Origin: Bacteroidales bacterium
GTDB lineage: Bacteria; Bacteroidota; Bacteroidia; Bacteroidales; VadinHA17
Assembly: GCA_035529055.1 (NCBI GenBank)
Contig: DATKXL010000133.1
Coordinates: 3,870-67,869, forward strand
Reading direction: 5' to 3'
Length of the DNA: 64,000 bases
Part shown: in pieces, positions 1 through 64,000 of the stretch
Layout of the letters: every line of letters starts with the position of its first letter
How positions within the stretch are numbered: position 1 is the stretch's first letter
Notes under the pieces: model-generated
What the model was told of the DNA's origin: nothing
Database searches by the model: none
Seen by the model: only the letters and a program-made list of their open reading frames with translations
Made by a program: the position numbers and the translations under genes

Positions 1-595
1 AATAGTTGTTTTCGGAGTACTGTCCGGTGATTGCATTCTGAATGGGATCTATCTTTCCGTTATTGAAAAGGTGGCTGATAATTGCACCGATAAGCACTTC
101 AAATGAAGCGGAGGAGCTTAATCCGGAACCTTTGGGAACTCCGCCGTCGATACATGCGTCAAAACCGCCAATCGTATAGCCAAGTTCTTTAAGGCGCGAA
201 CAGATACCCCTTACAAGGGCAGCCGATGTAAACTGTTCACTTTTATCAGGTGTAAGAGAGGATAAATCCACATCAAATCCGGGATAACCTTCCGACAGAA
301 TGCGAATAACATTTGTATTGTTTTTAGCTGCAACACACACATTGTCGAGATTAACGGCACCGGCAAGCACACGTCCGTAATTGTGGTCAGTGTGGTTACC
401 TCCTATTTCGGTACGACCGGGAGAACTGAAAAATTCAGGTTCCGTGTTACCGAAAGCACTGTTGAATTGCTTTAGCAGATCGATATACCTGGTTGCATTC
501 CTTTTTAATTCAGCCGGATCATTGCCATATAATTCGCGGAATACTTTGTTATCACCATTATTGATCTTTAAAATCAGATTTTCTGTGGTTGTCAT
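1..595 (-). CDS. galK: Galactokinase, N-terminal ~198 codons (gene continues past window start)
   Basis: Own minus-strand translation from ATG at 595..593: MTTTENLILK...SSPGRTEIGGNHTDHNYGRVLA...VPKGSGLSSSASFEVL. This shows the galactokinase signature plus the GHMP-kinase ATP motif. Absent from the ORF track because there is no stop inside the window. Confidence 0.85.
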   Translation of the reverse strand, partial: MTTTENLILKINNGDNKVFRELYGNDPAELKRNATRYIDLLKQFNSAFGNTEPEFFSSPGRTEIGGNHTDHNYGRVLAGAVNLDNVCVAAKNNTNVIRILSEGYPGFDVDLSSLTPDKSEQFTSAALVRGICSRLKELGYTIGGFDACIDGGVPKGSGLSSSASFEVLIGAIISHLFNNGKIDPIQNAITGQYSENNY

Positions 596-719
596 GGATA
601 TTTGATTTTGAGAATTATGATTGATTGTAAATATAATAATTGTCAGGAAATAATAAATAAGGCCGCCTCAAAACAATATTTAAGACGGCCTCTTATCAGA
701 TATTAAAATATTTAAGCCT

Positions 720-2057
720 TTATTTTTTCTTACTTCCCACAAGAGCAAAAAATACAATATACAGGTAGCATATTATCGGCAGGATAAATGAAAATCTTAC
801 ACCTATTCCGTCTGCTACAAGGCCCATAAGCACAGGTATCACTGCACCACCTACGATCAATGAATTGATAAGGCCTGAAGCCATACTGAGTTCTCCTTTG
901 TCGAGTCCATCAACACTGAGTGCAAAAATATTGGGGAACATGATGGAGTTGAAGAAACCAATAGACAAACCAACCCACAATATAATCGGTCCGTTAACTG
1001 CCATGACTACAATCAGAAGCAGGGCAGCAATTAAGCCAAAAACTGCAAGTGATCTGCTGGTATTGCCTCTGCCAAGCTGCATTGCCAGATAGTTTGCCAA
1101 TGCTATTCCTCCGAAAATTAATCCATCAGTAATTTCGTACCTTACAAACCATCCCACAAAAATTGCAAGTGCAATCACCAGAATCGTATAAAAGTATTTC
1201 TTCGATTTTTCGACATTGGATAGCATGAATGATCCATAAAACCGGCCGACCATGGCGCCGCCCCAATAAAGAGCTATCATCATGGCAGCGTCAGACCGGG
1301 CCATTTGCAAAGCCTCCTGGAAATATCTCTGGAGCATTGCTGCAGATCCAACTTCGGCACCGACATAACAGAAAATACCAATTGCTCCAAGTATTACATG
1401 CGGATATTTCCACACGCTTTTTTTCTCTACTCCCTTAGTCGGGATCTCAGGCAATTTTAATAGATATACAGCAATAGCAATCAGTATAACTACAATTGCT
1501 ATGATCAAAAAGGGTGTTGGAACAGATTTAGCTGCATCGGCAGCGCTTAGTGCAGCATCAGCGGAAACCTTAAAGACAAATACACCGGCAATTATTGGTG
1601 CAATGTATGTAGCGATCGAATTCAGAGCCTGGGTCAGGTTTAATCTTCCTGAGGCAGTTTCTGATGGTCCAAGTGCAGTAACATAGGGATTTGCTGCCAC
1701 CTGAAGAAAAACAACACCGCCTGCCATTATAAAAATAGCAAACAAAAAGAATGGAAAGGATAAAGCCTTTGCTGCCGGGAAGAATAGGAAACTTCCAGCT
1801 GCCACGAGTAATAAACCAAGAATTACACCTCCCTTATACCCGATCTTTTTAATAATGCCTCCGGCTGTAAAAGACAAAATAAAATAGGTAAAGAAAAAGG
1901 CACCATTCACCAGCTGGGCCTGAAAGTTTGACAATTCAAAAACTGCTTTAAACTTATCAGCCAGCGTGATATTAAAAGTTGTAACGAACCCAAACAGGAA
2001 GAATATCATTCCCATAAAAGCCATACCTATGGCTTGTGTGTTTTTTTGTTCTGTCAT
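720..2057 (-). CDS. gluP: MFS sugar transporter, glucose/galactose (FucP/GluP) type
   Basis: 445 aa and hydrophobic throughout (about 12 TM helices). N-terminus AIGMAFMGMIFFLFGFVTTFN is typical of the FucP/GluP family. Lies immediately upstream of galK on the same strand. Confidence 0.75.
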   Translation of the reverse strand: MTEQKNTQAIGMAFMGMIFFLFGFVTTFNITLADKFKAVFELSNFQAQLVNGAFFFTYFILSFTAGGIIKKIGYKGGVILGLLLVAAGSFLFFPAAKALSFPFFLFAIFIMAGGVVFLQVAANPYVTALGPSETASGRLNLTQALNSIATYIAPIIAGVFVFKVSADAALSAADAAKSVPTPFLIIAIVVILIAIAVYLLKLPEIPTKGVEKKSVWKYPHVILGAIGIFCYVGAEVGSAAMLQRYFQEALQMARSDAAMMIALYWGGAMVGRFYGSFMLSNVEKSKKYFYTILVIALAIFVGWFVRYEITDGLIFGGIALANYLAMQLGRGNTSRSLAVFGLIAALLLIVVMAVNGPIILWVGLSIGFFNSIMFPNIFALSVDGLDKGELSMASGLINSLIVGGAVIPVLMGLVADGIGVRFSFILPIICYLYIVFFALVGSKKK

Positions 2058-2192
2058 TGTGTAAGTTTTAGGTAATACAAATAATTTCTTAGTTTTCGTT
2101 TGAAGTAAAATTACATTTTAAGATCGATTTTCAAACAATTATTAAATTTTTTTTAGTCGTAACTGAAAATCTGTATTATATGGATGAATGTC

Positions 2193-2200
2193 TATATTTG
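2193..2200 (+). promoter_or_regulatory. Bacteroidota sigma-A -7 box (TAnnTTTG) for truA
   Basis: tatatttg read directly, 14 nt upstream of GTG 2214. Confidence 0.45.
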
Positions 2201-2213
2201 CAGAAACTGCTAT

Positions 2214-2969
2214 GTGAAGACACGCTATTTTATATATATCTCATTTAAAGGCACTTCATTTCATGGCTGGCAGATTCAGCCAAACTCTGTCACAGTGCAG
2301 AAAATCCTTGAAGAGGCTTTAACAAAGATCCTTAAAGAGGAGATAGCTGCAACAGGTGCCGGCCGAACCGATGCAGGAGTACATGCCCTTGTCTTCTGCG
2401 CGCATTTTGACACCATTTCTCCGGATCTTTCAGCAACCGGGAATCTTGTTTACCGGCTAAACCGGTATCTCCCTGACGATATTTCCGTGATATCTGTAAA
2501 AAAGGTTTTACCGGATGCCAATGCCCGATACAGCGCCATTTCCAGAACCTATTGCTATTATATTGTGCAAACCAAAGAACCTTTTTTCAGGGAATCAAGC
2601 TGGTATCTTCACGGCCACTTTGATATTTCAGCAATGAACAGAGCCTCTGATATAATTTTAAACCATACCGATTTTACCAGCTTCAGCAAACTTCACTCGA
2701 ATGTGAAAAACAATTTCTGCAAAATATATCATGCAGGCTGGGAAGAAAAAGAGAAACGTCTTATTTTCACTATAAAGGCAGACAGGTTTTTAAGGAATAT
2801 GGTAAGGTCAATTGTAGGTACAATGGTCAATGTCGGACTGGCAAAAACATCGATAACAGAATTTGAGGAGATTATTCTTGCCAAAGACCGATGCCGCGCC
2901 GGTATGTCAGCACCGGCAAAGGGACTCTTTCTAACTGATATTGAATACCCTGAGGAGATATTCGTTTAG
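2214..2969 (+). CDS. truA: tRNA pseudouridine(38-40) synthase
   Basis: ORF 2184..2969 with FKGTSFHGWQIQ and GAGRTDAGVHA (catalytic Asp motif). Start moved to in-frame GTG 2214 because a TAtaTTTG -7 box (2193..2200) lies inside the longer ORF. Confidence 0.85.
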   Translation: MKTRYFIYISFKGTSFHGWQIQPNSVTVQKILEEALTKILKEEIAATGAGRTDAGVHALVFCAHFDTISPDLSATGNLVYRLNRYLPDDISVISVKKVLPDANARYSAISRTYCYYIVQTKEPFFRESSWYLHGHFDISAMNRASDIILNHTDFTSFSKLHSNVKNNFCKIYHAGWEEKEKRLIFTIKADRFLRNMVRSIVGTMVNVGLAKTSITEFEEIILAKDRCRAGMSAPAKGLFLTDIEYPEEIFV

Positions 2970-3721
2970 AACCTGTCGCTGTTCCATATTTCCCAGGCTT
3001 TTTCTGCCTGAGAATGAAGCATTTCCAGCCCTGTTACTATTGAACATCCTCTCTCCCTCCCTGATCTAAGGAAGGCTGTAATTTCCGGGTTATATACAAG
3101 ATCGAACAAAATATGTTTTTCGCCAAGCAAGTTATAATCAATATCAGGTTTCCCGTTTATTTCGGGGAACATCCCCAATGGAGTTGTGTTGATAATTAAA
3201 TCTGCTCCTTTCATTACCCCGGAATCTATATCAGGATAGCTTAAAATGTCACCATCTCTTTTCCGGGAAATAAGTGTAAAATTTACACCATATTTTTTTA
3301 ACACATATTGTACTGATTTTGAGCTTCCTCCCGTACCCAGAACAAGGGCATTCTTCAATCTGCCTTGTTCAATAAATTGTCTGAGTGAATCACTGATACC
3401 TGTTATGTCGCTATTATAGCCTAATAATTTTATTTTATCTTTTACCCTTTTGATTTTCAGCACATTAACTGAACCAATCCGTGCTGCTTCATTATCGAGG
3501 AGATGGACATATCTGATAACCTCCGACTTATAAGGAATCGTTACATTCAGACCACAGAGATACGGATCAGACTTAATAAGGTCAGGCAGCTGGTCGATCG
3601 TTGTAAGGGGAAAGTTGTCATATGAACAATCATTGATCTTCTCCGTTGCAAATTTCTCTGTAAAATATGCCTTTGAAAAAGAGTGTCCGAGAGGATATCC
3701 GATGAGACCAAATTTCCTCAT
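2966..3721 (-). CDS. aroE: Shikimate 5-dehydrogenase
   Basis: 251 aa with N-terminus MRKFGLIGYPLGHSFSKAYF, a GTGGSSKSV nucleotide-binding loop, and NTTPLGM. Confidence 0.85.
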   Translation of the reverse strand: MRKFGLIGYPLGHSFSKAYFTEKFATEKINDCSYDNFPLTTIDQLPDLIKSDPYLCGLNVTIPYKSEVIRYVHLLDNEAARIGSVNVLKIKRVKDKIKLLGYNSDITGISDSLRQFIEQGRLKNALVLGTGGSSKSVQYVLKKYGVNFTLISRKRDGDILSYPDIDSGVMKGADLIINTTPLGMFPEINGKPDIDYNLLGEKHILFDLVYNPEITAFLRSGRERGCSIVTGLEMLHSQAEKAWEIWNSDRF

Positions 3722-3765
3722 CTCATATTATTTTGTAGAGCAGTTAAGAAGTTGATACCAGATCC

Positions 3766-4542
3766 TCAACCATTTTTCAGGTTATCCGGAAGGAATTGAA
3801 AGAATGTATCGCCACGGAGCCCGCAACGCAACGATTCAAGAGGAATGATCTCATTAGGCGCAATATTGCCCAGATTAACGTTTGCACCGAAGTTCTTAAT
3901 GAACCATGCTTGCTGAGATTTCAGAGGCGCCTCCCAGATAACATTATCAAGTTTAACGTGTTCAGAGATAGCCTTGATCAGAGGGGAATTAATTGAGCCG
4001 TCATCGTTATAAATTCCGATTGTACCCGATTCACGGGCTTCTGCTATCACTTTAACTGATCCTGCGCTCAGTTCAGCCTTCATCATAGCAACCCATTCGT
4101 CGGGAGAGTAAATAACATCTTTCTTTTTGGATCCCACTTCTGATATTACCGTACCTCTTTCCGCAAGACGGCTGATGTACTCAAGTTTCCTTTTATGCTC
4201 AAAATCGTATGATCCGTCTGATACCTCAACCAGTTCAATTTCATTCTTATCAAGGAACTCGAGGTATTCCCTGAACATATTCCGGATAATAAATGCTTCG
4301 AAAAGAGTCCCCCCAAAATAAGGGATTGTACCAGCTTCCTTATAAATTTTTATTTTCTTTTCGAAGCCGGGAGTAAGAAGGGATGTACCAAAACCAAGTT
4401 TCACAAAATCAGTATATTCGCTACCGACTGACATGAAGTCTTCTGCCTCTCTGATACTCAGGCCCTTATCCATTACCATAGTTAAACCCGAATTCCTTGG
4501 TTTTAAAGGCCGGTCGGGAATAAACGGAAGTATCTTATTCAT
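3766..4542 (-). CDS. Phosphosulfolactate synthase (ComA) family protein
   Basis: 258 aa. RPLKPRNSGLTMVMDKG...YTDFVKLGFGTSLL...GGTLFE matches my memory of the ComA/PSL synthase family pattern. Confidence 0.65.
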   Translation of the reverse strand: MNKILPFIPDRPLKPRNSGLTMVMDKGLSIREAEDFMSVGSEYTDFVKLGFGTSLLTPGFEKKIKIYKEAGTIPYFGGTLFEAFIIRNMFREYLEFLDKNEIELVEVSDGSYDFEHKRKLEYISRLAERGTVISEVGSKKKDVIYSPDEWVAMMKAELSAGSVKVIAEARESGTIGIYNDDGSINSPLIKAISEHVKLDNVIWEAPLKSQQAWFIKNFGANVNLGNIAPNEIIPLESLRCGLRGDTFFQFLPDNLKNG

Positions 4543-4568
4543 AGTAGTAGGTTTTTGAAGTTCAGAGT

Positions 4569-5981
4569 TCAGATAAGATTATTGTAATCAAGAAGTTTTC
4601 TGATTTTACGGGTTAAGAGTCTGCCCGGAAAGATTTCACTAAAATCGGTAAAAAGGTCTTTATCTGTGTCTATTGCAATGGTCAGGTGTCTGTAAGCCGA
4701 TTCAGTGCTTCCAGAATGTAAATGAAAAGAAGCAAGAAGATAATTTATTCCCGGCACATCGCCAATAACTTTGTACGCCTTCTCAAGGTATGGAAGAGCT
4801 TTTGATGATAGTCCGTCTTTTAAGATGATCTTACCAAGATCGGACCAGATCTCGTTGTAATATGCATCTATCTTAAGAGCTTCTCTGTAGCACCTGAGAG
4901 CGGCTTTTTTCTCATCCTTGACATAGTGGGCTTTGCCAAGCAGATACCATATTTCAGGATTCTCGTCATCGAGTCTGACAGCTTTTCTCAGAAAAATAAG
5001 GCTGTCGTCGGGATAGCCTGTATTCAGGGCAATAACGCCAAGACCTAACCAGGGATCAGCAAAATCGGGTGCAAGTTCTATAGCTTCCTGGTAATATTTT
5101 TTTGCAAGAATCAGCTCGTTTGTTTTTTCATAACATTCAGCCAGATAAGTAATTGCCTCTATACTATCAGGTTCATTTTCGAGATATTCATGATAAACAG
5201 GAATAGCTTCGGCATATCGTTCAAGATTGCTGAGGATATTTCCCTTATTAAACAGAGCAAAAGTATTCTGCGAATTTATAGCCAGAGCATAATCGTAAGC
5301 TTCCATTGCTTTATCATGCTGTTCAAGTTTATTATAAATAATCCCGAGGTTATACCAGGCGCTATCAGAAAAAGGTTCCTCTTCAAGGTATTTCTTATAA
5401 TAGACTATGCTGTTGCTGAAATCTTCAGTCTTTTCATAAGCATATGCCAGGTCGTATAAATGCGCATAAAAGTCCGGTTCCATCTCAATCAGTTTATTAA
5501 GGTACGGAATCAGATGCTCATAATAATTCAGGTTTTGTAAGACTGATGTAATTGAGAAAAGAATGTTTCCAACGTCATCGGAATCAAGTGAAAGTGAATA
5601 GTCAAACATTTTTTTTGCGCCCTGAATATCGCCAAGCATGCCCATGGCTGTTCCTTTGGCAATATATATTTCATGATTCCCGGGTTCAATGCTTTCGAGT
5701 CTCTTAAGGATACTGAGGGTCTCAACAGCTCTGCCTTTATCCAGCAACACTCTGGCTTTTCTTAATTGGATCGATACGGAATTAGGATGTTGTTCGGAGG
5801 CCAAAACAGCGGCTTCAAAAGCTCTTATTGAATTATTGCTTTCAAGGTAAAAATCTATTATTGTCTCAAATTCAATGACATCAAAAAAACAGTTCTCATT
5901 GTTTTTTTTCATCATCTCGAATTTCTGAATAGCCTTCTTTACTTCCTCCTCATGTGAAGGTCCAAATTTATCATCTTCCAT
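4569..5981 (-). CDS. Tetratricopeptide (TPR) repeat protein
   Basis: Repeated 34-aa A/Y/L-patterned units (e.g. AWYNLGIIYNKLEQHDKAMEAYDYALAINSQN). Start set at ATG 5981 because a TActTTTG -7 box (6007..6000, minus strand) lies inside the TTG-started ORF 4569..6023. Confidence 0.7.
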   Translation of the reverse strand: MEDDKFGPSHEEEVKKAIQKFEMMKKNNENCFFDVIEFETIIDFYLESNNSIRAFEAAVLASEQHPNSVSIQLRKARVLLDKGRAVETLSILKRLESIEPGNHEIYIAKGTAMGMLGDIQGAKKMFDYSLSLDSDDVGNILFSITSVLQNLNYYEHLIPYLNKLIEMEPDFYAHLYDLAYAYEKTEDFSNSIVYYKKYLEEEPFSDSAWYNLGIIYNKLEQHDKAMEAYDYALAINSQNTFALFNKGNILSNLERYAEAIPVYHEYLENEPDSIEAITYLAECYEKTNELILAKKYYQEAIELAPDFADPWLGLGVIALNTGYPDDSLIFLRKAVRLDDENPEIWYLLGKAHYVKDEKKAALRCYREALKIDAYYNEIWSDLGKIILKDGLSSKALPYLEKAYKVIGDVPGINYLLASFHLHSGSTESAYRHLTIAIDTDKDLFTDFSEIFPGRLLTRKIRKLLDYNNLI

Positions 5982-5999
5982 GTTGCAGTATAATGAGTA

Positions 6000-6007
6000 C
6001 AAAAGTA
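6000..6007 (-). promoter_or_regulatory. -7 box (TActTTTG) for the TPR gene
   Basis: The reverse complement of caaaagta is tacttttg, 19 nt upstream of ATG 5981. Confidence 0.45.
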
Positions 6008-6181
6008 ATAACATTTTTAACAAGCTGTTTTGGGTAGTTATTCAATTATCAACATTTTAATATTTTTTCAAACACCTATAAACCAATTCAATACAAATAA
6101 AAATTAAATATTTCGTATTTTTTGAAACTTCCAACGCAACCAAAAGAGTCAAATTTCCATCTTATGGTTAGATTTAAAACT

Positions 6182-6219
6182 GATTTACCCAATATCCAAG
6201 ATTTACCCTAGGATTAACC
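6182..6219 (+). repeat. Direct repeats GATTTACCC (x2) plus degenerate GATTAACC
   Basis: Copies at 6182..6190 and 6200..6208, with a third degenerate copy at 6212..6219. They lie just upstream of the orphan hairpin. Confidence 0.6.
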
Positions 6220-6237
6220 TAAATTCTACCTTCGAAG

Positions 6238-6260
6238 AACCGGGCATTGACCCGGTTTTT
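6238..6260 (+). terminator. Orphan intrinsic-terminator-like hairpin plus T-tract
   Basis: aaccggg (6238..6244), loop cattga, cccggtt (6251..6257), followed by tttttcatttt. There is no annotated plus-strand gene upstream of it. Confidence 0.45.
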
Positions 6261-6273
6261 CATTTTATCTTAA

Positions 6274-6281
6274 TATATTTG
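6274..6281 (+). promoter_or_regulatory. -7 box (TAtaTTTG) for the PD40-repeat gene
   Basis: tatatttg, 28 nt upstream of ATG 6309. Confidence 0.45.
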
Positions 6282-6308
6282 CAGCAATATCTTAATTTTA
6301 CGCTGAAA

Positions 6309-7310
6309 ATGAAAAAACTACTTATATATATCTCAGTAACAAGTCTTATAGTCATTATTCTGATTTCATCCACAACGTGCAAAAAGACTGAAAATCCGAT
6401 CAAATTTCCTAAAGGCACTTTTCCTGATTCTATTATTAATATTTCAGGTATTAATTCTGTCTATGACGATTATAATATGGACATTTATGTAATTTCAGCC
6501 GCCAATCCTCTGGTTTTTTCAAGCAACAGGGGGAGCGGCGGAGGACAGTTTGACCTTGTCTATGGTACACTCTCGTACTTGTTCAGCCAGGAAACGGGTG
6601 ATTTCATCCTGAATGGGGAAATGACAAATGACGCTTTCCTTGCTAAACTGGTCTTAAAAGTAAACACCTCCGGAAATGACTTTGGTCCCTACCGTTTATA
6701 CAGCCCTCTCGACGGTTATGAATACCTCATAGTATCATCGGTTAATACTAACGGGAACCTTGACTTTTATTATACAAAGAATCGGCCCTATTTTGGCACT
6801 ACAATACCTGAAGTAAGCGGTCCCTATCCTGTCAGCCTTTTAAATTCAGGTTCAGATGATGCATATATATGTTTTGATACCAATCAGGATTCGGCTTATT
6901 TTTCCACAAGCAGGGATGGGAATTTTGATATCTTTCTTCATAAAAGACCAGCTGAAACAAATCTGGATACATGGTTCAATCTTGACTTTTCTTCTTCTTC
7001 CAGGGTTGACAGTATTAATAGTACAAGTGATGACAAATGTCCGCTTATTCTTGGTAAGATAATGGTTTTCACTTCGAACAGGCCAGGTGGAATGGGAGGT
7101 TATGATCTGTATTATTCCGTTTTCAGAAAAGGAAAATGGAGTTCCCCTGTTAATTTCGGGCCCGGCATTAACACCTCATCGGATGAATACAGGCCTGTTC
7201 TGGGCGGGCATGATGATTTTACAAATCTTCTGATGATATTCTCTTCAAACAGACCCGGAGGGAAAGGAGGCTTTGATCTTTATTTTACCGGTGTCGAATT
7301 TCTGAATTAA
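6309..7310 (+). CDS. Secreted/lipoprotein with PD40 (TolB-like beta-propeller) repeats
   Basis: Four repeats: FSSNRGSGGGQFDLVY, FSTSRDGNFDIFL, FTSNRPGGMGGYDLYY, FSSNRPGGKGGFDLYF. Signal peptide MKKLLIYISVTSLIVIILISSTTC. ATG 6309 chosen because the TAtaTTTG box at 6274..6281 overlaps the ORF-track start 6279. Confidence 0.65.
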   Translation: MKKLLIYISVTSLIVIILISSTTCKKTENPIKFPKGTFPDSIINISGINSVYDDYNMDIYVISAANPLVFSSNRGSGGGQFDLVYGTLSYLFSQETGDFILNGEMTNDAFLAKLVLKVNTSGNDFGPYRLYSPLDGYEYLIVSSVNTNGNLDFYYTKNRPYFGTTIPEVSGPYPVSLLNSGSDDAYICFDTNQDSAYFSTSRDGNFDIFLHKRPAETNLDTWFNLDFSSSSRVDSINSTSDDKCPLILGKIMVFTSNRPGGMGGYDLYYSVFRKGKWSSPVNFGPGINTSSDEYRPVLGGHDDFTNLLMIFSSNRPGGKGGFDLYFTGVEFLN

Positions 7311-7322
7311 AACTACACGATC

Positions 7323-8210
7323 TTATAAAGGATTCTGCTTCATTGCAGAAGCTAACAGGGTGTTTCGCAGCAACGATACTCGTGTCATAGGTCCCACACC
7401 ACCGGGAACAGGTGTTATAAAAGAGCATTTGGGAGCCACATTTTCAAAATCGACATCGCCAACCAGTCTGAATCCTGATTTTGATCCCGGAGAGATGATC
7501 CTGGTCGTACCAACATCTATAACAACAGCGCCTTCCTTTACCATATCTGCTTTTACAAAGGCCGGAGAACCCGTTGCCGCAATAATAATATCCGCTTCTT
7601 TTGTAACATAGTCAATGTTACGCGTACGGCTGTGCACAACTGTTACTGTTGCATCCATGCCTTTCTGTGAAAGGAGTATACTGACAGGCCTTCCGACAAT
7701 ATTGCTTCGTCCAATCACTACACAGTTCTTTCCGGATGTCTCAATTTTATATCTCTTCATCAGTTCAATAATACCATATGGTGTTGCCGGCAAAAAGCCA
7801 GGAAGCCCGATTACCATCCTGCCGATATTTACCGGATGAAAACCATCTGCATCTTTTGCAGGATCGATTGCCTCAATTACCCTGTTTTCAGAGATTTGGG
7901 CAGGCAGGGGCAGCTGGACGATAAATCCATCAATATCCTCATCTCTGTTCAATTCAGATATTCTTTCAAGGAGGTTTGATTCAGTTGTATCATCAGCCAT
8001 TCTTATGAGAGTCGATTTAAAACCCACTTCATGACAATCCCTTACCTTATTAGCAACATATGTTTCGCTCGACCCATTATTTCCTACGAGGATAGCGGCA
8101 AGGTGTGGTATTTTTTTTCCCTCTGTAATGAGTCTCTTTACCTCCTGAGCAATCTCATTTTTAATTTCCGAGGCGATTTTTTTACCGTCAATTAAAGTGT
8201 ACATTTTCAA
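7323..8210 (-). CDS. folD: Bifunctional methylenetetrahydrofolate dehydrogenase/methenyl-THF cyclohydrolase
   Basis: 295 aa with [21 protein letters not shown] and [11 protein letters not shown] motifs. Confidence 0.9.
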
Positions 8211-8212
8211 TT

Positions 8213-9532
8213 CTATTTTTTGCCTATCATTCTGGCAACATTACCTTTTTTGGTCATCATCTTCATCATTCGCCGGGTCTCATCAAATTGTTTTAATAGC
8301 TTATTGACCTCCTGAACTGATGTACCGCTGCCTGTTGCAATTCTTTTTCGCCGGCTTCCGTTGAGAACCATCGGATTTGTTCTTTCTTCAGGAGTCATGC
8401 TCCTGATAATTGCTTCAATCCCTTTAAAAGCATTATCATCAATATCAAGATCTTTCACAGCTTTTCCTGCGCCAGGGATCATTGCCATCAGATCTTTAAC
8501 GTTTCCCATCTTCTTAATCTGTTGTATCTGGGCTATAAAATCGTTAAAGTCAAACTGATCCCTGGCAATTTTCTTCTGGAGCTTTCTTGCTTCTTCGACA
8601 TCATATTGCTCCTGGGCCTTCTCAACAAGAGATACGATATCTCCCATGCCAAGTATTCTGTCTGCCATCCGGCCAGGGTAGAAAATATCGATAGCATCCA
8701 TTTTTTCACCTGAGCTGACAAACTTAATTGGCTTATTTACCACCGATTTTATTGAAAGAGCGGCACCTCCACGGGTATCCCCATCGAGTTTAGTTAATAC
8801 AACTCCATCAAAATCAAGTCTTTCATTAAACTCTCTTGCGGTATTTACAGCATCCTGTCCGGTCATTGAATCAACGACAAAAAGCACTTCATGAGGATTC
8901 ACAGCTTCCTTAACAGTAGAGATCTCTTTCATCATCTCCTCATCAATAGCCAGCCGGCCGGCAGTATCTATGATCACGAGATCGTAACCCTTCAGTTTTG
9001 CTTCTTTAATTGAATTCCTGGCTATCTGCACCGGATTAAGGTTTCCCTCTTCTGTATAAACAGGAACCTCTATTTGCGATCCGATTATTTTAAGCTGCTC
9101 AATAGCTGCAGGTCTATAGACATCACCGGCTACCAGCAGAGGGTTTTTACCCCGCTTGCTCTTTCCCCACTTTGCAAGTTTTCCGCTGAAGGTGGTCTTT
9201 CCTGATCCCTGGAGACCTGCGATCAACACAATTGCAGGGTTAATTTTTATATTGATATCGGTCTTATCTCCTCCCATCAGCTCAACCAACTCATCATGAA
9301 CGATTTTAATCATCATCTGCGATGGATTGATTGACTTCAGTACCTCCTGCCCAAGGGCTTTGACCTTTACTGTATCGGTAAACTGCTTGGCAATTTTAAA
9401 ATTCACATCGGCATCAAGCAAAGCCCTGCGAACCTCCTTCAATGTTTCGGCGATGTTAATCTCCGATATTCTGCCCTGTCCTTTTAGTATTTTAAAGGAT
9501 TTTTCAAGCCGTTCACTTAAATTCTCAAACAT
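8213..9532 (-). CDS. ffh: Signal recognition particle protein
   Basis: 439 aa with GLQGSGKTT (G1), DTAGR and TKLDGD, plus a Met-rich C-terminal M domain ([11 protein letters not shown]). Confidence 0.92.
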
Positions 9533-9564
9533 AAATAATCAGGATATTTTAGATATAATTAGCA

Positions 9565-11352
9565 CTACATTCTTTCAGGCATTTCAATACCCAGCAACCA
9601 CATTCCGGAAGCCAGAACCTCACTTGCAACTCCTGATAAAGCAAGTCTGAAATTTCTTAATGCCTCATTTTCCTCTCCAAGGATTGAGAAATCGTGATAA
9701 AACTGATTATATTCCCTGGCAAGCTCATAGCAATAATTTGCCACAACAGCAGGAGAGTAACCGTAGGCGGCTTCTGCCACAGTGTTGCTGAATTTACGGA
9801 GCAGTTTGATAAGCTCAATTTCCTTCTTGCCGGGTTTTGCCTGAGTAATAACTGAATTATCATGAATTATTCCCATTTGATCCGCTTTTCTGAAAACTGA
9901 CTTTATCCTGGCATAGGTGTATTGTATGAAAGGACCTGTATTTCCATTAAAATCAATAGATTCGACAGGATTAAATGTCATGTTTTTTCTCGGATCGACT
10001 TTAAGTATAAAATACTTAAGGGCTCCGAGTCCTATTTTTCTGAATATATCCTCTTTTTCTTCCTCGTTATATTCCGACAGTTTTCCTAATTCGAGTGAGA
10101 CTATCCGCGCCGTATCTTTCATCTCTTTAATAAGGTCGTCAGCATCCACGATTGTACCTTCCCGCGATTTCATTCTTCCTTCGGGAAGCTCAACCATACC
10201 ATAAGAGAAATGGATCAGTCCGTCTGCAAATTTGTATCCCATCTTTTTAAGAAGTGACTTCAACACCTGGAAATGGTAATTTTGTTCATTACCAACCACA
10301 TAGATAGTTTTATCAAATCCAAAATCATTATACCTGGCAACAGCCGTACCAAGATCCTGGGTCATATATACTGCTGTACCATCGGAACGGAGAAGAAGTT
10401 TCTGATCGAGTCCTTCGGATGTCAGGTCAGCCCATATCGAACTGTCATTATTTCTATATAGTAAATTATTCTGCAATGCGGAAAGAACAATGTTCCTGCC
10501 AATAATATAGGTATCGGATTCATAATAGATCTTATCGAAATCAACCCCAAGCATTTTGTATGTTTCATCAAACCCATCATAAACCCATGAATTCATTTTT
10601 TTCCAGAGATCAACCAGCTCTGTTTCGCCGGCTTCCCATCTAAGAAGCATCTCTCTGGCCTCCTGCATAAGAGGTGCCGCATTTCTGGCATCGGCTTCAT
10701 TCATCCCGGTGCTGATAAGATCATCAACCTGGGTTTTAAGTTCTTGTTCAAACCTCACATAGTATTTTCCAACAAGGTGGTCGCCTTTTATTCCTGACGA
10801 TTGAGGAGTTTCTCCTTCACCATATTTCTGCCACGCAAGCATCGATTTGCAGATATGTATCCCGCGATCGTTAACAATATTCGTTTTGATTACTTTGTGG
10901 CCGCAGGCAGAAAGTATCCGGTAAAGTGAAAACCCAAGCAAATTATTGCGGATATGTCCGAGATGCAAAGGTTTATTGGTATTGGGAGAGGAATATTCAA
11001 CAAGAACTACCCACGGGTCAGCACTCTGGCAATTTTTAAACAGATTCTTTTCCGCAGACAATCTCATGAAATAATCCACCCACCATTCGTCGCTTATTTC
11101 AAGGTTAAGAAAACCTTTAATAACATTATACCCTGTAACTGCCTTGAAATTTGAAACAAGATAATTTCCGATGTTCTCACCAGTCTGTTCGGGTGTGTTT
11201 TTAGAGAAGCGCAGGAGCGGAAAGACTATCAGGGTGAAATCCCCTTTAAAATCCTTTCTTGTTTCCTGCAACTGGATAAGGTCATCAGTTAAGTTACTAT
11301 TGTAAAGGAATTTTATAGCATCCCTTATCTTATCTTTTAAAATAATCTCCAT
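9565..11352 (-). CDS. argS: Arginine--tRNA ligase
   Basis: 595 aa with SSPNTNKPLHLGHIRNNLLG (HIGH-type motif). The C-terminal anticodon-binding domain ends in MPERM. Confidence 0.9.
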   Translation of the reverse strand: MEIILKDKIRDAIKFLYNSNLTDDLIQLQETRKDFKGDFTLIVFPLLRFSKNTPEQTGENIGNYLVSNFKAVTGYNVIKGFLNLEISDEWWVDYFMRLSAEKNLFKNCQSADPWVVLVEYSSPNTNKPLHLGHIRNNLLGFSLYRILSACGHKVIKTNIVNDRGIHICKSMLAWQKYGEGETPQSSGIKGDHLVGKYYVRFEQELKTQVDDLISTGMNEADARNAAPLMQEAREMLLRWEAGETELVDLWKKMNSWVYDGFDETYKMLGVDFDKIYYESDTYIIGRNIVLSALQNNLLYRNNDSSIWADLTSEGLDQKLLLRSDGTAVYMTQDLGTAVARYNDFGFDKTIYVVGNEQNYHFQVLKSLLKKMGYKFADGLIHFSYGMVELPEGRMKSREGTIVDADDLIKEMKDTARIVSLELGKLSEYNEEEKEDIFRKIGLGALKYFILKVDPRKNMTFNPVESIDFNGNTGPFIQYTYARIKSVFRKADQMGIIHDNSVITQAKPGKKEIELIKLLRKFSNTVAEAAYGYSPAVVANYCYELAREYNQFYHDFSILGEENEALRNFRLALSGVASEVLASGMWLLGIEMPERM

Positions 11353-11374
11353 TATCGCTAAAAATTTCCGCCTG

Positions 11375-11382
11375 CAAATATA
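11375..11382 (-). promoter_or_regulatory. -7 box (TAtaTTTG) for argS
   Basis: The reverse complement of caaatata, 23 nt upstream of ATG 11352. Confidence 0.45.
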
Positions 11383-11540
11383 ACATTTTAATAATATTGA
11401 CGTATAAATCGACAGGCTGATGGATGTTGGGTTCAGAATTTTGCTGCGATCAATCCGGTATTTATATGAACAGCCTTGTTAATTTGACAATCAGTCGTTT
11501 CTTTTTGATGAATGTGTTAGCAGATAATAAAAAGATATTA

Positions 11541-11548
11541 TAATTTTG
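11541..11548 (+). promoter_or_regulatory. -7 box (TAatTTTG) for the DUF1987 gene
   Basis: taattttg, 28 nt upstream of ATG 11576. Confidence 0.45.
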
Positions 11549-11575
11549 AATAAGATATTTAATTTCAAGAGCAAA

Positions 11576-12046
11576 ATGCTAAAAGAGCCCGTCATGAAGG
11601 AGCTAAAAACCATGTATGTTGAACCAACTGAGAAAACACCATTAATTGATCTTAATTATATGAGCGGTGAATTAATCCTCTCTGGCAAATCTATACCAAT
11701 TAATGCTCCCAGGATCTTTGAACCAGTGCTTGACTGGGTCTCTGAATATATTAAGAGCCCGAGACAAACCACAAATTTAAGGTTAAACCTTGAATATTTC
11801 AATACTGCCTCATCAATATGGCTGGCAAAAATAGTAAAAGCTCTTAGCGGAATAAAAAGCCCGGAATGTGTACTCATTCTGCATATATACTTTCCTATAG
11901 AAGACTTCGATGACATAGATGACATCAAGGATGATCTGAGTCCTGTTATTGATGTTATCAGCAGTGCAACCGTAAGTGTCGGCCTTAAAATATATGGTAC
12001 TGACACCGGTGGAAAGGTTCTTAAGGAATCGATGATTTTTATCTAG
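11576..12046 (+). CDS. DUF1987 / SiaC-like regulatory phosphoprotein family protein
   Basis: TPLIDLNYMSGELILSGKSIPINAPRIFEPVLDWV...LEYFNTASS fits the DUF1987 pattern as I remember it. The ORF-track TTG start (11546) lies inside the TAatTTTG box 11541..11548, so the first ATG (11576) is used; 11594 is also possible. Confidence 0.6.
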   Translation: MLKEPVMKELKTMYVEPTEKTPLIDLNYMSGELILSGKSIPINAPRIFEPVLDWVSEYIKSPRQTTNLRLNLEYFNTASSIWLAKIVKALSGIKSPECVLILHIYFPIEDFDDIDDIKDDLSPVIDVISSATVSVGLKIYGTDTGGKVLKESMIFI

Positions 12047-12132
12047 ATCTTTCACTCAATTTTGTACTGACAATAAGTCAATCTTCCAATTTTTTGACCT
12101 AACTTTATTACGTTAATTAATTGCATCACACC

Positions 12133-13632
12133 ATGCGACGAGTATGTTTTGTCTTGCTATCAATTTTTATCGTTATGGAAACATTTTCCCAAACCAGGTC
12201 AAATGACCGGCGACCGGTTGCCGCCGGCAGATTCTATTCAGCAGATAAAGAGACCCTTACAAGAGATATCCGGCAACTTTTTGAAAATTGTGTGAAGAGT
12301 CCCGGTAATCTTATGGTGAGAGCTGTGGTCACTCCTCATGCCGGGTATGTCTTCTCAGGCAAAGTAGCTGCATCGGCATTTTCGACCGTTGACCGGAACG
12401 CTACAATAAAAAATATTTTCATAATAGGATCAAGTCATGTAATGGCATTTGAAGGAGCATCAGTTTATAATACGGGGGACTTTATAACTCCTCTGGGGAA
12501 GCTTAAAGTGAACATGGAAATTGCTAACAAACTCAAAAGTGAAAACAGACTCTTTAACTTTCCTGTTACTGCTCATAACCAGGAACATAGCATTGAGGTT
12601 CAGATACCTCTTATTCAATATTATTTTACCTCTGATCCAATGATTGTTCCTATCATTATCGGTACAAATAATACCGGCAGCATTAAAAAGATTGCCGAAA
12701 TACTTAAACCATGGTTCGTACCTGAAAATTTGTTTGTTATAAGCAGCGATTTTTCGCATTATCCCGATTACATGAATGCAAATGAGATTGATAATTACAC
12801 TGCAAACAGTTTAATTTCAGGTAATTCCCAGACATTCCTCGAGGCTCTGAAGAAAAACTCAGCAAAGAATATTCCCGGATTATCAACAAGTATGTGCGGA
12901 TGGACCTCCGGACTTCTCTTACTTTATCTTGCTGAAGGGATTAACAATTTGGAATTCAAAAGGATAGATTACTGTAATTCCGGAGATTCCCGGTTTGGAA
13001 GCAAAGACGAGGTAGTGGGCTATCATGCAATTGCATTGATAGAAAAAAAAATCAAATCAGGATCAAACAACAATATGGCAGATGAGATATCTTTCACCAG
13101 GGAAGAAAAAGATAAATTATTAGATATTGCCAGGAACAGTATCCGTTCGATGTTGTATGATAAAAAGAGACTTTCAATCGATAATGGAAACCTTCCCGAT
13201 CTCTTCTATATGCCCCTGGGAGCTTTCGTCACCCTGAAAATAAATGGAAAACTCAGAGGCTGTATCGGGAGGTTCACCTCCTCCGACCCGCTCTATAAAG
13301 TAGTAATGGAATCAGCCCTCTCATCCGCTTTTGATGACAACCGTTTCTCTCCTCTTACAGAAGATGAGTTTGAAAAAACAGATATTGAAATTACTGTTCT
13401 CGGGCCATTGAAGAAAATCGATAATATTAAAGATATTGTACTTGGCAAACATGGGATATACATAAAAAAGGAGTTCAGATCGGGGACTATGCTACCTCAG
13501 GTAGCAACTGAAAATGGCTGGAATGTTGAAGAGTTCCTTGGATATACATCCCGTGATAAAGCAGGGATAGGATGGGAAGGCTGGAAAAATGCCGAGATAT
13601 TTATTTATGAAGGAATTGTACTTGAAGAATAG
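12133..13632 (+). CDS. Fused AmmeMemoRadiSam system protein B (Memo-like) / protein A (AMMECR1-like) with an N-terminal signal peptide
   Basis: N-terminal half: RRPVAAGRFYSADKETL...VVTPHAGYVFSGKVAASAF (Memo/dioxygenase-B-like). C-terminal half: LGAFVTLKINGKLRGCIGRF...DDNRFSPL (AMMECR1). Leader MRRVCFVLLSIFIVMETFSQ. ATG 12133 preferred over TTG 12121. Confidence 0.8.
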   Translation: MRRVCFVLLSIFIVMETFSQTRSNDRRPVAAGRFYSADKETLTRDIRQLFENCVKSPGNLMVRAVVTPHAGYVFSGKVAASAFSTVDRNATIKNIFIIGSSHVMAFEGASVYNTGDFITPLGKLKVNMEIANKLKSENRLFNFPVTAHNQEHSIEVQIPLIQYYFTSDPMIVPIIIGTNNTGSIKKIAEILKPWFVPENLFVISSDFSHYPDYMNANEIDNYTANSLISGNSQTFLEALKKNSAKNIPGLSTSMCGWTSGLLLLYLAEGINNLEFKRIDYCNSGDSRFGSKDEVVGYHAIALIEKKIKSGSNNNMADEISFTREEKDKLLDIARNSIRSMLYDKKRLSIDNGNLPDLFYMPLGAFVTLKINGKLRGCIGRFTSSDPLYKVVMESALSSAFDDNRFSPLTEDEFEKTDIEITVLGPLKKIDNIKDIVLGKHGIYIKKEFRSGTMLPQVATENGWNVEEFLGYTSRDKAGIGWEGWKNAEIFIYEGIVLEE

Positions 13633-13643
13633 AAAAAGTAACT

Positions 13644-16070
13644 ATGTATCATGTCGTTAGTACACTATTTACAGCTTTGGTTCTTTACCTGACAAGTTAT
13701 TTTTTCTACCGGATTGGCTTTTACTCTTTACAGGTTCACAGAAAACTCTGGAATTCTGCACTAGTAATTGCCTTTATTATAACAGCTCTGGCAGGGGTTT
13801 TTCTTGCTCTGCAGATAAGCCATAAGTGGAACCTCTCATTCGTCAAAACAATCCTTAAATGGCATGCTGAAGCCGGAATTGGTCTGGCTGCAATAGGGAT
13901 TTTCCATCTTATCTGGCACTTGTCATATTTTAAAAAACTGTTTGAAAAACAGGAGAAGATACCACTCGGCAAAGAGGGTCAAATACCGGAGTCACCAAAG
14001 ATGACCGCCAATTTGTTTGTAACAGGTTTTGTCAGTTCATCAATTCAGTTGTTGCTTATCAGGGAGATGATGAATATTTCGGGAGGTTATGAACTGATTA
14101 CCGGAACTTTCCTGGGATCATGGCTGATCGGATCGGGAATCGGCGCAGCCTTTGCAGGCAGTTCATCAATGAAAGACATCAGGAAAATAAACCTTGTCTT
14201 TTCTTTAAGCCCCTTCATATCGCTTTCCCTTTTATTTATATTCGCAAATTTATTTCTTAAAACCGGTGAGACTCCCTCTTTTCTGATCAGTTTAATCTTT
14301 ACGTTCATCGTTCTTATCCCATTTTGTCTGGCCTCGGGATTCACTTTCGTAAAACTTATTTATGCTGCACGGTCAGGTAATAATTTTATCCCAGGAAAAT
14401 CTTTTTCAATAGAAACAATTGGCGGGATCATAGCCGGAATTATTATAGCTTTCCTGAGTTCGGGTGTGCTGAATACTTATCAGATGATATTACTGGTAAT
14501 TATATCGGGATTTTCATTTGTTATGCTAACCTTCTACCTGAAGAACAAATCAGCGAGGCTGTTTTTTAAGCTATCAATTCTTATCATCTGCTCTCTGATA
14601 ATAATTTCCGAACCGGATGTTTCTTTCAGACAACTGCTGCTCCCGGGAATTGCAGTAAGAGAAACACAAGATACTCCATATGGCAATATTACCAGAGCTG
14701 AGTATGAAGGAGATCCTGCAGTATATTATAATCATCGCCTTCTTTCGTATAGTGATGATGTTATGGAGCGGGAAGAAGATATTCATTATGCCATGCTTCA
14801 GAGTGATCATCCTCAAAGTGTGCTGTTGATCTCAGGTTCAATTAACTCACATATTAATGAAATAATGAAGTATCCCGTTATGAAGGTTGTATATGTTGAA
14901 AGGGATCCTGCATTAATAAAATTTGAGAACTCTGCTCCTCTTCCGGAATTTCAGAACCTGAGAATTGAATATGAAGATGCATTCAGTTATATCAGGAAAT
15001 CTGATGAACTATTTGATGTGATTATAGTCCTTCTGCCACCACCCTCTTCTCTTCTGCTAAACAGATTTTACACAACAGATTTCTTTGAAACTGTTATTAA
15101 TAAACTTAATTCCGGCGGTGTTTTTTTATGCTCACCCGGTATCAACACCAATTACTTCAACAAAGAAGCGGTTAATCTTTATTCATCAGTATTCAACAGT
15201 CTGAGCGCTGTGTTTAAGAATGTACTGCCTGTTGCCGGTAATAAAATCTACTTTATTGCCTCCGGCAAAAATCTCTCCCCTGCCTTCTGCGATCTTACAA
15301 TGAGAAGAAATATAAGCAATGTTTATGTAGGCCCGGATTTTCTTGCAGATGACCTTACATTAATGAAATCTGAAGAGATTATCTCATTAATGGACAAGAA
15401 TATCTCACAGAACAGGTCAGCACATCCTGTTGCCTGTTTTTATTATCAGTCATTTAATCTGAGCAAAACCCTTAAGGAGAGAATCCCTGCACTTATACTT
15501 TTAATAATAATCTTCATTTTGCCAATCTTTACCATAAGAAGGAGTAATCTCATTATGTATTGCAGTGCATCGGCCCTGGCCGGTTTTGAAATTATCTTAT
15601 TGTTAGTTTTACAGCTTACGATAGGAAATATGTATCAGCTGACAGGACTGATTATTGCAGGACTGATGGCCGGACTGGCAGTCGGATCCGGAATTAATAT
15701 TCGTTATCTCAATAGACTATCTTTAAGGTTAAGGATTATTATGCTTTTTGCCTTCTATTTGCTGTCAGCTCTCCTTATTAATAATATCCTCTTTCTAAAA
15801 GGTGTATTACCGGTTGTAAGTTTAATTATTTTATCAGCTTTTTTGCCGGCGTTACTTACCGGCAACCTCTTCAGAGAGCTTACACTTGATAATAAAGGGA
15901 ATAGTAGTCCCTCATCTGTTTACAGTGCTGACCTGGCGGGTTCGGCTCTTGGATTTATCCTTTTCGCAGGACTAGCTGTTCCGGCGTTTGGAATAAAGGT
16001 TTCTGTTTTTCTGTTATCGGTAATGGTAATAGCCGGTTTTATGTTTGGCACAGTCAGAAACAAATATTAG
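13644..16070 (+). CDS. Polytopic membrane protein with a central spermidine-synthase-like (fused MFS/spermidine synthase type) domain
   Basis: 808 aa with many TM helices at both ends. The central soluble region VLLISGSINSHINEIMKYPVMKVVYVERDPALIKF...FDVIIVLLPPPSS resembles the class I methyltransferase/SpeE fold, but its glycine and Asp motifs are degenerate. Confidence 0.6.
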   Translation: MYHVVSTLFTALVLYLTSYFFYRIGFYSLQVHRKLWNSALVIAFIITALAGVFLALQISHKWNLSFVKTILKWHAEAGIGLAAIGIFHLIWHLSYFKKLFEKQEKIPLGKEGQIPESPKMTANLFVTGFVSSSIQLLLIREMMNISGGYELITGTFLGSWLIGSGIGAAFAGSSSMKDIRKINLVFSLSPFISLSLLFIFANLFLKTGETPSFLISLIFTFIVLIPFCLASGFTFVKLIYAARSGNNFIPGKSFSIETIGGIIAGIIIAFLSSGVLNTYQMILLVIISGFSFVMLTFYLKNKSARLFFKLSILIICSLIIISEPDVSFRQLLLPGIAVRETQDTPYGNITRAEYEGDPAVYYNHRLLSYSDDVMEREEDIHYAMLQSDHPQSVLLISGSINSHINEIMKYPVMKVVYVERDPALIKFENSAPLPEFQNLRIEYEDAFSYIRKSDELFDVIIVLLPPPSSLLLNRFYTTDFFETVINKLNSGGVFLCSPGINTNYFNKEAVNLYSSVFNSLSAVFKNVLPVAGNKIYFIASGKNLSPAFCDLTMRRNISNVYVGPDFLADDLTLMKSEEIISLMDKNISQNRSAHPVACFYYQSFNLSKTLKERIPALILLIIIFILPIFTIRRSNLIMYCSASALAGFEIILLLVLQLTIGNMYQLTGLIIAGLMAGLAVGSGINIRYLNRLSLRLRIIMLFAFYLLSALLINNILFLKGVLPVVSLIILSAFLPALLTGNLFRELTLDNKGNSSPSSVYSADLAGSALGFILFAGLAVPAFGIKVSVFLLSVMVIAGFMFGTVRNKY

Positions 16071-16104
16071 TTTTAATTAATTTTGAAGTGTTTATCTAAT
16101 TGAG

Positions 16105-17241
16105 ATGCAGGAGGCAAAAAATAAAATCAGCAAACGTGAATTTCTGAAGAAATGCATGGCATTTTCTGCAGGGACTATATGCTTACCGGACACCTCTGTT
16201 TTTTCAGACATTTTCGCCGATCAACCAGGTATTTACAAAAAAATCGCAATGTTCCAGGAGGAGACCGCCAGAGGCATAATGTGCAGGATCTGCCCAAATG
16301 AGTGCGTTCTCAAAGAGGGTGAATTGAGTAAATGTAATAATCGTAAAGTCTATAAATCGAAGCTTTACACCCTGGCATATGGTAATCCCTGTTCAGCTAA
16401 CGTTGATCCAATCGAAAAGAAACCGTTGTATCATTTTCTTCCCGGATCACGGGCATATTCAATAGCAACTGCAGGATGCAATCTTGTATGCCTGAACTGC
16501 CAGAACTGGACTATTTCTCAGACAAGCCCGGATAAGACAAGGAACTATGATCTGATGCCTGAAAAGGTGGTGGAAGAGTGTGTCAATAAGGGCTGCCTGT
16601 CAATCGCCTATACATACTCTGAACCTGTAACCTTTTATGAATATGTTTTTGATACGGCTGCTCTGGCAAGAAAAGCCGGCATAAAAAACATCATCAAATC
16701 GAACGGATATATCCATGAAGAGCCTCTTAGAAAATTATGCACAGTAATTGACGCAGCTAATATTGATTTGAAATCGTTCAGTGAAACCACTTATCTGAAG
16801 CTTACCGGAGGCAAGTTACAACCTGTACTCGATTCACTTAAAATAATAAAAGAAATGGGTATATGGCTGGAGATCACCAATCTTGTTGTTCCTAACTGGA
16901 CAGACAAACCTGAAGAGATAAGAAAAATGTGCAGATGGTTAAGCGACAACGGATTTAGTAAAACGCCCATTCATTTCAGCAGGTTCTATCCTACTCATAA
17001 ACTTGAACAGGTACCGCCGACTCCGGTGGAGGTCCTGAACAAAGTATCACAGATTGCAGCCGAGGAGGGATTAGTATATGTTTATACCGGAAATGTACCA
17101 GGGAACGAAAAATCTGACACAAGGTGTCCCTCATGCTACTCCACATTGATTATCAGGCAGGGTTATCGAATTGCATCCAATAACATAATTACAAACAAAT
17201 GCAGCAAATGCGGCAAGATCATTGAGGGGGTCTGGAGCTGA
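16105..17241 (+). CDS. AmmeMemoRadiSam system radical SAM enzyme
   Basis: CNLVCLNCQNW (CxxxCxxC), an upstream Cys cluster CRICPNEC...KCNNR, and a C-terminal CPSC...CSKCG ribbon. The N-terminal extension SKREFLKKCMAFSAGTICL resembles a Tat signal. Confidence 0.8.
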   Translation: MQEAKNKISKREFLKKCMAFSAGTICLPDTSVFSDIFADQPGIYKKIAMFQEETARGIMCRICPNECVLKEGELSKCNNRKVYKSKLYTLAYGNPCSANVDPIEKKPLYHFLPGSRAYSIATAGCNLVCLNCQNWTISQTSPDKTRNYDLMPEKVVEECVNKGCLSIAYTYSEPVTFYEYVFDTAALARKAGIKNIIKSNGYIHEEPLRKLCTVIDAANIDLKSFSETTYLKLTGGKLQPVLDSLKIIKEMGIWLEITNLVVPNWTDKPEEIRKMCRWLSDNGFSKTPIHFSRFYPTHKLEQVPPTPVEVLNKVSQIAAEEGLVYVYTGNVPGNEKSDTRCPSCYSTLIIRQGYRIASNNIITNKCSKCGKIIEGVWS

Positions 17242-17269
17242 AAATCAAATAATTAATTACTCATCATAA

Positions 17270-19297
<2,028 letters not shown>

Positions 19298-19330
19298 TAA
19301 TTTTCCAGAACATATATTAATAAAAACTGT

Positions 19331-19338
19331 TAGGTTTG
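19331..19338 (+). promoter_or_regulatory. -7 box (TAggTTTG) just upstream of the 19343 ORF
   Basis: taggtttg, only 5 nt from the ATG. This implies a leaderless or very short-leader mRNA. Confidence 0.35.
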
Positions 19339-19342
19339 CAGC

Positions 19343-19912
19343 ATGGATTTATTAAGCGGCATCAGGTTATACGCAGGCAGGGTAATACTCTCGGAAAAAG
19401 CAGCCAGGGTAAAAAGAAAGGCATCTTATATCAACCTGAATAATGTAAATAATATAGGTATAGCATGGAATGCATCCAGAACTGAAGATTTTACTGCTTT
19501 ATCGAGGTTCTATCAAAAAATGAAGGAAAGGAATATAGAGGTAAGCATTCTCGGCTATTTTCAGGGGAAAACACTTCCTGATCAATACACTGCAATACGG
19601 TATCTGGCATGTTTTAAAAAGAAAGACCTGGATTTATTTTATCGACCTGTTGTACAGGAGGTTAATTCTTTCATTAAAAACCGTTTCGATGTTCTGATCA
19701 ATATTAATTTCGAAAATCTGTTTCCGCTTTTATATGTCTCGGCATTATCTGAAGCAGGTTTGAAGATAGGGCTTTATGGTTCTGAAGCAGCATCTTTACC
19801 ATATGATCTTATGATGGAGTTAACGAACTCCATAAATGTTGAAAACTATCTTGAACATATACTTTACTATCTGGAAATAATTAATTCAGGATCTGTTAAA
19901 ACCGCAGTTTAA
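19343..19912 (+). CDS. Hypothetical protein upstream of dapA
   Basis: 189-aa intact ORF with no motif I recognise. A TAggTTTG box at 19331..19338 lies only 5 nt from the ATG. Confidence 0.5.
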   Translation: MDLLSGIRLYAGRVILSEKAARVKRKASYINLNNVNNIGIAWNASRTEDFTALSRFYQKMKERNIEVSILGYFQGKTLPDQYTAIRYLACFKKKDLDLFYRPVVQEVNSFIKNRFDVLININFENLFPLLYVSALSEAGLKIGLYGSEAASLPYDLMMELTNSINVENYLEHILYYLEIINSGSVKTAV

Positions 19913-19923
19913 TATTTATTAAA

Positions 19924-20808
19924 ATGAAGAAATTCAAAGGGACAGGGGTAGCCATTGTAACACCATTCAAGAACGATACAAGCATTGATTTTGCTGCTTT
20001 AGGCCGGGTCATAAATCATGTTATCAGCGGCGGGGTCAATTATATTGTCACGATGGGTACCACGGGTGAATCGTCAACTCTTACAAGAGATGAAAAAAAA
20101 GCGCTGATCTCATATGTCCTGGAGGTTGTTGACAATCGTATATCTGTAGTAGTCGGCATTGGGGGAAACAACACTCAGGAGGTTATAAATTCAGTCCGGC
20201 ACGCTGATCTTACCGGTGTTGACGGGATCTTGTCGGTTGCACCCTATTACAATAAACCAAATCAACGAGGATTATTCCAGCATTTTAAAGCAATTGCAAC
20301 CTGCAGCCCGGTACCAGTCATTATTTATAATGTCCCTGGAAGAACCTGCAGCAATATTTCTGCAGAGACCTGCCTTCAGCTTGCTGCTGAATGTGATAAC
20401 ATTGTGGGAATAAAAGAGGCATCCGGCGATATGAGTCAGATCATGAAAATTTTAAAGGGGAAACCTGAAAATTTTAATCTTATTTCAGGTGATGATATGA
20501 TGACTCTTGCAATAATTGCAGCTGGCGGAGCAGGCGTTATTTCGGTTCTGGCAAATGTTTTTCCAACGCAATGCAGTGAAATAGTAAACCTCTGTTTAAA
20601 GAATAATTTCAAACAGGCACGTGAAATTCAGTACAGGTTTCTTGAAATAACAGAATTACTCTTCGCTGAAGGCAATCCTTCAGGAATAAAAGCAATGCTT
20701 AACATTTTAAATATTTGTCCGAATAATCTCAGACTTCCACTGGTTCCTGTAAGCAGGACAACTTATGTAAGAATCCAGAAGGCGCTGGAAGAAGTGGGCA
20801 AAATCTGA
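19924..20808 (+). CDS. dapA: 4-hydroxy-tetrahydrodipicolinate synthase
   Basis: 294 aa with VTMGTTGESSTLT, IIYNVPGRT and GIKEASGD (active-site Lys). Confidence 0.9.
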   Translation: MKKFKGTGVAIVTPFKNDTSIDFAALGRVINHVISGGVNYIVTMGTTGESSTLTRDEKKALISYVLEVVDNRISVVVGIGGNNTQEVINSVRHADLTGVDGILSVAPYYNKPNQRGLFQHFKAIATCSPVPVIIYNVPGRTCSNISAETCLQLAAECDNIVGIKEASGDMSQIMKILKGKPENFNLISGDDMMTLAIIAAGGAGVISVLANVFPTQCSEIVNLCLKNNFKQAREIQYRFLEITELLFAEGNPSGIKAMLNILNICPNNLRLPLVPVSRTTYVRIQKALEEVGKI

Positions 20809-23800
20809 TTATATGTTTGCTCCGGCGCCCTGTGCTCCCATCAGCTGACTGCCATGGCACTGTTTATATTTCTTACCGCTTCCACAGGGGCACGGGTCAT
20901 TTCTCCCAACTTTTTTGTCAACCCTTACCGGTTCTGCTTTTTGATTTTTTTCAGGGCTGCCCCCTCCGGTAGAGCTATATTGCGAAAAGTCGCTTTTTGA
21001 GGTCCTGTATTTACTCATATCGACCTGGCGTCTCCTCTGTGCCTCCCTGACCTGATCAGGATCCTGAGTTGGTATATGACCTTTCATCAGGGTACTGACA
21101 ACATCCTTATTCACTTTGGCCAGCATGGTCTTAAAGAGCTCAAACGATTCAAATTTGTATATCAGCAAAGGATCCTTCTGCTCATAAGTAGCATTCTGGA
21201 CCGATTGTTTCAGTTCATCCATTTCTCTCAGGTGCTCTTTCCATGCATCATCGATGGTTGCAAGAACGACGGTCTTCTCATACGCTTTGGCAAGCTCCTT
21301 ACCTTCCGATTCTGCAGTGGCTTTAAGGTTCGTTACGACCTGAAACACTCTTAATCCGTCTGAGATCGGTACAACTACATTTTCGTAGGTATGTGACATC
21401 CTTTCATAAACATCCTTCAGTACCGGATAAGCCTGCTGTGAAATTGCCTCCACTTTTCTTTTATATGTTTCAATGACTTTGGCATAGACCTGATTTACAA
21501 CCTGATCAGAATTTATCTTTACGAAATCCATTGCCGGTACCGGGGAATCCATTGAAAATGAACGGATAAGATCAAAATCGAAGTTTTCGAAATCACCCTC
21601 TTTATGGTATGTATCCACAGTGTTTTCGATAACATCGTACATCATATTGGCTATATCAACAGATAATCTTTCACCGAGCAGGGCATGCCTTCTTTTCCTG
21701 TAAATAACCTCCCTCTGGGAATTCATCACATCATCATACTCCAGAAGCCTTTTCCTGATCCCAAAGTTATTTTCTTCGACTTTTTTCTGCGCACGTTCGA
21801 TAGATTTGGAGATCATCGGATGCTGGATCATTTCTCCGTCTTTAAGGCCCAGCTTATCCATAATACCCGCAATTCTTTCTGATCCAAACAATCTCATGAG
21901 CTCATCTTCGAGGGATACAAAAAATTGTGAAGATCCCGGATCACCCTGGCGTCCTGAACGTCCGCGAAGCTGTCGGTCCACCCGTCTTGATTCATGTCTT
22001 TCAGTTCCGATTATTGCCAGGCCACCTGCTCTTCGGACCTCTTCGGCAAGCTTAATATCCGTCCCCCTACCGGCCATATTGGTTGCAATAGTAATTGTTC
22101 CCGGTTTTCCTGCTTCCGCAACAATTTCTGCCTCTCTCTGATGGAGCTTAGCGTTAAGAACATTATGCTTCAGCCCTTTCATCTTAAGCATCCTGCTCAG
22201 CAATTCGGATATTTCAACTGAAGTGGTCCCAACAAGTACGGGGCGACCCTGCTGGTACATCTCCCCTATCTCATCAATAACAGCATTATATTTTTCCCTC
22301 TTGGTTTTGTAAACCAGATCTTCGCGATCAAACCTGATCACCGGCCGGTTGGTTGGAATGACAACCACATCAAGTTTGTAAATATTCCAGAACTCTCCTG
22401 CTTCAGTCTCAGCGGTTCCTGTCATCCCTGCCAGTTTGTGGTACATTCTGAAGTAGTTCTGAAGAGTTATTGTTGCATATGTCTGAGTAGCCTCTTCAAC
22501 TTTAACATTTTCTTTTGCCTCAATAGCCTGATGAAGTCCGTCTGAATAACGGCGACCTTCAAGAATTCTGCCGGTTTGCTCATCAACTATCTTAACCTTA
22601 TTATCCATTACCACATACTCAATGTCCTTGTCAAACAGGGTCCATGCCTTCAGCAGTTGAGTCATTGTGTGAACCCGTTCCGATTTAACCGAGTAATCCT
22701 GCAGGAGTTCATCCTTCATTTTTATCTTTTCCCTGTCGGTAAGGTTCGTTTTCTCCAGATCGGCTATTTTGGAGCCAACATCAGGAAGAATAAAGAAGCT
22801 TGCATCCTCAACAGAGGTAGATATCAGATCGAGCCCTTTTTCAGTAAGCTCGATAGAGTTTGCCTTTTCTTCGATAACAAAAAAAAGCTCCTCTGTTACT
22901 TTGGGCATCTCCTTGCTGTTGTTCTGCATGTAGAAGTTTTCAGTCTTAAGGAGAAGTGATTTATTTCCCTCCTCGCTTAGAAACTTGATAAGTGCATGAT
23001 TCTTTGGCAGTCCCTTGAATGCCCTCAACAAAAGCAGACCCCCCCCTTCATTTTTCCCTTCCGAAATAAGTCTTTTTGAATCTGCAAGTATTTGTGTGAC
23101 AAGCTTTTTCTGGGCACTTACCAGCTTGTCAACTTTAGGTTTCAACTCATCAAACTGCTGTGTATCGCTTCTGGCGGTAGGACCGGATATGATCAGAGGG
23201 GTCCGGGCATCGTCAATGAGCACCGAGTCAACCTCGTCAACTATAGCATAGTGATGCTTGCGTTGTACAAGGTCTTCAGGATTAATTGCCATATTATCCC
23301 TGAGATAGTCAAAGCCGAACTCATTATTAGTACCGAAAGTGATATCGGCATTATATGCTTTACGACGGTCGGCAGAATTAGGCTGATGTTTATCGATACA
23401 ATCAACCGTAAGACCGTGAAACTCATAAATAGGGCCCATCCACTCAGAGTCGCGTTTGGAGAGATAATCGTTAACAGTAACAATGTGAACACCCCTGCCC
23501 GCCATGGCGTTCAGGAACACCGGCAGAGTTGCCACAACAGTTTTTCCCTCTCCGGTACCCATCTCGGCTATTTTCCCTTTATGCAGAACGACACCTCCGA
23601 TAAGCTGGACATCATAGTGAACCATATCCCAGAGTATCTCATTACCGCCTGCCACCCATTTGTTACTCCAGTATGCGTTATTGCCTTTAATTGTAATGCT
23701 CTCCCTGATGGCAGCAAGATCCCTGTCATACTGACGAGCTGTAACCTCAAGAACACTGTTTTCCTTAAAACGCCTTGCAGTCTCTTTTACGATCGCGAAT

Positions 23801-24135
23801 GCCCTCGGGACAGACTCATCAAGAACTTTCTCAAATTTCTCATTGATGAGTTTTTCTATTCTGTCTATTTCGTTGTACAATTTTTCTTTCTCGTCAACAT
23901 CTTCCTCCTTCTCAGCTCTTTCCTTCAGCGATATTATTTCAACTTCATCAGATTCTATATAACCAAGTATCTCTTTCCTCAGCTCAGCTGAAAGGTCTCT
24001 CAGCTGGTCATTTGAAACATTTTTTAATTTTTCATATTCCTGGTGTATCTTTTCCACATAAGGATTTACCTCCTTCATATCCTTCTCATACTTGTTCCCC
24101 AGGAAGAGTCCCAATACCTGATTTATAATGCTCAT
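20809..24135 (-). CDS. secA: Preprotein translocase ATPase subunit
   Basis: 1108 aa with [14 protein letters not shown] (Walker A), [18 protein letters not shown], and the C-terminal zinc motif [14 protein letters not shown]. Confidence 0.95.
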
Positions 24136-24170
24136 TTGTATACTGTTTTAACAGAATTCAAAATTTCACG

Positions 24171-24178
24171 CAAAATTA
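24171..24178 (-). promoter_or_regulatory. -7 box (TAatTTTG) for secA
   Basis: The reverse complement of caaaatta, about 36 nt upstream of ATG 24135. Confidence 0.45.
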
Positions 24179-24241
24179 GCTTATTTTTCAAATAAAGAGG
24201 TTATAAAGTTCTTCTGAACTTAAGCCCGGATATTCGAACCA

Positions 24242-26707
24242 CTATTTAATCAGGCTGTATTTGATAGTTGTTATTTCACCTCCCTGATCTATAACAATGA
24301 TGTAAAGGCCTGATGAATAACCGGAAATATCGATTTGAGTAATCGGGTCAATCACAAGATTATTTTTAATCAGACAGAGTCCGACAGAATTATATACGGT
24401 GAAGCGAAGAGGTTGCCAGTCTCCGGTGGATTCTCTTTCAAGGGTAATCAAACCATTTCCGGGATTGGGATATATTTTGACAGGAACCGTTGCGATTTTC
24501 TCAACAGGGTCAGCAAGAGGATTGATCTGAAGGTCATCGATCACCCATCCCCACCCGTTTGCATAGGGATCGGAGAACAATCTGAACCTGACCAGCAAGG
24601 AATCGCCCGAAGAGATTTTGTCGGATACCCGCGGATAAATAACACGTTGCACAAGCATCGACTCTTTCCCCACGTATGTGGAATTTTGTCCGTCAATTGA
24701 GCTGTTATATGCTGTTTCCCACGAAGGAATGATCCTGCTGTCGTAACCACCAGCCAGACTGAACCAGGTCGTACCAAAATCTTTGGACCCCTCAACGACC
24801 ACATAATCATAAAAATCGGTCGAGCCGAACCGAGAGCCCTCCTCACCGGGTTCCACCAGCACCAGTTCCCTGAACGTTAGTACCATACCTGTAGGATCAA
24901 AAACTACCGGGTGACGCAAAACAGCGAAGAAATTAAAAGTTTTATCATCTTCATCAGGACTCTTATACGGATGTTCTGTATGTAAGGCAAGGCTGGAGAA
25001 ATATAAAGGTTTAGCTATTTTAAAACCTGAAAAATAAAAGTCATCCGGGTCATTGGTAAAATCAGTGGAATAGTCTGTCACTACTGAATTAGTTGTCTCA
25101 ATATTAATGGTATAATACCCGGTTTCCGGCATAATGCGGATATTTGGAACTGCAGCTTTATCAATTGCAACAATCCTGTATTGAATTGAATCACCACCTG
25201 TCAATGCTTCCGGCTTTGTATAAAGTAATTTGCTGTATAAATCCTCAGCACCATCAGTTAATCCTATGAATTTACTTGCTCCCTGGTTCACCCGGTACTC
25301 AACATAAACAGTATCAATACCCAGATTGTCAGTGACAGTTGCTTCAAGTTTTATTGAATTTACTTTCTCAAAATAGAATTCTTCCGGTGAATGTATAATT
25401 ACAGGTTTTACAGTGTCGGTGCCAATATAGATGCTGAATGGCCGTTTATCGGCCAGCGAAGGGGACCTGTAAAGACGGTTAAAGTGGTCTTCGGCGAACA
25501 TATAGTAGTCGAGCTTTATATCATATGAAGGTATTGAGATTGTCTGTTTATAAGAATCATCTGTTGATTGTGGGATCATATAAAGGGTATCAGCCGTAAG
25601 AAAGTTGTTAAGAGAATAAACCAGTCCAATCCTGTTGCGATTATATAAGGTATCTGATTTGATTCCGGCCAATAATTCTATTTCAGACAGATACTCCTCA
25701 GTATCAGCGGGCTCATTGTGAATGATCCTGGTGTTTATCCATCCCAGCTCGCCAAGGATCGAGAAAGTAAGCTGACCAGGGTCATGTATAGCTTCGCCAA
25801 GATCGATAAACGGTGTCATAAGTGTGTGTGGCGGCAGAGTTCTTACCTCGTCGAGATGGGAAATGCTGGAACCGGCATCCCACGTTGAGGGAGCATAAAT
25901 TCTGGCTCGTGTTCCGTTCAGATACTTGTTTACCAGCGGGCCGTCGAAATAGAGCTGACCTCCGGTGAACTCTTTAAGAAGGGCAGCGGTGTAATTTGTA
26001 AAAATAAGGGTATCCGTAAGTCTTTTTTCGGTCAGATTCTCAATGAATGTATCATAGATAACCGGTATGGTACCAACGCCATAAAATCCTACAGTACCAT
26101 TGTCATCTGTGTCCATACTGTCAAAAAAGCCCAGGCCATGACAGATTTCATGCAAAACAACTGTAACCAGGTCATATCTCTGAGTCGGTGTATTTCCGTC
26201 AGTTCCCAGGTACCAGCTTACTGAACTGTTCAATATTAATTCAATATCGCCTTCCATATCTTCATTAAGACTTTTTCCGGCTATCTTTTCAGCAAGCGCA
26301 ACCGGGTAGAAAGCAAAAGGCTTCTCTGCATTAATTCCCCATCCGGCAGCAAAACCAGTGATTCTTGAATTACCGAGTACACCACTGGTTGAAATTTTTT
26401 TCCATGATGCATTAATCGTAAGCTTTGTATCAGGAGGAAGTATTGATTTCAGGATTGAGATGGCATAATCCATTGCGGTCATTGCCTGATCAGAAAATCC
26501 TGAATAATAAACAGTAATAGATCCGCCTCCTTTTGAACCTTTACTGTCTCTGAACTCTTTGGGAGGCGGAATATATATTCTGTTTACTTTATTTCCGGCA
26601 TAGCAGACTCCGGTGATCTTTGAGTTTAAAAGAAGCTCCTGTGCCTGAATATGGTAAAACGGAATAATTAAAATAAAACCTGTAAATAATAAAACAAATT
26701 TTTTCAT
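24242..26707 (-). CDS. Secreted putative zinc metalloprotease with T9SS C-terminal sorting domain
   Basis: Signal peptide MKKFVLLFTGFILIIPFYHIQAQ and HExxH motif VVLHEICHGLGF. The C-terminus KIYPNPGNGLITLE...YIIVIDQGGEITTIKYSLIK resembles the type A Por/T9SS sorting domain. Confidence 0.7.
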   Translation of the reverse strand: MKKFVLLFTGFILIIPFYHIQAQELLLNSKITGVCYAGNKVNRIYIPPPKEFRDSKGSKGGGSITVYYSGFSDQAMTAMDYAISILKSILPPDTKLTINASWKKISTSGVLGNSRITGFAAGWGINAEKPFAFYPVALAEKIAGKSLNEDMEGDIELILNSSVSWYLGTDGNTPTQRYDLVTVVLHEICHGLGFFDSMDTDDNGTVGFYGVGTIPVIYDTFIENLTEKRLTDTLIFTNYTAALLKEFTGGQLYFDGPLVNKYLNGTRARIYAPSTWDAGSSISHLDEVRTLPPHTLMTPFIDLGEAIHDPGQLTFSILGELGWINTRIIHNEPADTEEYLSEIELLAGIKSDTLYNRNRIGLVYSLNNFLTADTLYMIPQSTDDSYKQTISIPSYDIKLDYYMFAEDHFNRLYRSPSLADKRPFSIYIGTDTVKPVIIHSPEEFYFEKVNSIKLEATVTDNLGIDTVYVEYRVNQGASKFIGLTDGAEDLYSKLLYTKPEALTGGDSIQYRIVAIDKAAVPNIRIMPETGYYTINIETTNSVVTDYSTDFTNDPDDFYFSGFKIAKPLYFSSLALHTEHPYKSPDEDDKTFNFFAVLRHPVVFDPTGMVLTFRELVLVEPGEEGSRFGSTDFYDYVVVEGSKDFGTTWFSLAGGYDSRIIPSWETAYNSSIDGQNSTYVGKESMLVQRVIYPRVSDKISSGDSLLVRFRLFSDPYANGWGWVIDDLQINPLADPVEKIATVPVKIYPNPGNGLITLERESTGDWQPLRFTVYNSVGLCLIKNNLVIDPITQIDISGYSSGLYIIVIDQGGEITTIKYSLIK

Positions 26708-27216
26708 GTATTGTCCGGTGCACCAGCCGCAGGCGATCTCAGACTCATGATGTCTCTGTCGAACTGATACATGTTGTTTTTTCCAATAAGTTTTATTTTA
26801 TCCAGAATAGTCCTTACCGATGCTTCCTCTTCAACCTGTTCAGTGACAAACCACTGTAAAAAGTTATGTGTGTTATAGTCTTTTTCGTCGAGAGTAAGAG
26901 AGACTATCTCATTTATACTGGTGGTAATGAACTCTTCATGCTTCAACACCTCTTTGAACATCTCTTCAACGCTCTTGTAATCGGTGCCCGGCTTCTTCAG
27001 TGCAGGGACAACTGCTATACCACCTCTTTCGTTCATGTATTTAATGAACTTCAACATATGTATTCTCTCTTCATCAGACTGAACATATAACCAGGAGGCC
27101 ACTCCTGCAAGGCCGCTGTTTTCAGCCCATGATGCCATTGCCAGATACAGGTTGGAAGAATATCCTTCTCTTTCTATCTGTCTGTTGCAGATATCTTCTA
27201 TTTTTTTCTTTAACAT
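26704..27216 (-). CDS. ftnA: Ferritin (non-heme)
   Basis: 170 aa with QIEREGYSSNLYLAMASW...EERIHMLKFIKYMNERGG (ferroxidase-centre pattern). The stop overlaps the downstream ATG (ATGA at 26707..26704). Confidence 0.85.
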   Translation of the reverse strand: MLKKKIEDICNRQIEREGYSSNLYLAMASWAENSGLAGVASWLYVQSDEERIHMLKFIKYMNERGGIAVVPALKKPGTDYKSVEEMFKEVLKHEEFITTSINEIVSLTLDEKDYNTHNFLQWFVTEQVEEEASVRTILDKIKLIGKNNMYQFDRDIMSLRSPAAGAPDNT

Positions 27217-27250
27217 AATTGTAAGTTTTTATGGTTTTAAAAATCAGGTT

Positions 27251-27436
27251 TCAATCTACGAATTTACTAATTTTTCTGCCAATAACAGACAGATAGACAT
27301 AAAAGACCGAACCTCTCTGCTGCTTACCTGAAACTATTATCTCTCCCCCTGTTTCCGTAACAATTCCATAAGTAACTGACAGACCCAGGCCTGTACCATT
27401 ACCAACATCTCTGGCAGATAGCGGGTCTGAGTACTT
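27251..27436 (-). pseudogene. Relic of a sensor histidine kinase (last ~61 codons of the HATPase_c domain only)
   Basis: Own translation directly after, and in frame with, the dnaX stop: KYSDPLSARDVGNGTGLGLSVTYGIVTETGGEIIVSGKQQRGSVFYVYLSVIGRKISKFVD*. It has the G2 box GxGLGLS and an xGGxIxVxS...F-Y-LP-like tail. There is no start codon and no upstream kinase domains. Confidence 0.55.
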
Positions 27437-29182
27437 TCAGGTAATATCCAGATTAAATGCTTTTTTAATATCTTTTAATGCAGGGTACTTTGAGACCAGG
27501 TAATTATATTTTTGCTCATCAGTATAGAGAATTTCATTGGTTTCGGAAAGATCAACGATGGATTCAATATCAAGATCATTTATAGTGAAGCGTGCTTCAA
27601 GGAAACTTATTAGTTTCTGTTTATAGTTCAGATTGAATAAATCTTTCTGGGCTGCATTGCTCAGATGGATTTTGATCAACTGATCATTTTCCACTTCCGG
27701 TTTTACTGATTTAAACATACTGATAATCCTGTTGCCGTCACCTTTAAGACTTTCAGTAAACTCCTGCCATGCAGCCTCGAAAGCATCAAGGCTGAATTCT
27801 TCCCTTGGTTTTCCCCGTGTGTTCGCAGCCGGCTCATCTACAGTTGATTCTGAATATTCCGGAGGTATCTTCCCGTCAGAAATAACTTCCTTTATCGAAA
27901 ATGATTTTGTCAGTTTTTCTGATTCAATATCATGCTTCCTGGAGGGTCGCATGGTTGTCAGGTTATGCTTCTCAACAATTTCATCAGCTTTTCTGATTAT
28001 TTCAGATTTAGATGGCAGAGGAAGGTCATCATCAGGGATCCCGGTTTTTTTCAGATCACTCTTTTTTTTTTCAGAGGTCTCTTCCTGCTGGTCTGACAAA
28101 CGGCACAGACGTATCAATGAGAGTTCGACATGCAAACGAGGATTCTTACTGGTTTTATAAGAGAGGTCACAGTTGCTTCCTATTTCAAGAGCTTTAAAGA
28201 GGAACTCCACCGGACTTAAAGCAGTCTGTTCAAGATATTTTTGTTTCACAGAGGGTGTTGTTTCAAGAAGCTTCAATGTCTCTTTATCTTTGCTGACCAG
28301 CAAATCGCGCATATGACTGTTAAGTCCCGAAATAAAATTGTGTCCGTCAAATCCATTTTCAAGTATTTCGTTAAAAGTAAGCAGGACAGATGAGACATCG
28401 CCTATCAAAGCGCTTTCAACAGTTTTGAAATAATATTCATAGTCGAGAACATTGAGGTTTTCAATGACTTCCTTATAGGTAATCTCTTTACTGCAAAGGC
28501 TGACGATCTGATCGAAGATTGAGAGAGCATCTCTAAGTGCCCCGTCGGCCTTCTGTGCTATGATATGAAGAGCCTCTTCCTCGGCGCTGACTCCTTCGTT
28601 CCTGGCCACATACATCAATCGGTCCACTATATCCTCAATTCTGATCCTGTTGAAATCGAATATCTGGCAGCGTGAGAGAATTGTCGGGATGATCTTGTGT
28701 TTCTCGGTTGTGGCAAGAATAAAAATAGCATGGGCAGGAGGTTCTTCAAGTGTCTTCAGAAAAGCATTAAAGGCAGAAGAAGAGAGCATATGCACCTCAT
28801 CTATTATATATATGCTGTACTTTCCTATCTGCGGCGGGATCCTTACCTGGTCGGTGAGGCTCCGGATATCATCTACCTTGTTATTGGAAGCAGCATCCAG
28901 CTCATGGATATTAAAGGATCTCAATGAATTGAACGACAGACATGATTCACATTCATCGCAAGCTTCAGAATTTTCCTTTAAATTGCTGCAGTTTATTGTT
29001 TTGGCAAAAATTCTTGCACATGTGGTTTTTCCCACCCCTCTTGGTCCACAAAACAGATAAGCCTGTGTAAGATATTTGTTCTTAATTGCACTTTTCAGCG
29101 TATTTGTAATCGAATCCTGACCAACGACCATGTCAAAGGTTGCAGGACGGTATTTCCTCGCTGAAACAATGAAGTTTTCCAT
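27437..29182 (-). CDS. dnaX: DNA polymerase III subunit gamma/tau
   Basis: 581 aa with RKYRPATFDMVVGQ, GPRGVGKTT (Walker A), Zn module CDECESC, IIDEVHMLS and SRCQIFDF. Confidence 0.93.
   Translation of the reverse strand: MENFIVSARKYRPATFDMVVGQDSITNTLKSAIKNKYLTQAYLFCGPRGVGKTTCARIFAKTINCSNLKENSEACDECESCLSFNSLRSFNIHELDAASNNKVDDIRSLTDQVRIPPQIGKYSIYIIDEVHMLSSSAFNAFLKTLEEPPAHAIFILATTEKHKIIPTILSRCQIFDFNRIRIEDIVDRLMYVARNEGVSAEEEALHIIAQKADGALRDALSIFDQIVSLCSKEITYKEVIENLNVLDYEYYFKTVESALIGDVSSVLLTFNEILENGFDGHNFISGLNSHMRDLLVSKDKETLKLLETTPSVKQKYLEQTALSPVEFLFKALEIGSNCDLSYKTSKNPRLHVELSLIRLCRLSDQQEETSEKKKSDLKKTGIPDDDLPLPSKSEIIRKADEIVEKHNLTTMRPSRKHDIESEKLTKSFSIKEVISDGKIPPEYSESTVDEPAANTRGKPREEFSLDAFEAAWQEFTESLKGDGNRIISMFKSVKPEVENDQLIKIHLSNAAQKDLFNLNYKQKLISFLEARFTINDLDIESIVDLSETNEILYTDEQKYNYLVSKYPALKDIKKAFNLDIT
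28051..28072 (-). other. Putative programmed frameshift / transcriptional slippage cassette within dnaX
   Basis: The minus strand reads GAA AAA AAA AAG AGT GAT CTG A: an A10 run containing A AAA AAG. The -1 frame gives GAG TGA and the +1 frame gives AGA GTG ATC TGA. Confidence 0.5.
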
Positions 29183-29220
29183 AAAAATTGACTACCCTTT
29201 CTTTCTCAAATGTTGAAGTA

Positions 29221-29228
29221 CAAATATA
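29221..29228 (-). promoter_or_regulatory. -7 box (TAtaTTTG) for dnaX
   Basis: The reverse complement of caaatata, about 39 nt upstream of ATG 29182. Confidence 0.45.
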
Positions 29229-29329
29229 GTTAAAAACTGTGGTGATAATATGCTCTGGCGAAATTCACGGTAAGGTTGAATTCAAATTTCAGGCACATAA
29301 CTTAAGCAAATAAATTTATATGAATTAAT

Positions 29330-29359
29330 TTTGCAAAAATTAAAAAAATTGTACCTTTG
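29330..29359 (+). promoter_or_regulatory. Full Bacteroidota promoter for rpsF-rpsR-rplI (-33 TTTG and -7 TAccTTTG)
   Basis: TTTG at 29330..29333 and tacctttg at 29352..29359, separated by an 18-nt spacer. ATG at 29398. Confidence 0.55.
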
Positions 29360-29397
29360 CGAGCCAAAATCATTTAACTAATTAATAATTGTTTACA

Positions 29398-29751
29398 ATG
29401 TTGAATCAGTATGAGACCGTTTTCATTGCAACTCCCGTTTTGTCTGAGAACCAGATGAAGGAAGCGGTACAAAAATTCAAGAAGATCATAACCGATAACA
29501 GCGGTGAGATCGTTCATGAAGAGAACTGGGGCCTGAAAAAACTGGCCTATCCTATTCAGAAGAAGTCAACCGGCTTCTATTACCTGATTGAATTCAAAAG
29601 CACAGGCGAGTTGATTGAGAAACTTGAGCTGCAATATCGCAGGGATGAAAGGATAATCAGGTTTTTAACCTTCAGTATGGAGAAGTTTGCCGTTGAATAT
29701 GCAGAGAAAAAGAGAAAACAAAAAGAATCAGGAAAAACGAAGGAGGAATAA
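29398..29751 (+). CDS. rpsF: 30S ribosomal protein S6
   Basis: [19 protein letters not shown]...[15 protein letters not shown] 29398 preferred over the ORF-track TTG 29389. Confidence 0.92.
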
Positions 29752-29754
29752 GAT

Positions 29755-30024
29755 ATGGCACAGAACGAATCAGAAATCAGATATTTGACTCCGCCTGCCG
29801 TTGAGATCAAAAAGAAGAAATACTGCCGTTTTAAGAAAAACAGGATCCGTTATATTGATTATAAGGACCCGGAGTTTCTCAAGAAGTTCCTTAACGACCA
29901 GGGGAAGATACTGCCACGCAGAATAACGGGCACATCTCTTAAATATCAAAGGAAAGTGGCCAAAGCTGTCAAAAGAGCCCGTCACATCGCTCTTCTTCCT
30001 TACGTTGCTGATCTATTAAAATAA
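29755..30024 (+). CDS. rpsR: 30S ribosomal protein S18
   Basis: 89 aa with [50 protein letters not shown]. Confidence 0.93.
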
Positions 30025-30036
30025 GGAGGACTGAAT

Positions 30037-30483
30037 ATGGAGATTATCTTACTGCAGGATGTGAATAAGGTTGGACAAAAAGACGATATTGTAACTGTTA
30101 AAGAAGGTTACGGAAGTAATTATCTGATCCCGAAAGGATTTGCTGTTGCTGCATCATCGTCAGCAAAGAAAATGCATGCCGAAAATCTGAAACAGAGAGC
30201 TCACAAAGAAGAGAAGATCAAGGTTGCAGCGCAGGAAATAGCAGCAAAACTGGCTGATATCAGGCTTGTTGTCGGCGCCAAAACAAGTTCATCAGGAAAG
30301 ATCTTCGGATCGGTCAATACAATTCAGATAGCTGAATCACTTAAAGAAAAAGGATTTGAGATTGACCGTAAGAATATTACGCTTCCTGAAGACCAGATAA
30401 AAGAAGTGGGCAATTACAAGGCAATTATTAAGCTTCACCGTGAGGTTAAAGTGGAAGTGGGCTTTGAAATAGTTGCCGAGTAG
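30037..30483 (+). CDS. rplI: 50S ribosomal protein L9
   Basis: 148 aa starting MEIILLQDVNKVGQKDDIVTVKEGYGSNYLIPKGFAV. Confidence 0.93.
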   Translation: MEIILLQDVNKVGQKDDIVTVKEGYGSNYLIPKGFAVAASSSAKKMHAENLKQRAHKEEKIKVAAQEIAAKLADIRLVVGAKTSSSGKIFGSVNTIQIAESLKEKGFEIDRKNITLPEDQIKEVGNYKAIIKLHREVKVEVGFEIVAE

Positions 30484-30510
30484 AGTTTTACTTTACCGCA
30501 ATTGTTTCAA

Positions 30511-33171
30511 TTAATAATAAGTGTCATGAAAATCTTTCCGGCGCTCGTATTTCAGGTCTGAAAGAATTGCGGCCTTTACCCTGATTGTAAAGTTCCACAT
30601 TTTCATTGAACCGTTCGGGACCCAGTTGAAGCTCATATCCCAGCAATGCAGGTCGCGCGATATTCCAATCTGTGTCATAGTGATCTCTTTCATTTTGAAA
30701 TCATAACCACTGGTATAGGTAATTGCCATCTTCTTTGTCAGCGACACATTTCCGTTAAAAGAGAGTGTTTGTCTTACAACCGGTTGGGTGATTGTCTTGG
30801 TATAGCTAAGGTTATAACTAACTGCTAATGACCATGGGACATTAAAAACCGGATATCCGTATTCATCGAGAAGTGCCCCTTCAGGATCCTGGCTTTGTAA
30901 TTCGTTGATTCCGGGCTCCGGGTTCGGCGCTGAAGAGAACTGCTGTCCGCTTCCCTGAGTACCAGTACTTGCTGTCTTATCTTTCTTTCCCTTGAGAAGT
31001 TCTCCGACATTAAAGTCGAGGCTTACCGAAAAACTATTCAGTCTCATCAGTTTCCTGTTCTGTGCATAAGCAAAAGTTGCTATTTGCCGGCCTTTACTAT
31101 CAACGCCATAAAGGGAAAAGTTGCTGTTTGCCGAGATATTAAAATTGTTAAAAAGAGTTGTTCTCATGGCCATTACTACAGGCGACCATTTCATCGAATC
31201 AGCAAAGATATTGTAGGAGGTCGTAATCCCCAGGTTATCAATAATCTTTACTTTCTTTGGTTTACCCGTTGTATCATTTCTGGCAAAAACTTTTGCTTCA
31301 ATGATGTTAACAAGACTGAAAGAAACCGTACCACTTCGTCTTGACAATGAAGGTGTTCCAAAGATACTCCCTTCAAAAACAGAATATTCGTTTATTCTTC
31401 CTGATGTATCAGTCTGAACCTGTCGGTACATGTCTGAGCTCATCTCCTTTAAAAATGGAATATAATTGAAGCTTACAGCTGGTTTCATGACATGACGGAC
31501 CGCCTGTACTCTTGAATCAGATTTGAAAGTAAAGGTTCCGTATATCTGAGGGTTAAAGCTTGCACTTATAGAAGGATTGACAGCCTGACCGTAGAAAAAT
31601 CCTCTGGCAGTATCAATGAGAACAGTGGGTTCAACTCTGTTCAACTCGGGACTAAAATGGCCCGGATCCCATATTTTTTCGATTTTCTGGGTGTATAAAA
31701 CCCCGGTATATGAAACCTGGGGTGAGATTGAGAAGTTTCTGAAGGGGCGCAATTGAAGGCTCAGGGGAGCCTCGTGTTTAAAACCGTTTCTCATATTCTG
31801 AAAGACATCCTTCTTAAACAAGAGACTGTCGTACGTATTAATCTGGTTATCAAGTGATGCCGTGTACTGAAACTGCAGTTCCTGATACCATTTTTTAGTT
31901 ACAGTTGATCCCCTGCCTTTCAGGGGATAAATCCTGCTGGCATTAAAACTGACTTTTGGAAGATTAAGGCTTATCGTTTTATTCCTGACATTCTGGCTGT
32001 GGTTCATACTGGCAGAGAGGTTGAATGGTGTACCCTCCCAGCTTTTTGAATAGCTGACACTCGATTGCCTTTGTGTGGTCACATGTTCAGAAACCACATA
32101 GCTGTTTGTGCGGTCGAATTCGCTTGAGCTCATATTGACACTTGCTGAAAACCTTGAGCCTGGTCGGGCTTTCGGGTTCTGAACATATGTCCATCCTAAT
32201 CTGTAATTTGTTGATTTATTGTAATCAGGTAATCCTTTATGACCCGAAATGTTATTTGCATAACTGAAAGAAAAATTACCGCTGTACTTATACATCTTAT
32301 TATAATTTGTAGCAGCAGTAAGCATCCAGGTACCATTAGTATATATGTTCCCTCTCAGTGAAAGATCGAAATAATCGTTAATTGCAAAATAATACCCGCC
32401 TTCTGTAAGACTATATCCTCTCTGCTGTTCCTGTCCCACCTTGGGTATCAGAATGCCTGAAGCGGCTCTTTTTGTCTGAATCGGGAAAAAACCGAATGGA
32501 AGCGCAATAGGTAATGGAATTCCTTCAAGTACAAGGTATCCGGGTCCGGAAATGATCTTTTTACCCGGATAGATCTTCGCTTTTGGCAGATTTATATAGA
32601 AATGAGGTTCTTCAGCATCGCAGGTCGAATAAGTACTTTTCGCGATATTGGAGGTGCCATCATCGAGAAGTTTGGTAACCTGGCTCCGTAGCAGTCCCTC
32701 TTCCTGCTTGGTAACTAATTTATAAGCAATAGCTTTCTTTGTTTTAAAATTGTAAGTAAGCTCTCTCACTTCAAACTCCTGTGACCCATCTTTAAAGACA
32801 GGGGTCCCTGTCACCTTCCCGGTAGAATCTTTAACCCCTGTAGCATATACGGTATTTGATTGCATATTAAATACTATTGAATCCGCCTTTATCTCAATAT
32901 CCCCATATATCACAACTGCCTGATCCCTGAGAATTGCCCGCTTATTAACCATATCATTTTTTTTATACCCGACCGCGGTATATGTAACCTGCTTGTCAAT
33001 AGCATTTTTGGAGTTGATGATCTGATTCCGTTCTATGGCATTAGTTCTGAGAGTATCCTGAATTAACAGAGTCGAATCGGCCGTGAACCGTTCCTCCTGA
33101 GAAAACAATGAAACAGACCGGACCATCACGAGGAACACTACAAGTAACCGCTTTTCTATAAAATAATACAA
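30511..33171 (-). CDS. Large outer-membrane protein, putative LPS-assembly protein LptD-like
   Basis: OstA-like N-terminus (VVIYGDIEIKADSIVFNMQSNTVYATG) followed by a long beta-rich region with alternating aromatic residues. Start is uncertain. The ORF track gives 33276. I prefer in-frame TTG 33171 (signal-like YYFIEKRLLVVFLVMVRSVSLFSQ), which lies downstream of a minus-strand TAgtTTTG box at 33229..33222. Confidence 0.6.
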   Translation of the reverse strand: MYYFIEKRLLVVFLVMVRSVSLFSQEERFTADSTLLIQDTLRTNAIERNQIINSKNAIDKQVTYTAVGYKKNDMVNKRAILRDQAVVIYGDIEIKADSIVFNMQSNTVYATGVKDSTGKVTGTPVFKDGSQEFEVRELTYNFKTKKAIAYKLVTKQEEGLLRSQVTKLLDDGTSNIAKSTYSTCDAEEPHFYINLPKAKIYPGKKIISGPGYLVLEGIPLPIALPFGFFPIQTKRAASGILIPKVGQEQQRGYSLTEGGYYFAINDYFDLSLRGNIYTNGTWMLTAATNYNKMYKYSGNFSFSYANNISGHKGLPDYNKSTNYRLGWTYVQNPKARPGSRFSASVNMSSSEFDRTNSYVVSEHVTTQRQSSVSYSKSWEGTPFNLSASMNHSQNVRNKTISLNLPKVSFNASRIYPLKGRGSTVTKKWYQELQFQYTASLDNQINTYDSLLFKKDVFQNMRNGFKHEAPLSLQLRPFRNFSISPQVSYTGVLYTQKIEKIWDPGHFSPELNRVEPTVLIDTARGFFYGQAVNPSISASFNPQIYGTFTFKSDSRVQAVRHVMKPAVSFNYIPFLKEMSSDMYRQVQTDTSGRINEYSVFEGSIFGTPSLSRRSGTVSFSLVNIIEAKVFARNDTTGKPKKVKIIDNLGITTSYNIFADSMKWSPVVMAMRTTLFNNFNISANSNFSLYGVDSKGRQIATFAYAQNRKLMRLNSFSVSLDFNVGELLKGKKDKTASTGTQGSGQQFSSAPNPEPGINELQSQDPEGALLDEYGYPVFNVPWSLAVSYNLSYTKTITQPVVRQTLSFNGNVSLTKKMAITYTSGYDFKMKEITMTQIGISRDLHCWDMSFNWVPNGSMKMWNFTIRVKAAILSDLKYERRKDFHDTYY

Positions 33172-33180
33172 CTTAAATAC

Positions 33181-33188
33181 TATTTTTG
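33181..33188 (+). promoter_or_regulatory. -7 box (TAttTTTG) for the amidase gene
   Basis: tatttttg, 24 nt upstream of ATG 33212. Confidence 0.4.
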
Positions 33189-33211
33189 TATAGTTTTTGT
33201 GTGACGTCGGG

Positions 33212-34408
33212 ATGTCACCGGCAAAACTAATTAAAAAACAGGAACCGGATATGGGTACAGGTATTAAAAACGGCAAACACTATGCCAATAATATATATAT
33301 ACTTAAATTGCTGTTTATTGTCCTGCTGATATTTAATATTACAGGCTTTAGCAGACTGGCTGCATCGGAGAAAAAGTGGGTAATAGTAATTGATCCCGGA
33401 CATGGAGGCAAGGATCCCGGAGCTTCGGGTTCTTTCAGTAAGGAAAAGAATATCACTCTTGCCATTGCCCTTAAAGCCGGTGAATATATTGAACAGAACA
33501 TGACAAATGCCACTGTTCTTTACACCAGGAAAACGGATGTGTTCCTTGATATAAAGAACAGAGCTGAATTTGCAAACAAGAACAAAGCTGACCTCTTCAT
33601 TTCGATACATGCCAATTGGGCTGAAGCCAAAAACATCAGGGGGACAGAAACATTTGTGATGGGTCTGGCCAAGGACCAGCAGAATCTTGAAGTGGCTATG
33701 AAAGAGAATGAGGTGATCCTTCTGGAAGATGACTATTCTACGAAATATGAAGGATTTGATCCTAAATCTCCCGAATCATATATAATATTCACTCTTATGC
33801 AGAATATCTTTCTGGAACAGAGCACCAGCCTTGCGTCGAAATTGCAAAGTCAGTATAAGGACCGGGTGAACAGGGTCGACAGGGGTGTAAAACAGGCAGG
33901 ATTCTGGGTTCTTTTTATGACGACCATGCCCAGTATTCTGACTGAAACGGGTTTTATTACAAATCCTGAAGAGGAAAAATATCTAAGTACAATGCAGGGA
34001 CAGGACTATATTGCATCGGCGATTTTCAGGGCATGTCGGGATTATATTAACGATATTGACAAAAAAAACGGGATTTCTTTAATAAGAGAACCTGCAATTG
34101 TTACCAGACCTGTTACATCCACAGGCGTAACCGGCCAGAAAGGAGAAATATCTTATATGATACAGATAGCTGCATCTGTTGCCAGAAAGGAGTTGATACC
34201 GGAAAACTTCAAAGGAATAAATGATGTAATTGAACTGAACACCCAGGATCGTTTTAAATATGCCACGGGAAACTTTATTGATTATTCCGAAGCTGTAAAT
34301 TTCCGGAAGAAGATAGAAATAATATATCCCGATGCATTTGTAATAGCTGTCAGAGATAACAAAATATTACCTTTACAGGAAGCATTGGAACTTAATAAGC
34401 AAAAATAA
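33212..34408 (+). CDS. N-acetylmuramoyl-L-alanine amidase (Amidase_3) with a C-terminal SPOR-like domain
   Basis: VIVIDPGHGGKDPGA...ADLFISIHAN...GTETF motifs. The C-terminal ~90 aa (YMIQIAASVARKEL...) is SPOR-like. First ATG after the TAttTTTG box (33181..33188) is 33212; ATG 33251 is an alternative. Confidence 0.8.
   Translation: MSPAKLIKKQEPDMGTGIKNGKHYANNIYILKLLFIVLLIFNITGFSRLAASEKKWVIVIDPGHGGKDPGASGSFSKEKNITLAIALKAGEYIEQNMTNATVLYTRKTDVFLDIKNRAEFANKNKADLFISIHANWAEAKNIRGTETFVMGLAKDQQNLEVAMKENEVILLEDDYSTKYEGFDPKSPESYIIFTLMQNIFLEQSTSLASKLQSQYKDRVNRVDRGVKQAGFWVLFMTTMPSILTETGFITNPEEEKYLSTMQGQDYIASAIFRACRDYINDIDKKNGISLIREPAIVTRPVTSTGVTGQKGEISYMIQIAASVARKELIPENFKGINDVIELNTQDRFKYATGNFIDYSEAVNFRKKIEIIYPDAFVIAVRDNKILPLQEALELNKQK
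33222..33229 (-). promoter_or_regulatory. -7 box (TAgtTTTG) for the lptD-like gene
   Basis: The reverse complement of caaaacta. It is divergent with the amidase promoter. Confidence 0.4.
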
Positions 34409-34420
34409 TAGCGCTGTCGA

Positions 34421-35374
34421 ATGAAAAAAATCTCAAATGAAGTTAAGGTTGGAGCAACAGCCCTGATAACAATAATAGTTTTTATATGGCTATATAATTT
34501 TCTGAAGGGAAAAGATTTTTTCAGCAGCACTGCAAAGTATTATGTTGTATATAACAAAATTGGCGGACTTGCTGAATCGAGTCCTGTTGAAGTAAACGGG
34601 TATAAGGTGGGTGTGGTACAATCAATTAGATTTCTTGATTCATCCACCGGAAGACTCCTTGTGGTGTTAACTGTAGATAAAGGTTTTGAATTGCCGGTGA
34701 ACACTGTTGCTGAAATCACTACGGCAAGTCTTATAGCCGGGATGAAAATACAATTTGTTTATGGTAATGGTCCGGGTACATACCTTGATGGCGATACCAT
34801 CCCGGGGCGTCTTTCTCAGTCAATTATTACAAAAGTAGAAACCGAACTGCTGCCATTGAAGGATAGATTAACAAAGCTTATCAATGTCCTCGATTCTGTT
34901 ATAACCTCAGTGAATGATATAATGGATCCGCAGTTTAAAAAGAATCTGAACCTGGGCATCGCAAGCCTCAGCAATACGGCAAAGAGCATTGATGAGGTTA
35001 TCGGATCGAAAGAAGCTGAACTTAAAGCAACCCTCGACAATATAAATAAATTTACCCGGATGCTTGCGGACAATTCAAATGCGATGAGCGGTACTCTCAG
35101 CAATCTTGAGGCAGTAACCGATACGCTTGTTTCTGCTGACATTTATCAATCAGTCAGAAACCTTAAAAGCAGCCTGGAGAATGCTTCGGTCTTAATAGAA
35201 AATTTGAATAATGGCAAGGGGACGGCAGGAAAACTGATGACAAATGACTCACTTTACACAAATCTGAGCAACAGTCTTGAGAGTCTTAATCAACTTTTAC
35301 AGGATATGAAGGCGAATCCAAAGAGATATGTACATTTTTCACTTTTTGGCAAAAAAAATATTCCATCTGATTAG
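34421..35374 (+). CDS. MlaD/MCE-family protein
   Basis: N-terminal TM anchor VKVGATALITIIVFIWLY followed by the MCE fold GLAESSPVEVNGYKVGVVQSI and a long helical C-terminus. Confidence 0.75.
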   Translation: MKKISNEVKVGATALITIIVFIWLYNFLKGKDFFSSTAKYYVVYNKIGGLAESSPVEVNGYKVGVVQSIRFLDSSTGRLLVVLTVDKGFELPVNTVAEITTASLIAGMKIQFVYGNGPGTYLDGDTIPGRLSQSIITKVETELLPLKDRLTKLINVLDSVITSVNDIMDPQFKKNLNLGIASLSNTAKSIDEVIGSKEAELKATLDNINKFTRMLADNSNAMSGTLSNLEAVTDTLVSADIYQSVRNLKSSLENASVLIENLNNGKGTAGKLMTNDSLYTNLSNSLESLNQLLQDMKANPKRYVHFSLFGKKNIPSD

Positions 35375-35620
35375 GATTTTTCTAAAATTTTGATTATCTT
35401 AATATTAATTTTCCAAACTGAATTGATGACAAAATAGTCCGCATTTTATTCAGGTTTTGTTGAATTTTGAGCAGGAATTTATAATATATTGTAATACACC
35501 GACAAACCATTCATTTTTAATACAAATGATTGACTTTCATGTCATTAAAATAAATGAAAATATTTTTTTTTATAAGTTACTGATGGTTAAAAACATATAG
35601 AATTTTTGAAAAAGTCAAGT

Positions 35621-35650
35621 AAAAAAAAATTTTTTTTTAATTTTTTTTTT
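35621..35650. repeat. Homopolymer palindrome A9T9-AA-T10 in the AT-rich spacer upstream of dnaA
   Basis: Read directly: A9 at 35621..35629, T9 at 35630..35638, AA, then T10 at 35641..35650. Confidence 0.9.
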
Positions 35651-35712
35651 ACAAATATTGCTAAGTAAATCAGCGCGACTTGAGAGCTTAATTTTAAAAA
35701 CACCTGGCCTAA

Positions 35713-37143
35713 ATGAATAAGACACATAATGATGTTTGGAATAATTGTCTGCAGATAATAAAAGATATTATTCCATCTGTCAGTTATAAAACATGGTTTG
35801 AGCCGATTATACCTCTGAAGCTTGAAAACGATGTTCTTACCATTCAGGTTCCGAGTCCGTTTTTTTATGAATATCTGGAAGAGCAATATATTGATATTCT
35901 GAGAAAGACTCTCAGGCGCGAGATAGGTACCGATGCAAAGCTTGAGTATAACGTTGTAATGGAGAATGCCAACTATTCTGACGGGAAGCCTTATACTGTA
36001 AGATATCCTTCAAGAAATAAGACCGATCTCAATAACAAACCGGTTCAGGTACCATTTGATGTCACTCAGCCCTCCATAAAGAATCCATTTGTTATTCCGG
36101 GCATCAAAAAAGTACATTTTGATCCGAGGCTGAATCCTGATTACAATTTCAATAATTACGTTGAGGGTGAATGTAACAGGCTGGCAAGGTCGGCAGGTAT
36201 TGCAGTTGGCAATAATCCGGGTGGTACTGCTTTCAATCCACTTATGATCTATGGCGACTCAGGGCTCGGTAAAACTCACCTGGCACAGGCAATCGGAATA
36301 CTTGTTAAGGAAAAGCATCCCGATAAGGTTGTCCTGTATGTGAATGCTAATAAGTTCCAGACCCAGTTTGTAGAATCTGTAAGAAATAATAACAAGAACG
36401 ATTTTCTTCACTTTTACCAGATGATTGATGTTCTTATCCTGGATGATGTTCATGAGTTTGCCGGCAAGGAAAAAACGCAGGACACATTCTTCCATATCTT
36501 CAACCATATTCACCAGTCAGGTAAACAGCTTATCCTTACGTGCGACCGCCCGCCTGTTGAACTCCAGGGGATGGAGCAGAGACTTCTGTCGAGATTCAAA
36601 TGGGGTCTTCAGGCCGATCTTCAGAGACCGGATTATGATACAAGACTGGCAATCCTGAAGAAGAAAGCCTATAACGACGGTATCGAATTGCCTGAGGAAA
36701 TATTCGAATTTCTTGCTGCCAATATATCAAACAATATCAGAGAACTTGAGGCGGTACTTATATCTCTTTACGCCCAGTCAACACTCAACAGGAAAGATAT
36801 AACCCTTGATCTTGCAAAACAGATAGTCGAGAAGCTTGTAAGTACTTCAAGGAGAGAAATCACCATCGAATATATCCAGAAAATCGTATGCGATTACTAT
36901 AAAATACCCATGGATCTTATTCAGGGGAAAACAAGAAAAAGAGAGATCGTTCAGGCCCGGCAGGTTTCAATGTACTTCTCAAAAAGTATGACAAAAGCAT
37001 CACTTGCCAGTATCGGATCTCATATCGGAGGCAAGGATCATGCTACAGTTCTGCATGCCTGTAAGACTGTGAATAATCTGATTGACACTGACAAACATTT
37101 CAGAAACCAGATAAACGAAATTGAGAAGAAACTGAAGGTCTAA
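35713..37143 (+). CDS. dnaA: Chromosomal replication initiator protein
   Basis: 476 aa with IYGDSGLGKTHL (Walker A), LILDDVHEF, SNIRELEA, and C-terminal DNA-binding KDHATVLHACK. Confidence 0.93.
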   Translation: MNKTHNDVWNNCLQIIKDIIPSVSYKTWFEPIIPLKLENDVLTIQVPSPFFYEYLEEQYIDILRKTLRREIGTDAKLEYNVVMENANYSDGKPYTVRYPSRNKTDLNNKPVQVPFDVTQPSIKNPFVIPGIKKVHFDPRLNPDYNFNNYVEGECNRLARSAGIAVGNNPGGTAFNPLMIYGDSGLGKTHLAQAIGILVKEKHPDKVVLYVNANKFQTQFVESVRNNNKNDFLHFYQMIDVLILDDVHEFAGKEKTQDTFFHIFNHIHQSGKQLILTCDRPPVELQGMEQRLLSRFKWGLQADLQRPDYDTRLAILKKKAYNDGIELPEEIFEFLAANISNNIRELEAVLISLYAQSTLNRKDITLDLAKQIVEKLVSTSRREITIEYIQKIVCDYYKIPMDLIQGKTRKREIVQARQVSMYFSKSMTKASLASIGSHIGGKDHATVLHACKTVNNLIDTDKHFRNQINEIEKKLKV

Positions 37144-37152
37144 TAATGGAGT

Positions 37153-39960
37153 TTATCGTTTGCTTCTGAAATTCTTACTGTCAATATCTTTAACACATCT
37201 GAATCCCACTGTTGCGCTTCTGTCAAATCCAGGTGAAACCATAAGCATTATTTGTGTCCTGTCAAGGGGCTGAGGTCCTCCTTTTATATACCACCAGCTT
37301 GAATCGGGTTTATAAAAGCTCCCTCCCCTGATAACCATGAAGTAATTCGTTCCGTTGAAGTACATATCATTTGTCATTTGCCAGACATTGCCTACAAGAT
37401 CCATCACGCCATAGGGGCTTTGTCCTTTCAGAAAGGCATCAACCGGTGTCGGCCTGTCAAAGGCATTATTGCAGAAGGTTCCATGGAAATCATTACCCCA
37501 CGGCCATTTACGCTTATCCGTGCCCTGCGCAGCAAGTTGCCATTCAGCCTGAGCGGGGAGTCTCTTTCCTGCCCATCGCGCATATGCCATCATATCCTCA
37601 TAACTTACATAAACAACAGGATACTTATCCTGCCCCAGTTTATAGGTCCCGGATTGCCAGTGATGAAGGTATTTGGCAGTATCAGCAGGCCTGTATCCCG
37701 AGCTGATCAGGAACTCGTAATAGTTTGCGTTGGTAACAGGATACTTGTCAATCAGAAAGCTGTCAACTTTTACTGAGATTCCACTTACTTCAGGATAAGG
37801 CATGAAATCCTCATCAGTGGTCACATTATAAGAGAAAAGGGTACCAGGCACCATAACCATTTCAAGAGGCATATCGGAAGCCTTTGTGGTCGGAGCAACT
37901 TTACTTACCAGCCAGGGTTTCCCTCCTTTCAGGTAAAGAATATTTTCATCTTTAAGTCTTTTATTTTCAATAAGCTGTATTACGATCTTTCCCTCGTAAT
38001 ATCCAAACAGATCTTTTACTCTTAAAACAGTATCATTGATTATCCGTAACTCCCTGGAGGGAGTCTGATATGAAGGATTTCCCTGCCAGATCCTGACTCT
38101 TCCCAATCCCGGCTTTTCAATGCTGATTGAATCGCCACTCAGCTTGGCATTAAGGATATCGGGCAATTCGGCTATACAGTCAACTGAACCCTCCTTCCGT
38201 GTCCCTGAGTATGATGCCGGCCAGCCTGAGGCTCTGGCAGATATATAAGCTGTTCCCCTTGCCGGAAGCGGTTCAATATTCTCATGATTCCACAGTGAAA
38301 CGAAGTGTTTACTTTTCTCAATATTAATCCTGAACAGTTTACCCTCAATACCTTCCGGTCTCATATTTAAAACTGTGTAGATCGTTTTATCACCCGCTTT
38401 CCATCTGTTCACAAAAACATTATCAGCTTCAGTATCGATCAACGGAGTCCAATCCTTATCCATGAACGCATCGTTATTTTGACGGAGGATGAAAGTGGTG
38501 TTTGCAAGATACTCAAGATCAGCTTTATAGTTTTCATCTCTGCCGCCCGGCCTGAACATATTCAGTTCCGTTCCATAACCATTAAAGAAGGCTATGGCAA
38601 TTTCCCTGTGAACTATATCCTCGCCCACATCACAAACCCTGAAAATAGAGAAATCGGGCTTGATTAATTTGTTAAGGTTAAGCTCGGGGCTGTAAAAAAT
38701 GGCATTATGGACCCGGCCGGAAATTATCCCGGGCATGTCTCTGGTAACAGCCATACCCTCGGAATACATTATAACTCCTTTTCGGACGCTGTCGGCAGCA
38801 GCCTGCAATTCATAGCTTGAGCTGCCCCTCGTATCCAGCACAACGCCATCTGCCTCGGTCTCGCTTATAAGCTGTGCCATTCCTCTGTAATGATCCTCTT
38901 TCCTTGTACTGTTATCCCATGGATTATAAGCGATGAAGAATTTTGTACCAGACTGGTGCGACATTCTGACAAAATTCCTAAGCTGTACAGTGCCCCCGGG
39001 AAGATCGCGATACATATCCCATTGATTGCGCTGATCAAGACCGAGTCTTGGCCAGGTCGGCCAGATCCCGAAAACATCAATATGTCCGAAAAGCTCCGTG
39101 CTTTTCTTTATAACTTCAGGGTAAGTATATTTTCCCGTGAAACGGTCATAAAAATCCTTGTCCCAGGCCATCTGCAGAATAATAAGATAGCTCTCTTTTA
39201 TCCAGGCAAGATCGGCCCTTTCATAAAGGGTATTATTAAAAGTTTCAAGATCATATAAGTATCTGTCCCTGAACATCAGGCGAAGACCGTTCTGCCATTC
39301 ACCTTTAAAGATATCGGCATAAATTGCATATTTGATTTTGGCTCCGGGCGGCAGGATAGTGGTATATCTTTGTTTTTGCCCCCCCTCAGTGGTTTGCCGG
39401 CGTGCAATTGCGCAGACTGAGTAACCATTATTTGCATTGAAAGAGGAATATCCCATCTCCCATGCATTATCAGGCATAATTACCCTTACAGGGCGATAAC
39501 CCGGACGAAACAGCCAGGCTCTGGCCAGGTCCCATGGTCCCTTCCCTGTGATATAAACCGATTCATTATCGGTACCAAAGGGCACAACATTACTTAAAGA
39601 TAACGTATCGTCTGATATATTTTCAAAAATGAACTCACCCGACCAATTATCCGACAGTAGATCAGCTTCTTTGAATGTTACCCTTAACCTGTTTTCATAA
39701 ACCAGAGAATACTGACCACCATCTTTGCTTGCATTAATATCACCCGAGGTATAGATTTTATCATTAAGAAGGAAACAAATTAAGGGTCTGTTCCGTATAA
39801 ATAATATAGTAGTACTGTCAGATAAGGTTATACCGCTGGTTCTTAATCCTGCGGTATCTGCAAAATTGATATTGTGAAGTTTTTGAGATTCGGCTGAATT
39901 TGATATTAAAATAAACAATATTGCCAGAACTGATCGTATAACCGGGCAGTTGGTTTTCAT
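37153..39960 (-). CDS. Secreted multidomain protein: N-terminal ~680 aa of unknown function (possibly TIM-barrel glycosidase-like) fused to a C-terminal FGE/sulfatase-modifying-factor-like domain
   Basis: Signal peptide MKTNCPVIRSVLAILFILISNSAES. The C-terminus YPVTNANYYEFL...YVSYEDMMAYARWAGKRLPAQAEWQLAAQG...RGGSF...GFRCVKD matches the FGE-sulfatase fold pattern. Confidence 0.65.
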   Translation of the reverse strand: MKTNCPVIRSVLAILFILISNSAESQKLHNINFADTAGLRTSGITLSDSTTILFIRNRPLICFLLNDKIYTSGDINASKDGGQYSLVYENRLRVTFKEADLLSDNWSGEFIFENISDDTLSLSNVVPFGTDNESVYITGKGPWDLARAWLFRPGYRPVRVIMPDNAWEMGYSSFNANNGYSVCAIARRQTTEGGQKQRYTTILPPGAKIKYAIYADIFKGEWQNGLRLMFRDRYLYDLETFNNTLYERADLAWIKESYLIILQMAWDKDFYDRFTGKYTYPEVIKKSTELFGHIDVFGIWPTWPRLGLDQRNQWDMYRDLPGGTVQLRNFVRMSHQSGTKFFIAYNPWDNSTRKEDHYRGMAQLISETEADGVVLDTRGSSSYELQAAADSVRKGVIMYSEGMAVTRDMPGIISGRVHNAIFYSPELNLNKLIKPDFSIFRVCDVGEDIVHREIAIAFFNGYGTELNMFRPGGRDENYKADLEYLANTTFILRQNNDAFMDKDWTPLIDTEADNVFVNRWKAGDKTIYTVLNMRPEGIEGKLFRINIEKSKHFVSLWNHENIEPLPARGTAYISARASGWPASYSGTRKEGSVDCIAELPDILNAKLSGDSISIEKPGLGRVRIWQGNPSYQTPSRELRIINDTVLRVKDLFGYYEGKIVIQLIENKRLKDENILYLKGGKPWLVSKVAPTTKASDMPLEMVMVPGTLFSYNVTTDEDFMPYPEVSGISVKVDSFLIDKYPVTNANYYEFLISSGYRPADTAKYLHHWQSGTYKLGQDKYPVVYVSYEDMMAYARWAGKRLPAQAEWQLAAQGTDKRKWPWGNDFHGTFCNNAFDRPTPVDAFLKGQSPYGVMDLVGNVWQMTNDMYFNGTNYFMVIRGGSFYKPDSSWWYIKGGPQPLDRTQIMLMVSPGFDRSATVGFRCVKDIDSKNFRSKR

Positions 39961-40140
39961 AGAGAAGAAATTTAACGTTATATGTCAATTTTAATGCAAT
40001 ATAGAACATGCAGCGCATTAAAAAAATTGTTTAAGGTCCTTTAGAAAAAAATGTTAGTTAACAGATATATAAATCTGAATTTTCCCGTTTCAATAATAAA
40101 AGATGTATTTTTAGGATTGATTCTAAAATTTATTAAGGAT

Positions 40141-40350
40141 ATGTCAAGGCTAAACAAGATACTAAAGTACTCATTTCTAATTTTTTTAGTAGTTTTGTTG
40201 TCTGCGGCCTGTGCACCTGTAAAAAAGAATCCCTGGCTTGATAAAAGAGTGAAAGCCTCCCATGTGAATGTCACTCAACTCGGAAGAAACAAATACTATT
40301 TCTCACAAGAATATCAGAAAAAGCTCGTTAAGAGCTACAAAAAGAAATAG
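40141..40350 (+). CDS. Small lysine-rich lipoprotein (69 aa)
   Basis: MSRLNKILKYSFLIFLVVLLSAAC carries a lipobox. The ORF-track start 40051 adds an implausible N-terminal extension. Confidence 0.45.
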   Translation: MSRLNKILKYSFLIFLVVLLSAACAPVKKNPWLDKRVKASHVNVTQLGRNKYYFSQEYQKKLVKSYKKK

Positions 40351-40362
40351 ACCAGGGATCTT

Positions 40363-41130
40363 TCAATCATCGCAGAAGAAGCTTAATCCGTCAAAAGCCA
40401 GTAGTATGCCCTGAGGTAATTCGCGGGCTATCTGTTTATACTGACCCATCTGATGACTGATATGAGTAATATAAGCCTTTTTAGGTGATATCTCTCTGAT
40501 AAAATCTATTGCTTCCCTTAAACTGAAATGTGAAATATGTTTTTCTTTCCTTAAAGCATTTATAACGAGATATTTAACACCGAACAGTTTTTCCTTGCTT
40601 TCTTCAGGAACATAATTGGCATCAGTTATATATGCAAAATTTCTTATCCTGAATCCATAGATCGGAAGGCGATAGTGGAAGACCCGTACGGGTATAATTT
40701 GCACCCCGCTTATTTTAAAGCCATACTCATTTATCGGATTAATCCTCATTTTGGGGATACCCGGGTACTGATACTCCGCAAAAACATATGAATACTCTTT
40801 CCTGACGGCCTTTTGAACTCTTTCTTCTGCAAAAATATCTATTGCATCCTGGCTTTTATAATTGAAAGCTCTTACATCATCCATTCCTGAGATATGATCT
40901 TTATGTTCGTGTGTCAGGATTATAGCATCAAGCCTTTTAACATTCTCCCGGAGCATCTGCTGGCGAAAATCGGGTCCGGCATCAAATAAGAGAATTGTAT
41001 TGTCGGTTTCGAGAAGCAGCGAGGTTCTGAGTCTTTTATCCCGGTTATCTTCAGAAAGACATGTTTCGCAGTCACAGGCTATTACAGGTACTCCCTGAGA
41101 TGTACCGGTACCTAAAAAAGTTATTTTCAC
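40363..41130 (-). CDS. MBL-fold metallo-hydrolase (PhnP-like)
   Basis: MKITFLGTGTSQGVP, ILTHEHKDHISG (HxHxDH) and a CDCETC zinc-ribbon insert. Confidence 0.75.
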   Translation of the reverse strand: MKITFLGTGTSQGVPVIACDCETCLSEDNRDKRLRTSLLLETDNTILLFDAGPDFRQQMLRENVKRLDAIILTHEHKDHISGMDDVRAFNYKSQDAIDIFAEERVQKAVRKEYSYVFAEYQYPGIPKMRINPINEYGFKISGVQIIPVRVFHYRLPIYGFRIRNFAYITDANYVPEESKEKLFGVKYLVINALRKEKHISHFSLREAIDFIREISPKKAYITHISHQMGQYKQIARELPQGILLAFDGLSFFCDD

Positions 41131-41252
41131 ACTAAAACAATTTCAGAGCAAACCTATATTAAAATTAGATAACAGACAACATATCAGTAAATTTTGTTTT
41201 AATGATTCCGGGCTGTTTATTGTTTATATTTACAGAAGAAAAGAGAGTTGAA

Positions 41253-41951
41253 ATGACGGGCAGAATATATTTAATTCCGGTTACCCTTGGCGGGGACGAT
41301 TACGTAAAAGTGATTCCCGAGAAGGTGATTGCCATCACAGTATCATTGAGATATTTTGTTGTTGAAGAGTTAAGGAGCGCAAGAAGATATTTGCGAATGA
41401 TTGATAAATATTTCCCTATAAATGATGCTGTGTTTTACGAGCTGAATGAACATACAAGCGATAGTGAAATTGATCATTATCTGCAACCTGTCTTAATGGG
41501 ATCAGATATGGGTATCATGAGTGAGGCCGGCTTACCGGGTATTGCAGACCCCGGATCAAAAATCATTTCACTTGCTCATCAGAAGAACATTACAGTAACT
41601 CCTCTTTCAGGACCTTCATCAATTATTATGGCTCTGATCGCCTCGGGATTGAACGGGCAGAATTTTTCATTCAACGGCTATTTACCGATTAAGCCTGCTG
41701 AGAGGTCTTCAAGGTTAAGAGAGCTTGAGAGGAGAGCCCGTGAAGGTTATGCGCAGATATTTATGGAAACACCATACAGGAACCAAAGGCTGCTTGAATC
41801 AATTATCACAATCTGCCAGGGTGAAACGAAACTATGTATAGCTTCAGATATTACTCTGCCGTCTGAATCAATAAGGACCATGAAAATCTCGGAATGGAAA
41901 AGGAATTTACCGATGATCAACGACAGGCTTGTGATCTTTATTTTGCAATAG
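41253..41951 (+). CDS. SAM-dependent methyltransferase, tetrapyrrole-methylase (RsmI/YraL-like) family
   Basis: MTGRIYLIPVTLGG...SEAGLPGIADPG...PLSGPSSIIMALIASG. ATG 41253 preferred over the ORF-track start 41202. Confidence 0.7.
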   Translation: MTGRIYLIPVTLGGDDYVKVIPEKVIAITVSLRYFVVEELRSARRYLRMIDKYFPINDAVFYELNEHTSDSEIDHYLQPVLMGSDMGIMSEAGLPGIADPGSKIISLAHQKNITVTPLSGPSSIIMALIASGLNGQNFSFNGYLPIKPAERSSRLRELERRAREGYAQIFMETPYRNQRLLESIITICQGETKLCIASDITLPSESIRTMKISEWKRNLPMINDRLVIFILQ

Positions 41952-41962
41952 AGTTATTTCTT

Positions 41963-42454
41963 TCAGGGACCAGGTATTAGTCTGACCAGCTCGACATCAA
42001 AAAGAAGCGGGGTATAACCTGGAATATAATAAGTTCCCGAAGTTCCATAAGCCAGTTTTGATGGCGTAAGAAACAGAGCTTTCCCTCCCACCTTCATATA
42101 AGAAACCCCCTCTTCAAATCCTACGGGATAAAGCCCTGCATTAGAAAGAAAAACCAGAGTATCATCTGTTCCCACATTGGTGTCAAACACCTGCCCGTCC
42201 AGAAACTTAATTGTGTACTTTACGTAAGTGGTATCGAGATCATCAGGAGTCAGGCCTGTACCCACCACTACATCAAAGTAATATAATCCGCTGGACTTCA
42301 GCTCAAAATTTTGTTCGGGATGACTGGCTAAATAATCCTGTATTGAAGCTTTTTCTTCCTCTTCATACTTTTTGGAAGGATTGCATGAAACAAACAGTAC
42401 TGTGACGAGTGCAATAAATAATGTACTAACTAATTGATAATTTTTCCGTATCAT
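41963..42454 (-). CDS. FKBP-type peptidyl-prolyl cis-trans isomerase lipoprotein
   Basis: Lipobox LFVSC plus the FKBP core YVKYTIKFLDGQVFD...GFEEGVSYMKVGGKALFLTPSKLAYG. Confidence 0.8.
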   Translation of the reverse strand: MIRKNYQLVSTLFIALVTVLFVSCNPSKKYEEEEKASIQDYLASHPEQNFELKSSGLYYFDVVVGTGLTPDDLDTTYVKYTIKFLDGQVFDTNVGTDDTLVFLSNAGLYPVGFEEGVSYMKVGGKALFLTPSKLAYGTSGTYYIPGYTPLLFDVELVRLIPGP

Positions 42455-42484
42455 AGATTAAGATTTAATTATTCTCTTCAAAAA

Positions 42485-43018
42485 TCATTCCATTTGTTTT
42501 GATTTGGTCTGCACGGCTTTAACGGTATAGACGATTACAGACCTTGATGGTATCTTTTTGCCGTCACCTATCAGACCGTATGCTAAAAAAGGTGGGATTA
42601 TAAATATTGCTTCCCCTCCCGGTTTTAACATCCTGAGCCCTTCATAAAGCCCCGGTTCTATTTCGCTTTTCCCAAGAATGATCTCTCTGGGTCCCAGTGT
42701 TGCTGATGAATAACACATCGTTCCATCCAATAATGTGCAATCGTACTCCATAATCACCCTGTCATTATCGACAAAAAAATTGCCGGTTCCTTCTTTTACT
42801 ATAAGATACCAGAGACCCGTCGGTGATTCAATCATGCGAAGGTTCTTCCGTTCTGCATAGCTATCAATTCTCTCCCTGTCTTTCTGAACCAGGTACCTGT
42901 TAAGTTCAGCCATTTCATTCTTACCAGGTCCGGTAAGAGAAACGTTCTTCTCCTTTTGATTATTGCATCCAAAAAAAGAAGATATAAGAATAACAAAGAA
43001 TAAATGTTTTGAATCCAT
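42485..43018 (-). CDS. FKBP-type peptidyl-prolyl cis-trans isomerase lipoprotein
   Basis: MDSKHLFFVILISSFFGC (lipobox) with YDCTLLDGT...GLYEGLRMLKPGGEAIFIIPPFLAYG. ATG 43018 avoids overlap with the upstream gene. Confidence 0.8.
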   Translation of the reverse strand: MDSKHLFFVILISSFFGCNNQKEKNVSLTGPGKNEMAELNRYLVQKDRERIDSYAERKNLRMIESPTGLWYLIVKEGTGNFFVDNDRVIMEYDCTLLDGTMCYSSATLGPREIILGKSEIEPGLYEGLRMLKPGGEAIFIIPPFLAYGLIGDGKKIPSRSVIVYTVKAVQTKSKQME

Positions 43019-43022
43019 GGTT

Positions 43023-44069
43023 TTAAGTCCCGTTCTTCCGTTTTCCTGAACTCTCATTTAAAATCCTCAGGAAATAAGCGATTGTATTATCGAGGGTATC
43101 ATAATACTCTCCACCAGAAGCGTTCAGATGCCCTCCCCCTGCAAAATAACTTGCGGCAAACTCATTTACAGGAAAATGTCCTATCGATCGGAATGACAGC
43201 TTTACAAAATTGTCCTTCTCAATAAACAGAGTGGAGAAGTTAATACCCTTTATTGATAGCGGGAGGTTAACAAATCCCTCAGTATCACCCTTGACATTGT
43301 TGTAATTATTCAGGTCATCTTTCGTCAGATAGATGTAGGCGCTCATCAACTCAGGCAGTACGATCATTCTCCGGTTAAGGGCAAAACCCATCAGCTTCAT
43401 GCGGTCAGTAGAAAAATTATTATATACAAGGTTAAATATCTTTTCCTTCTCAATTCCAAATTCAAGCAGGTCAGCAATAATTCTCAGAGTTTTACCAGTA
43501 TATGTTCCATGTTCAAAGTTTCCGGTGTCAGTTATAATGCCCACGTAAAGAGATTCAGCATAAGGTTTGTTAATGAATGGTTTCCCATCCATCATGCTGA
43601 CAATCTCGTGAACCAATTCTGCAGTCGAACACTGTGACGGATCAGATACTATTATGTTGGCAAAATCCTGAGGATCAAGATGATGATCAATTATTACTTT
43701 TATTGCTTCAGAGTTTATTACATGTTTTTCAGCCTCTCCCAGCCTGTTCGTCTGGTTGAAATCGAGCATAACGATCAGATCAGCCTCCCTGATAAGCTTT
43801 ATGGCCTTCTTTCTGTTCCTTATAAAAACATTTATTTCACCGGCTCCATCCATCCATTTAAGGAACTCCTGAAGGTAGTTCGGGGAAAGGAGAGCTGCAT
43901 TTTTACCCTTTGATTTAAGATAATGGTAAAGAGCTAATTGTGAGCCTATTGCATCACCATCAGGATTGATATGACAAATCAGCAATATATTCTCCGAGGT
44001 TGAGAAGAGTTTAAATAATTCTTTTGTATATTTGGATATGTCTAACACTTTTTCTACTGTTAAAATCAA
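43023..44069 (-). CDS. nrnA: DHH-family phosphoesterase (NrnA-like oligoribonuclease/pAp phosphatase)
   Basis: CHINPDGDAIGS, DHH (IIDHHLD) and GGGHLNASGG motifs. TTG start. Confidence 0.78.
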   Translation of the reverse strand: MILTVEKVLDISKYTKELFKLFSTSENILLICHINPDGDAIGSQLALYHYLKSKGKNAALLSPNYLQEFLKWMDGAGEINVFIRNRKKAIKLIREADLIVMLDFNQTNRLGEAEKHVINSEAIKVIIDHHLDPQDFANIIVSDPSQCSTAELVHEIVSMMDGKPFINKPYAESLYVGIITDTGNFEHGTYTGKTLRIIADLLEFGIEKEKIFNLVYNNFSTDRMKLMGFALNRRMIVLPELMSAYIYLTKDDLNNYNNVKGDTEGFVNLPLSIKGINFSTLFIEKDNFVKLSFRSIGHFPVNEFAASYFAGGGHLNASGGEYYDTLDNTIAYFLRILNESSGKRKNGT

Positions 44070-44124
44070 GTGGTTAAAGATAGAAAATATTCCTGAAGAG
44101 AGATTCTATGTTTAAAATCAATTA

Positions 44125-44553
44125 ATGTGTTGTATGTCAGGTGATTTTACTTTTGCAATTATAAAGCCGAATGCTGTAAGAACGGGTAAGACCGGTCCCA
44201 TACTTGCTATGATAAATGGGGGTGGATTTGAGATATCTGCTTTGAGAATGATCCGGATGACCCGGCAGCATGCTGAATCATTCTATACGGTTCATAAAGG
44301 AAAACCCTTTTACGAAGGCCTGATAGAATTTATGATTTCCGGCCCGGTGGTAGTTATGATACTTAAGTATGAAAATGCTGTTGAAGAATTCAGAAAACTT
44401 ATCGGCGCAACTGATCCCGGCAAAGCAGAACAGGGTACAATAAGAAGAACATTTGCGGTTTCGGTGCAGATGAATGCAGTACATGGCTCCGACACTGTTG
44501 AAAACGCTCATCGGGAAGCTAATTTCTTTTTTTCAGAAACAGACATATTTTAG
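44125..44553 (+). CDS. ndk: Nucleoside-diphosphate kinase
   Basis: FTFAIIKPNAV...NAVHGSD (active-site His). ATG 44134 is an equally plausible start. Confidence 0.9.
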   Translation: MCCMSGDFTFAIIKPNAVRTGKTGPILAMINGGGFEISALRMIRMTRQHAESFYTVHKGKPFYEGLIEFMISGPVVVMILKYENAVEEFRKLIGATDPGKAEQGTIRRTFAVSVQMNAVHGSDTVENAHREANFFFSETDIF

Positions 44554-44610
44554 TGATTTATATCATATCATTTTTCCTCCCTCAAGACTTTAAAGATTGT
44601 CAGGAGTTAT

Positions 44611-44618
44611 TAGCTTTG
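44611..44618 (+). promoter_or_regulatory. -7 box (TAgcTTTG) for the 582-aa hypothetical gene
   Basis: tagctttg, 20 nt upstream of ATG 44638. Confidence 0.45.
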
Positions 44619-44637
44619 CACAACTTTAAATCAGACT

Positions 44638-46386
44638 ATGGATCTCAACTTTAATCCTGACTTTTCCGACAGGAAAACACTGGAAAAGTATTCCTCTGCT
44701 TTTACTCTCTCCGACATGGAGATCTTTATCTTCCCCGAGTTATTTTATCCCCTTATTCTCGCAAATATTATGTCACCTGCAATGTGGCAATGGAAAAAAG
44801 ACCCCTGGTTTAAAGATATTGAGAAAAAGAGCTTTACTAACAGAGCAAACAGGATAAAACAGTATATAATCCATAATTATGTTTTTAACCTCGATCTTTC
44901 AACATGGGGCCTGACTACCAAAGGTAAAGAGATGGAAAGGTTCAGGGATTTCTTTGACATGGAGTTGCTTAAGCAATCTAATGCTCTTTTTGGATATGAG
45001 GGCGACAAGTACTATTTTGATATAGATATCAGGAAGCATTTCGGACTTGATAAATATAATTCTGATATAATTCCATACTGGAAAACAGAAACAATTGAGG
45101 TGATGAATGCTTTCAGGTATAAAGAAAACTTTGCTACAGGTGCCGGAGAATGTGTTTCATTAACAGCGCTTTATGCAGCTGCTATGTTTGTTGTGGGAGG
45201 AATACCGCTTGAAAAAATCTTCCTGATAGCAACACCTCTTCATTCACAGAATTTTATAACTGAAAGGGATGGCTTATTAACCAACAACAGAAGGATTGTA
45301 ACCAAAAATATGTGGTACAACGGAACTTCTTTGTCGGAAAAGGCAAGAAGAGCCCTTGAAAATGAAAAGGTTACAATCGTCTCTCATATCTCAGGTTACA
45401 TACATACCCTGTATGAAACCGCAACGATCAATAAAGATGCTTATGACTCTTTTTCTGTCCGTCTCAGGGATTTTCTTATTACCGATCTGACAGATGTCAT
45501 TTTCATAAACTTTCTGCGTTTTAAATCAAAATATAAAAAGCTGTTTCAGTACAGGTGTGAATGTTCGGGAACAGAGAGGTTTATTTCGCTTGAAAAGATG
45601 TTTGAATATGAGCATTCCAGTAGGTTTAATCTCTCGCCCGATGCCAGGAATCTGCTTGTAAAGGAAATTGAGGGTGATGAATTTCACCTGAGTCCAATCC
45701 AGGAGAAAATAATGTTAAACGACATTGAAGATATCTTACGGGAAAGTTCCGGAAAGAGTCTCAGAGAAATTGAATGCGAATTTCTGAAATATGCCGGTGA
45801 TATCTCTGTTGACCTTATACATGAAATGTTCTCAGAAATATCAGCTTTTATCAACACGGATCCTAAATTACCTTCACCCTCTAAAACTTATGTAAATACG
45901 ATTGTACCGGAAATCAAGGCGGAACATTCGCATGAAAAAATAATAAGAGCCATAAACCGTGTTGCCAGGGAATCGGAACCGGCACTTCTTACTCTTTACG
46001 TTTACAGGCAGATGGATAAAATTGACTGGCTGCCTTTCGTAAAAGCCTCAATTGAAAGAAATCCTGTCTGTTTTATGGATCTTAATGGAAAATCGGTGAA
46101 GGAAGTGTTCAGTATATTGTCAGAAATGTCTGACCAGTCAATCTATGATGATAAGAGACTGGCGTTGCCCGATGAGGTATGGAATTTCCGGCGGGGGGAT
46201 GGAATTGAAAAGGCGTTTCTGCTGGCTGATTTCATTCTGCAAAAAGATAATCTTTCACCGGTCACTATTGAAATCGCTAACAGAAAAGTTCAGTTGCTCT
46301 ACAACGGAAGCGATTTCATGTTCAGATCCAATAAGAATCTCAGAAAATCAATTAGTATTTCGGGGAAAGAGTACACCATAAACTGA
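44638..46386 (+). CDS. Hypothetical 582-aa protein with a possible transglutaminase-like Cys-His-Asp core
   Basis: Intact ORF 20 nt downstream of a TAgcTTTG box (44611..44618). The segment ATGAGECVSLTALYAAAMFVVGGIPLEKIFLIATPLHSQNFITERDG resembles the TGase-core arrangement (GxC...GIP...H...D). Confidence 0.5.
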   Translation: MDLNFNPDFSDRKTLEKYSSAFTLSDMEIFIFPELFYPLILANIMSPAMWQWKKDPWFKDIEKKSFTNRANRIKQYIIHNYVFNLDLSTWGLTTKGKEMERFRDFFDMELLKQSNALFGYEGDKYYFDIDIRKHFGLDKYNSDIIPYWKTETIEVMNAFRYKENFATGAGECVSLTALYAAAMFVVGGIPLEKIFLIATPLHSQNFITERDGLLTNNRRIVTKNMWYNGTSLSEKARRALENEKVTIVSHISGYIHTLYETATINKDAYDSFSVRLRDFLITDLTDVIFINFLRFKSKYKKLFQYRCECSGTERFISLEKMFEYEHSSRFNLSPDARNLLVKEIEGDEFHLSPIQEKIMLNDIEDILRESSGKSLREIECEFLKYAGDISVDLIHEMFSEISAFINTDPKLPSPSKTYVNTIVPEIKAEHSHEKIIRAINRVARESEPALLTLYVYRQMDKIDWLPFVKASIERNPVCFMDLNGKSVKEVFSILSEMSDQSIYDDKRLALPDEVWNFRRGDGIEKAFLLADFILQKDNLSPVTIEIANRKVQLLYNGSDFMFRSNKNLRKSISISGKEYTIN

Positions 46387-46390
46387 ATCA

Positions 46391-46414
46391 GGCGTGGGGC
46401 GTGGGGTGTGGGGT
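46391..46414 (+). repeat. Tandem heptamers GGCGTGG GGCGTGG GGTGTGG GGT
   Basis: Read directly. They fill most of the 30-nt spacer between convergent stops at 46386 and 46417. Confidence 0.9.
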
Positions 46415-46416
46415 AA

Positions 46417-46707
46417 TTATCGAAGGACGATATCCTTTATTACTTCTGAACCGGCTTTTTCGTTCAGTTTTTCTCTAAGGGCTTCCCTATGCATAAGTAG
46501 TTCGTTCCGTACAACTGAAGAATTAAGATGTACAAACAGAGTATTCTCTTTAATATAAATTTTCGATGTCCTTGATGATATTGCTTTTCCTACCAGTTCC
46601 TCCCACGAGTTGATCAGGTTAACTTCAGTCAGCTTATCTTCAAGATTCATCTCCCTGATATAATCCTTCATCGCTTCGGCAAGAGATATTGTTTTGCTGC
46701 GTCTCAT
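46417..46707 (-). CDS. DUF721 (DciA-family) protein
   Basis: 96 aa, starting MRRSKTISLAEAMKDYIREMNL...W.ELVG. It lies immediately downstream of recF with an ATGA overlap, which is the usual position for DUF721. Confidence 0.7.
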   Translation of the reverse strand: MRRSKTISLAEAMKDYIREMNLEDKLTEVNLINSWEELVGKAISSRTSKIYIKENTLFVHLNSSVVRNELLMHREALREKLNEKAGSEVIKDIVLR

Positions 46708-47831
46708 CCCTTTTTATTGTCATTTTGTATTATTTCATCAATGCCTTTCTCCCCTATCCGTAAAAGTTTATAGTCTGTATTAATTGACACCAGGATATCC
46801 TGAAGTCTGCTTTGGTGGGTATCGGTGATGAATATCTGTCCAAACCGGTGATTACCAACCAGACGGATAATCTGTTCAACCCTTTCTGCGTCAAATTTAT
46901 CAAAGATATCGTCGAGTAATAAAATCGGATTTAATCCTGCTTTTCTTTTAATATAGTCAAACTTTGCCAGTTTAAGAGCAACCAGATAAGACTTCTGCTG
47001 ACCCTGTGACCCAAGAGCATTTACTGAGAATCCGTTCATCCTGAGCATCAGGTCATCCTTATGAATACCAACAGTCGTATATTCAAGAATCCTGTCCTTT
47101 GTAACAGCATTCTTCAGAGATTCACCGAAATCGCCATCACTAAGCTGAGACCGGTAATCAAGAGTGACCTTCTCTTTTTCTCTTGAGATAAAAGAATAAT
47201 ACTCCTGAAACACGGGGATAAGCTCGTCAACAAGCAAGTTCCTCTCTTCAAAAACATAGCTGCCATATCTCACAAGCTGTGAATCCCATATTGTGAGCAG
47301 TTCATTCTCAAAATTTCCCGCAGCTGTGAAATCTTTTAAAAGCTTGTTCCTTTGCTGAAGAGCTTTGTTATACTTAAGTACAGAATCAAGATATTCAGCG
47401 TTATACTGACTGATTATCTTGTTAAGGAATTTTCTTCTCTCTTCACTTCCTTCACTGATAAGAGCACTGTCGGCAGGTGAGATCATAACCACAGGGTATT
47501 TTCCAACGTGATCTGAAAGACGCTGATATTCCTTCCCGTTTCTTTTAAGAACTTTTTGTTTTTGTTTATGAAAAGAGCAGAAGATGCTATCCTCCTCATC
47601 ATCTTTCACAAATGATCCCTGAATAATAAAATAATCTTCGTTGTGCCTGATATTTACGCTATCAATATTATTGAAGAAGCTTTTTGTAAGCGACAGATAA
47701 TGAATTGCATCAAGAATATTCGTTTTTCCCACACCGTTATTTCCCACAAAACAATTGATCTTCGGGGAGAATTCAATTTCTGCCTGATCATAATTCTTGA
47801 AGTTGGTGAGATAGAGCTTTTTCAGATACAT
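46704..47831 (-). CDS. recF: DNA replication and repair protein RecF
   Basis: 375 aa with MYLKKLYLTNFKNY, GNNGVGKTNILDAI (Walker A), GSQGQQKS (signature) and LLLDDIFDKFD (Walker B). Confidence 0.9.
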   Translation of the reverse strand: MYLKKLYLTNFKNYDQAEIEFSPKINCFVGNNGVGKTNILDAIHYLSLTKSFFNNIDSVNIRHNEDYFIIQGSFVKDDEEDSIFCSFHKQKQKVLKRNGKEYQRLSDHVGKYPVVMISPADSALISEGSEERRKFLNKIISQYNAEYLDSVLKYNKALQQRNKLLKDFTAAGNFENELLTIWDSQLVRYGSYVFEERNLLVDELIPVFQEYYSFISREKEKVTLDYRSQLSDGDFGESLKNAVTKDRILEYTTVGIHKDDLMLRMNGFSVNALGSQGQQKSYLVALKLAKFDYIKRKAGLNPILLLDDIFDKFDAERVEQIIRLVGNHRFGQIFITDTHQSRLQDILVSINTDYKLLRIGEKGIDEIIQNDNKKG

Positions 47832-47836
47832 ATGAA

Positions 47837-47876
47837 ACGGTATGAAGGTTCAAAGGTGCAATGGTACAAAGTTATA
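47837..47876 (+). repeat. Five degenerate tandem octamers ACGGTATG AAGGTTCA AAGGTGCA ATGGTACA AAGTTATA
   Basis: GGT recurs every 8 nt (47839, 47847, 47855, 47863). The array starts 6 nt upstream of the recF start codon. Confidence 0.8.
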
Positions 47877-47906
47877 AAAAGAATTACACGGAGGTTTTTA
47901 AAAAGT

Positions 47907-47950
47907 CAGATAATTGATAACCAACCTGATAACAGGCAAAAACTTATCTG
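47907..47950. promoter_or_regulatory. GATAA-rich repeat cluster between recF and the TPR-ribH operon
   Basis: CAGATAA (47907..47913) and TTATCTG (47944..47950) form an inverted pair that encloses two direct TGATAAC copies (47915..47921 and 47927..47933). Confidence 0.3.
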
Positions 47951-47992
47951 ATGTTTTTTTAAGTATTTATTTTATAATTATTTTAAAACAAC

Positions 47993-48000
47993 TACTTTTG
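47993..48000 (+). promoter_or_regulatory. -7 box (TActTTTG) for the TPR-ribH operon
   Basis: tacttttg, 39 nt upstream of ATG 48039. Confidence 0.45.
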
Positions 48001-48038
48001 CGGAGTTAAATTTTTAAGTGTTTTAAGCATAAACCGTT

Positions 48039-48725
48039 ATGGCAAAAAAGAAGAAGGACGAAACTCCTCAGGGAATGCAGAATGTTGAACAGACATTATC
48101 AAATACTGAGCAATTTCTCGAGGAGAATTATAAAACATTGTTGATCGGATTAAGTATTGTAGTTGGAATCATTGGCCTTTTCTGGCTGAGCAAAATCTTT
48201 CTGGGCAAGAGAAACGATGAAGCCCAGTCACAGATTTACCAGGCCGAACGGTATCTTGAGATGGATTCGATAAGACTGGCTCTGAACGGTGATGGCAACT
48301 ACCTTGGATTTCTTGATATTACAAAAGAGTATAAATTCACTCGAACAGGTAACCTTGCTCGTTATGGTGCGGGGATCTGTTACCTTCATCTTGGCGAATA
48401 TGAGGATGCCATCGAATTCCTGAACAGATATTCGAAAAAGGATAAGCTTATCGGATCGCTGGCCATTGGTGCAACAGGAGATGCTTATGTTGAAATGGGT
48501 GATATTGATAAAGGGATCTTAAAATATCTTGAAGCGGCAGATTTTGCCTCCAACTCATTCAATACACCGTTATTCCTCATGAAAGCAGGAGAATTGTATG
48601 AGTTAAGCGGAAATTATTCCGAAGCTCTGAAAGTATATGAAAGAATCCAAAGTGAGTATCCTGAAAGCACTGAGGGCACGTCCATTGAAAAATACATTGC
48701 CAGAGTAAAACTTCTGATAAAATAA
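48039..48725 (+). CDS. Membrane-anchored TPR-like protein
   Basis: One TM helix (LLIGLSIVVGIIGLFWL) followed by TPR-like helices. Abuts ribH with a TAAATG junction. Confidence 0.6.
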   Translation: MAKKKKDETPQGMQNVEQTLSNTEQFLEENYKTLLIGLSIVVGIIGLFWLSKIFLGKRNDEAQSQIYQAERYLEMDSIRLALNGDGNYLGFLDITKEYKFTRTGNLARYGAGICYLHLGEYEDAIEFLNRYSKKDKLIGSLAIGATGDAYVEMGDIDKGILKYLEAADFASNSFNTPLFLMKAGELYELSGNYSEALKVYERIQSEYPESTEGTSIEKYIARVKLLIK

Positions 48726-49214
48726 ATGAGTACCGCCAATCTTTCGGAACATGATCCTGAAACTATACCTGATGCCGGTGAGATGCGATTCGGCATCGTG
48801 GTGTCTGACTGGAACAGAGAAATAACCAATGCCCTGGTCGAGGGTGCTATAAATACTTTAAAGAAGCATGGTACTCCTGATAAAAATATTATCGTCAAAC
48901 ATGTTCCAGGCAGTTTTGAACTTACCCTCGGAGCTCAGTTTCTTGCAGAATTTGATGATCCTGATGCTGTTATCTGTCTTGGTTGTGTTATACAGGGGGA
49001 GACACCCCATTTCACATATATATGCCAGGCAGTTACACAGGGGATTACACAGCTTAATCTTGAGTATAACATACCCTTTGTTTTTGGTGTTCTTACAACA
49101 AACAACCTCGACCAGGCAAAAGCCCGGTCGGGCGGCAAACATGGAAACAAGGGTGATGAAGCAGCTGTAACGGCAATCAGGATGGCTGCTCTCCAGCGGG
49201 AGATGGAAAAATAG
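48726..49214 (+). CDS. ribH: 6,7-dimethyl-8-ribityllumazine synthase
   Basis: 162 aa with [33 protein letters not shown] and GNKGDEAA. Confidence 0.9.
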
Positions 49215-49231
49215 CGCCTGGCTATCCAAGG

Positions 49232-52123
49232 TTATCTCATGCATAAATCCCTGTAAACACAGTAGTTACACTTCCTCTGGTCTTGAGTCATTATAAATGG
49301 TTCATCACTGCTGAATATCTTTGTAATGGTATCTGAAAGAGAAAGGATGAATTTCTCCCTTACTGCTCCGTAATCCTCAACTATCTCATCATTCTTATCG
49401 GCTTTTATCCTGAGCCGGTCCGAAAAATCTTTTCCCGCTGACTCTTTAACCTTATAGATCGATGGTCGTACAACAGCCCCAGGATGTTTTATCATGTAGG
49501 CCTCGCAATACAATAATATCTGGAGCCATGCATCAAGATCCTTCTCACGGTCATCCTCAAAGAGACTCCCGATTGAATCTATTTTTTCCGCGACGTTGCC
49601 TGTTTTATAATCAACTATCCTGATCACACCGCCTATCCTGTCAACCCGGTCAATATCCCCTCCTATCACAATCTCAGTCCGGGGCTGAATATCAACCAGC
49701 GTATGACCGAAACTGAAAGATTTCTCTATTTCAAGCAAAACAAACGGAGCTGCTGACTTATCGGTTCTTAATATCTTATGAGTATAAGCTTTTAAGACAT
49801 CCTTAATGATCAGTTCTTTGCCACTTAACAGATTATCTTTCCCAAAATTGAAAACATCACTTAAAGCTTTGTCAATGAGGTGGTCCAAAAGGTTCCCATC
49901 CGTAATCATCGCATCGATCATCTCAGCTGACAATTCGCTGCCGGCAAAACCTCTGTAAAGATTCTTCATTATCCCATGCAGCATGCTTCCAAGCATAGCG
50001 GGATCAATATCCGGAGTAACCTTTTCAGCCTCTTTCAGCCTGTTCACATAACGATAATAGAACCTCATTCTGCAGTTCAGCCAGATATTGATCGCGGTTG
50101 GAGATAAAAGCCTGAAACTGTTCCTGTCTCCATAAAACGAGGTTAACCAGCGTGAATGTTCTTCTCTCCTTTCGATTTTATCCTTAAGGGTGTTTTGTGT
50201 GGCTATCAGGAATCCCAGACTCACAAAATCAGGCTTTAAGACCGGATCATATTTCATCTGGAATAAAAATCTGCTCATCTCTCCGCTTCTCAGTCCTTCA
50301 GAGTTTGAATTATATATAAATGTTACATTCTCAGCTCTCTGCAAAAGCCTGTAAAAATGATACGCATAGACTGATTCCTGGTGATTAATATCAGGCAGAC
50401 CAAATGAGATCCTCAGATTATAGGGGATGAACGAGGAGCCTGCCGGTATTGCCGGGATGATGCCCTCATTTACTGAAAGCATTATAAGGTTTTTAAAATC
50501 GAGCGCACGTGTTTCAAGGATCCCCATGATCTGAATCCCTGATAATGGTTCACCTGAAAATGGTACAGACTGATTTCTCAGGATCCTCTCAAGAATTTTC
50601 ATATAGGTTTCAGTGGTAAAACTGATATCAGGATCTCCGGTTAATGCATCGAGTCGGTTTATTGAAAGCAATACTCTGTAAATGAACTCATTCACGACAC
50701 TTACCGAAACATCCGGTTCCGAAGATCCATGGGAATGCTTACCCGCGATTAATGCTGTCTGCGTTAGAATATTCCTCAGGTATTCAGAGAGAGAGGCAGG
50801 TGTTGACATCACCCTGAAGATTGAAGCGAGAGGTTCAGATTGGGCAAAAAAATCTGACTGAACCATGACCAGGTTGGACTGTACTATTTCTGTCACCAGT
50901 TTATTATCCGCATCATTCATCAAAGACCCGATCAACCCATCCTTAAGGATGCTCATCACATCGCGATAGTCGAAATAAACAGTGTTTTGGCCCTTTCTGG
51001 CGTTTCTCTGGAGAAGCAGAAGGTTCCTGACAAGAGTAAAAACCGGCGTCTGGTTAAGAGGATAGCCCATTGTAATATTGACGTCACCAATATTTTGTGG
51101 AAGGCTTGTCAGTGACGGCATCAGGAGCTTTTCGTCTGCCAGCACCACTGCAGTGTGATGAGCGTTCTGAGGTGAAAGGTCAGAGATACCTTCTATTAAA
51201 GGGGAAATAAGTTTGACCTGTGCAACATCCGATGATGTGCTGATGACTTTGCGACCGGCCCTTTTACCATGTGATGAGAGCATCGTATCATGGCTCCAGT
51301 CAGCCGGCATATCATCACCAAAGCTTTTAAGGTTCTCACTCATAAAAAAGCCTGCCGAGTTTAACCTGCCCGAAGAAATGAATGAGATATCATAATCCCA
51401 GTAGAACCTGGCATTACCTTCGCTCTTAAACCAGGCCATAACTCTTTTTTCGCAGTTGTTTAAAGCATTAAATCCGATGAAGTGTATCATATCCCACTTC
51501 ATTTCAATCTGTCTGCCGGAATCTGTACTCTCCGCCAGGTCTCTGAAAATCATCCCTTCATAAGCCAGATTTTTTTCCCGGAGGTGGCCCCTGAACTCTG
51601 TATAAAGGTCAAAGAGAATTGCCCAGATCTTTAAAAAGCCCTCTTTTTCCCTGGTAGGTTTATCGGGGTTGAAGTTGGTCCAGAACCTTCTTACTATTTC
51701 GATCTGTTCTTCTGTGAGCCCGCCAAACTGCTGCTCAATATTCCTGATATCTTTCACATTACGGAACAGTAGAGAGGCATCTGCAAGATATTTATCAACA
51801 TCGTCAAAGTCATTAATCAGGACATCGCCCCAGAAATAAAACTCATCAAAATTTTCACCGGTTTTGGATACCCGTCGATAGACCTTATAAAGCTCAAAAA
51901 GAAGGAGTTCATTTTCAGCTTTCTGGAGATCAGAACAGGAACTGAAAAGTTCATTAATGGTCATAATTGACGGTACCCATACAGGCTTCTTTATCCTGCC
52001 GGCAAGGTATTTTATGAAATATAATCCGGCTCTCCTGCTTGGAAAAACCAGGCAGTGCCTGTTAAGGTTGTTCCCAAACTCATCCAGAAGCGTTTTTGAT
52101 ATTCTTTCCAGGAAATATTCCAT
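49232..52123 (-). CDS. PD-(D/E)XK nuclease family protein, AddB-like subunit
   Basis: 963 aa. The C-terminal nuclease core is GGDIDRVD...IVDYKTG with Cys residues at ...CRMRFYY... and CNYCVYRDLC (AddB/Cas4-type Fe-S ligand pattern). Confidence 0.7.
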   Translation of the reverse strand: MEYFLERISKTLLDEFGNNLNRHCLVFPSRRAGLYFIKYLAGRIKKPVWVPSIMTINELFSSCSDLQKAENELLLFELYKVYRRVSKTGENFDEFYFWGDVLINDFDDVDKYLADASLLFRNVKDIRNIEQQFGGLTEEQIEIVRRFWTNFNPDKPTREKEGFLKIWAILFDLYTEFRGHLREKNLAYEGMIFRDLAESTDSGRQIEMKWDMIHFIGFNALNNCEKRVMAWFKSEGNARFYWDYDISFISSGRLNSAGFFMSENLKSFGDDMPADWSHDTMLSSHGKRAGRKVISTSSDVAQVKLISPLIEGISDLSPQNAHHTAVVLADEKLLMPSLTSLPQNIGDVNITMGYPLNQTPVFTLVRNLLLLQRNARKGQNTVYFDYRDVMSILKDGLIGSLMNDADNKLVTEIVQSNLVMVQSDFFAQSEPLASIFRVMSTPASLSEYLRNILTQTALIAGKHSHGSSEPDVSVSVVNEFIYRVLLSINRLDALTGDPDISFTTETYMKILERILRNQSVPFSGEPLSGIQIMGILETRALDFKNLIMLSVNEGIIPAIPAGSSFIPYNLRISFGLPDINHQESVYAYHFYRLLQRAENVTFIYNSNSEGLRSGEMSRFLFQMKYDPVLKPDFVSLGFLIATQNTLKDKIERREEHSRWLTSFYGDRNSFRLLSPTAINIWLNCRMRFYYRYVNRLKEAEKVTPDIDPAMLGSMLHGIMKNLYRGFAGSELSAEMIDAMITDGNLLDHLIDKALSDVFNFGKDNLLSGKELIIKDVLKAYTHKILRTDKSAAPFVLLEIEKSFSFGHTLVDIQPRTEIVIGGDIDRVDRIGGVIRIVDYKTGNVAEKIDSIGSLFEDDREKDLDAWLQILLYCEAYMIKHPGAVVRPSIYKVKESAGKDFSDRLRIKADKNDEIVEDYGAVREKFILSLSDTITKIFSSDEPFIMTQDQRKCNYCVYRDLCMR

Positions 52124-52138
52124 ATAATTGATAATGTA

Positions 52139-53149
52139 TCAGGTGGATGGCATTGATTGAAATACATTCAGATCATGGTTTGTATCCGGATATAACCTTC
52201 CCTGCCATGTATCAAGCTCTTCAAGACGTTTCTCTATAAGGCCTGCGATCTGGTCGGTGCGCTTTTTACCCCACATCTCTCCGGTCAGAAAACGCGGGGG
52301 AGCTTCACCAGTGAATCTTTCAACAACAATATCAGGATTAAGCCTTTCGAGAAAGCTTATGAAGAATCCGAGATATTCATCCCAGGAGAAGAGCCGGAAA
52401 TCTTCAGGATTTTTACGGTATTCCTCCTCTATACGGGTACCTTTTATTATCTGAAGCTGGTGGAATTTAACAGTTTTAAGCGGCAGTCCTGATATTATTG
52501 CTGCTTCATTTAACATCTCCGCTCTTGTTTCACCCGGCAGACCAAATATAAAATGAGCACCTGTATTAATTCCAAGTGCAGCAGTTGCCTTAAGAGCTTC
52601 AGATGCATCCTCGAAAGTATGTCCCCTGTTGATTCTTTTTAGTGTTTTATTGTAACACGATTCTATGCCATATTCAACTGCCACGTAATAAGATCCCGAC
52701 AATTCTTTCAGATAAATAAGTTTCTCATTGTCAATGCAATCGGGCCTTGTTCCGATTATTATGCCTATCACACCGGGAAAGCTTAAAGCCTCATTATAAT
52801 ATTTTTCAAGGAGGGATAAAGGAGCATATGTATTTGAATATGCCTGGAAATAAGCAAGATATGAAACAGCCTCTTTGTACCTCCTCTTCATGAATGTTAT
52901 ACCTTCCCCTAACTGTTGTGTAATTGACTTTTCAGGATTGCAGTAGGATGGATTGAAGGCTTTGTTATCGCAGTAGATGCAGCCTCCCGTACCTTTTGTT
53001 CCGTCACGGTTAGGACATGTAAAACCGGCATCAATAGATACCTTCTGGACTCTGGCGCCATAGATCTTTCTGAAATAATCAGAATAAGCATTAAACCTTC
53101 GTTCATGCCCCCATCGATAGACCGTTTTTTTGCCGAATGATACTGACAT
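52139..53149 (-). CDS. TIGR01212-family radical SAM protein (YhcC-like)
   Basis: 336 aa with FTCPNRDGTKGTGGCIYCDN (the family-typical cluster motif). The ATG follows the upstream stop directly (TAAATG at 53152..53147). Confidence 0.8.
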   Translation of the reverse strand: MSVSFGKKTVYRWGHERRFNAYSDYFRKIYGARVQKVSIDAGFTCPNRDGTKGTGGCIYCDNKAFNPSYCNPEKSITQQLGEGITFMKRRYKEAVSYLAYFQAYSNTYAPLSLLEKYYNEALSFPGVIGIIIGTRPDCIDNEKLIYLKELSGSYYVAVEYGIESCYNKTLKRINRGHTFEDASEALKATAALGINTGAHFIFGLPGETRAEMLNEAAIISGLPLKTVKFHQLQIIKGTRIEEEYRKNPEDFRLFSWDEYLGFFISFLERLNPDIVVERFTGEAPPRFLTGEMWGKKRTDQIAGLIEKRLEELDTWQGRLYPDTNHDLNVFQSMPST

Positions 53150-56100
53150 TTAAACAGATATAATTTTATTGCCATCCACATACCAGATAAAGGCCTCGAT
53201 GTTGATAAAGCCCATTTCATTCATCAGCCGGCGATACTGGTCAACTTGTGTTAAATGACGGGAATTTTCCTCTCCGAACTTGAAATCAACTATAATAACC
53301 TTATCATCTTTAATGATGACCCTGTCAGGTCTGCGGGTATGCCCCGATGACATGAGTATTCCGGCTTCAGTCATAACATTAATTCCCGGCCGGAACCACC
53401 CGGCAACCTGAGGGGTCTTCAGAAGGGAGGTTATTTTCCCTTCAAGGGCAGCAGCTTCATTCCGGGGCAAACGACCATCGAGAACCATTTTAATGATTGA
53501 TGCGTTAATATCATCCTCTGTTTTTATTCCTTCAAAAACATCATGCATCAGTTTCCCGTAATTTATTTTCTCTCTTTTTGAAGTGTCTGAAAATGGGAAA
53601 TAGTTCTCCCCGTGCAGCTTAAGCCTGAGCGAATCCATTCTGGTACTGACAAAATAATCGGAAGAGATAATATTCTTCCCTTCAGTTTCTTTTGCTTCAT
53701 TGTCAGGGATCCCCCCGGATTCAAACAGCCCTGCTTCTTTATTGAAGAGTTCTTTCAGGCTGATACCCCGTGATCCCGGGGCGGGAATATCTGATTCAAG
53801 AGCATTTCTGATGACTGAGGAGATAGAATTCCTGTTCCGTTGCTTAGCCGGTACAAATCCATAGATCACGTCCCTTGCTCTTGTCATGGCAACATAGAGA
53901 AGGTTGATGTTGTCGAGAAACGAGCAAGCTTTTTCTATCTTATACTGATCCTCAAAGATAGTATCGACCAGATCCTTCTTATATTTCACAGGTACTATTC
54001 CGAGTTTATTGAAAGGAGGTGTACCGGGTCGAACCCATAATACGGGCTGATTTAAGGATTTATGATCAAGGCTCCAGGAAAGAAAAGGAAGGATTACGGC
54101 TTTAAACTCCAGCCCTTTCGATTTATGGATAGTCAGGACCCTGATAGCATTCTGCTGTTCGGGAAGAACAACGGATTTCTTTATTCCCTCCGTCTTCCAC
54201 CATTCAAGAAAGGATTGCAGACCTGCGTTTATATTGTATGAAAAGCTCAGGACCAGATCCTGAAAAGTGTTCAGATAAGCTACGTTAGGTGAATGCTGAC
54301 CAAGCCCGAAAAAACTAATAATGCCTTCAGTTATTTCAAACAGAGACAAATGCCGGATATTTTCAAGAAATTTTTCATATCCACCAGGGAAGTAACTTGC
54401 TGATCTTTCGATGAGTGTGTCCCTTTCAAGTGGAATTGTCTCAGGTTCTTCATTGCCTGTTGAAAGAAGGTAAAACCGTAGCATGACTGCCCTGCTTATC
54501 ATGTCTTCGGGATTGTCCAGGACAGATATCACAGCAATAATAAAATTTATAACAAATGAGTTAGACAGTAGTAGCGAATCGTTTGAAACGACATTGTAGT
54601 TGTAGACTCCCTTTTTCTCATCTCCGCACCTGTTTGCATAATCAACCATCGTCATCAGGACTTTTGCCCCCTCTTTGTTGTCTCTCACTATCACGCCAAT
54701 GTCGGAAGCCTTATATCCTTTATCCTGAAGTGATTCAACGATTGCCGGAAACCGCTGAAGCACAATCTCGTTCCATTTTTGCTCAGTACCATCTTCAATA
54801 AATTCGATTCTGACATAACCTCCGGTGTTATTCCCCGGATCATCCTGCAACGCTTCGGAAAAGATTTCACTTAGAGCCAGGGAAATATTCTCCTTTGCCA
54901 ATTCATTATCAAGCTGGCCGGGTATGAGTGAGAAAAGGGTGTTGTTGAATCTTATAATATTCGGGCGGCTTCTGAAGTTGGTAGTAAGCGGATTACTGAA
55001 AATCCGTTTGTTGTCCACCTGTTTCAGCAGATTAATAAGGATGCTCCAGTCGCTGTTCCTCCACCTGTAAATTGACTGCTTAACATCGCCAACAACAAGA
55101 TTATCATTTCCTTCGGCCATACTGTTGTCAATCAGGGTCCTGAAATTCTCCCACTGTATCAGCGAGGTATCCTGAAACTCATCAATCATAAAATTTTCAT
55201 ACCTGTTGCCTGTCTTTTCATAAATAAAAGGTGTCTGGTCGCTGCCGGTTATAAGACGCAACACCTCGCCGGCATCAGAAAGCAGAAAAGTGTTTTCGTC
55301 CGTTGTGATCTGATGAACTTTATTAAGGACATCTGAAAGAATGCCCAGAGAGTAAATATTTGAAAGTATCGTAATTGCGCTTTTATAGTATTTTTTGTTA
55401 CTGTCATAACAATCAATAGCCTCCTTAACGATTTTATCCAGGCCTCCCTTTATAGCTGAATTGAGCCGGGGTGCTATCGATCCGGTGCACCATTTAGGTG
55501 GATTGTCATAAATTTTACGTGAATATGAATTCGGCCCCCCCATATCACCTGTTGCAAGAGCTCTGATAAAAGATGGAACTCCTTTCCCTTTTTGATAAAA
55601 CATCTCATCAGTCAAGCCATATTCCGAGAATATTTCAAGACATTTTACCCCGAATGAGATCATTCTGTTCTCAAATGAAGATGACATTGTTCTCAACTCA
55701 TCAATATAAGATGCGAGATATTCTTTATCAGCCAGGACTTTTCTTTCATCAGAAGAGAGCATTTTGAATTTTTCTTTGAATAATTCTCCCGCGAGTTTCA
55801 GGATCTCTTCCTTCAGATTCCATCCTTTTTCGTCTTCAATATTCGACGAGGTAAATCTTGTCAGCCATTTCAGCAACAGCTTGTCATCTGCTGCTGATGC
55901 TATCATTTCATCAACGGCTGCTGAAAGGATAGTAGTGTGGTCAATTTCAATATTGAATCCTGAATGCAGTCCTGCCTCTTTGGCAAATGCCCTGAGTATC
56001 TTCTGAAAGAAACTGTCGATAGTGCTCACTGAAAAACGGGAGAAGTCGTGCAAAAGAGTAAGAAGTATCTCCTTAGCCTCTTTTCTGATCCATTCTTCTG

Positions 56101-56344
56101 ATTTGCCTGTATTTTCGACTAAATCTTTCAAATATTCGGAAGCCTCCCCCTGCGAAAGGGTGTAAAGTTGTTCCAGGATCCTGCTTTTCATTTCTGCTGT
56201 GGCTTTATTTGTGAAGGTCACTGCAAGAATTTTCCTGTAATTGTATCTCGATTTGAAAACATTGGCCAGGTAGATTCCGGTAAGGTTAAATGTCTTCCCT
56301 GACCCTGCAGAAGCGCTGTATATAGTTAAGGTTCCGACTCCCAT
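53150..56344 (-). CDS. UvrD/PcrA-type helicase with C-terminal PD-(D/E)XK nuclease, AddA-like subunit
   Basis: 1064 aa with SAGSGKTF (Walker A), MIDEFQDTS, VGDVKQSIYRWR, TIHKSKGLEF and LLYVAMTRA. C-terminal nuclease: RPDRVIIKDDKVIIVDFKFG. Confidence 0.75.
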   Translation of the reverse strand: MGVGTLTIYSASAGSGKTFNLTGIYLANVFKSRYNYRKILAVTFTNKATAEMKSRILEQLYTLSQGEASEYLKDLVENTGKSEEWIRKEAKEILLTLLHDFSRFSVSTIDSFFQKILRAFAKEAGLHSGFNIEIDHTTILSAAVDEMIASAADDKLLLKWLTRFTSSNIEDEKGWNLKEEILKLAGELFKEKFKMLSSDERKVLADKEYLASYIDELRTMSSSFENRMISFGVKCLEIFSEYGLTDEMFYQKGKGVPSFIRALATGDMGGPNSYSRKIYDNPPKWCTGSIAPRLNSAIKGGLDKIVKEAIDCYDSNKKYYKSAITILSNIYSLGILSDVLNKVHQITTDENTFLLSDAGEVLRLITGSDQTPFIYEKTGNRYENFMIDEFQDTSLIQWENFRTLIDNSMAEGNDNLVVGDVKQSIYRWRNSDWSILINLLKQVDNKRIFSNPLTTNFRSRPNIIRFNNTLFSLIPGQLDNELAKENISLALSEIFSEALQDDPGNNTGGYVRIEFIEDGTEQKWNEIVLQRFPAIVESLQDKGYKASDIGVIVRDNKEGAKVLMTMVDYANRCGDEKKGVYNYNVVSNDSLLLSNSFVINFIIAVISVLDNPEDMISRAVMLRFYLLSTGNEEPETIPLERDTLIERSASYFPGGYEKFLENIRHLSLFEITEGIISFFGLGQHSPNVAYLNTFQDLVLSFSYNINAGLQSFLEWWKTEGIKKSVVLPEQQNAIRVLTIHKSKGLEFKAVILPFLSWSLDHKSLNQPVLWVRPGTPPFNKLGIVPVKYKKDLVDTIFEDQYKIEKACSFLDNINLLYVAMTRARDVIYGFVPAKQRNRNSISSVIRNALESDIPAPGSRGISLKELFNKEAGLFESGGIPDNEAKETEGKNIISSDYFVSTRMDSLRLKLHGENYFPFSDTSKREKINYGKLMHDVFEGIKTEDDINASIIKMVLDGRLPRNEAAALEGKITSLLKTPQVAGWFRPGINVMTEAGILMSSGHTRRPDRVIIKDDKVIIVDFKFGEENSRHLTQVDQYRRLMNEMGFINIEAFIWYVDGNKIISV

Positions 56345-56374
56345 GATTGGTTAAAGTTATCAATTTTGAGCTAC

Positions 56375-56396
56375 TGTAACTTACGGTACAGTTACA
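56375..56396. promoter_or_regulatory. 7-bp inverted repeat TGTAACT-N8-AGTTACA upstream of the addA-like operon
   Basis: tgtaact (56375..56381), spacer tacggtac, agttaca (56390..56396). It lies 31-52 nt upstream of ATG 56344. Confidence 0.35.
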
Positions 56397-56413
56397 AACT
56401 TATCAACATAACA

Positions 56414-56450
56414 GGTATGAGGTGTGAGGTGTGAGGTATGGGGCTTGGGG
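56414..56450 (+). repeat. Tandem heptamers GGTATGA GGTGTGA GGTGTGA GGTATGG GGCTTGG GG
   Basis: Read directly, in the divergent addA-like/mnmA spacer. The array ends 11 nt before the mnmA -7 box. Confidence 0.9.
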
Positions 56451-56460
56451 AAGAATTTGT

Positions 56461-56468
56461 TAACTTTG
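56461..56468 (+). promoter_or_regulatory. -7 box (TAacTTTG) for mnmA
   Basis: taactttg, 5 nt upstream of GTG 56473. Confidence 0.4.
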
Positions 56469-56472
56469 CGGC

Positions 56473-57672
56473 GTGAAAAAGAGAGTTGTAATAGGTTTAT
56501 CGGGCGGTGTTGATTCAAGTGTTGCCGCCTGGGTTCTGAAAGAGCAGGGTTATGAGGTGACCGGCTTGTTCATGAGGAACTGGCATGACACCACCGGACT
56601 GCTTCAGAGTGATTGTCACTGGGAGGATGATCTTATGTTTGCAGAGCTGGTAGCAAAAAAGCTTCAGATACCCTTTCATATGGTTGACCTTAGTGTGCAA
56701 TATAAGCAAAGGGTAATCGACTATATGTTTTCGGAGTATGAAAAAGGGCGCACTCCAAATCCTGATATACTCTGCAACAGGGAGATAAAGTTTGATTCTT
56801 TTGCCGATGAAGCCAGAAGGCTCGGAGCTGACTTTGTTGCAACGGGACATTATTGCAGAAAGGAAATCTCACAGTCGGGAGACAAGAGAGTTTTCAGGCT
56901 TCTTGCAGGAAAAGACAATAACAAGGACCAGAGCTATTTCTTATGTCAGATAAGCCAGGAACAGTTGGCATTTTCTTTGTTTCCGATAGGAGAAATGACC
57001 AAGCCTGAAGTGCGCCTGGCAGCTGAAAAACTTGATCTTCCGACAGCCCGGAGAAAAGATTCACAGGGAATATGTTTTGTCGGCAGGGTCCATCTGCCTA
57101 CCTTCCTTCAGCAGAAGTTAGCATCAAAGAAAGGGCAGATTATTGAGATACCGGTATCAAATGATTACAGGTTATGGCAACCCGGTTATTCGGATGAAAA
57201 CATAACAGATGATGAACTGAGGATTGCTTCGGATCCCCATCATTATGAACCCTCATCAGGCAGGATCATCGGAACCCATAACGGGGCTCATTTCTTTACA
57301 ATAGGACAAAGAAAGGGAATGAATATCGGGGGGTACAAAGAACCTCTTTTTGTTCTCGGCACAGATGTTGAAAAAAACATCATTTATGCCGGTGAGGGCC
57401 AGTCGCATCCCGGACTTTACAGGAAAGGACTGATGATCAGGAATTCTGAAATTCACTGGATCCGGCCGGACCTGGAAATGTCAGATGGTGAATCTCGTGA
57501 GAATATGGTAAGGATAAGGTATCGTCAGCCACTGCAGAAAGCAAAACTATACAGAAGACATGATGGCATATATGTCATCTTCAATAGATTACAGAGAGGT
57601 ATCACCCCGGGGCAGTTTGCTGCCTGGTATGACGGGGAGGAGCTGACAGGGTCGGGTGTGATTGACAGGTAG
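56473..57672 (+). CDS. mnmA: tRNA 2-thiouridine(34) synthase
   Basis: GLSGGVDSSV (PP-loop), NPDILCNREIKF and ATGHY. GTG start 5 nt after the TAacTTTG box. Confidence 0.92.
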   Translation: MKKRVVIGLSGGVDSSVAAWVLKEQGYEVTGLFMRNWHDTTGLLQSDCHWEDDLMFAELVAKKLQIPFHMVDLSVQYKQRVIDYMFSEYEKGRTPNPDILCNREIKFDSFADEARRLGADFVATGHYCRKEISQSGDKRVFRLLAGKDNNKDQSYFLCQISQEQLAFSLFPIGEMTKPEVRLAAEKLDLPTARRKDSQGICFVGRVHLPTFLQQKLASKKGQIIEIPVSNDYRLWQPGYSDENITDDELRIASDPHHYEPSSGRIIGTHNGAHFFTIGQRKGMNIGGYKEPLFVLGTDVEKNIIYAGEGQSHPGLYRKGLMIRNSEIHWIRPDLEMSDGESRENMVRIRYRQPLQKAKLYRRHDGIYVIFNRLQRGITPGQFAAWYDGEELTGSGVIDR

Positions 57673-57707
57673 GCGGCGGGCTGTGGGTGGCAGGATGTAG
57701 AGATGTG
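57673..57707 (+). repeat. Degenerate G-rich heptads GCGGCGG GCTGTGG GTGGCAG GATGTAG AGATGTG
   Basis: They start immediately after the mnmA stop (57670..57672). Periodicity is weaker than at the other loci. Confidence 0.5.
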
Positions 57708-57725
57708 CAAATTGCGCGTCTCTAC
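57697..57725. terminator. Hairpin between the convergent genes mnmA and nspC
   Basis: gtagaga (57697..57703) pairs with tctctac (57719..57725). The loop contains the nested palindrome gcaaattgc. The hairpin overlaps the nspC stop codon. Confidence 0.45.
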
Positions 57726-58861
57726 GATAATCGATTTTTATAATCCCCGTAACCGAATTTTCTGATCAACCGGAATTTGCCATCCAACGTCCATATCCCG
57801 ATCGAGGGATGCTGAACCCCGTTAAAAGTTGTGGTTTTGACCATAGTGTAGTGGATCATATCCAGGAAGATTATTCTGTCCCCGGTTTTAAGTTCACTGT
57901 AAAATGCCCACTCCCCCATTACATCCCCCGAAAGGCAGGAGTTGCCTCCTATCCTGTAAGTTGGTTTTCCTGGCAGCGGGTCAGTTGCACCTTCAATTAC
58001 CGGCTTATAAGGCATTTCAAGGCAGTCAGGCATGTGCGCTGTAAAAGAGACATCCAGGATTGCTGTTTTTATTCCCTGATTTTCCACTATATCTTCTACA
58101 GTTGCTGCAAGCTCTCCTGCTTCCCATGCAAAAGCGCTTCCTGGTTCAAGTATGATATGAAGTCCGTGCTTTTCTTTAAAACGCCTCAGGATTTTAACAA
58201 GGTGATCAGTGTCATAACCTGCTTTTGTTATAAGATGACCGCCACCCATATTGATCCATTTAAGCCGGGACAAATATTTTCCGAATTTCACTTCAATAAC
58301 CTGGAGTACTTTTTCGAGGGCAAAGGAATCTGATTCGAAAAGAACGTGAAAATGAAATCCCTCAACTCCTTCCGGTAATCCATCCTTCAGATCATCTGCT
58401 GTAATTCCGAGTCTTGACCCTGGTGAGCAGGGATTATATAAGCCGTGGCTGATTTCAGAAAACTCCGGATTTATTCTTAAACCAGGTGATATTTTTTTCG
58501 AATATTTTAGCAATAAAGTCGAATATTCTTGATATTGGGCAAGAGAGTTAAAAGTGACATGGGAGCTGAAATTCAGGATTGAATCGAACTCATCATGTTT
58601 GTAAACAGGAGAGTAAGTGTGAGCAGGAGAGCCTATTTCTTCATAGCAGAGACGTGCTTCATGCAATGAACTTGCTGCAGCGCCGGAAATATATTCCTTC
58701 AGAATCGGGAATACTCCCCACATGGCAAAACCTTTGAATGCCAGGATTATTTCAGCACCTGATTCTTGTGAGACCTGTTTGATTAAAGAAAGATTCTTTC
58801 GGAATCTACTCTCGTCTATCACATAACAAGGTGAAGGTATTTTAGTGTAATCTATTTGCAC
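57722..58861 (-). CDS. nspC: Carboxynorspermidine/carboxyspermidine decarboxylase
   Basis: 379 aa. IPSPCYVIDESRFRKN...AFKGFAMWG...NMGGGH shows a PLP-dependent fold-III decarboxylase pattern of the NspC type. GTG start. Confidence 0.8.
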   Translation of the reverse strand: MQIDYTKIPSPCYVIDESRFRKNLSLIKQVSQESGAEIILAFKGFAMWGVFPILKEYISGAAASSLHEARLCYEEIGSPAHTYSPVYKHDEFDSILNFSSHVTFNSLAQYQEYSTLLLKYSKKISPGLRINPEFSEISHGLYNPCSPGSRLGITADDLKDGLPEGVEGFHFHVLFESDSFALEKVLQVIEVKFGKYLSRLKWINMGGGHLITKAGYDTDHLVKILRRFKEKHGLHIILEPGSAFAWEAGELAATVEDIVENQGIKTAILDVSFTAHMPDCLEMPYKPVIEGATDPLPGKPTYRIGGNSCLSGDVMGEWAFYSELKTGDRIIFLDMIHYTMVKTTTFNGVQHPSIGIWTLDGKFRLIRKFGYGDYKNRLS

Positions 58862-58888
58862 CGTAATTATCTTATTAAATGTAGCTTA

Positions 58889-58962
58889 CCCACGCCTAGC
58901 CCCGCCCAGGAGGGGAATTTAATGCAATGATTCCTGAAGCCTGATGCCTGATGCCTGCAGCC
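58889..58962 (-). repeat. Two repeat blocks in the CANSDH-nspC spacer
   Basis: Plus strand: cctgaag cctgatg cctgatg cctgcag cc (58933..58962). The same block on the minus strand reads GGCTGCA GGCATCA GGCATCA GGCTTCA GG and follows the CANSDH stop. The C-rich tract 58889..58910 contains GGCGTGGG on the minus strand, the same 8-mer as at 46391. Confidence 0.85.
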
Positions 58963-58964
58963 TT

Positions 58965-60158
58965 TTAAAGTTCCAGATCGATATCATGCAGTTCAACCCA
59001 CGGAAGGCCAAGAAGTTTCAGTTGTTCCATGAAAGGATCGGGGTCAAATTCTTCCACGTTGAATACACCGGGTTTTTTCCAGATACCTTTAAGATACATC
59101 ATAGCACCAATGGCAGCAGGTACTCCGGTGGTATAGCTCACCCCCTGTGCCCCTGTCTCCTTATAGGCAGCTTCGTGGCTGCAGTTGTTATAAATATAAT
59201 ATGTTTTTTCCTTACCGTTTTTAAGCCCTCTGATACGGCAACCTATTGAGGTCCACCCTTTATAGTTTTCTCCAAGTTCACCCGGGTCGGGAAGAACAGC
59301 CTTCAGGAACTGAATCGGGATTATCTCTCTTCCGTCGAACATTACCGGCTCAATACCGGCCATTCCAATATTTTGAATGACACGCAGATGAGTAAGATAT
59401 TCCTGTCCGAAAGTCATCCAGAATCTTGCTCTCTTCAAAGTCGGGAAGTTTTTGACAAGCGATTCAAGCTCCTCATGATAAATCAGGTACGATTCTTTTG
59501 GTCCGATTCCCGGATAGTCTAATGGTTTATGGATCTGATGTGGTTTTGTGTAAACCCATTTCCCATTCTCCCAGTATTTTCCTTTCTGGGTTACCTCCCT
59601 GATATTGATCTCAGGATTGAAATTTGTAGCAAATGGTTTCCCGTGATCTCCTGCATTGCAGTCAACAATATCAAGGTAATGGATTTCATCAAAATGGTGT
59701 TTGGCGGCATATGCTGTAAAAACTGATGTAACTCCCGGATCAAAACCGCATCCGAGAATAGCCGTTATTCCGGCTTTTTTGTACCGGTCCTGATAGGCCC
59801 ACTGCCAGCTGTATTCAAATTTTGCCTCTTCAAGAGGCTCATAATTTGCGGTATCCAGGTACGCTACCTGCTCTGCGAGACAGGCATCCATAATGTGCAG
59901 ATCCTGATAGGGTAAAGCTACATTAACCACAATATCCGGCTTAAACGATCTGATCAGCTTCGTGAGTTCAGGAACATTATCAGCATCGATCTGTGCTGTT
60001 CTTATACGATCCCTCCCGACCCTTGAGGCTATAACATCACATTTTGATCTGGTCCGGCTTGCCAGCATAATATCAGTAAAAACTGCCGGAAGAGAGGCCA
60101 TTTTATGAATTACCACAGTTCCCACTCCCCCGGCACCAATAACTAACACTTTTCCCAT
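58965..60158 (-). CDS. Saccharopine-dehydrogenase-family carboxynorspermidine synthase/dehydrogenase
   Basis: 397 aa with MGKVLVIGAGGVGTVV (Rossmann motif). It is paired with nspC on the same strand, as in the alternative spermidine/norspermidine pathway. Confidence 0.8.
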   Translation of the reverse strand: MGKVLVIGAGGVGTVVIHKMASLPAVFTDIMLASRTRSKCDVIASRVGRDRIRTAQIDADNVPELTKLIRSFKPDIVVNVALPYQDLHIMDACLAEQVAYLDTANYEPLEEAKFEYSWQWAYQDRYKKAGITAILGCGFDPGVTSVFTAYAAKHHFDEIHYLDIVDCNAGDHGKPFATNFNPEINIREVTQKGKYWENGKWVYTKPHQIHKPLDYPGIGPKESYLIYHEELESLVKNFPTLKRARFWMTFGQEYLTHLRVIQNIGMAGIEPVMFDGREIIPIQFLKAVLPDPGELGENYKGWTSIGCRIRGLKNGKEKTYYIYNNCSHEAAYKETGAQGVSYTTGVPAAIGAMMYLKGIWKKPGVFNVEEFDPDPFMEQLKLLGLPWVELHDIDLEL

Positions 60159-60292
60159 AAAACCTGAATTTCAAGATTAGTCAGATTCAAATATAGGATT
60201 TTAAACTGATCAACCAATGAACTGAAACCACTCAAAACAAAACTTTCAGAAATTCCATAAACCGGGAACTCAGAGGTAACAGTAAAACTGAT

Positions 60293-60300
60293 TATATTTG
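60293..60300 (+). promoter_or_regulatory. -7 box (TAtaTTTG) for trkH
   Basis: tatatttg, 23 nt upstream of ATG 60323. Confidence 0.45.
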
Positions 60301-60322
60301 TACCCTTATATTGAAAAAGCAG

Positions 60323-61768
60323 ATGAAGCTGATCAATCCACTGGTCATTATACGGATACTAAGTACAATTCTTTTCCTTGAATCAATTTCATTTCTTTTC
60401 TGTCTGCCTGTTGCTCATATTTATCAGGAGTCACCCTATCCGTTTCTATGGTCATCTCTAATTACATCTATAATTTCAGTTATTTTTTACCTTATCTCGA
60501 AGGATGTACCATTTGACAGAATGAGTACAAGGGAAGGGTACATGTCTGTCTCCCTCTCATGGCTGCTGTTTACGGCTTTAGGTACGCTGCCATACATTCT
60601 GAGCGGCACTATTACTTCGTTTGTTGATGCTTTTTTCGAATCGAGCTCCGGCTTTACCACAACCGGGGCTTCAATTGTTAATAATGTAGAAATACTTCCA
60701 TATTCAATACTTTTCTGGCGAAGCTTCACACATTGGATAGGCGGGCTTGGGATAATTGTGCTGGTCATCATAATCCTCCCTTCTTTGAGAATTACCAGAT
60801 TTCAGTTTTTTGGTCTGGAATCATCACTTAAAGAAAAGATACATCCGAAAACAAAAGCGGTAGGTTTAAGATTATTATATATATATCTGACCTTGACCTT
60901 AATTGAAATAGGTTTATTATGGGTGGGTGAAATGAGTCTCTTCGACAGCATTTGTCATTCGTTCGGCACAATGGCCACCGGAGGTTTTTCCACCAAAAAC
61001 AGCAGCATCGCCGGTTTCTCTGCTTACAGTCAATATATAATCGGCTTTTTTATGCTGTTGGCGGGCATAAGTCTGGTAATTTATTATCATTTGGTCAAGT
61101 TTAACTTCAAAAAAATAAAGCATAATGAAGAATTATGGTTTTATCTTGCTTCAACTTTTTTAGCCGGTACGATTGCAACATCGATTCTGCTTGCTAAAAC
61201 CACCAGGCCCCTCGAACCTGCTTTCAGAGAAGGATTCTTCCAGATAATCTCAATTTTAACCACCACCGGTTACTCAACGACTGATTATCTTTACTGGCCG
61301 CCGGCCGGATTATTTCTGATCTTTATTTTATTGTTTACCGGTGCAAGCACCGGTTCAACTACCGGAAACATCAAAATGGGAAGACATCTGACTGTAATAA
61401 AGAACATCAGGAGCGTCTTTGTAAAACTTATTCATCCGAATGTTATCACTCAGATCAAGATAAATGATAAGCCGCTGGCGGAAAAAACCAACATTTCAAT
61501 CATCTCTTTTATCATCTTCTATATATTTATTTTCCTTGCCGGAACAATCATCGTGGTATCAACAGGAATTGATCCTGTAACCGGCGCCAGTTCAGTGGCA
61601 AGCTCACTGGGGAATATTGGTCCGGGACTTGGAGCAATAGGCCCGCTGAGCAATTATGCTCATTTTTCCGATTTCAACAAGCTGTTTTTCAGCTTTCTCA
61701 TGATCATAGGGAGGCTCGAGATATTTACAATGTTTATTCTGTTTGCAAAGTCGTTCTGGAGGCTTTAA
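60323..61768 (+). CDS. trkH: TrkH/KtrB-family potassium transporter
   Basis: Polytopic, with repeated selectivity-filter-like motifs: TTTGAS, MATGGFS, TTTGYS, STGSTTGNIK. ATG 60323 lies downstream of the TAtaTTTG box at 60293..60300. Confidence 0.8.
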   Translation: MKLINPLVIIRILSTILFLESISFLFCLPVAHIYQESPYPFLWSSLITSIISVIFYLISKDVPFDRMSTREGYMSVSLSWLLFTALGTLPYILSGTITSFVDAFFESSSGFTTTGASIVNNVEILPYSILFWRSFTHWIGGLGIIVLVIIILPSLRITRFQFFGLESSLKEKIHPKTKAVGLRLLYIYLTLTLIEIGLLWVGEMSLFDSICHSFGTMATGGFSTKNSSIAGFSAYSQYIIGFFMLLAGISLVIYYHLVKFNFKKIKHNEELWFYLASTFLAGTIATSILLAKTTRPLEPAFREGFFQIISILTTTGYSTTDYLYWPPAGLFLIFILLFTGASTGSTTGNIKMGRHLTVIKNIRSVFVKLIHPNVITQIKINDKPLAEKTNISIISFIIFYIFIFLAGTIIVVSTGIDPVTGASSVASSLGNIGPGLGAIGPLSNYAHFSDFNKLFFSFLMIIGRLEIFTMFILFAKSFWRL

Positions 61769-61770
61769 CG

Positions 61771-61798
61771 GCTCAGGGCTCAGGGCTCAGGGCTTAGG
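61771..61798 (+). repeat. Tandem heptamers GCTCAGG x3 + GCTTAGG
   Basis: Read directly. The array starts 2 nt after the trkH stop, and its last unit contains the stop codon (61794..61796) of the convergent MurU-like gene. Confidence 0.9.
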
Positions 61799-62510
61799 GA
61801 TTGTAGAGCTGCCTTACTGATTCAAGATCTTCAGGAGTACCGATATCGAACCAGTATCCTTCGGTGTGTTTAAAAGTGGAAATTTTGTGATCGGTGGCAA
61901 GCTGAAGGTAAAGGGTTGTCAGTGAATAGGTCCCCTCATTCATGTAATCAAATATCTCCGGATTGATAATATGAATACCTGAAAATGCAATCTCATTAAG
62001 ACCCTCTTCTGTTTTTCGCGCGATAATCTGTTCACCACTTGCTTTATTGCACCACCCGTGTAATAGTCCCTCATAATCAACTAAAAAAAATCTGTTACCG
62101 GGACGTTTCCGGACTGCCAGGGTTGCAAGCCCTTTTTTAATAAAATGATGCTTATAAAGTGCCTTCAGGTCAAGATCAGTTATTATATCGACATTATATA
62201 TAAGGAATGGCTCCTTCTCAAAAAACTTCCGCGCCTTGAAGAGGCCTCCTCCTGTCTCAAGAAGAGTATCCCGTTCATCTGAAACTGTTATCTTGAATCC
62301 TATTCTGTTGAGTCGCATTACTTCATCCTCAACAATATCTGCAAAATGGTGAACATTTATTATGATATCGTCAAAACCATCTGCGGTACATTTCTCAACA
62401 GCCAGTTGAAGGACACTTTTTCCATTTATATCAACCAGGGCTTTAGGGATTGATTCGGTAATCCTGCCGAGCCTGGTACCTTTTCCGGCAGTCATGATCA
62501 TCGCTTTCAT
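61794..62510 (-). CDS. Sugar-phosphate nucleotidyltransferase, MurU-like
   Basis: MKAMIMTAGKGTRLGRITESIPKALV (NTP-transferase G-loop). ATG 62510 lies 11 nt after the upstream kinase stop; the ORF-track start 62627 would overlap that gene. Confidence 0.7.
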   Translation of the reverse strand: MKAMIMTAGKGTRLGRITESIPKALVDINGKSVLQLAVEKCTADGFDDIIINVHHFADIVEDEVMRLNRIGFKITVSDERDTLLETGGGLFKARKFFEKEPFLIYNVDIITDLDLKALYKHHFIKKGLATLAVRKRPGNRFFLVDYEGLLHGWCNKASGEQIIARKTEEGLNEIAFSGIHIINPEIFDYMNEGTYSLTTLYLQLATDHKISTFKHTEGYWFDIGTPEDLESVRQLYNP

Positions 62511-62520
62511 TAACCGGATT

Positions 62521-63567
62521 TTATAAATGTTTATTTTCGGATAGTTTGAGGAACATCTCATTATTACTGATTGATCGTACCGTACTGAAGAGTTCGGATA
62601 GCTTAATATGATTTTCAGCCTGGTCAATAATCTGAATTAGAAGATTTACTCCCGGGACAATACTATCAGTAAAAGTGGGCTTCTGTTCATATAACCCTCT
62701 GAATCCGAAAGCACCCAGGGCCTGCATTATTCTGATCATGCTGAATGCGGAGTAATATCCCCTGAATTTATGTCTTTCTTCTTTTGTTTCGGAACAGAAA
62801 TTGTCTATATAATAACCAAGCAGCTCTTCCCGGTCGATCTCTTCCATTGGGATCTTTGCATCATAAAGCATTGATGCCACATCATATTGCGGGGCGCCTT
62901 TTCTGCCTCCCTGATAGTCGATAAACCATGGCTCTTCTCCAATAACCATAACATTTGCAGTCTGAAAGTCCCTGTAAAGAAAATAGTCCTGTCCGGTCTC
63001 AAGAAGATAATCTGCCAGAATATCAAAATCATGTTCAAGACGACGCTCATTGAATGGAACTGCAATGAGCTTAAGAAACATATATTTGAAATAATTCATG
63101 TCCCACATCATCGATTGCCTGTCGAAACTTTTGTGAGGATAACAAAGGTCAAGGTTTAAACCATCTATACCCCTGATCTGAAACTCTATCAATTTATCAA
63201 GAATTTTTCGATACAGAATCTTTGTCGGGTTGTCAAAAGGTGCTATTACGGGTTTATTATGAATCCATGTGTAAAGGTTGTCATTTCCAAGGTCCTGGAG
63301 ATAATAAACAAATTTCTCAGGAAGATATCCGAATATTTCCGGTACGGGAAGTGATTTTGTTCTGAAGTGTTCAGTAAATCCTATAAAGGCTTCATTTTCT
63401 TCATGATTGGCATTATAGGCTCCAATAATGCTTTTTCTGCCGTCAACGATCCTGTAATACCGCCTGTCGGAACCGGATCGTGGTAACGGTGTTACATCTG
63501 TCTCAGTGCTCCCAAACAATTCTTTATACCCTGCTGTAAGTACCATTATTATGTCCTGATCATTCAT
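62521..63567 (-). CDS. Aminoglycoside-phosphotransferase-fold kinase, AmgK-like (anomeric MurNAc/GlcNAc kinase family)
   Basis: 348 aa with GSDRRYYRI and YRDFQTANVMV...IDYQGG (APH/choline-kinase catalytic loop). Adjacent to the MurU-like gene. Confidence 0.65.
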   Translation of the reverse strand: MNDQDIIMVLTAGYKELFGSTETDVTPLPRSGSDRRYYRIVDGRKSIIGAYNANHEENEAFIGFTEHFRTKSLPVPEIFGYLPEKFVYYLQDLGNDNLYTWIHNKPVIAPFDNPTKILYRKILDKLIEFQIRGIDGLNLDLCYPHKSFDRQSMMWDMNYFKYMFLKLIAVPFNERRLEHDFDILADYLLETGQDYFLYRDFQTANVMVIGEEPWFIDYQGGRKGAPQYDVASMLYDAKIPMEEIDREELLGYYIDNFCSETKEERHKFRGYYSAFSMIRIMQALGAFGFRGLYEQKPTFTDSIVPGVNLLIQIIDQAENHIKLSELFSTVRSISNNEMFLKLSENKHL

Positions 63568-63665
63568 TCCTGATTGTTAATTCGTTATTTCTACACTTAT
63601 ATTTCTTAACCACTGAGTTTCACGGAGTTCTCCCGCTCTCCCACAAGGAGATTTCTATGAATTTC

Positions 63666-63693
63666 TCTTTTCTTTTTACTTTTTACTTTTTAT
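63666..63693 (-). repeat. Tandem heptamers (plus strand TCTTTTC TTTTTAC TTTTTAC TTTTTAT)
   Basis: Read directly. The array overlaps the stop codon (63690..63692) of the minus-strand membrane-protein gene. Confidence 0.85.
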
Positions 63694-64000
63694 AACCTGA
63701 TCATTACCTTCTTCCTGTACAAAATCAATGCTACACCCCAGATCAGCAGCAGCTGAATAATAGCAAACATAAGACTGCCATTCATATTACCCGCAACCGG
63801 AACACAAACTTTCTCATAGAACCACGAATAAAGGGTGATTTTTGTATTACCCGAAGGTATAGTAATAAAAAGTATCAGCTTTGTCCAGATTCCTGCAAGA
63901 AAATAAGAAAAAAGAGCGTTTGTTCCAAAAACAGTGAAGAAGAGGCCCCATTTCCTCAACTTGTTCACATCAGCAATCCAATATATTACAGCAAGCATAG
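63690..64000 (-). CDS. C-terminal part of a polytopic membrane protein (acyltransferase/HGSNAT-like, DUF5009/DUF1624-type); N-terminus beyond window end
   Basis: The reading frame is open to the window edge. Hydrophobic helices include WGLFFTVFGTNALFSYFLAGIW. The family assignment is tentative. Confidence 0.4.
   Translation of the reverse strand, partial: MLAVIYWIADVNKLRKWGLFFTVFGTNALFSYFLAGIWTKLILFITIPSGNTKITLYSWFYEKVCVPVAGNMNGSLMFAIIQLLLIWGVALILYRKKVMIRL

Follow-up and report, generated by a model that had tools for sequence, protein, structure and literature searches.

A predicted extracytoplasmic AmmeMemoRadiSam variant with a Lys-Arg Tat-type signal in a Bacteroidales genome

A three-gene cassette in a Bacteroidales bacterium probably encodes an extracytoplasmic variant of the AmmeMemoRadiSam system. 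The cassette lies on the forward strand at positions 12133-17241 of the window, the 64,000-nucleotide stretch of DNA that was analyzed, and would comprise three co-transcribed genes; the localization of its products, the Tat genes and the supply of SAM and electrons are untested. Export is predicted from sequence alone, with no experiment and no dedicated predictor behind it, and the SAM/reductant paradox that it raises is unresolved. No extracytoplasmic source of SAM is known to us, nor one of low-potential electrons.

All three AmmeMemoRadiSam families score above cut-off and are adjacent in one gene set, as in the known system. The first gene (12133..13632) encodes a 499-aa fusion of AmmeMemoRadiSam proteins B and A, with Memo (PF01875) at residues 28-299 and AMMECR1 (PF01871) at residues 331-494; it reaches 225.7 bits against TIGR04336 (Memo; cut-off 26) and 153.8 bits against TIGR04335 (AMMECR1; cut-off 99). 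The second (13644..16070) encodes an 808-aa polytopic membrane protein with a central spermidine-synthase-fold domain (PF01564, residues 380-543), here called MemSpeE. The third (16105..17241) encodes the 378-aa radical SAM enzyme (rSAM), which scores 341.2 bits against TIGR04337 (cut-off 220) and lies 2.5 kb downstream of its Memo and AMMECR1 partners, themselves one fused ORF. The cluster motif C125-x3-C129-x2-C132 (CxxxCxxC; 16477..16500) is invariant in the family alignment, and the closest relative of solved structure is the PFL-activating enzyme 3c8f. The TIGR04337 match covers residues 55-377; because it begins only at residue 55, the N-terminal extension of rSAM falls outside the family model. 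A promoter and terminator scan of 11300-17500, which does not cover Bacteroidota promoters, gave counts equal to those of shuffled sequence.

The Memo–AMMECR1 fusion carries a predicted Sec-type signal. Read from ATG 12133, with a TTG four codons upstream at 12121, the fusion begins MRRVCFVLLSIFIVMETFSQ. Conservation, hydrophobicity and the Q-rule point to a Sec/SPI signal peptide, MRRVCFVLLSIFIVMETFS (12133..12189), with predicted cleavage before Gln20. It is built of a basic n-region (MRR), a very hydrophobic 12-residue core, VCFVLLSIFIVM (best 10-residue Kyte-Doolittle [KD] mean 3.23), and T-F-S|Q, and so meets the Sec/SPI criteria of a basic n-region, a strong h-region, small residues at -3 and -1, and Gln at +1. 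Gln occupies the predicted +1 position in 120 of 120 homologues, mostly as FS|Q; this residue at +1 of the signal-peptidase site is the Q-rule of Bacteroidetes (PMC5837995). The full-length homologues (97/120) keep the signal, the remainder being called from an internal Met. Signals of equal properties but unrelated sequence recur on Memo proteins of distant lineages, including one high-GC lineage. The n-region, the core, the T-F-S|Q site and this recurrence support the sequence-only reading, which had likened the N-terminus to a Sec signal. Export of the fusion is predicted and has not been demonstrated.

The N-terminal extension of rSAM is predicted to be a Lys-Arg (KR) form of a Tat-type signal. 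The enzyme begins MQEAKNKISKREFLKKCMAFSAGTICLP, and the extension spans 48 residues (16105..16248). Within it, a Tat-consensus-like I-S-K-R-E-F-L-K-K (aa 8-16; 16126..16152) precedes a weakly hydrophobic h-region, CMAFSAGTICLP (aa 17-28; 16153..16188), whose best 10-residue KD of 1.72 is below the transmembrane (TM) threshold. There are no consecutive Arg residues; S-K-R-E-F-L-K fits S/T-R-R-x-F-L-K at 6 of 7 positions. All 120 close homologues keep the extension, each with K-R; they are 75-83% identical and nearly all of 378 aa, and a 52-sequence sample of them shows no variation at K10, R11, F13 or S21. The same column is R-R in orthologues from Desulfobacterota, Omnitrophota, Fibrobacterota and some Bacteroidales (e.g., SRRDFIKK, SRREFLKA and TRRRFLAA), and KR, RK and RR forms interleave phylogenetically. 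Since K-R aligns with the canonical R-R of distant orthologues, the rSAM motif appears to be a lineage-specific KR variant of a Tat signal. The earlier suggestion of a KR-variant motif followed by a hydrophobic stretch is thus upheld by a column-for-column alignment and by a weak, Gly-rich core, and the orthologue alignment proposed with it found both extensions in all close homologues.

Judged by its distribution among ORFs, the Tat-like pattern on rSAM is not due to chance. The pattern [RK]R.F[LIVM] followed by an uncharged hydrophobic stretch occurs in 1 of the 68 window ORFs of at least 100 aa, and in ~700 kb of related loci it matches essentially only the rSAM gene. Our survey set comprised 85 loci, 64 of which have a Tat-like rSAM (33 KR, 28 RR and 3 RK). 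The rSAM h-regions at these 64 loci have a mean KD of 1.93 and 15% Gly, versus 3.00 and 4% for the Memo signals beside them (Mann-Whitney p=1e-19 for hydrophobicity), and rSAM is the lower in 43 of 44 pairs. A weaker, Gly-rich h-region separates Tat from Sec signals (PMC7317946). The window peptide has no match to the Tat-signal models PF10518 (Pfam) and TIGR01409 (NCBIfam), and a close homologue reaches only 12.2 bits (cut-off 22.7); we treat this silence as a limit of RR-trained models and not as a refutation.

In the extension, a possible cleavage site is …DIFA|DQ; the close clade does not conserve the c-region, and without a conserved A-x-A cleavage is uncertain. More distant KR-form rSAMs have clearer A-x-A sites. 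A lipoprotein reading of the conserved Cys after the h-region was rejected, since position -1 is occupied by I, M or V and not by G, A or S. The AF2 model of rSAM is of moderate quality (pLDDT 67.5) and was used solely for the state of residues 1-48, which are unpacked, with a low-confidence helix at 10-21. Tat is common in Bacteroidetes (PMC3827258). A tblastn search for TatA/TatC in the 64-kb window and the fetched loci, using E. coli probes, found none, and this is too little sequence to be meaningful. In one genome with a KR-type rSAM (L037), a second protein has a canonical RR Tat-type signal; judged by eye and without a Pfam check, we take this protein to be Gfo/Idh/MocA-like.

Tat-exported Fe-S proteins resemble rSAM in their S-x-R-x-F-L-K-type motif, their weak, Gly-rich h-region and an Fe-S cargo that folds before export. 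Examples are NapG, Rieske proteins and hydrogenase small subunits. In the literature that we searched, no Tat-exported radical SAM enzyme is described. A natural KR Tat signal is that of Salmonella TtrB (Hinsley et al. 2001, as cited in PMC7317946). The KR of the window rSAM is not an isolated exception but is fixed across a whole Bacteroidota clade.

The cassette layout is common to dozens of genomes from several phyla. What is directly observed comprises the sequence features and their conservation, how these features co-vary from locus to locus, and the synteny. The Memo neighbor has a Sec-type signal at 44 of the 45 Tat-type loci with a complete Memo gene, and a MemSpeE homologue is syntenic at 51 of the 64. 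The recurrent gene families around Tat-type rSAMs are just three: rSAM itself (64 loci), MemSpeE (53) and Memo–AMMECR1 (50). The contexts of three signal-less rSAM representatives contained no Memo, AMMECR1 or MemSpeE nearby, a small sample that is consistent with export. In some relatives (L075, L077 and P0246), rSAM has a Sec-like, very hydrophobic N-terminus; Sec export would deliver an unfolded Fe-S enzyme, a point against the export model.

The cassette differs from the canonical AmmeMemoRadiSam system in having export signals on both enzymes, a fused Memo and AMMECR1, and a conserved third gene for a 17-TM SpeE-like protein. Canonical rSAMs are ~335 aa, lack an N-terminal extension and are presumed cytoplasmic; 76 of 150 rSAM cluster representatives are of 360 aa or less and without a signal. 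Burroughs et al. 2019 (JBC) reportedly described Memo–AMMECR1–rSAM contexts and linked Memo to the modification of nucleotide bases and aliphatic isoprenoids. We found no paper describing an extracytoplasmic AmmeMemoRadiSam variant in the literature searched, which did not include Burroughs et al. 2019.

MemSpeE presents a SpeE-fold, nucleotide-binding-type domain that is predicted to be periplasmic, a topology inferred from its model and loop charges. The AF2 model (pLDDT 81, pTM 0.85) has 17 TM helices in the order 3+7 helices, spermidine-synthase-fold domain, 7 helices. An N-terminal three-helix, His-rich module (aa 1-96; 13644..13931) has four invariant His residues (H32, H74, H88 and H92) and is a candidate heme-b/electron module. 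Its match to cytochrome b561 (PF01292) is sub-threshold (16.8 bits, cut-off 30.1, E=0.006) and involves three helices only; the module is a separate ORF at two loci (L029 and L033). Model helices and loop charge bias define a first 7-helix bundle (aa 117-321; 13992..14606) and a second one (aa 610-803; 15471..16052). An internal duplication of these bundles was rejected (hhalign probability 0.3%). Loops assigned as cytoplasmic have 20.7 K+R versus 4.6 in the other loops, and this bias is found in 49/49 homologues. It places the domain between the bundles (aa 325-600; 14616..15443), identified by Foldseek and alignment, on the periplasmic side. The sequence-only reading had suggested that the intervening membrane protein could bear on the SAM and reductant problem, and its relevance is strengthened here, as it completes a conserved three-gene cassette and has a domain predicted to face the periplasm.

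The SpeE-like domain retains a fold and two nucleotide-binding residues but not the catalytic motif. It matches PF01564 (E=2e-13), and Foldseek finds SpeE and thermospermine synthases, with 1uir and 6bq2 aligned over ~280 columns at a target TM of 0.67-0.70. Both parts of the fold are present, the N-terminal β-domain and the Rossmann domain. In the window protein, the dcSAM loop GGGEG is replaced by SGSIN and the catalytic DLADP by LLP-PP, with loss of D-x-x-D-P; the wider family has S-G-G-x-G-G and N-L-P-[E/P/D]-P at these sites. The nucleotide-binding residues E419 and D445 are kept in at least 90% of the 49 homologues. MemSpeE falls far below the cut-off of all spermidine synthase equivalog models.

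Two known membrane systems invite comparison with MemSpeE. Membrane-bound spermidine synthase-like proteins (PRK03612; NF037959, “fused MFS/spermidine synthase”) share with it a 7-TM bundle followed by an aminopropyltransferase fold. Its scores against these models are nevertheless far below cut-off (72.7 vs 472 and 15.5 vs 40, respectively), and it differs from them in the second 7-TM bundle after the domain, the extra His-rich 3-TM module, the replaced catalytic Asp residues and the predicted periplasmic position of the domain. MsrPQ pairs a Tat-exported periplasmic enzyme with a polytopic heme-b membrane partner (PMC5449189). The logic is the same as that of the cassette: a Tat cargo works with a polytopic membrane partner of its own, through which electrons may flow outward. 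The comparison is by analogy alone; the two systems are not homologous, and it is unproven that the His-rich module binds heme.

Domain fusions in related rSAMs also point to an outward location. By loop-charge counting, three architectures place an rSAM of the same clade outside: DsbD_2–rSAM, FMN_bind–Fer4_5–TM–rSAM and anchor–FMN_bind(SGAT)–rSAM, the last with no TM in between. Signal–CBM11–rSAM and signal–β-propeller–rSAM have only an N-terminal signal-like helix, which gives the same direction. In a signal–Memo–AMMECR1–rSAM fusion no helix exceeds the TM threshold, so that the signal of this fusion is judged solely by reading the N-terminus. In other lineages, electrons appear to be supplied by DsbD-like, NapH-like or FMN-binding modules fused or adjacent to rSAM; these include FMN_bind with the SGAT flavinylation motif, Fer4_5 and DsbD_2. 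It is established that NapH-like together with FMN-binding modules deliver electrons to the extracytosolic side (Méheust et al. 2021, PMC8238504); the systems described there include none with a radical SAM terminal partner. The window cassette has none of these modules.

We propose that Memo–AMMECR1 would leave the cytoplasm unfolded via Sec, with signal peptidase I cleaving before Gln20. The radical SAM enzyme would receive its Fe-S clusters in the cytoplasm and then cross the membrane folded, via Tat, using the Lys-Arg variant typical of its Bacteroidota relatives. MemSpeE, as the dedicated membrane partner, would present its adenosyl-nucleotide-binding-type domain on the periplasmic face. 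Whether the proteins are exported, by which route and in which topology is inferred. It is speculative that MemSpeE provides SAM, keeps it bound or clears its products on the outer side of the membrane, and equally a matter of speculation that electrons come from its His-rich module or from unlinked redox proteins. We raise only tentatively the fuller scheme, in which multi-turnover radical SAM chemistry would occur outside: the enzyme would dock on MemSpeE, the bundles would move SAM or an adenosyl compound, the SpeE-fold domain would hand it over or clear products, electrons would arrive through membrane modules (His-rich here; DsbD-like, NapH-like or flavinylated FMN modules elsewhere), and Memo–AMMECR1 would finish the reaction on an envelope substrate.

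Only Memo–AMMECR1 might be outside, with rSAM held at the cytoplasmic face. The Tat-like peptide would then tether rSAM to the membrane or MemSpeE, or act as a vestigial signal to which a chaperone binds, and a substrate that is, for example, lipid-linked or exported would cross between steps. NarG carries such a vestigial Tat-like signal. This arrangement removes the paradox, as SAM and reductant both exist at the cytoplasmic face. At some loci (L036, L039, L040, L070 and L082), an rSAM without a signal stands beside a signal-bearing Memo–AMMECR1, so the two proteins need not share a compartment, and the enzyme also lacks a signal in split rSAM loci. Tat HMMs do not score the peptide, and KR serves poorly as a Tat motif in E. 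coli, whose Tat system tolerates Lys substitutions poorly (PMC7317946). However, the peptide has a complete n/h/c anatomy with a basic n-region that dictates N-in/C-out, a weak core of 12-16 residues is unsuited to a stable anchor, and the RR forms are canonical. Furthermore, three independent fusion architectures place rSAM on the outer side, and the SpeE-like domain of its partner is also predicted outside. We regard a cytoplasmic-face rSAM as unlikely.

Export without sustained SAM chemistry outside is about as improbable. SAM might be used in the cytoplasm before export, for self- or partner-modification or single-turnover loading, or be carried as a regenerated cofactor, with no external supply. 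Lysine 2,3-aminomutase uses SAM as such a cofactor. Tat does export folded, cofactor-loaded proteins (PMC7317946), no SAM exporter is recognizable by homology in the cassette, and the Gly loop of the window-clade SpeE-like domain is degenerate (SGSINS). Yet PFL-activating enzymes, the nearest characterized relatives, consume SAM as a co-substrate, and electron-delivery fusions elsewhere suggest repeated reduction, that is, multiple turnovers. A conserved periplasmic domain of adenosyl-binding type (E419, D445) is also hard to explain without a nucleotide ligand outside.

A start-site artefact was the refutation put forward for the export-type N-terminus of rSAM, with translation from the internal ATG of Met49 (16249..16251). 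In codons 1-27, differences between genomes concentrate at third positions (e.g., 7/3/17), which indicates that the extension is translated; the third-position pattern is weaker for the fusion signal. Starts at Met49 and at Met15 of the fusion (METFSQ…), leaving the upstream “signals” as untranslated leader, are strongly disfavored and scarcely credible: Met49 does align near the N-terminus of signal-less rSAMs and 23 of 120 database fusion homologues are called from an internal Met, but the rSAM extension is kept as amino acids in 120/120, with an invariant motif and a variable linker, its differences fall at third codon positions, and functionally equivalent signals of unrelated sequence occur in distant phyla.

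To our knowledge, radical SAM enzymes are considered exclusively cytoplasmic, since they depend on SAM, on low-potential electrons and on shielding of their clusters. A conserved cassette found in multiple phyla with a Tat-signal rSAM, partner domains predicted to face outward and relatives fused to outward electron modules challenges this view. We know of no established molecular function for Memo or AMMECR1, both of which are linked to human disease. An envelope-located bacterial Memo–AMMECR1 with a dedicated membrane partner would narrow the possible substrates to envelope or membrane molecules. The cultured Mangrovibacterium marinum DSM 28823 (L026) carries the cassette, which makes localization and knockout work feasible, and the KR fixed in a Bacteroidota clade is a natural test of the strictness of Tat recognition outside E. 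coli. If multi-turnover chemistry does take place outside, the cassette would represent the first radical SAM system to operate beyond the cytoplasm, and also the first route of SAM export.

The cassette comprises three co-directional genes separated by gaps of 11 and 34 nt. The first (12133-13632) codes for a Memo–AMMECR1 fusion of 499 aa, with Pfam matches to Memo (aa 28-299) and AMMECR1 (aa 331-494) and scores of 225.7 bits to TIGR04336 and 153.8 bits to TIGR04335. It is followed by the gene for an 808-aa membrane protein, MemSpeE (13644-16070), whose sole domain match is Spermine_synth (aa 380-543) and which matches a hypothetical protein of a Bacteroidales MAG at 100% identity. The product of the third gene (16105-17241) is a 378-aa radical SAM enzyme (rSAM) that matches TIGR04337 from residue 55 (341 bits; cut-off 220). 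Judged by the models that define it, the cassette belongs to the AmmeMemoRadiSam family, from which it differs in its compartment signals and its added membrane gene. Burroughs et al. 2019 reportedly analysed Memo–AMMECR1–rSAM contexts. The neighbours are housekeeping genes, with LigA downstream and, upstream, a SiaC-like gene and ArgRS, the latter on the opposite strand. The SiaC-like gene (11546-12046, + strand) encodes a homologue of SiaC-family regulatory phosphoproteins (PF09345) and lies directly upstream of the cassette, a position conserved in 13 related loci; it may be a regulator or merely a conserved neighbour. A TTG at 12121, four codons 5' of ATG 12133 (LHHT-MRR…), is an alternative fusion start used in the mechanical ORF list; it would give a longer n-region and an otherwise unchanged signal.

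We consider it probable that both enzymes are exported to the outer face and work there with the membrane protein, although neither export nor the presence of tat genes has been checked. Memo–AMMECR1 would leave via Sec, and rSAM, its clusters already loaded, via Tat. The membrane protein might supply or hand over SAM and electrons, one SAM molecule might be carried along with the enzyme and regenerated, or SAM chemistry might be finished before export; none of these routes has been shown.

Alternatively, rSAM might remain at the inner face, with Memo–AMMECR1 acting outside. In several loci (L036, L039, and L040), rSAM has no signal and the accompanying Memo–AMMECR1 has one. In some relatives (loci L075 and L077, and the triple fusion P0246), rSAM itself has a very hydrophobic, Sec-like N-terminus, which would imply that an unfolded Fe-S enzyme is exported. 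Furthermore, in four split loci the rSAM gene is signal-less and overlaps an upstream FMN_bind/NapH-like gene. Since these observations do not fit full export, an inner-face rSAM cannot be excluded, unlikely as we hold it to be. At the split sites (L056 ~10000-10040; L061 ~1995-2030; L070 ~8500-8540; L082 ~9965-10000), the last residues of the upstream ORF form the N-terminal strand of the rSAM family itself (…HEGKYWKVSDEKS, …HEARYWRETP, …EAKYYKVLDE, and …EARYYKTIDE, each up to the stop), and the rSAM ORF begins in another frame, overlapping that end by 4-14 nt. Within the L056 overlap lies A AAA AAG, a heptamer of the classic slippery type. The arrangement could reflect gene fission, programmed frameshifting, or strand-complementation ‘hitchhiking’.

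The case for full export starts from N-terminal extensions that the sequence-only reading had described as export-type on both enzymes; the sequences it quoted, and the internal rSAM start that it named as a possible refutation (ATG 16249, Met49), are exactly as described. We find that the rSAM extension and its K-R motif, whose conservation that reading proposed to check, are both kept in 120/120 closest homologues (75-83% identity, nearly all 378 aa). In these, an invariant S/N-K-R-x-F-[LI]-K-[KR] is followed by a semi-conserved uncharged stretch ([SC]xAxSxGxxCxP), a variable linker of ~15 residues, and a highly conserved core. When the gene is compared with seven related genomes, codons 1-27 differ mostly at third positions (e.g., 7/3/17), a signature of translated, selected sequence. 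The Memo N-terminus (M-R/K-x-hydrophobic12-M-E-T-F-S-Q) is retained in 97 full-length homologues, with a weaker codon-position pattern than that of rSAM. A start-site artefact is thus very unlikely, given the conserved extensions and the third-position bias. Gln occupies the predicted +1 position of the Memo signal in 120/120 homologues, in line with the Q-rule that holds for substrates of signal peptidase I in Bacteroidetes (PMC5837995). In one MAG locus (L008, 5728-7250), a frameshift, pseudogenization, or an assembly error has split the Memo–AMMECR1 fusion into overlapping ORFs of 274 and 261 aa.

Comparative sequence evidence is decisive for reading the rSAM extension as a putative Tat signal. 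Curated Tat HMMs gave no score for the window extension, as expected from its K-R motif. Among the best 150 representatives of 50%-identity clusters of the rSAM family, 30 have a Tat-like N-terminus (26 RR, 2 KR, and 2 RK), and 76 are at most 360 aa long and lack the extension. In a multiple alignment, the window K-R-E-F-L-K shares columns with the R-R-x-F-L-x of distant forms (e.g., TRRRFLAA, SRRDFIKK, SRREFLKA, and KRREFIIK). A locus scan with one genome per species yielded 80 loci, or 85 with the window and four others; a Tat-like rSAM is present in 64 of the 85. The prevailing form is K-R in Bacteroidota (Bacteroidales, Prolixibacteraceae, Marinilabiliales, and Ignavibacteriae) and R-R in Desulfobacterota, Omnitrophota, and Fibrobacterota; R-R also occurs in some Bacteroidales (L012-L015, L033). 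Given this taxonomic split, K-R is a variant, at the level of lineages, of a motif that is otherwise canonical.

The rSAM h-regions are less hydrophobic than the Memo signals of the same loci (best 10-residue hydrophobicity 1.93 vs 3.00, Mann-Whitney p=1e-19; 43/44 pairs) and richer in Gly (15% vs 4%), and those of the K-R and R-R groups are indistinguishable. Weaker hydrophobicity and more Gly are a published Tat/Sec distinction (PMC7317946). Column alignment and these h-regions bear out the KR variant of the twin-arginine consensus inferred from the sequence alone. The motif is specific: it matched 1 of 68 window ORFs and, across ~700 kb of K-R-type loci, only rSAM and two unrelated R-R proteins. 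One of these two, presumably a Gfo/Idh/MocA oxidoreductase (read by eye, without a Pfam check), has a canonical Tat-type signal in a genome whose rSAM is K-R. The window signal behaves, as far as can be inferred without export data, like a Tat signal, but in this genome it falls short of the strict R-R criterion. The E. coli Tat system tolerates Lys substitutions poorly, and natural exceptions are rare (PMC7317946); among Bacteroidetes, Tat is common (PMC3827258). The h-region of KR-type signals is followed by a nearly invariant Cys (window Cys25, 16177-16179, and homologues), which is often part of C-[FL]-P-C. It is not a lipobox; metal binding, a disulfide, or processing are candidate roles, and its actual role is unknown.

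The signals co-occur with one another and with the membrane protein. A Sec-type signal is present on Memo(-AMMECR1) in 44/45 Tat-type loci with a complete Memo gene, in keeping with the Sec signal first proposed for the fusion, and a high-GC lineage keeps a Memo signal (MGRGAKTLVLLVAICVASLSAGSA) without sequence similarity to that of the window. The suggestion that the intervening membrane protein is relevant also gains support: a homologue lies within 10 kb in 51/64 Tat-type loci, the usual gene order being Memo–AMMECR1, membrane protein, rSAM. All-against-all ORF clustering returned only rSAM, MemSpeE, and Memo–AMMECR1 as recurrent families (64, 53, and 50 loci), the remaining neighbours of Tat-type rSAMs being lineage-specific or antisense artefacts. 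The membrane protein is absent from loci in which both enzymes are signal-less (L041, L043) and from those of three unlinked signal-less rSAMs. One Tat-type locus without Memo/AMMECR1 (L002/L003, 5788-7941) has two paralogous secreted coiled-coil proteins (327 and 336 aa, no Pfam match) directly upstream of its rSAM–MemSpeE pair. The RR-type rSAM P0262 (L001, 6735-10089) lacks both Memo/AMMECR1 and MemSpeE in its vicinity. It is instead surrounded by PMT-family glycosyltransferases, another rSAM/SPASM enzyme, and a 324-aa protein resembling a β-propeller, a context that may reflect a different use of the exported enzyme.

MemSpeE is predicted to hold a globular domain on the outer face. Its AlphaFold2 model (42 homologues) is confident (pLDDT 81, pTM 0.85): three helices at the N-terminus are followed by a set of seven, then by the globular domain (aa 325-600), and finally by another seven. 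Foldseek aligns this domain with solved spermidine and thermospermine synthases over ~280 columns (target TM 0.63-0.70). E419, the acidic residue that binds ribose, and the adenine-binding Asp, D445, are kept, with at least 90% conservation in 49 homologues that span several phyla. In place of the catalytic D-x-x-D-P stands LLP-PP in the window and generally N-L-P-[E/P/D]-P, and in place of the dcSAM loop GGG(D/E)G stands SGSIN, or S-G-G-x-G-G in most relatives. By these motifs MemSpeE is not a spermidine synthase, though its domain plausibly still binds an adenosyl compound. Loops assigned to the cytoplasm by the positive-inside rule carry a mean of 20.7 K+R vs 4.6 in the others (49/49 homologues), and by loop charge both helix bundles independently place the domain outside. 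The His-rich three-helix N-terminal module (13644-13931) has four invariant His (H32, H74, H88, and H92) and a sub-threshold cytochrome b561 match (E=0.006). It is fused in the window clade, a separate ~108-aa gene in two loci (L029 4343-4681; L033 7474-7806), and absent from the ~700-aa MemSpeE forms of Desulfobacterota; from this distribution it is evidently an independent unit. A heme or electron role remains only a hypothesis.

Domain fusions within the same rSAM clade provide independent support for an outward rSAM. In other lineages, rSAM is fused to DsbD_2 (P0244, P0266), to DsbD_2, FMN_bind, and Fer4_5 (P0269), or to FMN_bind, Fer4_5, and one further helix (P0249, P0259). P0263 and P0264 have an N-terminal anchor and an FMN_bind domain with the canonical SGAT flavinylation motif, with no helix before rSAM; the P0264 gene adjoins one for a DsbD_2–Fer4_5 membrane protein. 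Further fusions combine a signal with CBM11, with a β-propeller, or with Memo and AMMECR1. Helix and loop-charge counting places rSAM outside in the polytopic architectures, and the sole N-terminal signal-like helix of the CBM11 and β-propeller fusions points the same way. P0246 (Memo, AMMECR1, and rSAM) has no helix above the TM threshold, and its signal was judged solely by reading the N-terminus. NapH-like proteins that carry extracytosolic FMN-binding domains have been described as a modular electron route to extracytosolic enzymes, in an account that makes no mention of radical SAM partners (PMC8238504). There is precedent for polytopic proteins whose C-terminal Fe-S domain is placed outside by Tat (PMC5449189).

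Full-text literature searches turned up no publication on either exported radical SAM enzymes or this cassette, a result that does not rule out prior mention. Export would place radical SAM chemistry where it is unexpected and, with a cultured organism at hand for testing, the system is of high interest.

Follow-up and report, generated by a model that had tools for sequence, protein, structure and literature searches.

In Thermus thermophilus, dnaX is described as a single tau ORF that contains a run of nine A residues followed by GCCTGA, with stops in both alternative frames and a level of slippage of about 50% (Larsen et al. 2000, as reported in PMC1088944 and PMC5009743). The dnaX genes of Flavobacterium, Cytophaga, Capnocytophaga, Chlorobi, and Coraliomargarita have two ORFs and an A10 run, and transcriptional realignment has been predicted for them (Antonov et al. 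2013, PMC3711429, Fig. S3); this survey could detect frameshifted genes only, so that single-ORF forms were invisible to it. A gamma form is also present in Caulobacter crescentus, where it arises from ClpXP processing of DnaX (bioRxiv 10.1101/2022.11.10.516041). The single dnaX gene of E. coli yields both gamma and tau, through a −1 ribosomal frameshift at a slippery heptamer that is accompanied by a downstream stem-loop and an SD-like element 10 nt upstream. In elements of this type, a single tRNA-Lys (anticodon UUU) reads both AAA and AAG. Beyond Thermus and the Proteobacteria, there is little documentation of whether and how bacteria form gamma, whose role continues to be debated. Searches of the literature yielded no account of a single-ORF dnaX with an A10 run in the Bacteroidales.

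Results

The dnaX gene examined here belongs to an uncultured Bacteroidales bacterium and is located at 27437..29182 on the minus strand of a 64,000-nt stretch of DNA with 40% G+C, the whole of which is referred to as the window. It is one ORF of 581 codons plus stop, and its identity is indicated by a score of 765 bits against the NCBIfam equivalog PRK14971 (cut-off 685) and by a match to TIGR02397 (dnaX_nterm). The Pfam domains DNA_pol3_delta2, DNAX_ATPase_lid, and DNA_pol3_gamma3 match residues 22-179, 185-230, and 239-368, respectively, so that codons 1-368 (28079..29182, minus strand) encode clamp-loader domains I-III, which would be common to the predicted tau and gamma. Codons 375-581 (27440..28060, minus strand) form a tau-only region that would be absent from gamma; it includes a conserved motif, LPLPSKSEIIR (residues 386-396), is assigned to PF28557 (DUF8439) in the source databases, and, by analogy with E. 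coli tau, may have a role in binding the polymerase and the helicase.

Immediately past the clamp-loader core, which ends with Pfam domain III at residue 368, dnaX codons 371-377 read GAA AAA AAA AAG AGT GAT CTG A, corresponding to G AAAAAAAAAA G AGT GAT CTG A on the minus strand (28072..28051). The A10 homopolymer, the proposed slippage site (28062..28071, minus strand; T10 on the plus strand), spans codons 371-374, starting from the second position of the first of these. The heptamer A_AAA_AAG (28061..28067, minus strand) lies in the X_XXY_YYZ phase and is a possible −1 ribosomal slip site; direct comparison with E. coli dnaX indicates that it is identical with the shift site of that gene. 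A TGA in the −1 frame (28056..28058, minus strand; AAA AAA GAG TGA) lies two codons past the run and would be reached through one extra A or a −1 ribosomal shift, and a TGA in the +1 frame (28051..28053, minus strand; AGA GTG ATC TGA) lies four codons past it and would be reached through the loss of one A or the gain of two. The zero frame contains no stop after the run and is open to codon 581. An earlier note on this DNA had reported the A10 run, the sequence A AAA AAG AGT GA, codons 371-377, and the stops in both frames, and all were found to be correct when the sequence and frames were read again.

It should be noted that a run of 10 A or T residues is unremarkable alone at 40% G+C, and a second T10 is present in the window, in an intergenic location (35641-35650). 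If a codon of the window dnaX is chosen at random, stops this near in both alternative frames are found with a frequency of about 0.02. The significance of the site derives from its conservation across relatives and not from the occurrence of an A10 in 64 kb. On the antisense strand at the A10 site, no promoter-like or terminator-like feature was found.

The 4-fold synonymous sites of dnaX are saturated among 39 intact close relatives (mean pairwise identity 0.34). In a DNA alignment of 146 columns that includes 38 relatives, the ten A's (A10 or A11) are nevertheless the sole invariant block, and the flanks of the run are hypervariable, both at the DNA level and in the surrounding residues. 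Codons 371-373 are GAA AAA AAA in 37-38 of the 38 sequences, whereas 29 invariant Lys/Glu columns used as a control average 60% A-ending codons and none reaches 100%; the third position of codon 375 is also conserved. Of 46 loci in the close clade, 40 have A10 or A11 (37 and three, respectively), and 37 of 43 runs are followed by G. No variation is seen in the three A's 5' of the heptamer, of which a ribosomal heptamer has no need.

The stops were counted in 37 intact dnaX genes with 60-80% protein identity, every one of which has a single uninterrupted tau ORF. A −1 stop is present within three codons in 35 of the 37 (background probability 0.35, binomial p 2e-14) and a +1 stop within seven codons in 36 (background probability 0.38, p 1e-14). 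These conserved stops are encoded by 36 distinct downstream sequences that use TGA, TAA, and TAG, the run being followed by GCCTGA, GTCTGA, GAGCGATGA, GAATAA, and others; AGTGA occurs in the window only. The earlier note had suggested, as a check, that conservation of the run and stops in relatives be compared with the lysine-codon background, and both are kept beyond it (100% versus 60% A-ending; 35/37 and 36/37). At the level of sequence comparison, these results show purifying selection on the length of the run and on both out-of-frame stops.

About half of the more distant Bacteroidota that were sampled, such as Marinifilum and Pedobacter, have a run of A9 to A11 at the same junction (A10 in 11, A11 in four, and A9 in four), and the −1 stop is present within three codons in 17 of 20 and the +1 stop within seven codons in 15 of 20. 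The codon phase of the run differs, being TCA AAA AAA AAA GGA in Marinifilum and ATT AAA AAA AAA AAT GA in Pedobacter, and the run is followed by G, C, or T. About 40% of the sampled distant relatives are without the run, so that some lineages can dispense with it. An in-phase A_AAA_AAG was considered as an alternative slip site in three run-less loci (L010, L059, and L061) and was found unconvincing, there being no −1 stop nearby.

The Rfam covariance model DnaX (RF00382) scored 15.1 bits at the window site, as compared with a gathering score of 35 (E = 1.2). There is no stable stem-loop 3' of the heptamer, since the 60 nt downstream fold at −5.0 kcal/mol (z = +0.2), and RNAalifold identified no conserved base pairs in 38 sequences. 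A small hairpin, CCAGCAGGAAGAGACCTCTG (28072..28091, minus strand; −4.2 kcal/mol), ends at the base that precedes the run, and its role is doubtful. Hairpins adjoining the run in relatives have a mean of −2.6 kcal/mol, as compared with about −1.3 to −1.9 kcal/mol at other offsets, but this is a weak tendency, and 22% of the sequences have one of −5 kcal/mol or lower; the upstream hairpin was rejected as a slippage stimulator because it is lacking from many sequences and is not conserved. A weak SD-like AGGA (28083..28086, minus strand) lies inside the hairpin, 15 nt 5' of the heptamer. An SD-like tetramer lies no more than 20 nt from the run in 31% of relatives versus a background of 19%, and the element is not conserved. 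The view expressed earlier, that there is no convincing stem-loop or SD-like stimulator, is thus borne out. The 64-kb window contains no tRNA genes.

Discussion

The A10 site resembles that of Thermus, as the latter is described in the accounts cited above, in having a sense-strand run of at least nine A's where gamma and tau part in dnaX, a tau encoded by one uninterrupted ORF, stops near the run in both alternative frames, and gamma as the (here predicted) short product. The GCCTGA that follows the run in Thermus is also the commonest post-run sequence in the clade of the window. The differences are that the run is A10 (or A11) as opposed to A9, that the organisms are of different phyla, and that the present site is directly past domain III, at ∼64% of the gene, whereas the Thermus site is described as being further along. 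The two-ORF dnaX genes are from the same phylum group and also have an A10 at the gamma/tau junction, but in those genes zero-frame reading terminates after the run and tau is made only through the shift, whereas here, and in all 37 intact close relatives, tau is the zero-frame product and it is gamma that needs the shift. With E. coli the window shares an identical 12-nt core (A AAA AAG AGU GA), a −1 product ending in Lys-Lys-Glu-stop, and the predicted formation of gamma and tau from one gene, but the downstream stem-loop and a conserved SD-like element 10 nt upstream are missing, AGTGA is not conserved in relatives, and conservation applies to the whole run, which exceeds the heptamer. Since Rfam, RNAalifold, and the lack of a hairpin agree that there is no E. 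coli-type stimulator, the match to the E. coli AAAAAAGAGTGA cassette appears to be coincidental. A gamma form without the tau C terminus is predicted here, as is found in Caulobacter, but there it is produced by proteolysis after translation, and the gene carries no recoding signal.

Taken together, the conserved A10 and the stops in two frames very probably constitute a programmed slippage site that gives gamma in addition to tau. Slippage itself, its level and efficiency, and the production of gamma are all things that we infer from sequence. The earlier note had placed the truncation right after the clamp-loader domains, and a programmed gamma-like site at this location is strongly supported by the conservation of run and stops; its emphasis on an "E. 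coli-type" cassette, given in its title, is not sustained, because AGTGA is confined to the window, the 3' base is not always G, three A's beyond the heptamer are invariant, there is no conserved stem-loop, and RF00382 is below threshold. Of the two routes that it named, the Thermus type fits better than an E. coli-type −1 shift, and we consider it probable that the A10 run in this gene serves for programmed slippage of the T. thermophilus type, with putative transcriptional slippage.

In such a mechanism, the nascent transcript would be realigned by RNA polymerase against the T10 of the template, and the result would be a mixture of mRNAs with A10, A11, and A12 (and A9 and A13). Those with A10 or A13 would be translated into full-length tau of 581 residues (66.0 kDa) or 582 residues. 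The A11 mRNAs would reach the TGA two codons on and give a 375-residue product of 42.5 kDa with the C-terminal sequence SEKKKE, and the A9 and A12 mRNAs would reach the TGA after Arg-Val-Ile, giving products of 376 and 377 residues that end in SEKKRVI and KKKRVI, respectively. The short products would all consist of clamp-loader domains I-III and represent gamma (∼42.5 kDa), without the polymerase- and helicase-binding C terminus; −1 ribosomal slippage on A_AAA_AAG, for which the same 375-residue product is predicted, may contribute a share of the form ending in KKKE. A8 runs are common in the coding regions of the window, which suggests that the host polymerase may be less prone to slippage than those of E. 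coli and Thermus.

The alternative that gamma arises chiefly by translational recoding of a uniform A10 mRNA, through a tandem −1 shift on A_AAA_AAG or through poly(A) sliding, followed by termination at the nearby stops, is possible but rather unlikely. It would account well for the in-phase A_AAA_AAG and the GAG TGA after it, an arrangement identical to that of E. coli, for the G after most close-clade runs, which makes the best E. coli shift codon, and for a −1 stop that is nearer and better conserved than the +1 stop; the bare E. coli heptamer, moreover, shifts about 14-16% in vitro without stimulators (bioRxiv 10.1101/2025.10.02.679949). The variation in the phase of the run is also compatible with ribosomal slippage, because an A run of at least seven always holds an in-phase A_AAA_AAN. 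However, several relatives have A, C, or T at the Z position of the heptamer, and such heptamers are far less shifty in E. coli (PMC5009743). Neither the downstream stem-loop nor the upstream SD-like element is conserved, the Rfam DnaX score is under threshold, and the invariance reaches three A's past the heptamer. Also, the anti-SD sequence is sequestered in Bacteroidota ribosomes and a second tRNA-Lys(CUU) is found in many members of the phylum, both of which count against recoding of this type. A pure −1 shift has no use for a conserved +1-frame stop; such a stop is required only where shifts of the transcripts (or ribosomes) go either way.

Sliding of ribosomes on poly(A) is likewise dependent on run length and likewise needs both stops, so that it is inseparable in silico from slippage by the polymerase. 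It seems distinctly improbable that gamma is produced mainly by ribosome sliding on the A10, or by a mixture of polymerase and ribosome slippage that is tuned in some lineages by a nascent-RNA hairpin. If this were true, the site would be an example of poly(A) sliding that is exploited naturally, and under selection, by an essential bacterial gene, in which neither the RNA polymerase slippage of Thermus nor the tandem −1 shift of E. coli is the main route, and the interconversion of single-ORF and two-ORF forms across Bacteroidota and Chlorobi would be accounted for.

More doubtful still is another role at the nucleotide level that does not involve gamma, such as pausing or attenuation at the AAA-Lys codons, which would lower the amount of tau or assist domain folding, or an RNase or mRNA stability element. 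Ribosomes are slowed by poly(A) tracts, the A run is selected at the nucleotide level, and it sits exactly on a domain boundary, all of which are compatible with such a role, but the near stops in both frames across 36 downstream sequences and the presence of such runs specifically in the dnaX genes of Thermus, Chlorobi, and Flavobacteria would be left unexplained.

A hot spot for replication slippage at the DNA level, which would toggle dnaX between intact and truncated two-ORF forms as a phase-variable or drifting contingency locus, is very improbable. It is suggested by a broken dnaX with A9 in four loci (L038, L043, L073, and L082, the last encoding protein P0121) and by the A10 followed by C in L044, but L038, L043, and L073 are in MFD assemblies, which we take to be long-read, and the L082 contig has a Flye-style name. 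There is at least one further disruption of the dnaX frame in L038, and neighboring genes are split in L082; the A9 cases are therefore more simply read as homopolymer errors, and the three MFD loci, like P0121, were not accepted as two-ORF variants and were handled as probable errors. In addition, among the 120 best database proteins in a search with the N-terminal 374 residues, P0121 is the only one that ends at the run, and dnaX is essential. The least credible explanation, chance, or conservation of E-K-K-K at the protein level in a linker rich in lysine and not subject to recoding, appeals to the fact that 64 kb at 40% G+C may well contain one A10 but is already contradicted by the codon usage, alignment, and stop conservation results, the E-K-K synonymous positions being 100% A (60% in control columns) and the codon 375 third position and out-of-frame stops being conserved amid hypervariable residues.

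As the sequences show, a large group of uncultured Bacteroidales keeps a Thermus-like dnaX A10 under strong purifying selection, and the site is also kept in cultivable Bacteroidota, Marinifilum and Pedobacter, with tau as the standard product throughout. The two-ORF predictions of 2013 are extended to a single-ORF arrangement that is missed by programs that find frameshifts, and the predicted C-terminal peptides and transcript length variants are precise and testable. There is also a caution for annotators and long-read assemblers, since calls of A9 or A11 at the run break an essential gene; the broken versions of dnaX that were encountered are confined to assemblies that are suspect or unverified (MFD contigs, contigs with Flye-style names, and Mari contigs) and to L044. 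In L044, tau goes on in the −1 frame after the A10 and C, and this could be a true two-ORF form. For the species of the window itself, a metagenome scan for run-length polymorphism with a species-specific 27-mer recovered a single, uninformative contig (L081), which is identical and has A10.

The A10 Run and Its Predicted Products

The dnaX ORF (27437–29182, minus strand, 581 codons) is identified by NCBIfam PRK14971 (765 bits; cut-off 685), with a further match to TIGR02397. Within it, positions 28072 to 28051 of the minus strand read G-A10-G AGT GAT CTG A, codons 371–377 being GAA AAA AAA AAG AGT GAT CTG, with the heptamer A_AAA_AAG (28067–28061, minus strand) in the X_XXY_YYZ phase; the −1 frame reads AAA AAA GAG TGA and the +1 frame AGA GTG ATC TGA. 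What an earlier note had stated of the run, the heptamer phase, both frames, and the out-of-frame stops was correct on re-reading. Its placing of the truncation at about residue 375 of 581, past the clamp-loader domains, also stands: because Pfam assigns residues 239–368 to domain III, the site lies six codons past the clamp-loader core. The products predicted from the sequence are 581 residues (66.0 kDa) for A10, 375 residues (42.5 kDa, C terminus SEKKKE) for A11 or a −1 shift, 376 residues ending in SEKKRVI for A9, 377 residues ending in KKKRVI for A12, and 582 residues, with one extra Lys, for A13.

The run is the longest homopolymer within any coding region of the window. A lone A/T run of 10 is unsurprising in 64 kb of DNA with 40% G+C, and comparably close stops in both frames are found at about 2% of codon positions, counted in this dnaX gene alone; it is thus the relatives that have to carry the argument.

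Conservation among Relatives

A database search found the DnaX protein to be 100% identical to that of a “Bacteroidales bacterium” MAG and returned hundreds of 581-residue relatives at 74–80% identity, in whose alignment E-K-K-K-[S/P]-[D/E] forms a conserved island within a hypervariable linker. Eighty dnaX loci were taken from species-representative genomes, comprising Bacteroidales/Bacteroidia MAGs (60–88% identity) and distant Bacteroidota (50–55%), including Marinifilum and Pedobacter. In the close clade the run begins exactly at gene nucleotide 1111, in the same phase, or at 1105–1114 in five loci where small indels precede it. Its length is A10 in 37 loci, A11 in three, A9 in three, and A8 in one, two loci having none. 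One of these two (L010) has a shorter linker and an ORF of 558 codons; the A8 locus (L011) continues GAG CCT GAT and keeps both out-of-frame stops. At the equivalent junction the distant loci have A10 (11 loci), A11 (four), or A9 (four) in other codon phases, as in Marinifilum (TCA AAA AAA AAA GGA) and Pedobacter (ATT AAA AAA AAA AAT GA), and 14 have no run.

The ten A's are the sole invariant block in a DNA alignment of 38 sequences and 146 columns with a mean column identity of 57%. Codons 371, 372, and 373 are GAA, AAA, and AAA in 37–38 of the 38, whereas at 29 other invariant Lys/Glu columns A-ending codons occur in a mean of 60% of sequences, with no column reaching 100%; across the 39 intact genes of the close clade, change at 4-fold synonymous sites is saturated (mean pairwise identity 0.34). 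This comparison indicates that selection at the run acts on the nucleotides and not on the protein. The −1 TGA comes from a T at the third position of codon 375 followed by GAN as codon 376, the pattern in most sequences. Of 37 close relatives, 35 have a −1 stop within three codons of the run (background 0.345, binomial p 2e-14) and 36 have a +1 stop within seven codons (background 0.378, p 1e-14), both values overstating independence since the sequences are related; the corresponding counts in distant relatives are 17 and 15 of 20. Because the stops arise from 36 distinct 21-nt downstream sequences and make use of TGA, TAA, and TAG, they have been kept up independently and not inherited as one block. 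The run is thus conserved beyond what Lys/Glu codon usage would produce, and the stops beyond background, the comparison that the earlier note had called for. The site is genuine and strongly conserved, its being functional is almost certain, and it very probably serves the programmed production of a truncated DnaX.

Mechanism and Relation to Known Systems

Three routes to gamma are recognized: ribosomal frameshifting, transcriptional slippage, and proteolysis. In Thermus thermophilus, dnaX is a single tau ORF with a stop in each alternative frame, and gamma is made at about 1:1 from transcripts that have gained A's (PMC1088944, PMC5009743); the sequence there is A9 followed by GCCTGA (PMC3711429, Fig. 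S3). The gene in the window has every sequence-level feature of this type, and because its anatomy matches that described for Thermus, programmed transcriptional slippage at the A10 run is the mechanism that we favor, with some confidence. A mechanism acting on the whole run is favored by the three invariant A's upstream of the heptamer, the run length held at 10–11, the variable base after the run (G, C, T, or an eleventh A), and the differing phase in distant relatives. It is also favored by the +1-frame stop, which is maintained although a pure −1 shift has no need of it. A translational share may add to this, either through ribosomes sliding along poly(A) or through a −1 shift in tandem on A_AAA_AAG, a heptamer that by itself gives about 14–16% shift in E. 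coli systems (bioRxiv 10.1101/2025.10.02.679949); a mainly translational origin is the less likely reading.

The site is not an E. coli-type element, despite the earlier note's label of an E. coli-type cassette: the 12-nt core AAAAAAGAGTGA is indeed identical to that of E. coli dnaX (a cassette confirmed against 5,424 genomes, where it is annotated “DnaX frameshifting element”), but the Rfam DnaX model scores 15.1 bits, below its gathering score of 35, and AGTGA after the run is unique to the window, relatives having GCCTGA, GTCTGA, GAGCGATGA, GCCGGATAA, GAATAA, and others. The earlier impression that there is no convincing stem-loop or SD-like stimulator is borne out: the 60 nt 3′ of the run are no more stably folded than shuffled sequence (z = +0.2), RNAalifold finds zero conserved pairs in 38 sequences, and relatives show only a mild excess of SD-like tetramers upstream (31% versus 19%). 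Hairpins ending just before the run average −2.6 kcal/mol in relatives versus −1.3 to −1.9 at other offsets, the 32 nt upstream having 47% G+C versus 40% for the gene, and the window has one at 28072–28091 (minus strand, −4.2 kcal/mol); an upstream hairpin was dropped as part of the element, with only 22% of sequences reaching −5 kcal/mol or lower and nothing conserved. No promoter-like or terminator-like features were found at the site on either strand, and no tRNA genes within the 64-kb window.

A10 runs in dnaX have been listed for Flavobacterium johnsoniae, F. psychrophilum, Cytophaga hutchinsonii, Capnocytophaga, several Chlorobi, and Coraliomargarita by Antonov et al. 2013 (PMC3711429), who predicted transcriptional realignment at them. 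Each of those genes is split into two ORFs, so that tau requires the shift, and the method used could detect frameshifted genes only; the dnaX studied here lacks that defining feature, just as it lacks the structural hallmarks of the E. coli family. According to Baranov et al. 2005, comparative analysis has difficulty in picking up truncating cases such as Thermus, and our literature searches found no description of a single-ORF A10 dnaX in Bacteroidales.

Broken dnaX Copies

Seven of the fetched loci carry a broken dnaX (L038, L040, L042, L043, L044, L052, and L073). The interruption lies away from the run in L040, L042, and L052 and at or near it in the other four and in a fifth locus, L082, which encodes the database protein P0121. 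Gene callers render broken copies as a protein of ∼378 residues (P0121) and a separate DUF8439 ORF. As only one among the 120 best database matches to the N-terminal 374 residues ends at the run, most such breaks are probably homopolymer errors. Four of them read A9 and are taken as assembly errors because L038, L043, and L073 are MFD assemblies, which we presume to be long-read, the dnaX frame of L038 is disrupted at least once more, and the L082 contig is named in Flye style and has split genes next to dnaX. In L044 the run is A10 then C and tau carries on in the −1 frame; this locus could be a genuine two-ORF form like that of Flavobacterium.

Other Features of the Gene and Window

Ten nucleotides 3′ of the A10 run is an A7 run (CTG AAA AAA ACC; 28045–28051, minus strand), whose first A doubles as the final base of the +1-frame TGA and which shows no conservation in aligned relatives. 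About 12 codons past the slippage site, the motif LPLPSKSEIIR (residues 386–396; 27995–28027, minus strand) is nearly invariant within the otherwise hypervariable linker, marking where the tau-only part begins. The C-terminal 200 residues are assigned by the source databases to PF28557 (DUF8439), and the tau-specific domains of Bacteroidota are therefore uncharacterized.

Of the window's six A/T runs of at least 9, four (three of length 9 and another T10) fall within an AT-rich intergenic stretch (35563–35650) between an ORF ending at 35374 and one starting at 35713; their order is T9, then A9 and T9 back to back, then AA and T10 (AAAAAAAAATTTTTTTTTAATTTTTTTTTT). A second long sense-strand A run at a domain boundary, an A9 (GAA AAA AAA ATC; 13043–13051, plus strand), sits within the ORF of a fusion protein (12121–13632), in the linker between its Memo (residues 32–303) and AMMECR1 (335–498) domains. 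Its −1 stop comes only after about 13 codons and, read by eye, no +1 stop occurs in roughly 20, so it is much less convincing than the dnaX site. Beside dnaX, rpsF, rpsR, and rplI are divergent (29389–30483, plus strand), an arrangement also present in L082 (335–1273); on the other side are a ferritin gene (26704–27216) and a gene for an 821-residue protein with a T9SS C-terminal sorting domain (24242–26707).
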